Source: a virus
Lineage: Duplodnaviria > Heunggongvirae > Uroviricota > Caudoviricetes
DNA length: 36,639 nucleotides
IMG/VR virus record: IMGVR_UViG_2548876956_000006
Direction: 5' to 3' (one strand)
Shown here: positions 1 through 36,639 of the stretch, one piece after another
How the letters are laid out: every line of letters starts with the position of its first letter
Numbering within the stretch: the first letter of the stretch is position 1
The notes under the pieces: model-generated
Seen by the model: the letters and a program-made list of their open reading frames with translations, nothing else
What the model was told of the DNA's origin: nothing
The model's database searches: none
Translations under genes and position numbers: made by a program

Positions 1-60
1 GCAATCTCCCCTTACTTATCCGGAGGCAATTGCAATATCTCTGTGAACTTACACAGCGCT

Positions 61-201
61 ATGTCGCAAAAATCGCTTACGGCCATCACGTTCTGCGTGA
101 CGGTAATCCTCATCATCTGGATGCTGCACGGTTCGCTGTGTGAAATACGGATGAGCTTCTGGGGAGCGGAGTTTGCGGCGTTCTTACAGTGTAAGCAGTA
201 A
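61..201 (+). CDS. hok: Hok/Gef-family type I toxin (small membrane peptide, 46 aa)
   Basis: Short ORF absent from the ORF track (below length cutoff). Translation MSQKSLTAITFCVTVILIIWMLHGSLCEIRMSFWGAEFAAFLQCKQ has an N-terminal hydrophobic helix followed by the SLCE[IL] and AAFL motifs typical of Hok family members (closest by eye to HokA). Start codon choice is uncertain. Confidence 0.7.
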   Translation: MSQKSLTAITFCVTVILIIWMLHGSLCEIRMSFWGAEFAAFLQCKQ

Positions 202-287
202 GGAAACCGCGACGGGGGAGTAATCCCCCGTCAATCGGTTGCCAAGGCTGGCCGAAGTGGCACCCTATCCCATCGACAGAAACAATA

Positions 288-321
288 AAACCCGCAGCGT
301 AAAAACTGCGGGTTTTATTTT
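288..321 (+). terminator. Rho-independent terminator downstream of hok
   Basis: GC-rich hairpin cccgcag / ctgcggg followed by ttttatttt. Confidence 0.6.
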
Positions 322-392
322 GGAACTCTCACTTAGCTAGGGTACCGTTAACAACACACATAATGCTCGCAAAACAAACCAGTCAAAAGTAA

Positions 393-671
393 TTAATCAG
401 CATTCTCCTGCTTCCATTGCCGGATCATTTCATCAGTAACATCACTCTCATAACATACAACATCATACCCTCCAGTACGGCTATATGCACTGCGTCCACC
501 ACACCTACTACCATTCCTTGCATGATTATAAGGACACGCACAATTGCCTGGATATGATTCAATGGATTCTTTAATTATTTCTTTCTTGATCTGAACATCA
601 GACTTTCCTGTTGCTGCATACCCACTAAAAGATACCAAACAAAAGCAGATTGCCATTAATAAACCACATCG
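393..671 (-). CDS. Small Cys-containing secreted protein, host flank, unknown function
   Basis: AT-rich ORF. The internal Met at about 671 gives a signal-peptide-like N-terminus (MRCGLLMAICFCLVSFSGYAA); the longer upstream extension in the ORF track is probably not translated. Confidence 0.4.
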   Translation of the reverse strand, partial: RCGLLMAICFCLVSFSGYAATGKSDVQIKKEIIKESIESYPGNCACPYNHARNGSRCGGRSAYSRTGGYDVVCYESDVTDEMIRQWKQENAD

Positions 672-1140
672 CATACCGATACACTCTATTACTAACCAAT
701 CATAACCCACATCATAAAATCGAGATGTGGAGTACAACACCTTTAACAAGAAGGTGTCATAACGATAATATGTCGAGCAATTCATCAAAAAAAAGATCTA
801 TATCAAAGAGATAGAGCTCTTATCAGTACTGCAGACATCGGCATTCGAAGCAGCAGAAAAAACAGTAAATCTGACGAATTTGCCTTTTCTCAGGATGTTG
901 TCAGATTAAAAAAGATAGATTAGCGCAGGTACCTTTGGTGGATGGCTGGAGGAAAAATGAAGTCGAGTGGAAAAATCCCAGAAAAATTTTGTTTAACCGA
1001 AGTCTTGGTTCACTATGCGAAATACGGAGGAGCTGCAGGAGAATTCTGCTTCATCCTTAGAGCTTAAACAGCACGTGCACTATCATTGTTGTTTCTGCAT
1101 ATCGCCACACCACCGCCACTCTACCGCCATTGCTCAAAAT

Positions 1141-1171
1141 ACAAATACAAAAAAACCACCCGAAGGTGGTT
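1141..1171 (-). terminator. Rho-independent terminator (native terminator downstream of the tRNA-Leu locus)
   Basis: On the minus strand, hairpin aaccacc-uucg-ggugguu is followed by a U-tract; it lies just 3' of the tRNA fragment. Confidence 0.55.
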
Positions 1172-1215
1172 TCACGACACTGCTTATTGCTTTGATTTTA
1201 TTCTTATCTTTCCCA

Positions 1216-1270
1216 TGGTACCCGGAGCGGGACTTGAACCCGCACAGCGCGAACGCCGAGGGATTTTAAA
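1216..1270 (-). other. Partial tRNA-Leu(UAA) gene, 3' ~53-55 nt only (anticodon loop to CCA): prophage attachment-site core at the int-proximal junction
   Basis: Minus strand reads ...TTTAAAATCCCTCGGCGTTCGCGCTGTGCGGGTTCAAGTCCCGCTCCGGGTACCA, matching the 3' part of enterobacterial tRNA-Leu (leuZ-type) as I recall it. The sequence 5' of this does not form an acceptor stem or D-arm, so it is a fragment and not a gene. Confidence 0.6.
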
Positions 1271-1376
1271 AACTATCAACCACCATTTATAAATCATAAC
1301 CTTATGATTTTATTAACTTTGCAAATGGCTCTATACGACGCCATTTGAATCTATTGTCACTTTTTATCGCCACTTT

Positions 1377-2378
1377 TTACCCTCTATTGTCAAAAGGGTT
1401 TAATTCAACAGCAGCCTCTAAATGACCCGGAGCAAAATGCGCATAACGCATAGTCATTTTTATATCGCTATGCCCCAGTATTTTTTGCAACACAAGAATA
1501 TTTCCGCCCCGCATCATAAAATGACTAGCAAACGTGTGACGTAGCACATGAGTTAATTGCCCATCAAGGAGCTCTATCTTCGCTCTCTTAATTGCAGCGT
1601 CAAAAGCCTCATAACATGGTGAAAATAGCGCTCCTCGTTTTTTAGGAAGCATAGCCTGCAATTGAGGTGAAATCGGTACAGTGCGGTTCTTCTTTCCTTT
1701 AGTTTTAACAAATGTGATTCGACCGGGCAGTACTTGAGATTGCTTTAATCCTTCTGCTTCACTCCACCGAGCACCAGTCGCAAGCCCAATACGGACAACA
1801 ACCCCCAAATCTTTATTCCGTGACTCATCACACGCAATCAAAAGGCGTTCAATCTCATCTACATACAGAAACGCCAGCTCCTTTTCTTCCTCACGAAACT
1901 TGCGAATTCCAGTCAGGGGGTTTTCACCAGACCACTCCCCAAGGCGCTTCAGTTCGGCAAAAACAGCATGTAGATATGACTGCTCGCGATTAACGGTTGC
2001 TTCACTAAGTTTTTTCTTCCCCTTGGGATTCCATTCTCCTGATAGCCTTCTTTCCCGATAAGTAGCAAACATATTTTTGTCAAACTGAGAAGCAAATGGA
2101 TCTCCCAGCCTAGAACAAATCGCCTCAAGTTTGACTTTGCGCTCTGCACCAGAGGACAAGGTTTTGCCGTACATCTCAAACCAACGAGCAATCAACTCAG
2201 AAAGACGAGGACCAGAACCATCTTGAAACTCGTCTCCAACTCTACTATTCATTAAACGGCGCTCATAAGAGAGCGCCTCACTTTTTGTCGCAAACTGTTT
2301 ACGAATGCGTTTTCCCGATGCTCCGTAGGGATAACATTCGCAAAGCCATTTACCTGATGGAATCTTACGAACCGACAT
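1377..2378 (-). CDS. int: Tyrosine integrase (P2 Int family)
   Basis: 333 aa with the C-terminal catalytic region HVLRHTFASHF...GHSDIKMTMRYAH (R/H-x-x-R...Y signature). Adjacent to the att fragment. Confidence 0.9.
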   Translation of the reverse strand: MSVRKIPSGKWLCECYPYGASGKRIRKQFATKSEALSYERRLMNSRVGDEFQDGSGPRLSELIARWFEMYGKTLSSGAERKVKLEAICSRLGDPFASQFDKNMFATYRERRLSGEWNPKGKKKLSEATVNREQSYLHAVFAELKRLGEWSGENPLTGIRKFREEEKELAFLYVDEIERLLIACDESRNKDLGVVVRIGLATGARWSEAEGLKQSQVLPGRITFVKTKGKKNRTVPISPQLQAMLPKKRGALFSPCYEAFDAAIKRAKIELLDGQLTHVLRHTFASHFMMRGGNILVLQKILGHSDIKMTMRYAHFAPGHLEAAVELNPFDNRG

Positions 2379-2383
2379 TTTTG

Positions 2384-2731
2384 TTACTTATCACATAAAT
2401 CAAATGCAGCCTTAGTGACGTCCCCCAGATTCTTTTTTAACCCTGGGGCGGCATCATTATCTAGCCAAAATGGATTATTGTTATCTAACGGTAACGCACC
2501 AAATGTTTTACCTTTTATTCGAGCCAAACCTGTAAGCGCATATAACTTATTATCGTCAAAATTCATCACATAAGGATTACCATCAAGACACTGCAATTGA
2601 ACCTCATCTGTATTAAATGGCCATACTCCATTGAAACTCTCACGTTCAATAGTTTTAAAAGGCATTGCGACGGCGGAAAAAGAAAACATAGATAAAAAAG
2701 CAACTAATAGTTGAACCTTTTTTACTTTCAT
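2384..2731 (-). CDS. Small secreted/periplasmic protein (signal peptide, two Cys), unknown function; cargo gene
   Basis: N-terminus MKVKKVQLLVAFLSMFSFSAVA is a signal peptide; gene is AT-rich; sits 6 nt upstream of int on the same strand; SD gagg is 9 nt before the ATG. Confidence 0.6.
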   Translation of the reverse strand: MKVKKVQLLVAFLSMFSFSAVAMPFKTIERESFNGVWPFNTDEVQLQCLDGNPYVMNFDDNKLYALTGLARIKGKTFGALPLDNNNPFWLDNDAAPGLKKNLGDVTKAAFDLCDK

Positions 2732-2760
2732 GTCATTGCCTCAATTTAGCTCAAGTAAGA

Positions 2761-3411
2761 TTACAAATTAAAAAACATCCTAGAAATGACTCCGCCTACC
2801 AAAACCCCTACGCAGATAAAGAATATTATTTCTTTTGGATAAAATCGGATTAATTCTGAAGCACGAAGGCGGACTTCTGGTAAGGTCGAATTCTCTGTGT
2901 GGCTTGATACCGATTGTTGCTCCAACCACGACAATGCAGACTGTAACTGAGAACGAGTAAGATCGTTTAAACGTCCTGTACCGAAATTGATATGGCAATA
3001 CCGCAGAAGTTTTTGTCGAAGTCCACAGTCTTCACTGTTACGTAGTAATAAACTTACAAGAGTCTTACAGGCATCATGATCTTTACATCGCTCAAGCATT
3101 GTATGCAGAAAACTCTCCGCTGTTTTATATTGATTTATTGTCATATCATCAATACCAGCTACACCAATCTCCGCATGTACTTTTTGCCAAATAATAAACG
3201 CTTCAGTATTGCTAGCTTCTGCAATAGCAGCAACCAAGCTATTTAGCTCCTTACGCTGTGCCTTAAGCAAAGGGCGAGCGTCATCATCATTATTCGAAGG
3301 GATTGCGATATTGACGGTATGAGAACCATCATATCGCTCTATCTGAATATTCTTTTCGTGAAAATCACGCCCAGCAACGCGATTGTTTGAACCGTTTGAG
3401 TTGACGGCCAT
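2761..3411 (-). CDS. Tail-anchored membrane protein (C-terminal TM helix), unknown function; cargo gene in the repressor-int operon
   Basis: 216 aa; strong SD GGAGGTGAC before the ATG; C-terminal hydrophobic segment IIFFICVGVLVGGVISRMFF; no family recognised. Confidence 0.6.
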   Translation of the reverse strand: MAVNSNGSNNRVAGRDFHEKNIQIERYDGSHTVNIAIPSNNDDDARPLLKAQRKELNSLVAAIAEASNTEAFIIWQKVHAEIGVAGIDDMTINQYKTAESFLHTMLERCKDHDACKTLVSLLLRNSEDCGLRQKLLRYCHINFGTGRLNDLTRSQLQSALSWLEQQSVSSHTENSTLPEVRLRASELIRFYPKEIIFFICVGVLVGGVISRMFFNL

Positions 3412-3426
3412 GTCACCTCCCTACTA

Positions 3427-3831
3427 TCACCTACCCTTAGTTTCGTTATAGTCACGACCAGCGATACGGTTATTACCACCAGAAATATTTAACTCACGCC
3501 CTGATGGCTGAGTTTCCTTTTCACTGCCCGCACCTTTTAAAGCCCCGATCACCGCGTTTTTTACATCTAACGAAGCTGCTCGAAAGCGAGTAATCAACTC
3601 CTGCTCATCATCGTTATAAGTTTCAGGTGAGTGAATTCCCAACACAACATACTGAACATCAAGGCCAAAACGAGACAGCGCTGCCAAATACGCAGCATCA
3701 GGAAAGCTATCTCCTTTCTCATATCTAAGCTGAGTTAGCTTTTTGACTCCACCAATGTCGCTCATAGCAACTTGACTAAGCCCCAATCTTTCCCTTTCCT
3801 CACGCAACCGCTGACCAATATCATTTTTCAT
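3427..3831 (-). CDS. HTH (XRE/Cro-CI type) transcriptional repressor, probable prophage immunity repressor
   Basis: N-terminal HTH (IGQRLREERERLGLSQVAMSDIGGVKKLTQLRYEKG); divergent from the early operon; first gene of the minus-strand operon ending in int. Confidence 0.7.
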   Translation of the reverse strand: MKNDIGQRLREERERLGLSQVAMSDIGGVKKLTQLRYEKGDSFPDAAYLAALSRFGLDVQYVVLGIHSPETYNDDEQELITRFRAASLDVKNAVIGALKGAGSEKETQPSGRELNISGGNNRIAGRDYNETKGR

Positions 3832-3840
3832 ACAAAAACC

Positions 3841-3869
3841 TTGACAGGTATCTTTTTTGATACCAAAAT
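3841..3869 (+). promoter_or_regulatory. Early promoter with operator palindrome (GGTATC-N6-GATACC) between repressor and early operon
   Basis: TTGACA, then a 17-nt spacer containing the perfect dyad ggtatcttttttgatacc, then caaaat; located about 40 nt upstream of the 3907 start. Confidence 0.35.
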
Positions 3870-3906
3870 GATTTCACGAGCTATTAGATGATCACAATAT
3901 ACCACT

Positions 3907-4113
3907 ATGAAACAAGTTCTTCACGATACCAGATCACGCATTCCGCGTAACACCGCCACAGGTCCAAGACTGGCACTTCGGCTGTCCCTCGAGGAGCGAG
4001 CCGTCATTGATGAAATGGCAGCTAAAGAACAACGCTCATCCTCTAACATGGCGCGCATGATCTTCCTTCGCGGCCTAGAGCTAACCCAGAAAGAACAAAA
4101 CAAATCTTCCTGA
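3907..4113 (+). CDS. Small ribbon-helix-helix-like regulator (Cro/Apl-position early regulator)
   Basis: 68 aa; LALRLSLEERAVIDEMAAKEQRSSSNMARMIFLRG resembles an RHH beta-strand plus two helices; first gene of the early rightward operon. Confidence 0.45.
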   Translation: MKQVLHDTRSRIPRNTATGPRLALRLSLEERAVIDEMAAKEQRSSSNMARMIFLRGLELTQKEQNKSS

Positions 4114-4129
4114 TCAGGAGGCTAGTGGG

Positions 4130-4333
4130 ATGTCAGGTATAACCATCAATATCAATGTGAATGCCCCCTATGTATCCCTGCAGAAATATGCAGAGATAAC
4201 AGGTATCCCTCTTAATACATGCAAAAAGATGTTGGCTGACGGTCGAATTATTATCCGCCCCAAACGTGCCAAAATGGAAAAGCCTGAAGTAAACCTTGTG
4301 GCGATGTTAAAAGACGCTTTGGCTAACAGCTAA
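4130..4333 (+). CDS. Excisionase/Cox-like small HTH DNA-binding protein
   Basis: 67 aa; VSLQKYAEITGIPLNTCKKMLADGRI is HTH-like, as in Xis/AlpA/Cox-type proteins. Confidence 0.45.
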   Translation: MSGITININVNAPYVSLQKYAEITGIPLNTCKKMLADGRIIIRPKRAKMEKPEVNLVAMLKDALANS

Positions 4334-4354
4334 AACAATGAACAGAGCATCATC

Positions 4355-4705
4355 ATGAAAAAAAACGCTAATAATCCATACTCCAAATTTCGTAATGGCG
4401 TAGAACGCCATGTACACCACGTCGCTACCAGTGCATCACGTAGTAACAATCGCTATAACCTGAACGAAACGCACGCAACACCAGATGGGCACGCTGTAAA
4501 ACAAATCGGCGAACACACCTGGCTGATTGAGAAAGCTGGAATAGTGGTTCACAGATGCTCACGCAATCCGTTTACCGGAAACCGCATTTTTGCATTAAGC
4601 AACGGCGATAATCAGTTCGGGCAGGATTTTACATTGTACGAAGCACTGCGCACAGTCGATCGTTTGCTTCGCGGGCAAAGTTTTATTAAACAGGCTGATT
4701 TATAA
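4355..4705 (+). CDS. Early-region hypothetical protein
   Basis: ORF with protein-like composition in the early operon; no family recognised. Confidence 0.45.
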   Translation: MKKNANNPYSKFRNGVERHVHHVATSASRSNNRYNLNETHATPDGHAVKQIGEHTWLIEKAGIVVHRCSRNPFTGNRIFALSNGDNQFGQDFTLYEALRTVDRLLRGQSFIKQADL

Positions 4706-4715
4706 CAGGTGCTTT

Positions 4716-4994
4716 ATGACTAAAGACCATGCACAAGGTGTATTTATCCGCTTTATTGATTTTCGCGGTGAACTGTTATTACGAGCATCAGCTATTGACG
4801 GAGTAGTTCCATCTGAAAAAAATGCAGCTACCTACGTTTATCTGAACGGTACGCGCCTGACAGTAGAACTTCCGTACCAGACCGTTCGCGAAATAATTAA
4901 CGAAGCTGAAAAAGCTAGTCAGGTTAATGGCGATGAACCCTATATCGAAATTATCTGCATGGATTCAGAAGCTGAAATTCAGAAAGCAGATTAA
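4716..4994 (+). CDS. Early-region hypothetical protein
   Basis: ORF tightly spaced in the early operon; no family recognised. Confidence 0.45.
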   Translation: MTKDHAQGVFIRFIDFRGELLLRASAIDGVVPSEKNAATYVYLNGTRLTVELPYQTVREIINEAEKASQVNGDEPYIEIICMDSEAEIQKAD

Positions 4995-5005
4995 AGGGCG
5001 TTGCG

Positions 5006-5248
5006 ATGGGCAAAGAATATAAAACTCTCATAAACAAAGCACTTGAGCGTTTTTATTTTCGCTTAAGTGCATCAGGTACTCATGCTGAACGTGCAGCCCG
5101 TGACTCATTGACCAGGGCAATCCGGAGTCTGTATGACGTGGCTTTTTACGCTGATGATCTGGATGCACTTAACGAACTTTCCGAGCTGATCTGTGCCGCA
5201 GAATGCGGGGAGCATATTGAACCGTATAAGCTGGGGAATATTGCATGA
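5006..5248 (+). CDS. Early-region hypothetical protein
   Basis: ORF in the early operon; no family recognised. Confidence 0.45.
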   Translation: MGKEYKTLINKALERFYFRLSASGTHAERAARDSLTRAIRSLYDVAFYADDLDALNELSELICAAECGEHIEPYKLGNIA

Positions 5249-5358
5249 GTATATTTATCTCATGGCTTGTTCTGATTATTTCGGTGGTCTGCGCCATTGG
5301 GATTATGCGAATTATTCGTTCAGTAAAAAAGATTGACCGCTTTTTCACTGGCGAATAA
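5245..5358 (+). CDS. Small single-pass membrane peptide (37 aa)
   Basis: ATG overlaps the stop of the upstream gene (ATGA); translation MSIFISWLVLIISVVCAIGIMRIIRSVKKIDRFFTGE is a hydrophobic helix plus a basic tail. Not in the ORF track (short). Confidence 0.3.
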   Translation: MSIFISWLVLIISVVCAIGIMRIIRSVKKIDRFFTGE

Positions 5359-5445
5359 CAGCGCAAATAAAAACCCTAGGTTAAATAAGAAAATGTAAAA
5401 ACAATCCGCATTCGCGGAGGTATTCGCACACGCCCAGGAGGTGTA

Positions 5446-5649
5446 ATGGCAATTAAGCATTTTCCTGTCGTTCGTTTCACTTCCAGAGGACGTGAATACG
5501 AAGTCGACGAACGCCTGATTACCACAATCGACAAACACCGCTCAGAAAAGGATGCACACCACATCTATCTCACTGACGGTACTTACTTCTGCGCCACTAA
5601 TGTGGCGCGGGTGAATCTTATCAGACAGGTACAGGATCCACGCAAATGA
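5446..5649 (+). CDS. Early-region hypothetical protein
   Basis: ORF; overlaps the next gene by 4 nt (translational coupling). Confidence 0.45.
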   Translation: MAIKHFPVVRFTSRGREYEVDERLITTIDKHRSEKDAHHIYLTDGTYFCATNVARVNLIRQVQDPRK

Positions 5650-5864
5650 GCAGGAGAAGAATCACTCGCAAACATCACCGCACACACCTGAATTCCTCAG
5701 CAACGCTAAGGGCACTTATTAAAAGCGAGATCGGTGATTTCTTCGCGGGAGTTGGCTCACCAGGTGAACCAGAAACACCAGAAGCGATACAGCGTGAGCT
5801 CATGATACGCATAGATAGCACTTTTGATTTCTTCTACAGCATGCACGGAATTAAACAGAAATGA
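5646..5864 (+). CDS. Early-region hypothetical protein
   Basis: ORF in the early operon; no family recognised. Confidence 0.4.
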   Translation: MSRRRITRKHHRTHLNSSATLRALIKSEIGDFFAGVGSPGEPETPEAIQRELMIRIDSTFDFFYSMHGIKQK

Positions 5865-5972
5865 ACCTCAAGCCAGCAATAACTACTCGTAGAACGCCAA
5901 TTCCTGTAACCGACCGCTTCTGAGTTTTTTGGCAGGAAGCCTTCGCACATCCTTAGTAGAGAGAATTGCAGC

Positions 5973-6362
5973 ATGATTGACGCTCATGACTTCACAAGAT
6001 GGGTGCGCACACAGGACACCCGTCTGGCTCCCGTTCTTCAGGGATTATTTGATCTCTACATCCGTGGTCGTGACAACAGAGCACGCACTACAAAACCGGA
6101 GAATGCGGACACCCTTTATTTCACAGTAGACGACTGCTACCGCGTGGACTTAACACCACACGGGCTGGCGTTGCGCTGCCTGACACCGCATGGCGAATCA
6201 CTGCTGGCGTATTACGACTCCCCGGCCTCCGTATTTGCGGCAATGCTGGCGCATCACACTGCTGGCGGGTGTGCCTCGCTGAGTGAATACACCGCTGAAT
6301 TTAACCGCCTTTCCACCATCTTCTCGCAGGAGTGGCAGCGCGTGACGGGATACCAGCCATGA
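5973..6362 (+). CDS. Early-region protein immediately upstream of A (position of P2 B/orf83-like genes)
   Basis: 129-aa ORF whose stop overlaps the A start (ATGA). Confidence 0.5.
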   Translation: MIDAHDFTRWVRTQDTRLAPVLQGLFDLYIRGRDNRARTTKPENADTLYFTVDDCYRVDLTPHGLALRCLTPHGESLLAYYDSPASVFAAMLAHHTAGGCASLSEYTAEFNRLSTIFSQEWQRVTGYQP

Positions 6363-9199
6363 GTGAGTTTACATGGAGCTGGAATGAACCACGGCCAGCC
6401 ATTGAGCCGGACAGATTTACGGAGCGCAGGCAGGAAACTGAAACCGACCTGCAACGCGCCATCCGTTACTACCTTGAGGCGGACAAAAAGGCCCGGAAAG
6501 AACAGGAAGCGAAGGAGGAAGCCTTTTTCGCACAATCCACCGTGGGTAAAAAACTCATGGCATCCCTTGAGGAAGCCGGACAGCGTGAAAAGCTGGCACA
6601 AAGCATCATCAGCAAGCGTCAGGCAACAGAACAAGACCCGGTGGCCCGTGCTTTTGCCACACTGAAGGTGCTTCCCGTTTATCTGCGTGAACCTCTGAGC
6701 CGCCACCTCTCTTTCCTGCACAAAAAACAGGAATCCGATCGTCAGAAAGGCAAAAAGAGCTGGCAGGCTGAACGCTACGCGCGCGGAACCCTGCGCAAAA
6801 TATTCGAACGTCTGGACCGCACCGACAGCCGTTGGCTGACACCGGGTTATCGGTCCCTTGCCGGACGTGAACGCCTGGACGATTTGCTTTACCTGCCGCA
6901 GCTCAACAAACACCAGATACAGACGCTGGCCACCATGACGGCGGCGATGTTCAGCAGCACCTTCGAAAAACTCTGCGATGGTTTTGGCGCGACTGATGGC
7001 GAGCTGACCATGGATGTAACGCTGAAGGCGTATCAGATGCTGGCCCGCATGGCGTTACACTTGCACGCCATGCCTCCGCATTATGACGCACTGACAACAG
7101 ACAAAGACCGGAGGAACGAACCGGACACAGAACTGCTGCCGGGCGCAATCCTTCGCCTGACCTGTGCAGAATGGTGGAAACGCAAACTGTGGCTGTTACG
7201 TTGCGAGTGGAGAGAAGAACAACTCCGCGCCGCCTGTCTGGTTTCCAGAAAAACATCGCCCTATCTGAGTCAGGACGCGTTAAGCGAGTTTCGCGCACAG
7301 CGCGAGAAAACACGCGATTTCCTGAAAAGTTTCATGCTGGAAAATGAAGACGGGTTCACGATTGATCTCGAGACGGTGTATTACGCGGGAGTAAGTAACC
7401 CGGTTCACCGTAAGGCAGAAATGATGGCCACCATGAAGGGGCTGGAACTTCTGGCCGAAGCCCGTGGCGACAGAGCGGTGTTTCTGACTGTCACCTGCCC
7501 GTCAAAATACCACGCTACAACAGAGAACGGTCATCCGAACCCCAAATGGAACGGGGCCACCATGCGCGACTCCAGCGATTACCTGGTTAACACGTTTTTT
7601 GCGGCGGTCCGCAAAAAACTGAACCGCGACGGTCTGCGCTGGTATGGCATCCGCACGGTGGAGCCTCACCATGACGGCACTGTGCACTGGCATATGATGG
7701 TCTTTGCACATCCGGACGAGATTGAAACCATCGTGTCCCACGTCTGCGATATTGCCATTCAGGAAGACCGCCACGAGCTGGGCGATGACATAACTCCGCG
7801 TTTTAAGGCGGAGTACGTAGACGGCTCAAAAGGCACACCAACCAGCTACATCGCCACCTACATCGGAAAGAACCTGGACAGCCGCGCCGTGGATGGCATC
7901 GACCCGAAAACGGGCAAGCCACGCGTTGACCACGAAACCGGAAAATCAATGGCCGAGAGCGTGGAACGCGCCATCGGCTGGGCGCGCCTTCACCGGGTCC
8001 GCCAGTTCCAGTTCTTTGGTATCCCCTCCCGTCAGGTGTGGCGTGAACTGCGCCGCCTTGCCAGCCAGATGGCACGCAACCCGGAAGGCCCGCAACGGCT
8101 GAAGGATGACGCAATGGATGCGGTACTCGCTGCCGCTGATGCCGGGTGTTTTGCCACCTACATTGAAAAACAGGGTGGTGTGCTTGTTCCACGCAAAGAC
8201 TACCTGATTCGCACCGCCTACGACCTCGCAGATGATCTGAACGATTACGGTGAGCAGAGTGTACAGATTTACGGGATCTGGTCGCCGCTCATCGGGGAGT
8301 CTTCCCGCGTATGCACGCATCCGGATAACTGGAAGCTGGTAAGACGCAAACCAGAACAGGAAGGTAGCGCCCACGAAAATGGTTTTGACCTTCAGGGCGG
8401 CCCTGCCGCCCCTTGGACTCGTGGCAATAACTGTCCCCGTGAACAGGAAACAGACAACAACGGGACAGAACAGCCGGAAGAACGGCCAGCACCGTGGCCG
8501 CAGCTCCCTGACAGCGTTGAAGTGAACGAATGGATGCATTCACTGAAACGGCACGAACGCCGGGCGCTGATGCGTTCGCTTCGTGACAAACAGGCAAAAA
8601 ACAGCAGCGATGAAATGCAGAACTGGACACAGAGCCGCAAACAGCCACAGCCTTTGCCTGATAACCACGAGTTACTCGCTAAAGAATGGCGGGAGTCTGC
8701 TGAATCTCTCGGCCTGCATATTGGTGAACAGCAGATGCAGCACCTGTTACGGGGCGGCAGTCTGTACGTTGACGGCAGCATCATTGCACCGCAGGGATTT
8801 GAAATTGTACGCAAACCGGATACCCGCCCGGACAGCCGAATCACGCAGCTCTGGCAACGCCTGAGCCGTAATCACGGCGTAAGCAGCACGGAGATCCGCC
8901 ATAACCCGGTCGCCAGCTATCTGGAACAGCTGGGGGCATCAGACCCTGAAGCCGCCGCACGCCTGGCATCCACACTTCAGCAGGACCAGAACACCATGAA
9001 AACCCCCGTTACCGTGCTTTCTGACATGCTGCGCGCCATCCGTGACGCAGAGCACGCCCAGAGAATCAGTGAAACCACTGAACGCGCCCGCCGCAAAGCA
9101 GACCTGCTGCGGGGTAGCCTGACCAGTGGAAACAAAAAACAGACAGAAACGGGACTCACAAATCCCGTAAATGAGCAAAAAACGTGCCGCGATATATGA
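6359..9199 (+). CDS. A: Replication initiation protein, P2 gpA-like rolling-circle endonuclease
   Basis: Large ORF in the position of P2 A; contains an HxH-type motif (VHWHMMVFAHPDE) typical of Rep-family nickases. Start taken at the ATG overlapping the upstream stop; the ORF track starts at 6332. Confidence 0.8.
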   Translation: MSEFTWSWNEPRPAIEPDRFTERRQETETDLQRAIRYYLEADKKARKEQEAKEEAFFAQSTVGKKLMASLEEAGQREKLAQSIISKRQATEQDPVARAFATLKVLPVYLREPLSRHLSFLHKKQESDRQKGKKSWQAERYARGTLRKIFERLDRTDSRWLTPGYRSLAGRERLDDLLYLPQLNKHQIQTLATMTAAMFSSTFEKLCDGFGATDGELTMDVTLKAYQMLARMALHLHAMPPHYDALTTDKDRRNEPDTELLPGAILRLTCAEWWKRKLWLLRCEWREEQLRAACLVSRKTSPYLSQDALSEFRAQREKTRDFLKSFMLENEDGFTIDLETVYYAGVSNPVHRKAEMMATMKGLELLAEARGDRAVFLTVTCPSKYHATTENGHPNPKWNGATMRDSSDYLVNTFFAAVRKKLNRDGLRWYGIRTVEPHHDGTVHWHMMVFAHPDEIETIVSHVCDIAIQEDRHELGDDITPRFKAEYVDGSKGTPTSYIATYIGKNLDSRAVDGIDPKTGKPRVDHETGKSMAESVERAIGWARLHRVRQFQFFGIPSRQVWRELRRLASQMARNPEGPQRLKDDAMDAVLAAADAGCFATYIEKQGGVLVPRKDYLIRTAYDLADDLNDYGEQSVQIYGIWSPLIGESSRVCTHPDNWKLVRRKPEQEGSAHENGFDLQGGPAAPWTRGNNCPREQETDNNGTEQPEERPAPWPQLPDSVEVNEWMHSLKRHERRALMRSLRDKQAKNSSDEMQNWTQSRKQPQPLPDNHELLAKEWRESAESLGLHIGEQQMQHLLRGGSLYVDGSIIAPQGFEIVRKPDTRPDSRITQLWQRLSRNHGVSSTEIRHNPVASYLEQLGASDPEAAARLASTLQQDQNTMKTPVTVLSDMLRAIRDAEHAQRISETTERARRKADLLRGSLTSGNKKQTETGLTNPVNEQKTCRDI

Positions 9200-9244
9200 A
9201 GCGCGCACAAAACAGGCAAAAGAGGGATTTCAGAATCCCGTAAA
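9151..9244. repeat. Two 21-bp repeats with internal dyad (GGGAyTyNNrAATCCCGTAAA) 73 bp apart; candidate parC-like centromere/operator or A-associated origin element
   Basis: gggactcacaaatcccgtaaa (9151-9171) and gggatttcagaatcccgtaaa (9224-9244), 16/21 identical, each containing GGGA...TCCC. They flank the A stop and lie just upstream of parM. Confidence 0.3.
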
Positions 9245-9275
9245 CGGTTAATTAATCAACATAAGGAAAATCGAC

Positions 9276-10235
9276 ATGAAAATTTGTATCGACGACGGCT
9301 CCACCAACATCAAGCTGGCATGGACTGAGAACGGCGAACGCCGCAACGCCATCAGCCCGAACAGCTTCAAGTCGGAATGGTCTGCGCCGTTCGGTGGCAC
9401 GCAGCCCGCGAACTACATGCTTGATGGCGTGCGCTATGGTTTTGATCCGGTCAGTGATCGCTTTGTCCAGACGACCGACACGCAATACCAGTACAGCGAT
9501 GTGAATGTCATTGCCATTCATCACGCGCTGGTCAAATCAGGCATCACGCCACAGGAGGTGGATATGGTTGTCACCCTGCCACTGAGCGAGTATTTCGACA
9601 CAAACGCACAGCCGGACATGGCCAACATCAACCGCAAAAAAGCAAACGTTATGCGCCCGGTGGAATACCAGAACGGCGAAGCATTCACTATCCGTAATGT
9701 ACGGGTTATGCCTGAATCCATTCCGGCTGGCTTTAAAGCACTGGCTGACATGAGTCCGTTTGAATCCCTGCTGATTGTGGATTTAGGTGGAACCACGCTG
9801 GATGTGGCAAAGGTTCAGGGACAACTGGCAGGTATCAGCCAGGTGTTTTGCGATCCACACGTAGGCGTTTCCCTGATGGCCGATGCAGTACTGTCGGTGA
9901 TGGCCACTAACGGTATGCGTACCAGTCACCACATCGCCAATACCATTATCGAACATCGCCATGATGAAGCCTGGCTGCGCCAGCACATCCACAATGACGC
10001 GCATTACGCCAGCCTGATGGCGGTTATTCGTGAAAAGGAAGAAACACTGAAACAACGCGTGATCCGCGCGCTGGCGGGTTTTTCGGGTTACGGGCGGGTG
10101 ATGGTTGTCGGTGGCGGGGCGGAGATTGTGGCACCCGCTATCCGCGAAGCCTGCGGAGTTAATGCGACTTTCATCGCGGACGGGGTGCCACAGTTTGCTC
10201 TGGTTAATGGGCTGTACGCAATGGACAAGGAGTAA
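9276..10235 (+). CDS. parM: ParM/StbA-family actin-like plasmid-segregation ATPase
   Basis: 319 aa; N-terminus MKICIDDGSTNIKLAW plus PNSFK, QYSDVNV, VMPESIPAG, DLGGTTLDV, FSGY, VVGGGAE and LVNGLY closely parallel plasmid R1 ParM as I recall it. Confidence 0.85.
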   Translation: MKICIDDGSTNIKLAWTENGERRNAISPNSFKSEWSAPFGGTQPANYMLDGVRYGFDPVSDRFVQTTDTQYQYSDVNVIAIHHALVKSGITPQEVDMVVTLPLSEYFDTNAQPDMANINRKKANVMRPVEYQNGEAFTIRNVRVMPESIPAGFKALADMSPFESLLIVDLGGTTLDVAKVQGQLAGISQVFCDPHVGVSLMADAVLSVMATNGMRTSHHIANTIIEHRHDEAWLRQHIHNDAHYASLMAVIREKEETLKQRVIRALAGFSGYGRVMVVGGGAEIVAPAIREACGVNATFIADGVPQFALVNGLYAMDKE

Positions 10236-10239
10236 ACCA

Positions 10240-10551
10240 ATGACGACACCAACCAGACGAATAAGTTTCTATCTGAAGCCCGCCGCCGTCAAGAACGAAG
10301 GCGAAGCATGCGCCTGGCTGGACAGCCTTACACCAGAAGCCCGTAAAAACGGCCAACGCGTGGCTTTTCTGGCTGGGCTGGCGCTTCTGAAAATGAATCC
10401 GGCAGAGGCTTACCGACTGGCAGCATGGGCTGACGATGAGGCGTTATCAGTGACACAAACCAGGACAGAACGCCCCCTGTCACAGCCAGTACCAACCGCA
10501 CAGATAACCAGTCAGATGGCCGGAAATATCAGGGCGTTATTTCCTGAATAA
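10240..10551 (+). CDS. parR: ParR-like small DNA-binding partner of ParM
   Basis: 103 aa directly after parM; RRISFYLKP...AWLDSLTPEARKNGQRVAFLAGLALLK...IRALFPE parallels R1 ParR (RRTIAFKLNP...DSIPQGERSR...AALTAGLAL...LRSLFPKE). The ORF track extends the frame upstream into parM; the ATG at 10240 is the plausible start. Confidence 0.6.
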   Translation: MTTPTRRISFYLKPAAVKNEGEACAWLDSLTPEARKNGQRVAFLAGLALLKMNPAEAYRLAAWADDEALSVTQTRTERPLSQPVPTAQITSQMAGNIRALFPE

Positions 10552-10614
10552 CACAACGTCAGGGCGAGTTCGCCCTGATCTCCATCTCAGAACATAAACA
10601 AGAAGAGCGACTTA

Positions 10615-10998
10615 ATGAGCAAAATCAACTATCAGGCATTACGTGAACGTTATTCACCTGCACCAGTACCAAAATGCCCTATTTGCGGCGAAGAAATGTC
10701 AATTCAGCGAATATCTGGAGCACTGGTTGTTTATGGCTGCTCCGGTTATGGTGATGAAGGAGATTTCAAAATTGGTCGAACTCTTGCCGACGAACATTAT
10801 GAAAAATCACGCGTAACAGTGTTGGATGTCGGGGATCCTGAAGTATTGGCGCTACTTGATTGGCTGGAAACCAAAGACAACCGAATCGCTGAACTGGAAA
10901 AAATCGCCACTGACTATGCACTTAAATTCCAGAAAGCACAGGACGCATTAAAGTACGCCGCTTTGCTGCATAGCAGGACAGTGCAGCTACAAGACTAA
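10615..10998 (+). CDS. Hypothetical protein with CxxC and C-terminal coiled-coil-like region
   Basis: 127 aa; CPICGEE...YGCSGYG; no family recognised. Confidence 0.45.
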   Translation: MSKINYQALRERYSPAPVPKCPICGEEMSIQRISGALVVYGCSGYGDEGDFKIGRTLADEHYEKSRVTVLDVGDPEVLALLDWLETKDNRIAELEKIATDYALKFQKAQDALKYAALLHSRTVQLQD

Positions 10999-11088
10999 CT
11001 TAAAGCGGAAGATTAATACATGGTGAGTCGGGGTAATTTGTTTTTATCCCGACAAATAAACAAAAAAGTGGACTATCTCTGTAGTATC

Positions 11089-11619
11089 TTATTCAGCATC
11101 GTCTCGTGCAGTCTGTGCATACGTCACAACAACGCCCAATGCATTAGTTTTCTTTTCAACATAGATAATATTGTCATATTCATAGTTACCATACGGATAG
11201 CAAATAAGAATATTTTTATGCAGATCGGGATCATCAACAAACGCTCCGGAACAGCTTCTTGAACTACCGGATGTATACTCATACGGTGCAACATATGATG
11301 ATGTTACTCCTGGTAAAAAATAAGTCACCATCATAAGAGGGATAATCAGGAATATCCCTGTAAGAATGCAAGAGCCAGCATAAACCTTCAGGTATTCCGA
11401 CAGTCCTTTCCAGCCACTTTGCTTCACTACCCCCCTCTTCACCAGAAACAAGGAGAAGAAAAAGGACATACCCATACTACACAAGATGTAATAATTGGAT
11501 ATACGCGAATTAAGATATGTAATCCTGTAGATATCTGCCCTCCACCAGTAAAAGAGGAAAATAATCCCTAGCACTGAAACAGTCATGCAAATCAAATAAG
11601 GATATGAATCTTTCTTCAT
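11089..11619 (-). CDS. Multi-pass membrane protein, AT-rich cargo in the A-cos (P2 tin/old-position) hotspot
   Basis: 176 aa, low-GC, opposite strand to the flanking operon; about three hydrophobic helices (VSVLGIIFLFYWW, FFFSLFLV, CILTGIFLIIPLMMVTYFL) followed by a soluble C-terminal segment. Confidence 0.55.
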   Translation of the reverse strand: MKKDSYPYLICMTVSVLGIIFLFYWWRADIYRITYLNSRISNYYILCSMGMSFFFSLFLVKRGVVKQSGWKGLSEYLKVYAGSCILTGIFLIIPLMMVTYFLPGVTSSYVAPYEYTSGSSRSCSGAFVDDPDLHKNILICYPYGNYEYDNIIYVEKKTNALGVVVTYAQTARDDAE

Positions 11620-12150
11620 GTCTTGCGCTCATTAAAATTTCACTGCTACGAACAAATTTACCATCCGTTTTTTGCGCAGAAAACAGCACGATGCACACTG
11701 CACGATAGTGCACAAATTTGCACAATTTTTTTGAACGACTTTTTACCCTTCCGGCCCGCATGGCGGCTGGATCCGTCAAGGATCCGTGCGTGCACAAAAA
11801 AACGCGTTTTTTCTGCGCGCAGGTGACGGGGGAACAGCCCGCGTTTCAGGGGGTAAATAGCATTCCCTGAACGATGTCGCAGAGACACAACAGAATGGCT
11901 GTATTTCTCACGCTGAGCGTGAAAAATACGTGAGGGATTCTGATTTGATGGGGTGAAAGGTAAGGCCGTCAAAATCGCACTGAGGCGGCGAAGAACATGC
12001 AGTCAACGCGGTGGGATTGCGTAAGAGTCTGACCGCCGATGATGGCAATAAGCAGAAAAGCGTCGTGAAATTATCTGATTGATACAGGAGCTGGAGAGCC
12101 GGGGCATAAATTTTTTATGCCCCGCCGAAGCAGCAGACAAGCGAAGCGCG

Positions 12151-13197
12151 TCAGGATGTGGGCTGGGTATCTAACAGTGCGTAAGGGTTAAAGCGGATCA
12201 CCTCTTCGCCAAGCCAGTCATTGATGTGCTTCATGGCCTCCATGACGGGCATCAGCTCGTTAATTGCGTAAACCCGCGCGGCCTTCTCCACATCACCAAA
12301 CGCACTTTTTTCACCCGGCATCGCCCCCATCAGTTGCGGCGGAACGCGGTGCGCAGCCAGCACATCATCACGGGATGCCGCCTTAACATTCATGAACTCA
12401 TCCTTTGCGGTGATCTGCTGGAACGGCAAAATTTGCACCCCCTCTTTGCCCCCGTTGGGCGCATGAATGAGCACGTTTTTAAACGCACCGCCACCACGTG
12501 CACCCTGTAGCGTTTCTTTCAGGGAGTCCATGCTTTCGCGGTTTACCTGCGCTGCACCGATGTAGATGATGCACCCGGCGTGGGATCCGTTGTCGTAATA
12601 CAGTTTTCTGAACATGTCCGCCGAATGAGACAGGCTGGCCGAGAGTAATGCGCCGAGATATTCCGGCATGCCGTAGATTTCCTGGTTAATGTCAGGATTC
12701 ATCAGGTGGCACACTTTGCCAGGGCGAAACTGGAACGCATCCTTGCCATCCTGCACATACCACCATGATTCAAGATCGCTACCGCGTCGCATGTATTTCG
12801 CCAGGGCGTGCCGTAATTTAAGCGGTTCGCCGAGCATATTGCTTCGAAGCTCAAGGAATGCGTTACCGAACACAAACCAGTCCAGCGCCAGCGCCGAGAA
12901 ATCCTGCCGGGAAAGCAGCGGGTGCGGGATGTAGCAACCGAGTAATACATTGCGCTTAAAGTAAAGCGCAGACTGATGCCAGGACGTTTGCCGGGCAGCT
13001 CTTGCCAGACCGTACCAGTCCACCGGGGTTTCATACCACCGCCCGTTATCAGCACAGTACATATTGTCCAGCAAGTCATGCCCGGTCAGGCGATAAGGAC
13101 CATCAAATGTGAATGCACTGAGCGACGATTCTTTCCTGAGCGCATCAGCGAGATCAATGCGTGAACTCATGCGCACTTTTTTATTTTTTCTGCTCAT
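12151..13197 (-). CDS. Q: Portal (capsid portal vertex) protein, P2 gpQ-like
   Basis: 348 aa in the conserved Q-P leftward pair; length and position match P2 Q; shares one base with the P start/stop. Confidence 0.85.
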   Translation of the reverse strand: MSRKNKKVRMSSRIDLADALRKESSLSAFTFDGPYRLTGHDLLDNMYCADNGRWYETPVDWYGLARAARQTSWHQSALYFKRNVLLGCYIPHPLLSRQDFSALALDWFVFGNAFLELRSNMLGEPLKLRHALAKYMRRGSDLESWWYVQDGKDAFQFRPGKVCHLMNPDINQEIYGMPEYLGALLSASLSHSADMFRKLYYDNGSHAGCIIYIGAAQVNRESMDSLKETLQGARGGGAFKNVLIHAPNGGKEGVQILPFQQITAKDEFMNVKAASRDDVLAAHRVPPQLMGAMPGEKSAFGDVEKAARVYAINELMPVMEAMKHINDWLGEEVIRFNPYALLDTQPTS

Positions 13198-14948
13198 CAG
13201 AACTCCATAACCGTGAAACGCTCGTTTTCTCCTTCGCCGCCAATCGGTTCGTTAATGACAGCAAGCATGGTTGCCCACGCAAGGTCGCCGTGGCTGATCC
13301 CCCTCGCGCGGTCCGTTTCGTAAGTGATAAAGCCGCCCGGTGTTTTCACCTTACGCACGGCGTTAAAGGCCGCGACCAGCTCGCGTTCGGCGCGATCGTA
13401 TTCCCACCGCCCGGCACGCATTATTTGCAGCATTTTCAGTACCAGCGACCGTTTTGATGACAGCGTGAAGGTGTACGGAATAGCAGCAGGGAAAAACCGT
13501 TTCACTATCTGATAAACAGCCTCCCCGTTCCCGCCCGTCACATCAATGCCGATGTGTTCCACGTTGTAGCGACACGTGAACTCTTCAATGACTCTGGCCT
13601 GTTCTTCAAACTCCAGCCCCTGAACGCGTCGCGTCTCCACCGTTCGAAAACGGCCACCAGGAACAGCCGGAGGAACCACCACGGACACAGCGCCGCTGTC
13701 GCCGTTGCCACTGCTGCCGTTTGCGTCATACCCAATCCATACCAGACGATTCCCCATCGGGCGGGGAGCAAAAGGTTTCCAGTCTTTCCAGTCGTCGTAT
13801 CCGTCAACGCCACAGCCAATCAGGATATTCAGGTTAAATGCCGATTCCCCTTCGCGGACAAACTCACACATATAGAGATTGAGGAACTCGTCTTCGGTGT
13901 TTTCATCACGAATTTCATCAATATCGGTGTGTTTCCAGCCGTGATTAACCACATCTTCCAGCGTGACAATTTGCCGCCACGTCCGGTCAGGGCAGATAAG
14001 CCCGTTATGCAGCGTTTTCCAGTCCACAGAAAAACGCTGGCGTTTATGCGAGGCCTTTTTCTCGTTCCAGCGGTCGCCGTTCCAGTAGGCGTATGCCTCG
14101 TGCGTTTCGGTGGATGGCGTGGAGAAGTAGGTGCGCCGCAGTCCGCTGAGGGTTGCCATAGCGCCAGCCACCTTGCGCAGTTCAGCAAAGCGACTGACCC
14201 AGAAAAATTCATCAAAATAAAAATTGCCCGTATAGGACTGTGCCGACGCAGCAGAAGTGCCGAGAAAATGCAGCTCTGCGCCGTTGGAGAGGATGATTTT
14301 ATCGCCCCCTTTCAGCTCCACATCAACTTCAGCCGCGGCCTTCTGAATAATGCTTTTAAACTGGAACGCCTGACGACGCGACGCAGACAAAAAAATCTGG
14401 TTACGCTGGTAAGGTTGCGCCACATCGTCACGCAGCGCCATCAGCAGTGCTTCCTGTGCAAAATACCAGGTCGCCCCAATCTGTCGGGATTTCAGGATCA
14501 TCCTGTTACGTATCCCGGCTTCCCTGCAAAGGGTCAGGGAGTCAAACCAGCTTCGCTGATGCCACTCCAGCCTGCTGATGATTTTTTCCCGCAGTGCGGC
14601 AATCTGTTCCGGCGTGAAATGATTTTTGAGTTTTTTCGCCCGGCCTTTCTTTCCTGCGGCCATCACATCCGGCTGGCCATCATGCAGCTTTTTAAGCTGC
14701 CGTGTCAGCAGGTCTATTTCCTTAAAGTCACCGCCTGTTTTATTCTGTTTTTCAGTAAGCTGGATGAGGCGCGCATCGATGGACTGCGTGACACGCTGCA
14801 CGGGTGGCGTTTCATCCCACTGGTCGCGTTTTTTCCACGCATAAATCGTGTTCGGGTTTATTCCCATCAGACGTGATATTTCTGCGGGCGGATAACCCTG
14901 CCAGTAAAGTTGCCGCGCACGCTGGCGCACAAAAGCGTCCTGAATCAT
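13197..14948 (-). CDS. P: Terminase large (ATPase) subunit, P2 gpP-like
   Basis: 583 aa, divergent from the capsid operon; conserved P2 synteny. Confidence 0.85.
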   Translation of the reverse strand: MIQDAFVRQRARQLYWQGYPPAEISRLMGINPNTIYAWKKRDQWDETPPVQRVTQSIDARLIQLTEKQNKTGGDFKEIDLLTRQLKKLHDGQPDVMAAGKKGRAKKLKNHFTPEQIAALREKIISRLEWHQRSWFDSLTLCREAGIRNRMILKSRQIGATWYFAQEALLMALRDDVAQPYQRNQIFLSASRRQAFQFKSIIQKAAAEVDVELKGGDKIILSNGAELHFLGTSAASAQSYTGNFYFDEFFWVSRFAELRKVAGAMATLSGLRRTYFSTPSTETHEAYAYWNGDRWNEKKASHKRQRFSVDWKTLHNGLICPDRTWRQIVTLEDVVNHGWKHTDIDEIRDENTEDEFLNLYMCEFVREGESAFNLNILIGCGVDGYDDWKDWKPFAPRPMGNRLVWIGYDANGSSGNGDSGAVSVVVPPAVPGGRFRTVETRRVQGLEFEEQARVIEEFTCRYNVEHIGIDVTGGNGEAVYQIVKRFFPAAIPYTFTLSSKRSLVLKMLQIMRAGRWEYDRAERELVAAFNAVRKVKTPGGFITYETDRARGISHGDLAWATMLAVINEPIGGEGENERFTVMEF

Positions 14949-15102
14949 TGCTCCCCCTGAGTAATTACAGGAAGATTACCCGCGCGCGAAACCGTTCTCC
15001 TTAACCCCCTGTTCTGGCCGTTTTCTTACAACAAAAGCCCTTTGTATCAGCCTGTTACGCTTTGCCATCATGACTGAAGAACCAGTCAGAGGGGCAAAAA
15101 CT

Positions 15103-15939
15103 ATGGCTAATGAAAAAAAGACATCCCGCAAAAAGTTTCGCGTGGCTGTCTCCGGATCAACTGTTGATGGCCGCGAAATCAGTCCGGTGCATCTGCGTGA
15201 AGCCGCCGAGAACTTCAACCCGGATGTTTACGCCGCCCGCGTGAACGTTGAGCACTATCTCTCGCCATGCCCGTCAAGCGAATTTTCCGCAATGGGTGAT
15301 GTCACCGCACTGAGTACGGAAGATATTACGGAAGGCCCGCTGGCCGGACGTACTGCGCTGTATGCAGAAATTGAACCGACCGAGCGCATGAAGCAGCTTG
15401 TCGCGGACGGCAAGAAAATCTATTCCAGTATCGAACTGCACCCGCAGTTCTCCGTTAACGGGCGCGCCTATCTGGTCGGGCTGGCGATGACCGACACCCC
15501 GGCAAGCCTGGGCACTGAGCGCCTGAAATTCACGGCACAGCAACGTCAGGCGGTGATGACGTTCAACAGTGTCCAGGGTGAAGCACCGCTTATCTCCGAA
15601 GCCATCGAGTCTGAAATCATCGAAATGGCAGAACAACGCCAGGAAGAAGGCACCCAGTGGTTTAACCGCGTAATGGGGATTATTGGCCGTGGCCGCAAAG
15701 CGGATGACGCCAGTTTTTCCCGCATTCAGGAAGCGGTGGAAGGCGTCGCAACGTCACAGGCCGACATTATCGACCGTTTTAATGCACTGGAAACCCGCCA
15801 TCAGCAGGACCGCCAGAAAATCACTTCACTGACCACAGAGCTGGCAGCACTGAAGGAAAAACTGCGCACGCAGGACGGCGATCCGCAGAACCGGTTCACC
15901 GCAACGGGCGCAGCCTCCGACCAGCTGGCTGACTTCTGA
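15103..15939 (+). CDS. O: Capsid scaffolding protein, P2 gpO-like
   Basis: KKFRVAVSGSTVDGREISPVHLREAAENFNP resembles the P2 O N-terminus; good SD before the ATG at 15103 (the ORF track starts at 15070). Confidence 0.85.
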   Translation: MANEKKTSRKKFRVAVSGSTVDGREISPVHLREAAENFNPDVYAARVNVEHYLSPCPSSEFSAMGDVTALSTEDITEGPLAGRTALYAEIEPTERMKQLVADGKKIYSSIELHPQFSVNGRAYLVGLAMTDTPASLGTERLKFTAQQRQAVMTFNSVQGEAPLISEAIESEIIEMAEQRQEEGTQWFNRVMGIIGRGRKADDASFSRIQEAVEGVATSQADIIDRFNALETRHQQDRQKITSLTTELAALKEKLRTQDGDPQNRFTATGAASDQLADF

Positions 15940-15962
15940 TAAGACAAAGGAGCAAATTTTTT

Positions 15963-17015
15963 ATGAATCTGGTGATGTCAGATATTACCCGCAACAAGCT
16001 GGGTTGCTATATGGCGCAGCAGGCGTCGCTTAACAATATCCCGGTATCTGCACTGGTATCGCGATTTACCGTGGAACCCGCGGTGCAGCAGCGTTTTGAA
16101 AACGCCTCAAAGGAAAGTACCGAATTTACGAAAAGAATTAACGTGATCGGCGTGACCGACCAGAAAGGCGAAAAAATCCTCCTGGATACCACAGGACCAA
16201 TTGCGCGCACGAATACCAGTTATGACGGAACAAAACGCCGTAACCCGAATAATGTGGTTGATCTGAAAAACCGCAAATACCAGTGCGAACAGGTGAACTA
16301 CGACACGTTTATTTCGTATCCGCAGCTTGATGCCTGGTCGGCACACCCTGATTTTCAGTCCCGCATCAGCGCACAGATTGCCCGACAGGTGGCGCTTGAC
16401 CGCATCATGATCGGTTTCAACGGCACGTCTCACGCGGATGAGTCCAACTTCAGCACCAACAAGCTGCTTCAGGACGTTAACGTGGGCTGGCTGGAGCACA
16501 TCAGAACCGACGCCAGCGAACGCGTTATGAATGACGTGACGCTGACCTCCCGCAACATGGACAACACCGTGGCGCACGCGGGTAAGTATGCGAACGCTGA
16601 TGCACTGGTACAGGACGCGCGTTCATCCCTGCTGGATGAATGGCACAAGGAAGCTGACGACCTCGTGGTGATTATGGGGCGCAACCTGTTTAACTCGCTG
16701 CGTCTGCCCGTGCTGAACAGCATCAGCGGCCAGAATCCCAATGCGGAATTACTTGCCGGGCAGCTCATCCTGTCATCGCGCACCATTGGCGGGCTGGGCG
16801 TGTTCCTTGCGCCGTTCTTCCCGGATGCAACGATGCTGATCACCTCGTTCAACAACCTGTCGATTTACTGGCAGAAAGGTTCAATGCGTCGTCTGATGAA
16901 AGACGAACCGGAATACAACCGCATCGCCACCTATCAGTCCATCAATGACGCTTATGTCGTTGAAGACTATGGCAAGTGCGCGATGGTCACTGGCCTGAAG
17001 TTCGCCGACAGCTAA
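15963..17015 (+). CDS. N: Major capsid protein, P2 gpN-like
   Basis: 350 aa; FTVEPAVQQ..., GFNGTSHADES..., VEDYGKCAMV resemble P2 N as recalled; correct position. Confidence 0.9.
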   Translation: MNLVMSDITRNKLGCYMAQQASLNNIPVSALVSRFTVEPAVQQRFENASKESTEFTKRINVIGVTDQKGEKILLDTTGPIARTNTSYDGTKRRNPNNVVDLKNRKYQCEQVNYDTFISYPQLDAWSAHPDFQSRISAQIARQVALDRIMIGFNGTSHADESNFSTNKLLQDVNVGWLEHIRTDASERVMNDVTLTSRNMDNTVAHAGKYANADALVQDARSSLLDEWHKEADDLVVIMGRNLFNSLRLPVLNSISGQNPNAELLAGQLILSSRTIGGLGVFLAPFFPDATMLITSFNNLSIYWQKGSMRRLMKDEPEYNRIATYQSINDAYVVEDYGKCAMVTGLKFADS

Positions 17016-17060
17016 TCAACTCACGGCGGGCATCATGCCCGCCTGTAACGGAGAGAAAAA

Positions 17061-17861
17061 ATGATTACTCCTGCACAGCAACACTGGCAGAACGTGATGG
17101 CACAGCGCGCAGGCCGGGCGAATGAAGGCGTGGACCACGCCGCGCGTACCGCGCATGAAGAGGTGCTGTATCGTCTGCGTCTGGCACAGGCCCGGCTTAA
17201 GGGCGTACAGGCCAGAAGCGCGAAAGCCGCCATCAAAAAAGAGTTGTTGCCGGACTTTTCCGGCTGGATTGAGGGAACGCTGGAGGCTGACGGCGGGCAG
17301 CAGGATGAAGTGATTGCCACGCTGATGGTGTGGGCGATTGACTGCGGCGATCTTCCGCTGGCGCTGCGTATTGGTGCGTATGTGGTCCGTCACAACCTCA
17401 TTATGCCGGATAACTTTGGCCGTACTGCTGCCACGGTACTGACCGAAGAAATCTGCAACCCGGTACTGACGCAGGCCGGGACGGATGCCGACGCGGATTT
17501 ATCCGCCTTTATCGAACCACTGGATACCCTCCGGGAGATTGTCACCGACCAGGACATGCCGGACGAAGTGCGCGCCAAATTATGCAAGGCGTGTGCCTTT
17601 GCCCGTCGTGGCCTGACCGATGCGGACAGCATGGCCTCATCACTGAAGCTGCTGCGCGAAGCGATGCACCTGAACCCGAACGCAGGTGTGAAACGCGAGA
17701 TTGCAACCCTTTCCCGCGCCCTGAAAAAAGCCGATTCCGCAGCCGAACCAGAAGACGCCAGCACACCGCAGGCGCAGGACGAAAGCAGCAAAAGTAAAAA
17801 GACAACGCGGAAGCCTGCAACACGAAAAACCACCGCGACGCAGAAGGCGAAGCGCGGTTAA
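17061..17861 (+). CDS. M: Terminase small/endonuclease subunit, P2 gpM-like
   Basis: 266 aa in the M position; basic C-terminal tail. Confidence 0.8.
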   Translation: MITPAQQHWQNVMAQRAGRANEGVDHAARTAHEEVLYRLRLAQARLKGVQARSAKAAIKKELLPDFSGWIEGTLEADGGQQDEVIATLMVWAIDCGDLPLALRIGAYVVRHNLIMPDNFGRTAATVLTEEICNPVLTQAGTDADADLSAFIEPLDTLREIVTDQDMPDEVRAKLCKACAFARRGLTDADSMASSLKLLREAMHLNPNAGVKREIATLSRALKKADSAAEPEDASTPQAQDESSKSKKTTRKPATRKTTATQKAKRG

Positions 17862-17962
17862 CGACTGACCCCGTCAGCGGGCGGCGTGCGCGGTGTTCCG
17901 GTTTGACTCCGTGACCGTTTACACCGCGCACCCACCGCCCGATTTTTTCAGGAGTGAACCCC

Positions 17963-18457
17963 ATGAGTATGGTTGCCAGAACCAACCCCGGACCCGCAGA
18001 GGACGACATCACCGATACCGATGATGGTGATACCCGTATTTCAGCGGGTGCATTCTGGCCGGATATTGTGCTGCGTGAGCTGCGTCTGGCGGTACGACTG
18101 CCGGGCCGTGTGACCACCTCCCGCCTGCTGCATACCGCCACTGGGGCCGTGGCACACGTTACCCGCGAGCTGGAAGCATGGCAGCAGGAACAGCAGGCGG
18201 CTGGCCATCAGACGCTGGCCGATGTTCCGGCACCCGTAATTAACGGAGAAAGCGTCAATCTCTGGCACTGGCGCAATGCTGTTTATACCGCCACACGCGC
18301 CCTGATTCTGGAGCGTTACCGCGATGCGGACACAACGGACAAGGGCGACCGCCGGGCGGACGCACTGGATATACAGACATCGGATTTGTGGCGCGATGTG
18401 AGCTGGGCCATCTCTGACATTCTGCGCCGCCCGCGAATCTTTGCGGAGTTGTGCTGA
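17963..18457 (+). CDS. L: Head completion/stabilisation protein, P2 gpL-like
   Basis: DVPAPVINGESVNLWHWRNAVYTATRALILERYRDADTTDKGDRRADAL...LWRDVSWAISDILRRPR parallels P2 L; SD aggag is 8 nt before the ATG at 17963. Confidence 0.85.
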   Translation: MSMVARTNPGPAEDDITDTDDGDTRISAGAFWPDIVLRELRLAVRLPGRVTTSRLLHTATGAVAHVTRELEAWQQEQQAAGHQTLADVPAPVINGESVNLWHWRNAVYTATRALILERYRDADTTDKGDRRADALDIQTSDLWRDVSWAISDILRRPRIFAELC

Positions 18458-18657
18458 TGAAGGTGAAGGCACTGGAAGGCGACACCGTGGATTCGCTCTG
18501 TTTCCGGTACTACGGCACGACGCAGGGCGTCACCGAAAAGGTGCTGGATGCCAACCCCGGGCTCTGTCAGCAGGTATTTCTGGACGCCGGGCAGGAAGTG
18601 GAGATGCCGGAGCCGGAGAAGAAGAAACGAGAAATGATTCAGTTGTGGGGGGAATAG
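18451..18657 (+). CDS. X: Tail protein X (LysM-like), P2 gpX-like
   Basis: 68 aa; KALEGDTVDSLCFRYYGTTQGVTEKVLDANPGL matches the gpX pattern. Confidence 0.8.
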   Translation: MLMKVKALEGDTVDSLCFRYYGTTQGVTEKVLDANPGLCQQVFLDAGQEVEMPEPEKKKREMIQLWGE

Positions 18658-18659
18658 CA

Positions 18660-18983
18660 GTGAGCACCATTCAAACAGGGATCACAGAGCAGGTTATTGC
18701 GTGGCTCTTTGACCACCTGCCAACGGTGTATGCAGTAGGCGCGGCGGTCAGCATTTCCGCGCTGATGAGTCTTTATGACGGACGAACACTGGTTCAGACC
18801 GTAACGGGATCGCTGGCGTGCGGCGTTCTTGCCATGGCCGTGGCCGGGTCGTTGCGCTTCTTCGGGTTTCCTGAAGATGCCGTGACGTTTATCGGCGCAT
18901 CAATCGGTTTTATGGGCGCAGAGAAAGCACGCGACAAGGTTATTGCGGCCTTTAATCGCAGGGTGAAAGAGAAGGACGAATGA
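18660..18983 (+). CDS. Holin (GTG start)
   Basis: About 107 aa with two to three hydrophobic helices; located between X and the endolysin. The ORF track shows the same frame extended upstream. Confidence 0.6.
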   Translation: MSTIQTGITEQVIAWLFDHLPTVYAVGAAVSISALMSLYDGRTLVQTVTGSLACGVLAMAVAGSLRFFGFPEDAVTFIGASIGFMGAEKARDKVIAAFNRRVKEKDE

Positions 18984-19372
18984 GCAACACATTTAAATTC
19001 AGCAACCGGAGCGAAAAGAATTTGCAGGGCGTAAATCCTGATCTGGTGAAAGTGACCCGACGGGCACTGGAAATTTCGGAAGTGGATTTTGGTATCACCG
19101 AAGGGTTGCGCAGCCGTTACCGCCAGAAGCAACTTGTGGCCACAGGTAAGAGCCAGACCATGAACAGCCGCCACCTTACGGGACATGCCGTGGATGTTGT
19201 GGCTTATATCGGCAGCCAGGTGTCATGGGAATGGCCGCTGTACGAAAAAATCGCAGTAGCATTCAGACAGGCCAGCCGGGAACTGAATATTCCGGTGGAA
19301 TGGGGCGGCGACTGGAAGACCCTGAAAGACGGACCGCATTTTCAGTTACCACACGGAGCCTATCCGGCATGA
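18980..19372 (+). CDS. Endolysin, peptidase M15-type (L-alanyl-D-glutamate/D-Ala-D-Ala peptidase-like)
   Basis: 130 aa; SRHLTGHAVDV ... DGPHFQ zinc-binding His/Asp pattern of M15 peptidases; start overlaps the holin stop. Confidence 0.7.
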   Translation: MSNTFKFSNRSEKNLQGVNPDLVKVTRRALEISEVDFGITEGLRSRYRQKQLVATGKSQTMNSRHLTGHAVDVVAYIGSQVSWEWPLYEKIAVAFRQASRELNIPVEWGGDWKTLKDGPHFQLPHGAYPA

Positions 19373-19776
19373 AGCTCTGGCCCACGCTGGGTGTCGCTTT
19401 CCTTCTGATTGCCGCATGGGAAACATCCATGCGTCTGTCATGGTCGCTTGGCCGGGAGAACGCCAGAAACGAAGCACAGGCCAGCACCCTGAAAAGTACC
19501 GTCGACACCCTGAATATCATCAGCACCGGGGTACAGGATATGCAGCAGGTGCTGGCGCAACTCCGCGTGGAAAATCAACAGAGAAATCAGGACGGAGAGG
19601 CCAGACGTGAACAGCTACGCAACGATATTGCAAAAGATGAATGCGCCCTCGCTTTGCCTGACGCTCGTTTTACTGACAGGTTGCGCAGGCACGCAGAACG
19701 CGCCACTGCCAGCGCCGTCAGTCCGGCTTATACCGCAGACGCTGACCATACCGGTAATGCCTCCCCCCTTCCCTGA
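19369..19776 (+). CDS. lysB: i-spanin (Rz/LysB-like)
   Basis: N-terminal TM (MKLWPTLGVAFLLIAAW) followed by a coiled-coil-like segment; ATG overlaps the endolysin stop. Confidence 0.6.
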   Translation: MKLWPTLGVAFLLIAAWETSMRLSWSLGRENARNEAQASTLKSTVDTLNIISTGVQDMQQVLAQLRVENQQRNQDGEARREQLRNDIAKDECALALPDARFTDRLRRHAERATASAVSPAYTADADHTGNASPLP

Positions 19777-19927
19777 CACTCCCACATGGGGAAATCTCGG
19801 TATATGGGGCGACCGCCTTCTGGATGCACTGGAAACCTGTAACGCGGATAAACGGGCCATTGAATTACTGGAACAGCGCAGGCTGCAACGACTGAACAAC
19901 GAGGATAACAACCATGCTGAAAACTGA
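19637..19927 (+). CDS. lysC: o-spanin lipoprotein (Rz1/LysC-like), overlapping the i-spanin in the +1 frame
   Basis: MNAPSLCLTLVLLTGCAG signal peptide with lipobox LLTGC, Pro-rich mature region; starts inside the i-spanin gene and extends beyond it. Confidence 0.6.
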   Translation: MNAPSLCLTLVLLTGCAGTQNAPLPAPSVRLIPQTLTIPVMPPPFPDTPTWGNLGIWGDRLLDALETCNADKRAIELLEQRRLQRLNNEDNNHAEN

Positions 19928-20381
19928 TTCCCTGCGTGAAGCCATGACCCGTTCATGCCGATGGTGTCAGGCTAACCCGGAAAAATTCACCATTTTCGTG
20001 GAGAGCGGCAACATTGAAACGACCGGAGAAACGCCCTCGTTTGTTTACCGCTATCAAATGGTGATGTTTGTCATGGATTACGCCGGAGAGCTGGACGACC
20101 TCACGCTGCCGCTGCTGGCGTGGTTATCCGAAAATCAGCCACAGTTGTTGCTCAACCCGGAGCGTAATCAGGACATCAAATTTTCCGCCGTTATCAATGA
20201 CGATGACAGCGCCGATCTCCTGTTTACGCTCCCCCTGCGGGAACGCGTTCGCATCACGCGCAGCAGTCAGGGCACACCGCAGGCAGAACACCTGCCGGAG
20301 CCAAAACCCCACCTGCCATCTTCCGAAGGCGACTGGTCGCATGTATTCCAGGATGTGACGTGGGGTGAAAGCGATGGATAA
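19914..20381 (+). CDS. R: Tail completion protein, P2 gpR-like
   Basis: 155 aa (same length as P2 R), in the conserved position. Confidence 0.8.
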   Translation: MLKTDSLREAMTRSCRWCQANPEKFTIFVESGNIETTGETPSFVYRYQMVMFVMDYAGELDDLTLPLLAWLSENQPQLLLNPERNQDIKFSAVINDDDSADLLFTLPLRERVRITRSSQGTPQAEHLPEPKPHLPSSEGDWSHVFQDVTWGESDG

Positions 20382-21009
20382 GGCATTCACCCGCGTGGAT
20401 GAAACCTTTGAGGCCATCCGCGACAGCCTGAATCAGCAGGCCATCAATAACATCGCCAGAAAGCTGGCACAGGATTTACGCCGCGCCCAGCAGGCGCGTA
20501 TCCGGTCACAGAAAGCGCCGGACGGGACCGCGTGGACACCACGCAGACGCCGCGTAACCCGGATACAGGAACGCATTCGCTTTATCTGGAATAACGAAGC
20601 ACGCACGCTGAAAAACTGGCATCACGACACGGGGAAATACGGGCGAACCATTACCGGGTGGGATGAGGATAAAAACAATATCCGCACGTTTTACCGAGAT
20701 GACATCGACCGTTTTCTGGAAATACGCACCCGGCGCATCAACCAGGACAGCACCAGGCGCGTCCCCATGTTCGTAAAACTGCGCACCGCCCGCTACCTGA
20801 AAGCCCGTGCAGATGCTTCCGGTGTGACGGTGGGTTACAGCGGCGTGGCCGCACGTATTGCACGCGTTCATCAGTTCGGTGAGCGCGATCAGGTTGCGCC
20901 GGGCATTTTCACCGATTACCCGGTACGTGAGCTGCTGGGTATCAGCCAGGCAGATGAACGCCTGATTTATAACACGGTGCTGGGCCGGATTGCGGAGGTT
21001 GTACGGTGA
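20365..21009 (+). CDS. S: Tail completion/virion morphogenesis protein, P2 gpS-like
   Basis: Position between R and V; start could be the downstream ATG at 20374. Confidence 0.75.
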   Translation: MKAMDKAFTRVDETFEAIRDSLNQQAINNIARKLAQDLRRAQQARIRSQKAPDGTAWTPRRRRVTRIQERIRFIWNNEARTLKNWHHDTGKYGRTITGWDEDKNNIRTFYRDDIDRFLEIRTRRINQDSTRRVPMFVKLRTARYLKARADASGVTVGYSGVAARIARVHQFGERDQVAPGIFTDYPVRELLGISQADERLIYNTVLGRIAEVVR

Positions 21010-21587
21010 GCGCAGAACTCATGCGACTGCTGAGCAACATCATCCGCACCGGGATCATCTCTGAAGTTGATGAGGAATCCTGGTGCGTGCGCGTTCGCAG
21101 CGGCGAACTGGAAACAGGCTGGTTGCGCTGGAACACCACGCGCGCGGGAGCCTTCAATGTGTGGCTGCCGCCATCACCAGGCGAACAGGTGGTAATTGCC
21201 TGCATTGGCGGCAACCCGGAAACCGCCATGATAATTGGCAGCCTGTGGAGTGATGCCATTCCGGCCCCCGGCAAAAGCCTGAAAGAAATCGTGGTCAGCG
21301 CGCCGGATGGCGCGGTGTTCCGCTACGACGCGGCCGCAGGCGCACTGAGCGCCAGCGGCATGAAAACAGCCACCCTGCAGGCATCCGTCAGCGTGACACT
21401 GGATACGCCCGTCGTGGAATGCACAGACCTTCTGAGAACGGCGACGCTTGACGTCACAAAAGGGGGAAAGATGAGCGGCAATATCACGCACAGCGGCGGC
21501 AATTTCACCTCAAACGGCATCACAGTGCATACGCATAAACACGGTGGCGTTAAAGGTGGCAGCGATTCGACAGGAGGCCCGCAGTGA
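21006..21587 (+). CDS. V: Baseplate assembly/spike protein, P2 gpV-like
   Basis: 193 aa; conserved position; overlapping start/stop with neighbours. Confidence 0.8.
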   Translation: MSAELMRLLSNIIRTGIISEVDEESWCVRVRSGELETGWLRWNTTRAGAFNVWLPPSPGEQVVIACIGGNPETAMIIGSLWSDAIPAPGKSLKEIVVSAPDGAVFRYDAAAGALSASGMKTATLQASVSVTLDTPVVECTDLLRTATLDVTKGGKMSGNITHSGGNFTSNGITVHTHKHGGVKGGSDSTGGPQ

Positions 21588-21934
21588 CAACCCGCTACAC
21601 AGGAATGAACCCGGACGGAACGGGAAACCTGAACGATATGGAGCACCTGAAACAGTCAGTCAGGGACATCCTGACCACCCCGCTGGCAAGCCGGGTTATG
21701 CGACGGGAATATGGCAGCCTTGTGCCTGATTTGATTGACGAACCCATGAATAACACCACGCGTCTGCAATGCATGAGTGCTGCCGTGATTGCGCTGACAC
21801 GATGGGAGCCCCGCATTGCCCTGGATGCCATCGACGTTGTCTGGAAGGCAGGAGGCCGCGCCGGGGTGACGCTGTCGGGCACTGTCATGCAGACCATGCA
21901 GAATGTTGAATTAACCATCACGCTGAGGGAGTAA
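21584..21934 (+). CDS. W: Baseplate wedge protein, P2 gpW-like (GP25 family)
   Basis: 116 aa; conserved position. Confidence 0.8.
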   Translation: MTTRYTGMNPDGTGNLNDMEHLKQSVRDILTTPLASRVMRREYGSLVPDLIDEPMNNTTRLQCMSAAVIALTRWEPRIALDAIDVVWKAGGRAGVTLSGTVMQTMQNVELTITLRE

Positions 21935-21937
21935 ATC

Positions 21938-22834
21938 ATGCCTGCCGTTGACCTTTCACAGTTACCGGAACCCGCCATCATCGCGGAGCCTGACTTTGAG
22001 GCAATTCTGGCTGACACAAAGGCCATGATGATTGCGTCCTATCCCGCCGAACAGCGTGAAGCCGTTTCCGCCGCGCTGGAGCTGGAATCGGAACCCCTTA
22101 ACGTTATCGCTCAAACCATGTCGTTTCGTGAAATGCTGTTACGCCAGCGGGTCAATGAGGGTGCACGCGCCTGCATGCTAAGCCACAGCGCCGGGACAGA
22201 CCTGGACAACCTCGCGGGCAATATGAACACAAAGCGCCTGGTTATCACTCCGGCAACGGATACCACCGACGCAGTGATGGAAAGTGACACCTCGCTGAGA
22301 CTACGGGCGCAACGGGCATATGACGGTCTGAGTGTTGCTGGCCCGTCAGGTGCATACGAGTATTTTGCACGCAGCGCCAGCGGTCTGGTACGCGATGCGC
22401 GGGCCATCAGCCCGTCTCCGGCCAACGTGACGGTTTCCATCCTGTCCACTGAGGGCGACGGCACAGCAACGGAGGCGTTGCTTAATACCGTTCGCGCCGT
22501 TCTGAATGCAGAGGATACCCGCCCGGTGGCCGACCGCCTGACCGTACAGAGTGCCAGAATCGTGACATGGCGGCTGAATGCAAAACTGTACTTTTACCCC
22601 GGCCCGGAATCCGAACCTATTCTGGCCGCGGCGGAATCGTCGTTCAGGAAGTGGCTGTCTGAGCAGGGGCTTATCGGTCAGGACGTGGCGTTGTCCGCCA
22701 TTGCTGCCGCACTGCATGTGCACGGTGTGCAACGCGTGGAGATAATCGAACCCACACAAAATATGGCCATCAGCGACATACAGGCGGCGCGCTGTGAGTC
22801 ATTCACCATCAGCGAAGGTGGGCGTAATGAGTAA
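21938..22834 (+). CDS. J: Baseplate protein, P2 gpJ-like
   Basis: 298 aa; conserved position. Confidence 0.85.
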   Translation: MPAVDLSQLPEPAIIAEPDFEAILADTKAMMIASYPAEQREAVSAALELESEPLNVIAQTMSFREMLLRQRVNEGARACMLSHSAGTDLDNLAGNMNTKRLVITPATDTTDAVMESDTSLRLRAQRAYDGLSVAGPSGAYEYFARSASGLVRDARAISPSPANVTVSILSTEGDGTATEALLNTVRAVLNAEDTRPVADRLTVQSARIVTWRLNAKLYFYPGPESEPILAAAESSFRKWLSEQGLIGQDVALSAIAAALHVHGVQRVEIIEPTQNMAISDIQAARCESFTISEGGRNE

Positions 22835-23357
22835 TTCACTGTTACCGCCATCAGCCAGCAATTTCATGCGTTGTGCCGAAGCTGTCGGAACGCGCATTAC
22901 AGACATTCCGGTAGACCTCAACACGCTGTGGTCGCCGGACACCTGCCCGGTGCATCTGCTGCCTTATCTCGCCTGGGCATTTTCCGTTGACCGCTGGGAT
23001 CGCAACTGGCCGGAAGAGACAAAGCGACAGGTGATTCGTGATGCATGGCTGATACACCGACACAAAGGGACCATCAGCGCACTGCGCCGGGCCATTGAGC
23101 CGCTGGGATACCTCATTCGTGTGTCTGAGTGGTGGGAGTTCGGCGGAGAACCGGGAACATTTACCGTTGAAGTCGGCACGCTGGACAGTGGCGTGACGGA
23201 GGAAATGTATCTGGAAATGGAGCGGTTGATTGCTGATGCCCGCCCGGTCAGCCGCCACATGACAGGGCTGAATATCATTCAGGAGATCCCGGGGGATATT
23301 TTCACGGCGGCAGCAACTTACGACGGTGAAGTCATTACCATTTATCCGGACGATTAA
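22827..23357 (+). CDS. I: Baseplate/tail protein, P2 gpI-like
   Basis: 176 aa from the ATG at 22827 (SD gaaggtggg), overlapping the J stop. Confidence 0.8.
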
Positions 23358-23359
23358 GC

Positions 23360-25186
23360 ATGAGTACCACAACACGAAAATTTAAAACCATTATCACTGA
23401 TACTGGTGCCAAAAAATTAGCTCAGGCAGCCGCGCCAGATGGTAATCCTGTCCGCCTGACTCACATGGCCGTGGGCGACGGTGGCGGCACGTTGCCCACA
23501 CCAGACAGTAAGCAGACCCGTCTGGTGCATGAGGTGTGGCGACATACTGTTAATCGCGTCATCCTGGACGCAACACATCAGAACCGCATTATTGCGGAGC
23601 TGGTTATTCCTCCTGAAACGGGCGGATTCTGGATCCGGGAAATTGGTGTATTTGATGAGCACGGCGATTTGATCGCGGTGGGCAATACTGCGGAAAGTTA
23701 CAAGCCAGCCGTTGCCGAAGGATCCGGACGTGCACAAACATTTCGCACCATTCTGACCGTATCCAGCACTGCCACCGTGGCGCTTACCGTGGATAACACC
23801 ATGGTTATGGCCACAGTGGATTACGTGAATGACAAACTGAAAGAACATGAACAGTCACGACGTCACCCGGACGCCTCGCTGACCGCAAAAGGCTTTGTTC
23901 AACTCAGTAGCGCCACCAACAGCACGTCTGAAGCACTGGCCGCAACGCCGAAAGCGGTCAAGGCAGCCTATGACCTTGCTAACGGGAAATATACCGCACA
24001 GGACGCCACTACAGCGCGGAAAGAACTTGTCCAGCTCAGTAGCGCCACCAACAGCGATTCAGAAACGCTGGCGGCAACACCAAAGGCGGTAAAGGCAGCC
24101 TATGACCTTGCTAACGGGAAATATACCGCACAGGACGCCACGACGGCACGAAAAGGAATAGTCCAGCTCAGTAGCGTCACTAACAGTGATTCTGAAACGC
24201 TTGCCGCGACTCCGAAAGCGGTGAAAGCCGCTAATGACAATGCAAACGGGCGTGTGCCCTCTGGACGTAAGGTTAATGGCAAATCACTAGCCAATGATGT
24301 CAATGTTACATCGCAGGATATTTTTAACGGCCAGAGTATTGAGATTGGTGCAAATCAGAATCTGGATAATTACAAAACACCGGGGCTGTACCATCAGCCA
24401 TTGAATGCCAATACAAGCGCAGCGCTGAAATACCCGGAGAATTTTGCGGGTACACTGGTTGTGCTTAAAAATGCCGGGATAACACAGATTTACTATGTGT
24501 ATGACACATCCAGAAGCTATACCCGCAGCCAGTACTCAACGGGTGACTGGACACCATGGACGCCACAAGATTCATTTCCGGTAGGTGCGGCGATACCGTG
24601 GCCTTCTGATTCAGTGCCTACAGGCTACACCGTTATGCAGGGGCAGACTTTTGATAAAACAGTCTACCCCCTGCTTGCAGTCGCTTATCCGTCTGGTGTG
24701 ATCCCTGATATGCGTGGCTGGACGATTAAGGGCAAACCCGCCAGTGGTCGGGCCGTATTATCTCAGGAACAGGACGGCATTAAATCACACTCCCACAGTG
24801 CCAGCGCGTCCAGTACGGACTTGGGGACAAAAACCACATCATCATTTGACTACGGCACCAAGACGTCCAGTTCATTTAACCATGGCACTAAAACCACGAA
24901 TAGCGCCGGGGATCATTCACACAATATTCCTGTTGGCAACACTGGCGCTGGTAATGGTGTTTCGGCTGGTTATAACTCAGGGCTTGGCACTGGAAAAACA
25001 AGTAACGCAGGGGGGCACTCTCACACAGTAAATATTGGCGCACACACTCATACGGTAGGAATTGGCGCACACACACACTCCGTTGCGATAGGTTCACACG
25101 GGCATACCATCACCGTTAACGCTACGGGTAACGCAGAAAACACCGTAAAAAACATCGCATTTAACTATATTGTGAGGCTTGCATGA
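23360..25186 (+). CDS. H: Tail fibre protein, P2 gpH-like, with phage-fibre tandem repeats and a Gly/His-rich C-terminal tip
   Basis: 608 aa; three tandem ~44-aa repeats ([40 protein letters not shown]); C-terminal GxHxH repeats ([25 protein letters not shown]). Confidence 0.9.
23894..24245 (+). repeat. Three tandem ~132-bp in-frame repeats inside the tail-fibre gene
   Basis: Near-identical units starting near 23894, 24026 and 24158; coding (phage fibre repeat), not CRISPR. Confidence 0.7.
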
Positions 25187-26085
25187 TTACGCTCATTCTT
25201 TCTGCACCAGTAACAGAAATGGCTGAAGCATTTAAGCAGGTATTTGCAAATGCAGATAGTGTGAATATTGTCGGAAAGCCATTTGAAACAATCAGAGAAT
25301 TTGACTGCATGGTAAGTGCGGCAAATAGTTTCGGCTTGATGGATGGTGGCGTTGATGCCGCCATTACCGCATTCTTCGGTACTCAGTTACAGTTCCGCGT
25401 TCAGAATCATATTCTTCGTGAATATCTCGGCGAACAGCCTGTAGGTTCTGCATTTGTCATTGAAACGGGGCATAATCATCACCCCTGGCTGGTACATGCG
25501 CCAACAATGCGTGTTCCGTTGACAATTGACGGAACAGACGCTGTATATAACGCAACCTGGGCCGCTCTGCTTGCCATCTTTCAACACAATAAAAACGCAA
25601 CGACAGACATGAAAATAAAAACAGTGGTATTCCCTGCAATGGGGGCCGGATGTGGTCAGGTGCCGTTTGAAAGTGTTGCCCGACAGATGAAGCAGGCATG
25701 GGATAACTTTAATAAAAAAACAGAATCAATTAACTGGGAATACGCACAATCTCGCCAGTCGGCAGTATTTGGCACATATGCATACTGTCCGGGTAATTCC
25801 GTTTGCCGTTATGCGGATACTAAATATATTGGATGTGGCGATTATCGGACGTGTTGCTCTCGTTCCGGGCAAGTCTGTATTAACCCTGAACATCAGGCTG
25901 ATGATGTACTGATACAACATCAGGCTAATAACCGTTTTCGCCCTGGTTCGCATATACACCGGATTAATCCAGAAAATCCCGTAGGTAATGTCACCTCTGG
26001 CGCACATAGCCACGGAAGTAGCATCGTTATTGGTACTCCCACCCATACGCTCAATAAACAATATTCTGTCTCTGATATTAAGTAG
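25183..26085 (+). CDS. Macro-domain (ADP-ribose-binding/hydrolase-like) protein with a Cys/His-rich fibre-tip-like C-terminal region
   Basis: ATG overlaps the H stop (ATGA). [32 protein letters not shown]...WLVHAPTM and [19 protein letters not shown] match the three hallmark macro-domain segments (compare E. coli YmdB). The C-terminal ~120 aa carry GSHIH and GAHSHG motifs like the H tip. Confidence 0.75.
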
Positions 26086-26093
26086 AGGTGAAC

Positions 26094-26672
26094 ATGGATT
26101 TCAGAATGAGTGAACAATCACGGACCATAAAAATTTATAACCTGCTGGCCGGAACTAATGAATTTATTGGGGAAGGTGATGCATACATTCCACCTCATAC
26201 AGGTCTGCCTGCAAACAGTACCGATATTGCACCACCAGATATTCCGGCAGGCTTCGTGGCTGTTTTCAACAGTGATGAGGCATCGTGGCATCTCGTTGAA
26301 GACCATCGGGGTAAAACGGTTTATGACGTGGCATCAGGGGACGCGTTATTTATTTCTGAACTCGGTCCGTTACCGGAAAATGTTACCTGGTTGTCGCCGG
26401 ATGGAGAGTGTCAGAAGTGGAACGGCACATCCTGGGTGAAAGATGCAGTAGCAGAAAAACTGTTTCGGGTACGGGAGGCAGAAGAAACAAAAAACAGCCT
26501 GATGCAGGTAGCCAGTGAGCATATTGCGCCACTTCAGGATGCCGTAGATTTGGATATTGCGACGGAGGAAGAGGCATCGTTACTGGCTGCATGGAAGACA
26601 TATAGGGTATTGTTGAATCGTGTTGATACAACAGTAGCAGCGGATGTTGAGTGGCCAGTCGCCCCACAATAA
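26094..26672 (+). CDS. G: Tail fibre assembly protein, P2 gpG/Tfa-like
   Basis: Conserved position after the fibre gene; SD gaggtg is 5 nt before the ATG at 26094. Confidence 0.75.
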
Positions 26673-26710
26673 AAAGAAAAAGCCATCGACAGAAATATCG
26701 ATGGCTTTAT
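26670..26710. terminator. Bidirectional hairpin terminator between G (+) and the acetyltransferase (-)
   Basis: Hairpin agccatcga-cagaaata-tcgatggct with an A-run on one side, giving a U-tract for the minus-strand transcript. Confidence 0.5.
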
Positions 26711-26715
26711 GTACT

Positions 26716-27288
26716 CTATTTATACAATACAACACCACTCTTTTTAGTTATATATGTGCAGTTTGATGGTATATCTTTATTTATAAAAGACATTGCACCT
26801 ATTTTTACATTATCCCCAATTTTACGTGATAATCCAATGATGCAACAATTAGCTCCGATATCAACGTTACTACCAATTTTCACTCTTGAACCAGGCATGT
26901 CACCATCTATCTGTCCAATGGTAGTATTCTGTCGTAATACCAGATTTTCACCCGCATCAACAGCAAAATGAACAACAATTCCAGCATGATGGGGAATTGT
27001 TAACCCTTTTCCAATATTTGCTCCCAATCCTATTTCACAACCAAATTTGTTAATTATTTTACTGTTTAACTTTTTGGCTGCTTTCTTATGTGATTTATTA
27101 CCATTAATATACATTTCGTTAGCCAACCGCCACCAGAACAGGAAATTCCGGTTACGCTGCTTTTTCTCTCTTAAAAGCCTCCAGATATCCATACGTTTCC
27201 GCCGAATCACTTCATGTTTCCAGAAGTTTTTTAAATTAGTAGAGTTCCCAAATAAAACAAAGTGAATTGCCATTAAGTAAGACAGCAC
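26716..27288 (-). CDS. Hexapeptide-repeat acetyltransferase (serine acetyltransferase/WcaB-like, left-handed beta-helix); cargo in the P2 Z/fun position
   Basis: Repeated [LIV]G-x4 hexads (IGLGAN, IGKGLT, IGSNVD, IGANCC, IGLSRK, IGDNVK) and the LTIPHHAGIVVHFAVDAGENLVLRQNTTIG core; AT-rich; probable GTG start after SD AAGGAG (the ORF track extends to 27321). Confidence 0.7.
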   Translation of the reverse strand: MLSYLMAIHFVLFGNSTNLKNFWKHEVIRRKRMDIWRLLREKKQRNRNFLFWWRLANEMYINGNKSHKKAAKKLNSKIINKFGCEIGLGANIGKGLTIPHHAGIVVHFAVDAGENLVLRQNTTIGQIDGDMPGSRVKIGSNVDIGANCCIIGLSRKIGDNVKIGAMSFINKDIPSNCTYITKKSGVVLYK

Positions 27289-27444
27289 GAAAATCTCCTT
27301 AATTATTATTTCAGACCACACATGTTATAAGGTTGAGAGATTATAAAATCCTGTTATTTGTTATTCAAAAACAATTTTCTGAGAAGGACATACAGCAGCA
27401 AGTCGCCAGTCACCTTCATCAGGAAATTGGCGACATACGTTAAA

Positions 27445-27939
27445 TCAGAGCAGCCCCTTAACTGAGCTGGCCGCGCTGTTAAGGGATGATGTCACCTTAT
27501 CTTTGAAGCCGGACAACATATCGCTGAACGATGAGGATTGCAGGCGCTCCCGCAAATCCTCATCACAGCGTTCAAGAGTCAGTGAAAATTCTATCTTTTT
27601 CGCCTTACCGTAGCGATCAAACTCGGAGCGGGTCGTATTCGTTTCAGTCAGTACATACATGCCGTAAATCTGCCCGACGCCATCAATCAGAGGCCAGGGG
27701 CGTCCTGTATATGCCTGCGTGGTCAACAACGACAGCGACACTTCGCCACCTGTAATCTCAGGATAAAGAACACCCGAAAGAACGATGCGATCATCACCTG
27801 CACCGATATACTGCCAGCTTGCCGAACGGTTAACGCGTTCATTTTTCACATGTCGCCAGCTTTTGTTTTGCTGTAACTGCTGATGCGGCAACGTGCGCAA
27901 CTCAAAAACAAACATGCCGTAGATCATCATCATGGCCAT
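27445..27939 (-). CDS. U: Tail protein, P2 gpU-like
   Basis: 164 aa; LRTLPHQQLQQNKSWR...VLYPEITGG pattern resembles P2 U as recalled. Confidence 0.8.
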   Translation of the reverse strand: MAMMMIYGMFVFELRTLPHQQLQQNKSWRHVKNERVNRSASWQYIGAGDDRIVLSGVLYPEITGGEVSLSLLTTQAYTGRPWPLIDGVGQIYGMYVLTETNTTRSEFDRYGKAKKIEFSLTLERCDEDLRERLQSSSFSDMLSGFKDKVTSSLNSAASSVKGLL

Positions 27940-27945
27940 GACTCC

Positions 27946-30762
27946 TCAATCTTTATCGTAAAAACTGCCACGTCCGGCACGGTCGCGTCGTTCCAATTCT
28001 GCCCTGACCATTTCACCGACCAGTTTCGCCAGTTCGCGGGGATTCTGCGTAACAACGTTATGCAGATGAACATGAATTTCACCGCCAAATCCGGAGGCAA
28101 CAGGCTCCCGGTTACGGGAAGTTGCAGGAACTGATGCCACTGGCGATCGTATGGCCTCCGCCACCGGGCGGGAGCTGGCCGCAACAACAGGGACCAGCGC
28201 CGGAGACAGCGGAGCCGGAACCACGGGTGTGATATTAATTGCGGGGGCAGGCTTACTGACCTGCGCAATCTTCCGCTCCTGCCACTCCCCACGAACAGCA
28301 AGTGCGCGGGGCAGGTTCTTAAAGACAATATCGCCGAGGCCAATGCGTTTTTTCGTCTCATCAACCAGCTTACCTGTGTTATCAGCAATTTTGCTGAGTC
28401 TGCGTAGCGTCCCGGTATTGCTGTCTGTGAGCGGTTTATTGTCTTTGGGTTTATCACCTCCTGTGCCATTGCCATTTTCCACAGGCTTCGGCGGATTGAT
28501 TTTCGCCAGGTCCCCCTGAAGCAAGGCAACCTTGTCCTGAAGAATGGCCGCACGCTGTGCGTCTTCGATTCTCTTTCTCGCCCTTTCCGCTTCATCCGGA
28601 AGAACACCGAGTTTTTCAAGTATCCACGCCAGCGTATCCAGCAACATTTTTGCAGGCGTCAGAACAAGCTGTAACGCGCCACCAAGAACGTTACCGAATA
28701 TCTCGCCAGCACTGGTACATTTATCCAGCGTTTCCTTGCTGGACTCCATCGGTGACAGCAGCGATTTAAACCAGTTAAACACCTGGCTGATCCCGCTTCC
28801 GATTGCGTCAAAAACAGGACCAAACCGTTCAAAGGTTTCGCGCAACGGGATCAGCCTTTCCATAATCCCGCTGAACACCCCGGCAAAAAATGCCCTGATG
28901 GGATCCCAGTATTTCCAGATAAGAACGGCAGCTCCGGCAAGCGCAGCCACGATAAGACCAACCGGACTGAACAGCGCCCCGATAGCGCCTCCCAGCAAAG
29001 AAACAGAACCCGTCACCATTCCCCACAGCGCAGGCAACACCCTGCTGACATTCATTGACCGGGTAAGAATGTCGAAACCAAGACGCAGGGTGGCCAGCTT
29101 CCCGTAAAGCACCCCAATAACCAGCGACAACGAGCCAATCGTTGCAGTCATTGCCAGCAACGCACCGCCTGCTATCAGTAGCTGGCGCGTCAGTACCGGA
29201 TGGGCCTGCGCCAGCGAGGTGATTTTTTCAAGCACCCGCGTGAGCCACTGCGTGACAGAACGCAGCGGACCGTCAACCAGATCACTGATGCGAATACGAA
29301 GACCTTCCCATGCGCTGTCGAGATTTTTCAGGTCCCCATCAAGATTATCGGCCATTACTTTTGCAACGCGATCGGCCTCTCCCCTTGCCCCCTGCAATTC
29401 TCTGGTCAGTTTTTGCAGCTCTCCTGAACCAGCCGCCGCAATAAGCGTCTGCAAACCAACGAACGCCTCTTCTCCGGCGATGTCCTTGAAGAAGGAAACC
29501 TGGTCCACCTGTCCGTATTTTTGTGTCGCCTTGTAGAGATCAAGCAACACATCCTCCATCGGGCGCATTTTGCCTCTGGCGTCAGCAACTGACACCCCCA
29601 GCTCTTTCAGCGCATCAGCCGCAGCTTTTGGCGGTGATGCAAGGCGGGACAGACTTGCGCGCATGGCTGTACCAGCATCGCTTCCACGAAGACCATTATT
29701 GGCAAGCATCCCGGCCATGGCTGCCGCTTCTTCAAGACTGATACCAAGTTTTGCGGCAACCGGACCGGTATACTTCATGGTTTCGCCCAGCGCGCGTAAA
29801 TCAGTATTGGTCCGGGTGAATGCTGCTGTCAGCGTATCGCCAACACGGTCCATTTGATCGGCTGTCAGGTTGAACTGTGTGAGGATATTGGAGCCTATAT
29901 CAGCCGTCTCGCCGAGTTCGACGCCACCTGCCAGCGCCATATTAAGAACACCGGGCAATGCGGCCTGAATGGCCTGCGGAGTAAAACCAGCCATTGCCAG
30001 AAAGCTCTGCCCACTGGCGGCATCACTCGCAGTAAACTGTGTTTCAGAGCCAAGTTTTAACGCCTGCTCACGCAGCGCCTTAAACTGCGGGCTGTTTTTG
30101 TCGATTCGCGTCAGTGCCTGAACGCGGGACATCTCTTTGCCGAACCCGATCGCAGGCTGCAAAAAACGCCCGGCAGCATAGCCGCCCGCCGCTGCCGCAC
30201 CAATTGCCAGCACACCACCTGTTTTCAGTTTTCCCGCTGTTTCCTGCGCGCGCGAATACCGCTCACGTACCCGCGTTACACGCGCAAGCGCCTGCCGTTC
30301 GCGTTCAAGCTGGTTGTTGTACTGTTCGGTGCGTCTGATGGCCTGCTGGATGGTGTTATCACTGCCTGTCAGGGAAATGCCGTGGCGTTTCAGCTCTCCG
30401 CCAAGCTCCCGCATTTTCTGAATTTCCCGTGTGCGCGATTCATTCAGGCGTTCAAGCCGGGTGCTTAACTGCTGCATCAGCTTTTGTTGTTTTTCGCTGA
30501 GCACTGTACCCGTGCGTTGTAACTGATTAAGGGCGTTAAGCTGGCGTCGTGCTTTCACGATGCCCGCATCCGCTTTACTGACAGCGTCGCGGGCGCGCTC
30601 AAATGAACGCGCCTGACGCTTGAGATTTTTGATCGCCCCCTGCGTTCGCTGGATGGAGTCACCAAACTGCCCCATCAGGCGGCGGGCGTTTTCGGCAGGC
30701 CGGGTCAGCCTGTCAACGGCGCTGAAAGCGACCCGGATATCAAGAGTCTTCATTATCTGCAT
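27946..30762 (-). CDS. T: Tail tape-measure protein, P2 gpT-like
   Basis: 938 aa, helical/Ala-rich with a central hydrophobic segment; conserved position between E' and U. Confidence 0.9.
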   Translation of the reverse strand: MQIMKTLDIRVAFSAVDRLTRPAENARRLMGQFGDSIQRTQGAIKNLKRQARSFERARDAVSKADAGIVKARRQLNALNQLQRTGTVLSEKQQKLMQQLSTRLERLNESRTREIQKMRELGGELKRHGISLTGSDNTIQQAIRRTEQYNNQLERERQALARVTRVRERYSRAQETAGKLKTGGVLAIGAAAAGGYAAGRFLQPAIGFGKEMSRVQALTRIDKNSPQFKALREQALKLGSETQFTASDAASGQSFLAMAGFTPQAIQAALPGVLNMALAGGVELGETADIGSNILTQFNLTADQMDRVGDTLTAAFTRTNTDLRALGETMKYTGPVAAKLGISLEEAAAMAGMLANNGLRGSDAGTAMRASLSRLASPPKAAADALKELGVSVADARGKMRPMEDVLLDLYKATQKYGQVDQVSFFKDIAGEEAFVGLQTLIAAAGSGELQKLTRELQGARGEADRVAKVMADNLDGDLKNLDSAWEGLRIRISDLVDGPLRSVTQWLTRVLEKITSLAQAHPVLTRQLLIAGGALLAMTATIGSLSLVIGVLYGKLATLRLGFDILTRSMNVSRVLPALWGMVTGSVSLLGGAIGALFSPVGLIVAALAGAAVLIWKYWDPIRAFFAGVFSGIMERLIPLRETFERFGPVFDAIGSGISQVFNWFKSLLSPMESSKETLDKCTSAGEIFGNVLGGALQLVLTPAKMLLDTLAWILEKLGVLPDEAERARKRIEDAQRAAILQDKVALLQGDLAKINPPKPVENGNGTGGDKPKDNKPLTDSNTGTLRRLSKIADNTGKLVDETKKRIGLGDIVFKNLPRALAVRGEWQERKIAQVSKPAPAINITPVVPAPLSPALVPVVAASSRPVAEAIRSPVASVPATSRNREPVASGFGGEIHVHLHNVVTQNPRELAKLVGEMVRAELERRDRAGRGSFYDKD

Positions 30763-30976
30763 TCCCGCTGCGAAGTGCCGCCCGCTCGCGCCAGCTAACC
30801 ACTTCGCCGGGCGTCATCATGAAGATTTCGGCGGGCGACCAGTTAAAAATGGCGGCGATATCCGCCACCAGATCTTCGATGTGCTCAAAGCACACCAGGG
30901 TGATTACGCTGCCGTCTCCTGCACGCTCTTCGCGCCAGAGTCTGGCTCGCTCATAAAATTTACAGCCACAGCGCAC
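30740..30976 (-). CDS. E' segment: frameshift-extension part of the tail assembly chaperone, overlapping the T start
   Basis: ORF overlaps the first 22 nt of T, as expected for P2 E'. It is reached only by recoding; see the finding on frames. Confidence 0.45.
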   Translation of the reverse strand: MRCGCKFYERARLWREERAGDGSVITLVCFEHIEDLVADIAAIFNWSPAEIFMMTPGEVVSWRERAALRSGNADNEDS

Positions 30977-31018
30977 AACTGAATAAAATCGCGTGACGAC
31001 ATTTTTTTAATCATCACT

Positions 31019-31279
31019 TCATCCAGTCGTGGCGAGGTCACGCGAGGGCAACAGCGTGAACATGGTATCCGCTTTCAGATTCAGCACATCAGACAGCGAC
31101 AGACCACGCAGGGATCCAGCCTGCTCAATAGCCCCGGTGATCTCCACATACGTGATTTTTTCGCCACCACGCTCAATTGGTCGGGTCAGTTTTACGCCAC
31201 GTTCGACAGCCATATCCTCACCTGCCGTCACATCATCCGCCACGGTGTTATTCCGGGTTTCAGTATCGATGTCTTTCAT
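31019..31279 (-). CDS. E: Tail assembly chaperone, P2 gpE-like (N-terminal part; the C-terminal part appears to continue in another frame)
   Basis: 86-aa ORF after FII; GSLRGLSLSDV...LLP resembles gpE; terminates earlier than expected while an adjacent frame continues protein-like. Confidence 0.65.
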   Translation of the reverse strand: MKDIDTETRNNTVADDVTAGEDMAVERGVKLTRPIERGGEKITYVEITGAIEQAGSLRGLSLSDVLNLKADTMFTLLPSRDLATTG

Positions 31280-31334
31280 CAGTTGTCTCCTTTTCAGTCA
31301 GGGGCGACGCACTGCGCCGCCTGCATATTACTTA

Positions 31335-31847
31335 TCAGCCAAGCCCAAGCGCGGAACGGATACGGTCAGGCACGATGTCCTTGCCGTCCTTCCGATAAAT
31401 GAAGTTCAGCAGGTCAATCTCCCACAACGGGCGATCGTTAACACTCAGCTTGTAGTAGGTGTTTTTAATGGCGTAAGTGTGTGATGTGGCTTCGCCCTGT
31501 TTGGCTTCCCCCATATCAATTTCCGTCACACGTCCGCGCATTTCGACTTCATACAGGTCGCTTTCTGCATCGGTGTAATATTCACCCGCAAAACGCAGCA
31601 GCGTGCCGTCAATCGTGCCACCATACTTAAGGAACAGCTCACGAACTGCGCCCCCCATGACAAAGCTCGCATCAAGCGCGGAGTCGTCCAGACCGAGATC
31701 AATACTTACCGCCCCCATCATGCCACCACCACGGTAGCTGTCGGTTTTGCGCGTCAGTTTGGGCAGAGTGACGGACGTCACCTTACCCACTTCGTTTTCA
31801 CCATCCACAAACAGCGTAAAAAAGCGAAGATGTTTTGGCACAGCCAT
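31335..31847 (-). CDS. FII: Tail tube protein, P2 gpFII-like
   Basis: 170 aa; conserved position after the sheath gene. Confidence 0.85.
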   Translation of the reverse strand: MAVPKHLRFFTLFVDGENEVGKVTSVTLPKLTRKTDSYRGGGMMGAVSIDLGLDDSALDASFVMGGAVRELFLKYGGTIDGTLLRFAGEYYTDAESDLYEVEMRGRVTEIDMGEAKQGEATSHTYAIKNTYYKLSVNDRPLWEIDLLNFIYRKDGKDIVPDRIRSALGLG

Positions 31848-33031
31848 CAGGCACCTCCCAGCACCGCAAATGCGGGTTCAAAGTATTCATCAGTAAACGT
31901 CTGGTAAAGCTCCATGTCTTCCAGTGGCGGAACGGGCGTATATTTGTAGCGAATACGCACACGCCCCTGACGTAAATCCGTGGTGCTGTTATCCACCACG
32001 TCATACCAGCACTCCGCGCCAATCAGTTTCCCGGCAGTCACCAGTGAATCCAGTTTTGCCCTGATGGCACTGATAACATCCTTCACGTTCGCAGGCGTCA
32101 GTGGACTGTCGATGGTTTCAAACTGCGCTTCCGCAATTGAATCAGCCAGCACCTGTGCGGTTCGGGTATACACCTCAAAGATGTAGGCGTTCGTTTCCGG
32201 TGTGCGGTTGCCCCAGAAGCGGAACCCGTTGCGACGAATAATGGTCGTGATTTCTTTGTTGTTGAGGCTGTTGGCATCGCTGTCTTCGGCCTGCAACGAC
32301 CAGAACACATGCCTCGACATCCCCAGCACATTTTTAACCGGAACGTTGGACAGTGATTTGTGCCATCCCTGCTCATGGTCAATGTACGCACGAAGGCCGC
32401 ACGCATAGGCAGGCGCGGGGAACGTTTCGTTTTTGCCACTTTTCGGGTTGTAGGCGATGAAGTCCGGCCATAAGAGCATCACCTCACGTTCGTTGAATTT
32501 CTGGCGGTAGGTAATCGCCTCAGCCATCGTGTTACAGCCGTGACATGAGGCATACACAAACGCGCGCAGTTTACCCGCAATCACGCACAGGGATTTTGTC
32601 ACCGCCTCCGTGTCCAGCTCCGGCGCGGCCAGAATACGCGGACGGTATCCGATGCTTTCATCCTGCTCTGCAACAAGCAGCGCATACATCCCCGTATAGC
32701 TGCCGTCATCCTCAGAACCACCGATAACCAGTTGATCCTGCGTCTTTCCGTCTTCTTCTTTGTGTTCAGCCACGCGAACGACGATCACCTTTGTGCTCAC
32801 CTGGTCTGCGATGGCCTTAAGCGCACGATAAAGCGTCCCCGTTGTCCCGCATTTTCCCAGCACGTCATTAACGCGGGTCAGCAGTGTGGGCTTATTCAGC
32901 GGGAACTGCTCCGCGTCCGCATCATCCGCCGTTGCCACGATACCGATAACGCTGGAATCAACATCGTTAATCGCTGTTACCAGGTCGGTACTTTCCGTGA
33001 CACGGGCACCATGAAAACGAGTTTCACTCAT
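31847..33031 (-). CDS. FI: Contractile tail sheath protein, P2 gpFI-like
   Basis: 394 aa; FPLNKP, LRAF, LMLLWPDF, EQGWHKSLSNV, RRNGFRFWGNRT, YTRTAQV and YKYTPVPPLE closely parallel P2 FI as recalled. Confidence 0.9.
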   Translation of the reverse strand: MSETRFHGARVTESTDLVTAINDVDSSVIGIVATADDADAEQFPLNKPTLLTRVNDVLGKCGTTGTLYRALKAIADQVSTKVIVVRVAEHKEEDGKTQDQLVIGGSEDDGSYTGMYALLVAEQDESIGYRPRILAAPELDTEAVTKSLCVIAGKLRAFVYASCHGCNTMAEAITYRQKFNEREVMLLWPDFIAYNPKSGKNETFPAPAYACGLRAYIDHEQGWHKSLSNVPVKNVLGMSRHVFWSLQAEDSDANSLNNKEITTIIRRNGFRFWGNRTPETNAYIFEVYTRTAQVLADSIAEAQFETIDSPLTPANVKDVISAIRAKLDSLVTAGKLIGAECWYDVVDNSTTDLRQGRVRIRYKYTPVPPLEDMELYQTFTDEYFEPAFAVLGGA

Positions 33032-33188
33032 AGCTTCAGCCCCTTGTATCCGTTAAATGATTCGGCAACAATCATCACCCACCACGCGCGTAATCTCACC
33101 CCTGCGCCATTCTCCCGCCACGGCGACAACAAAAAGCAGTAACCCCCTCCGCACGCACATGCGACCATGCCGCACAGGGAGGGAACAG

Positions 33189-34298
33189 ATGACCGACACC
33201 ACCATGCAATTGCTCAGTCAGGGCACAGACCCCATGAAAATGCCGGATTTTGATATTCTCGCCGAGGGTAAAACGCTGTCCGGCGTGGCAGAACGCCTGA
33301 TGGGCCTGTCACTGACCGACAACCGGGGATTTGAGGCGGACCAGCTCACCATCACGCTGGATGATGCGGATGGCCAGTTGCAGCTACCGCCACGGGGCGC
33401 GCGTCTGACGGTTCTCATTGGCTGGAAAGGGGAACCGCTGACAGAAAAAGGCACTTACATTGTTGATGAAATCGCTCACGAAGGACCGCCGGACAGGCTG
33501 ACTGTTTCAGCCAGAAGCGCAGATTTTCGGGATGAATTTAACGTTAAACGTGAGGTGTCCTGGCATGATGTGACCGTTGAGCGTGTGGTATCCGCCATCG
33601 CTCATCGGTATGGTCTGAAACCGCAAATCAGCGAAATGCTGATGGATATCGAAATCGACCACGCCGACCAGACCGAAGAAAGCGACATGTCCTTCCTTAC
33701 GCGCATGGCGGAAATGCTGGGCGCAATCACCACGGTAAAAAGCGGTAATCTGTTATTCATCATGCCCGGCGGTGGCGTGAACGCACAGGGCCAGCCGTTG
33801 CCATCGTTCGCCATCACACGCAGCAGCGGCGATCGCCATCAGTTCCGCATTGCTGACCGCGAGGCGTATACGGGGGTACGCGCTTACTGGCTTGATCTTA
33901 ATTACGGGAAAAAGAAAAAAGTCAGCGTGAAATGCCGCAAACCGCCAAAACCCAAAAAGGAGAAAAGCAGCAGCCGTGAAGGTGATTATATGGAAGGTGC
34001 GGAAGGCAATGTGTTTGTGTTACGCAAGACCTATCAGAACGAGCAGGCAGCAAGACGCGCAGCGGCGGCAAAGTGGCAGCAGCTACAACGCGGAGCCGCA
34101 TCATTTTCCATCACGCTGGCGCGTGGACGCGCAGAACTCTACCCCGAAATGCATGGCACGGTAACAGGATTTAAAAGCGAGATTGATAATCAGGACTGGA
34201 TTATTGCAAAAGCCGAGCACACCATTGATAACAGCGGCTTTACCACGCAGCTTGAGCTTGAAGCAAAAATCCCGGAATGGATAGCAGAAACAGAGTGA
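33189..34298 (+). CDS. D: Tail protein D (late control gene D family)
   Basis: LTDNRGFEADQLTITLDDADGQ, SARSADFR, SWHD, QTEESDMSFLTRMAE, ITRSSGDRHQF, AYTGV and GFTTQLELE parallel P2 D; start taken at the ATG with SD GGGAGG (the ORF track starts at 33057). Confidence 0.85.
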   Translation: MTDTTMQLLSQGTDPMKMPDFDILAEGKTLSGVAERLMGLSLTDNRGFEADQLTITLDDADGQLQLPPRGARLTVLIGWKGEPLTEKGTYIVDEIAHEGPPDRLTVSARSADFRDEFNVKREVSWHDVTVERVVSAIAHRYGLKPQISEMLMDIEIDHADQTEESDMSFLTRMAEMLGAITTVKSGNLLFIMPGGGVNAQGQPLPSFAITRSSGDRHQFRIADREAYTGVRAYWLDLNYGKKKKVSVKCRKPPKPKKEKSSSREGDYMEGAEGNVFVLRKTYQNEQAARRAAAAKWQQLQRGAASFSITLARGRAELYPEMHGTVTGFKSEIDNQDWIIAKAEHTIDNSGFTTQLELEAKIPEWIAETE

Positions 34299-34498
34299 AC
34301 CATTCAGATGTATTAGTGCAGACCTGAACGGCCACGCTTACGAGATAGAACAAAATCTAATATGGCAGTCCGCCCTGTACCAGTAAGCGGACATTGTAAC
34401 AGTAAAGCAAATTAAAGCCTTAGATGTGTTAGTTTAAGCATTGTTTTCTGCTACGTTTTCTTTTCTCTTTTATTTTTCTTTGCGTTTCCTTTTTCATT

Positions 34499-35890
34499 TT
34501 ACGCTTTTTTATCAATATTTTTTTTGAGATCACTCATATGGTATGACCACTTAATCAGACTATCTGGATATTGCTGATCAAAAATAATCCGTGTTTCGTA
34601 ACCATTTCCAATAAAAACACTCTGTCCATCAACACTAGAAACTACCCCCTTCCCATTGATGGAAAGCATACTCATAGGATTAATCTTCGGAGATGGAAAA
34701 TCCAATAACTCATAAATCCCGGGGTATTTTTTATTTGCTCTTTCTACGAAACGACGATGATCGAAACACAGCACAACAATTAGATTGCCATTAATGATAT
34801 CCAGAAGCAATTTATCAGGTAGGTTCAAACTAAAAAATGGACGTGATAAAGCATCTGAAAAGCTATCAAGAATATTAAACACTCTCCCCGATATTCTAGA
34901 TACCTCCATCCATCCATTAAAACCGCAAAAACCCATATTAGAATTAATATATGCCCCAAGGAATAAACAATCATTAATGTTAGTAATCGCCCAAGTTTTA
35001 CCGTTATATATCTCATACCAAAGCTCAATAATCTTATCTGTATAAAAATCGGGACAAAAATCTCTGTCATGAATTGTTACTTGAGACTGAAAAAAGTTAT
35101 CAAATCCCTTACCAGTCTCAATGACATCTATCACATTTTGAGCTCTTTTAAGTTGACGCTTAGCTCTGTCATAGTGTTTCAAGTCATTTTTATCAAGGTC
35201 TTTTCTATAAATCTCATCAAAATGAAGACATTTACTTTGCACTGAGAACATAGCCGCCTTTGAAAACTCTATATTTTTCTTACCACTTTTTATTTCAATT
35301 AAAGTTATGCCTTGCTGAGGTATTAACGCAAGTAAATCACCAGTATGTACAAACGTAGTAATATCAGTGATAACAGCTATAGCCATCGGATCAGCATTGA
35401 TTTCATCTGCTACCACCATTGAATCATGTATATTAAATATTGTCAGATTGTCAGTATTTCTATTTATAGGTAAACGTCTTATAAACGAGTGTTCATTGCG
35501 GAATATCGCCCATACAATTGAATCAATACACCTACGTAAAATCCTAATTTCTAGTCTAGTCCTTTCAATATTGCGTATACACTTCTTCTTTGTTTCATAG
35601 TCCTTTTTTGAATGGGCACAATTCTTTTCTAACTCCAGATCCTTGATTTGAGAAAGCCTGATAATGAGTTCATCAGCTATGATCCTTTGCGCCCGCTTCC
35701 ATCCACTTAACAGGTGTTTGAAGTTTTCGATGGAATCAAGCTCCCTTTGCTGAGCTCCCACATTTTCCCCTTGCCGTATCAGCATCATTAACGTCTTGAT
35801 GAGTTCATTGAACTCAGAAGGAAGATGTTCCCATATATTTATGAACGGCCTATACTTTGCCCGCATTTTATCATTGTTATTTTTTGCCAT
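34499..35890 (-). CDS. Uncharacterised ~465-aa protein, AT-rich cargo between D and ogr; possible nuclease-like (PD-(D/E)xK-type) core
   Basis: Long ORF with ~33% GC on the strand opposite to D and ogr; no family recognised; segment TGDLLALIPQQGITLIEIKSGKK fits a D...E-x-K pattern. Start ambiguous (GTG at 35914 or ATG at 35890). Confidence 0.55.
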   Translation of the reverse strand: MAKNNNDKMRAKYRPFINIWEHLPSEFNELIKTLMMLIRQGENVGAQQRELDSIENFKHLLSGWKRAQRIIADELIIRLSQIKDLELEKNCAHSKKDYETKKKCIRNIERTRLEIRILRRCIDSIVWAIFRNEHSFIRRLPINRNTDNLTIFNIHDSMVVADEINADPMAIAVITDITTFVHTGDLLALIPQQGITLIEIKSGKKNIEFSKAAMFSVQSKCLHFDEIYRKDLDKNDLKHYDRAKRQLKRAQNVIDVIETGKGFDNFFQSQVTIHDRDFCPDFYTDKIIELWYEIYNGKTWAITNINDCLFLGAYINSNMGFCGFNGWMEVSRISGRVFNILDSFSDALSRPFFSLNLPDKLLLDIINGNLIVVLCFDHRRFVERANKKYPGIYELLDFPSPKINPMSMLSINGKGVVSSVDGQSVFIGNGYETRIIFDQQYPDSLIKWSYHMSDLKKNIDKKA

Positions 35891-35937
35891 CTTCAATTGA
35901 TAATCTCCTCTCACAATATTGTCATCACTAACAAATT

Positions 35938-35955
35938 TATTACACTTAAAAGTGT
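35938..35955. promoter_or_regulatory. Perfect palindrome TTACACTTAAAAGTGTAA upstream of the cargo ORF (candidate operator)
   Basis: 18-bp dyad about 25-45 bp upstream of the candidate starts; a related dyad CACTTAAAGTG lies at 36063-36073 upstream of ogr. Confidence 0.25.
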
Positions 35956-36133
35956 AAGATAATTGATAAACAAAAATCCTGCCACGTTGTTATTCAAATA
36001 TTGGAAAACTTATCGCCCGTTTAGACTTCATCTAACATCTTCTGACTTTATCACCATCCTTCACTTAAAGTGGGAAGGAGTTGGAATCTGCATTGATGAA
36101 ATTTAGAATAGCACCACCTAAAGGGAGGTTGCT

Positions 36134-36394
36134 ATGTTCCGTTGTCCGCTTTGTGGCGCATCTGCCCGTATCCGCACAAGTCGTCCGGAAAATGATTCAA
36201 ACACCGTCCGGCAAAAGTATTACCAGTGTAACAACCTGGAATGCGGCGTATGCTTCTCAACACTGGAAGCTTTCCATAAATTCACATCGAAACACACCTC
36301 AGGCGTTCGATCTTCAGAAGGTATCCCGTGGCATGAACTGCCAACGTCACACAGGGGAAACAATCAGATGAGTTTGCCTTTACCTCAGAATTAA
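36134..36394 (+). CDS. ogr: Ogr/Delta-family zinc-finger late transcription activator
   Basis: MFRCPLCGASARIRTSR...YYQCNNLECGVCF matches the Ogr C2C2 zinc-finger pattern (P2 Ogr MFHCPLCQHAAHARTSR...YHQCQNVNCSATF as recalled). Confidence 0.85.
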   Translation: MFRCPLCGASARIRTSRPENDSNTVRQKYYQCNNLECGVCFSTLEAFHKFTSKHTSGVRSSEGIPWHELPTSHRGNNQMSLPLPQN

Positions 36395-36639
36395 CGAGCA
36401 GAATTGCCGAAGCAACAAAAAAACGATAGATTACGCGCGGGTGCCTTTCGGCTGATGGTCGGAGGGTATGCCCGAAGGCCAGATGTGGAAAGGCCCCGGA
36501 AAACATCTCTGTTTAACCGAGGCCCTAACCATCTAACCTTAGCAAGTGATAGGTTAGCGCCTCCCCTAAAAAGGAGCAAGCGCTTGTATGGGTCCACCAC
36601 ATATTGCAATTTTTATTCTCTTTTAAAATATATTCCACG

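Follow-up and report, generated by a model that had tools for sequence, protein, structure and literature searches.

The window (the whole stretch of DNA analyzed, 36,639 nucleotides), which belongs to a P2-like E. coli prophage, carries a foreign cargo gene between tail gene D and ogr, at a site where related phages have either no cargo or a different one. With about even confidence, this gene is considered a prophage moron whose product is an anti-phage nuclease that acts alone and represents a new, unnamed family. As a foreign gene from a large unnamed family that is found near anti-phage systems, and with a probable nuclease as its product, it is a good candidate for an immune gene. The cassette that contains it is flanked by two core genes:

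33189 to 34298, plus strand: tail gene D, the left flanking core gene (Pfam Phage_GPD, E 5e-17; RefSeq annotations of relatives)
34309 to 36103, no strand assigned: low-GC cargo cassette (GC profile; boundary alignment with the empty site of phage Chuche and with two phages that carry other cargo)
34499 to 35890, minus strand: cargo gene, 463 aa, member of the unnamed family (ORF list; homologues start at the equivalent Met)
36134 to 36394, plus strand: ogr, the right flanking core gene, a late transcription activator (ORF list)

The cassette (∼1.8 kb, 33–36% GC) sits between the stop codon of D (34296–34298) and the conserved ogr leader; the product of ogr is annotated as an ogr/Delta-like zinc finger protein in 99%-identical E. 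coli prophage copies. In 300-nt windows, GC was 0.32–0.40 over 34300–36100 versus 0.51–0.61 in the flanking tail genes, which, together with the ORF list, confirmed an earlier note on this DNA that had described one long minus-strand ORF in a low-GC segment between D and ogr. That note had also regarded the segment as an insertion, D being followed directly by ogr in canonical P2. Flank alignment placed the cassette limits at ∼34309 and ∼36103, and because the gap between D and ogr is only ∼42 bp in related phages such as Chuche, which has no cargo there, the cassette is indeed a true insertion. The site was free of cargo in Chuche and in three of five sampled E. coli prophages; other cargos found there were proteins of 340 aa (with a weak HEPN match) and of 132 aa, a member of the YecA family, and HxsABCD. 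Different cargos have their ends in common, ∼50 bp on the left and ∼60 bp on the right. The ogr lineage of this prophage occurs in ∼1200 of 5426 complete E. coli genomes. The two classical defence hotspots of P2 are gpA-gpQ and Z/fun (PMC9122126, PMC13586616), and D-ogr lies outside both. Thus, the proposal that the gene is a moron at an established P2 defence junction holds for the single-gene, low-GC moron, not for the junction. The cargo gene is not mentioned in the papers on P2 hotspots that were consulted. The gpA-gpQ site of the same prophage contains a ParM-like gene, an Ead/Ea22-like gene, and an unknown ORF.

Two starts are available to the cargo ORF, an ATG at 35890 (463 aa) and an upstream GTG at 35914 (471 aa; 34499 to 35914); the ATG is the one used by homologues and in the RefSeq annotations of near-identical copies. 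The region upstream of it contains the following elements:

35940 to 35957, no strand assigned: palindrome TTACACTTAAAAGTGTAA, perfect 8+2+8, located 50 bp upstream of the ATG at 35890
36062 to 36072, no strand assigned: second “dyad” CACTTAAAGTG, at chance level and not conserved
36081 to 36109, plus strand: promoter-like TTGGAA-17-TAGAAT for ogr (consensus scan and right-flank alignment; a consensus match only)

Two related dyads had previously been placed here, at 35938–35955 and 36063–36073; apart from the coordinates, which are corrected above, they reduce to one marginally non-random palindrome. A perfect 8+8 palindrome was found in 3% of Markov-simulated regions (P about 0.03), and TTACACTTAAAAGTGTAA, a possible operator, is unchanged in 99%-identical E. 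coli copies; no such dyad was present upstream of homologues in other genera. In contrast to the first, the second is at chance level (arms of at least 5 occurred in 77% of simulated regions) and is broken by A36063G in E. coli relatives, and a shared operator composed of both dyads was therefore rejected. The −35 element of the promoter-like sequence for ogr lies in the right flank common to all cargos, and its −10 element spans the right cassette boundary into sequence that is also present at empty sites. The consensus scan yielded no minus-strand promoter upstream of the cargo gene.

The cargo protein was modeled with AlphaFold2 (pLDDT 86.8), and the model was compared with the conservation pattern of its family, yielding the following parts:

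35501 to 35890, minus strand: N-terminal helical region, residues 1–130 (AlphaFold2 model, pLDDT mostly 84–97 there)
35105 to 35449, minus strand: conserved core, residues 148–262 (AlphaFold2 secondary structure; weak Pfam matches; hhalign)
35288 to 35365, minus strand: motif D176-x8-D185-x13-E199-x-K201, then G203 (invariant in 105 members)
35153 to 35167, minus strand: invariant R242 and Q246 on the next long helix (100% in 105 sequences)
34502 to 35041, minus strand: C-terminal alpha/beta domain, residues 284–463 (conserved C308, G312, Y314, P351, G430, P442)

The N-terminal region contains a long predicted helical hairpin (residues 53–94 and 98–129), which may have a role in oligomerisation or sensing, and the C-terminal domain has no recognizable fold relative. 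In the core, a helix (151–165) is followed by three beta-strands (171–174, 186–190, 194–198) and by further helices (the first being 204–219). D176, D185, E199, and K201 show no variation among 105 members, most of which share 20–40% identity with the window protein. The spacing between D176 and D185 is fixed at 8, whereas that between D185 and E199 varies from 12 to 18, so that the absolute pattern of the family reads D-x8-D-x12-18-E-x-K-x-G plus R-x3-Q. These seven invariant residues characterize a family of 710 representative clusters, and the D/E/K residues singled out earlier from this one protein (within TGDLLALIPQQGITLIEIKSGKK, residues 183–205) proved to be the invariant ones. The classic PD-(D/E)xK signature consists of D-xn-E-x-K on consecutive beta-strands, then a conserved Gln on a helix. 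In the model, D185 is located at the start of strand 186–190 and E199-x-K201 at the end of strand 194–198, both strands lying between helices 151–165 and 204–219; the motif thus occupies a predicted beta-hairpin within an alpha-beta-beta-beta-alpha unit, and D…(D/E)-x-K on consecutive strands is present both in the sequence and in the predicted secondary structure. By comparison with Q295 of Shedu, Q246 is a candidate “motif IV” glutamine. D176 is away from the usual position of motif I.

Profile libraries were searched with the window protein (Pfam, 2025; NCBIfam, 2026; PADLOC-DB v2.0.0, 2023, 5027 models). Neither Pfam nor PADLOC returned any family at E ≤ 1, and NCBIfam and PHROGs returned nothing meaningful, which bears out the earlier statement that the product cannot be assigned to a family: it matches no curated one in Pfam, PADLOC, PHROGs, or NCBIfam. 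Weak matches to a PHROG and to the ExoVII small subunit (E 0.016–0.1) were dropped as noise. Across the 105 members, PADLOC gave scattered single matches, two SduA models being weakly matched. When core segments were compared with Pfam, the only recurrent matches were SduA_C (4 of 36 segments, best E 0.0021) and NERD (3 of 36, best E 0.066). Alignment of the family with NERD by hhalign, using a profile built from the NERD protein of plasmid pO111_1, resulted in P = 0.016 and a probability of 2.9%; the 100 kb of this plasmid that were inspected did not contain the E. coli Shedu protein BAI39103.1. All of these similarities to nucleases are below family thresholds. Searches of PDB sequences with three profiles (close family, 150 members, core only) produced chance matches to chaperonin 11, RbsD, and NPR4, and structure comparison, a check proposed with the original inference of a PD-(D/E)xK nuclease, did not recognize a restriction-endonuclease-like fold. 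That inference is partly supported, by an invariant motif on a predicted hairpin; its support from SduA_C, NERD, and hhalign is sub-threshold. Because the motif lies on a predicted beta-hairpin, and because two nuclease families are the only recurrent weak Pfam matches, a nuclease with a PD-(D/E)xK-like site is plausible but unproven. Alternatively, the protein might act in defence or abortive infection without being a nuclease, the D/D/E/K/R/Q cluster binding a nucleotide, a metal, or a phage protein and the effector activity residing on a novel fold. This is a minor possibility, considering that D-x(12-18)-E-x-K on consecutive strands with a Gln on a helix is precisely the classic signature, and that the weak matches which recur point to nucleases.

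The window copy differs from the longest E. coli alleles at its 3′ end:

34505 to 34510, minus strand: A6 homopolymer on the coding strand (T6 in the window, versus T7 in allele L001, 465 aa, and T8 in allele L002, 487 aa)
34429 to 34503, minus strand: remnant of a Lys/Arg-rich tail, RKMKKETQRKIKEKRKRSRKQCLN up to its stop, out of frame and intact (translation matches the tail of homologue P0001)

Because full-length alleles contain A8 and the window copy A6, the reading frame shifts and ends at the stop codon at 34499–34501; 24 residues are lost, and with them the basic C-terminal tail of the subfamily. Among the 40 of 141 cluster members inspected, the 463-aa allele was on 15 contigs, the 465-aa allele on 80, and the 487-aa allele on at least 14, and further shortened alleles of 340, 338, and 181 aa occur in E. 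coli. Given this truncation and the other truncated alleles (181–340 aa), the window copy may be decaying; that it is a non-functional remnant, whatever the role of the family, is nevertheless very unlikely. None of the seven invariant residues or of the predicted domains is damaged, the exact 463-aa protein recurs on its 15 contigs, and the basic tail, although found in 27 of 31 close homologues, is present in only 2 of 105 sequences of the wider family and missing also from the close homologues P0029 and P0030. S136F was rejected as a damaging change, since this position is I, T, V, S, or L across the wider family.

A second homology search, with the 105-member alignment, added hardly any proteins to those from the first. 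The database names of the family members are all “hypothetical protein”, the N-terminal extensions of members of ∼670–690 aa contain no Pfam domain, and the RefSeq accessions WP_001107526 and WP_038820202 are not cited in the literature searched. Homologues are always single genes and were located at three distinct P2 hotspots, in an ICE, and in several islands. In P2-like prophages, the homologue of Enterobacter lies between gpV and gpS, and that of Raoultella is flanked by gpU and a tail-fibre gene; in Serratia, the homologue is inside the transfer region of an ICE, and in Dickeya, Pseudomonas, and Morganella homologues are in islands. At all 10 loci checked, the gene was AT-rich compared with its own flanks. 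Among the neighbors are GajA (2e-242) and GajB (7e-191), that is, Gabija, plus an Argonaute-associated (Aga) nuclease in Aeromonas; PD-T7-1 (1e-156) in Yersinia; PDC-S19, directly adjoining the homologue, and PDC-S26 nearby in Dickeya; and, in one contig, PD-T4-5/AbiD 42 bp upstream. At the about ten loci inspected, a small sample rather than a statistical census, the family is hence found in variable hotspots or defence islands beside known systems, which is one part of the operational definition of a defence gene. The suggestion that the gene is a candidate for defence has in this way gained support from context, both from these neighbors and from the other mobile-element hotspots.

The same distribution is relevant to two further explanations. 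A nuclease with an accessory role for the mobile elements themselves, in recombination or repair, in exclusion of plasmids or satellites, or as a selfish homing-type endonuclease, would fit a lone gene that hops among unrelated insertion points and is present in many kinds of element, including an ICE transfer region, and such hotspots also house cargo other than defence genes (ParM, the YecA-family protein, the Hxs genes). This is unlikely: the direct neighbors in islands are anti-phage systems, no integrase or transposase accompanies the gene, and the same flanks surround different cargos at D-ogr, so that exchange does not require a cargo-encoded function. A gene for counter-defence or otherwise of benefit to the phage (an inhibitor of host immunity, or non-catalytic superinfection exclusion) could merely share hotspots with defence genes, since variable regions of prophages carry anti-defence genes too (PMC9122126), and no defence model recognizes the cargo gene. 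It is highly improbable here, because proteins of ∼460–490 aa with an enzyme-like invariant site are atypical of anti-defence, because homologues reside in chromosomal islands beside Gabija and PD-T7-1, away from phage, and because tblastn found no copy of the gene in 50,697 phage records.

If the gene does encode an anti-phage nuclease, the lysogen would produce the protein from a promoter belonging to the gene itself, with transcription running opposite to that of the late genes. Until infection is signaled, the protein may be kept inactive or oligomerised by its N-terminal helical hairpin and its C-terminal alpha/beta domain; it would then cleave the nucleic acid of the invader or, with an abortive outcome, that of the host. 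The motif on the beta-hairpin would be a highly diverged, metal-dependent PD-(D/E)xK site (NERD/Shedu-like), and affinity for nucleic acid is probably raised by the Lys/Arg tail that the enterobacterial subfamily carries. The natural A6, A7, and A8 alleles constitute a built-in test of the role of this tail, and as seven residues are invariant in the family, a mutational design is already defined. Were this explanation true, a new and fairly common family of single-gene immune nucleases would have been missed by Pfam (2025), NCBIfam (2026), and PADLOC (2023), and D-ogr would be a further cargo site of P2-like prophages beside gpA-gpQ and Z/fun, with several unexplored cargos in E. coli genomes of the same ogr lineage. 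If non-defensive, the family would still be a large group of mobile-element proteins without a recognizable fold relative.

Compared with classical P2 cargo (old, tin, fun/Z, and the systems of Rousset et al. 2022), the gene is similar in being an accessory gene of low GC that occupies a fixed junction of conserved P2 genes and is swapped among otherwise similar prophages; its expression, too, would not depend on the late operons (PMC9122126, PMC13586616). It differs in its location at D-ogr, not gpA-gpQ or Z/fun, and in that its product is unrelated in sequence to Old, Tin, or any PADLOC model. The NERD domain (PF08378) occurs in ZwsA of Pseudomonas aeruginosa, a stand-alone nuclease in which E535, D567, E580, and K582 are required for defence (10.64898/2026.04.06.716636). 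In the single local alignment from hhalign, SDLT/G-D185/E199-x-K201 is in register with SDLT/D71/E84-x-K86 of NERD. Nevertheless, the window protein does not match PF08378 (the best of the 36 core segments being sub-threshold), has no VHS, DUF647, or S4 domain, and carries R-x3-Q ∼40–45 residues past the lysine instead of the QNP..QN block of NERD.

From Shedu (SduA; DUF4263/PF14082, SduA_C), the family is set apart by several features: the window protein matches neither PF14082 nor the SduA models of PADLOC, a few distant members doing so weakly; a motif-I glutamate is not clear; and Shedu structures were not among the matches listed in any fold search. Moreover, the putative core of the cargo protein is central (motif residues 176–246 of 463, with ∼260 residues after it), whereas the nuclease domain of Shedu is C-terminal, following a variable N-terminal sensor, and the cargo protein ends in the alpha/beta domain of ∼180 aa instead. 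Despite these differences, SduA_C is the most frequent weak Pfam match of the family core, and Shedu is, as is proposed for the cargo protein, a single-protein defence system in which a nuclease is combined with non-catalytic regulatory domains. Its PD-(D/E)xK motif, D-x14-E-x-K with a downstream Gln (motifs II, III, and IV in B. cereus: D249, E264/K266, and Q295; 10.1101/2023.08.10.552793), has a putative counterpart in D185-x13-E199-x-K201 and Q246. Stand-alone nucleases of both the Shedu and the NERD type are established defence effectors (10.1101/2023.08.10.552793; 10.64898/2026.04.06.716636).

Between tail gene D and ogr, the P2-like prophage that makes up the window (integrase, gpA-like replication gene, portal, terminase, and tail genes are present) carries one long ORF on the minus strand, which fills the gap.

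Tail gene D and ogr with the gene between them
ends at 34298: tail gene D, left flank of the cargo (Pfam Phage_GPD, E 5e-17)
34499-35890, minus strand: cargo gene, 463 aa from ATG
36134-36394: ogr, right flank (ORF, and annotation in E. coli copies)

GC content was 0.32-0.40 between D and ogr versus 0.51-0.61 in the flanking tail genes, and GC profile and ORF (34499-35890, or to 35914 from an alternative upstream GTG) agree with the low-GC, single-gene segment described in an earlier note made from the sequence alone. The ATG is the start used by homologues and the one annotated in RefSeq for E. coli copies of 99% identity. That the segment is an insertion, as also claimed there, is borne out by the related phages Chuche, P88, and Shae_phiSM, in which D and ogr are separated by ∼42 bp without cargo. 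The cargo gene is a genuine single-gene moron at D-ogr.

In the literature, gpA-gpQ and Z/fun are treated as the classical P2 hotspots (PMC9122126; PMC13586616). D-ogr, though little described, is a real cargo site of P2. The cargo of the window recurs there in 21 genomes. At the same junction, the cargo of phage 500465-2 is another minus-strand gene, of 340 aa (L009:2320-3342), with a weak, sub-threshold match to RiboL-PSP HEPN (E 1.2e-4), and that of phage 520873 is a 132-aa unknown gene (L010:2358-2756). The ogr lineage of the window was found in 1200 of 5426 complete E. coli genomes; in five evenly spaced genomes sampled from it, three sites were empty and two were occupied, one by a YecA-family gene and one by a four-gene cassette.

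Cargos at D-ogr in sampled E. coli genomes
L026:2096-3235: YecA-family (SEC-C) gene, E. coli 99_0849
L027:1-3272: HxsABCD His-Xaa-Ser radical-SAM cassette, E. coli 96_1414B

None of the alternative cargos scanned matched PADLOC. Junction alignment placed the cassette limits at ∼34309-36103. Because different cargos share flanking sequence in this alignment (left, ∼50 bp; right, ∼60 bp), they are likely exchanged by recombination within these flanks. A direct repeat, AGATGT(A/G)TTAGT, lies at 34306-34317 and 34422-34433, 116 bp apart, its second copy overlapping the stop codon of the full-length allele, and an inverted repeat, GTCCGC-N13-GCGGAC (34368-34392, left flank), also occurs in phage 500465-2, whose cargo is a different one. 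Cassette exchange may have left these repeats behind, or they may form a terminator of the D operon.

Two related dyads had been proposed upstream of the gene. The first is real, but its coordinates are 35940-35957; this perfect palindrome (8+2+8), located 50 bp upstream of the cargo start codon, is only marginally unexpected by simulation (P ∼0.03); the second (36062-36072) is at chance level and is disrupted in E. coli relatives. No related dyad was found upstream of homologues elsewhere. A consensus scan detected no minus-strand promoter upstream of the cargo gene; the right flank common to cargos supplies a −35-like TTGGAA 17 bp upstream of TAGAAT, the latter being present also at empty D-ogr sites.

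Further low-GC or cargo-like genes occur elsewhere in the prophage, among them those of its gpA-gpQ hotspot (9276-11619).

Other low-GC or cargo-like genes
2761-3411, minus strand: 216-aa ORF, low GC (∼0.39), no Pfam match
9276-10235: ParM-like partition gene, gpA-gpQ hotspot (E 4e-82)
10615-10998: Ead/Ea22-like gene, gpA-gpQ hotspot
11089-11619, minus strand: 176-aa ORF, gpA-gpQ hotspot, low GC, no Pfam match
26716-27321, minus strand: 201-aa ORF, low GC, weak, sub-threshold hexapeptide-transferase match (E 4e-5)

The 216-aa ORF is possibly another cargo gene; on either side of it are the integrase (1377-2378) and a regulator of the HTH type (3427-3831). The 201-aa ORF adjoins the tail-fibre assembly gene (26088-26672), a Z/fun-like position. 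In near-identical prophages of E. coli, and in related phages, ogr is followed after ∼190 bp by a toxin gene of the Hok/Gef (MokW-like) type; in the window, this gene would start near 36585 and be cut by the window end (36639).

Full-length enterobacterial homologues of the cargo protein (485-487 aa) have a C-terminal tail rich in Lys and Arg. The coding-strand A-run exactly at the boundary between conserved core and basic tail varies: it is A6 in the window (34505-34510) and A7 (465 aa) or A8 (487 aa) in relatives, and the tail-coding DNA (34429-34503) is intact in the window but out of frame. Among the E. coli contigs of 40 of the 141 cluster members, 15 encode 463 aa, 80 encode 465 aa, and at least 14 encode 487 aa. 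The A8 tract (GAT AAA AAA AAG CGT) is also present in the homologues of Dickeya, Serratia, and Aeromonas; it might act as a switch prone to slippage, or simply encode lysines. Only 2 of 105 wider-family members have the Lys/Arg tail, so the protein may remain active without it. Some decay does occur, since shorter alleles of 181-340 aa also exist.

The contexts of homologues are varied: P2-like prophages, in which they lie between gpV and gpS (Enterobacter) or between gpU and a tail-fibre gene (Raoultella); others reside inside an ICE transfer region (Serratia), next to an integrase (Dickeya), in islands interrupting a Mg-chelatase/comM-like gene (Pseudomonas), and in a small island (Morganella). 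Ahead of the Morganella homologue, and in its orientation, are two genes without annotation (367 and 315 aa). Across the loci examined, no partner gene was conserved. Scanning of neighbour genes with PADLOC identified known or candidate defence genes, some of the known systems being complete; besides those listed, PDC-S26 is nearby in Dickeya.

Neighbours of homologues identified with PADLOC
L003:6685-7983: PDC-S19, adjacent, Dickeya
L020:4200-7344: Gabija GajAB, directly upstream, Aeromonas media (GajA 2e-242, GajB 7e-191)
L020:9746-10798: Argonaute-associated nuclease, downstream, Aeromonas media
L021:5290-6660: PD-T7-1, nearby, Yersinia (1e-156)
L022:6901-7959: PD-T4-5/AbiD, 42 bp upstream, one contig

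The homologue gene was more AT-rich than its surroundings in 10 of 10 loci. Anti-phage genes typically show mobile contexts, defence neighbours, and AT-richness, as seen here in a small sample of ten loci; hotspots also carry non-defence cargo. The genomic company of the family is defensive. The cargo gene is a solid experimental candidate, albeit one of little surprise.

As the earlier note had stated, the protein could not be assigned to a family: Pfam, PADLOC, and NCBIfam gave no match. PHROG yielded noise-level matches only, tblastn no match in 50,697 phage records, and a PDB sequence search no relative with any of three profiles; all database names read "hypothetical protein." An exhaustive HMMER scan retrieved 710 representative clusters at E<=0.001, of which 197 also passed E<=1e-30; most have 440-500 aa and are matched over full length. 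The family is thus large and without a model in any library searched here. AlphaFold2, supplied with a 31-sequence alignment, returned a confident model (pLDDT 86.8, pTM 0.87).

Regions of the AlphaFold2 model
N-terminal helical region: long hairpin, helices 53-94 and 98-129
central alpha/beta unit
C-terminal alpha/beta domain

The PD-(D/E)xK-like pattern noted earlier lies in residues 183-205. Seven residues (D176, D185, E199, K201, G203, R242, and Q246) are invariant in 105 members, most of which share just 20-40% identity with the window protein, with 8 residues always between D176 and D185, 12-18 between D185 and E199, and usually 44 between K201 and Q246. In the model, D185 is at the start of strand 186-190 and E199-x-K201 at the end of strand 194-198, preceded by a third strand (171-174), with helices on both sides; as modelled, D185 and E199-x-K201 would occupy the canonical positions of PD-(D/E)xK motifs II and III. 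The glutamine on the following helix recalls motif IV of Shedu (10.1101/2023.08.10.552793). When the Pfam comparison (E<=10) was restricted to the 115-residue core, taken from 36 diverse members, 40 families were matched. The two recurrent ones, SduA_C (4/36, best E 0.0021) and NERD (3/36), are PD-(D/E)xK nucleases. The SduA_C signal also came from full-length members and, weakly, from the PADLOC SduA models. A profile-profile comparison of the family with NERD, for which an alignment was made in this analysis, gave a single local alignment (P only 0.016, probability 2.9%), in which SDLT, D71, and E84-x-K86 of NERD are in register with SDLT, D185, and E199-x-K201 of the family. The pattern itself stood, invariant and on predicted strands; the similarity to SduA_C and NERD is sub-threshold, and the model does not cleanly dispel the refuting case named earlier, a predicted structure without a nuclease-like fold. 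The likeliest reading, favoured with moderate confidence, is a putative, diverged PD-(D/E)xK core. The protein would then most likely act on its own as a regulated nuclease of the PD-(D/E)xK type, by a logic like that of Shedu and of NERD effectors such as ZwsA; by their defining models, it lies outside both families.
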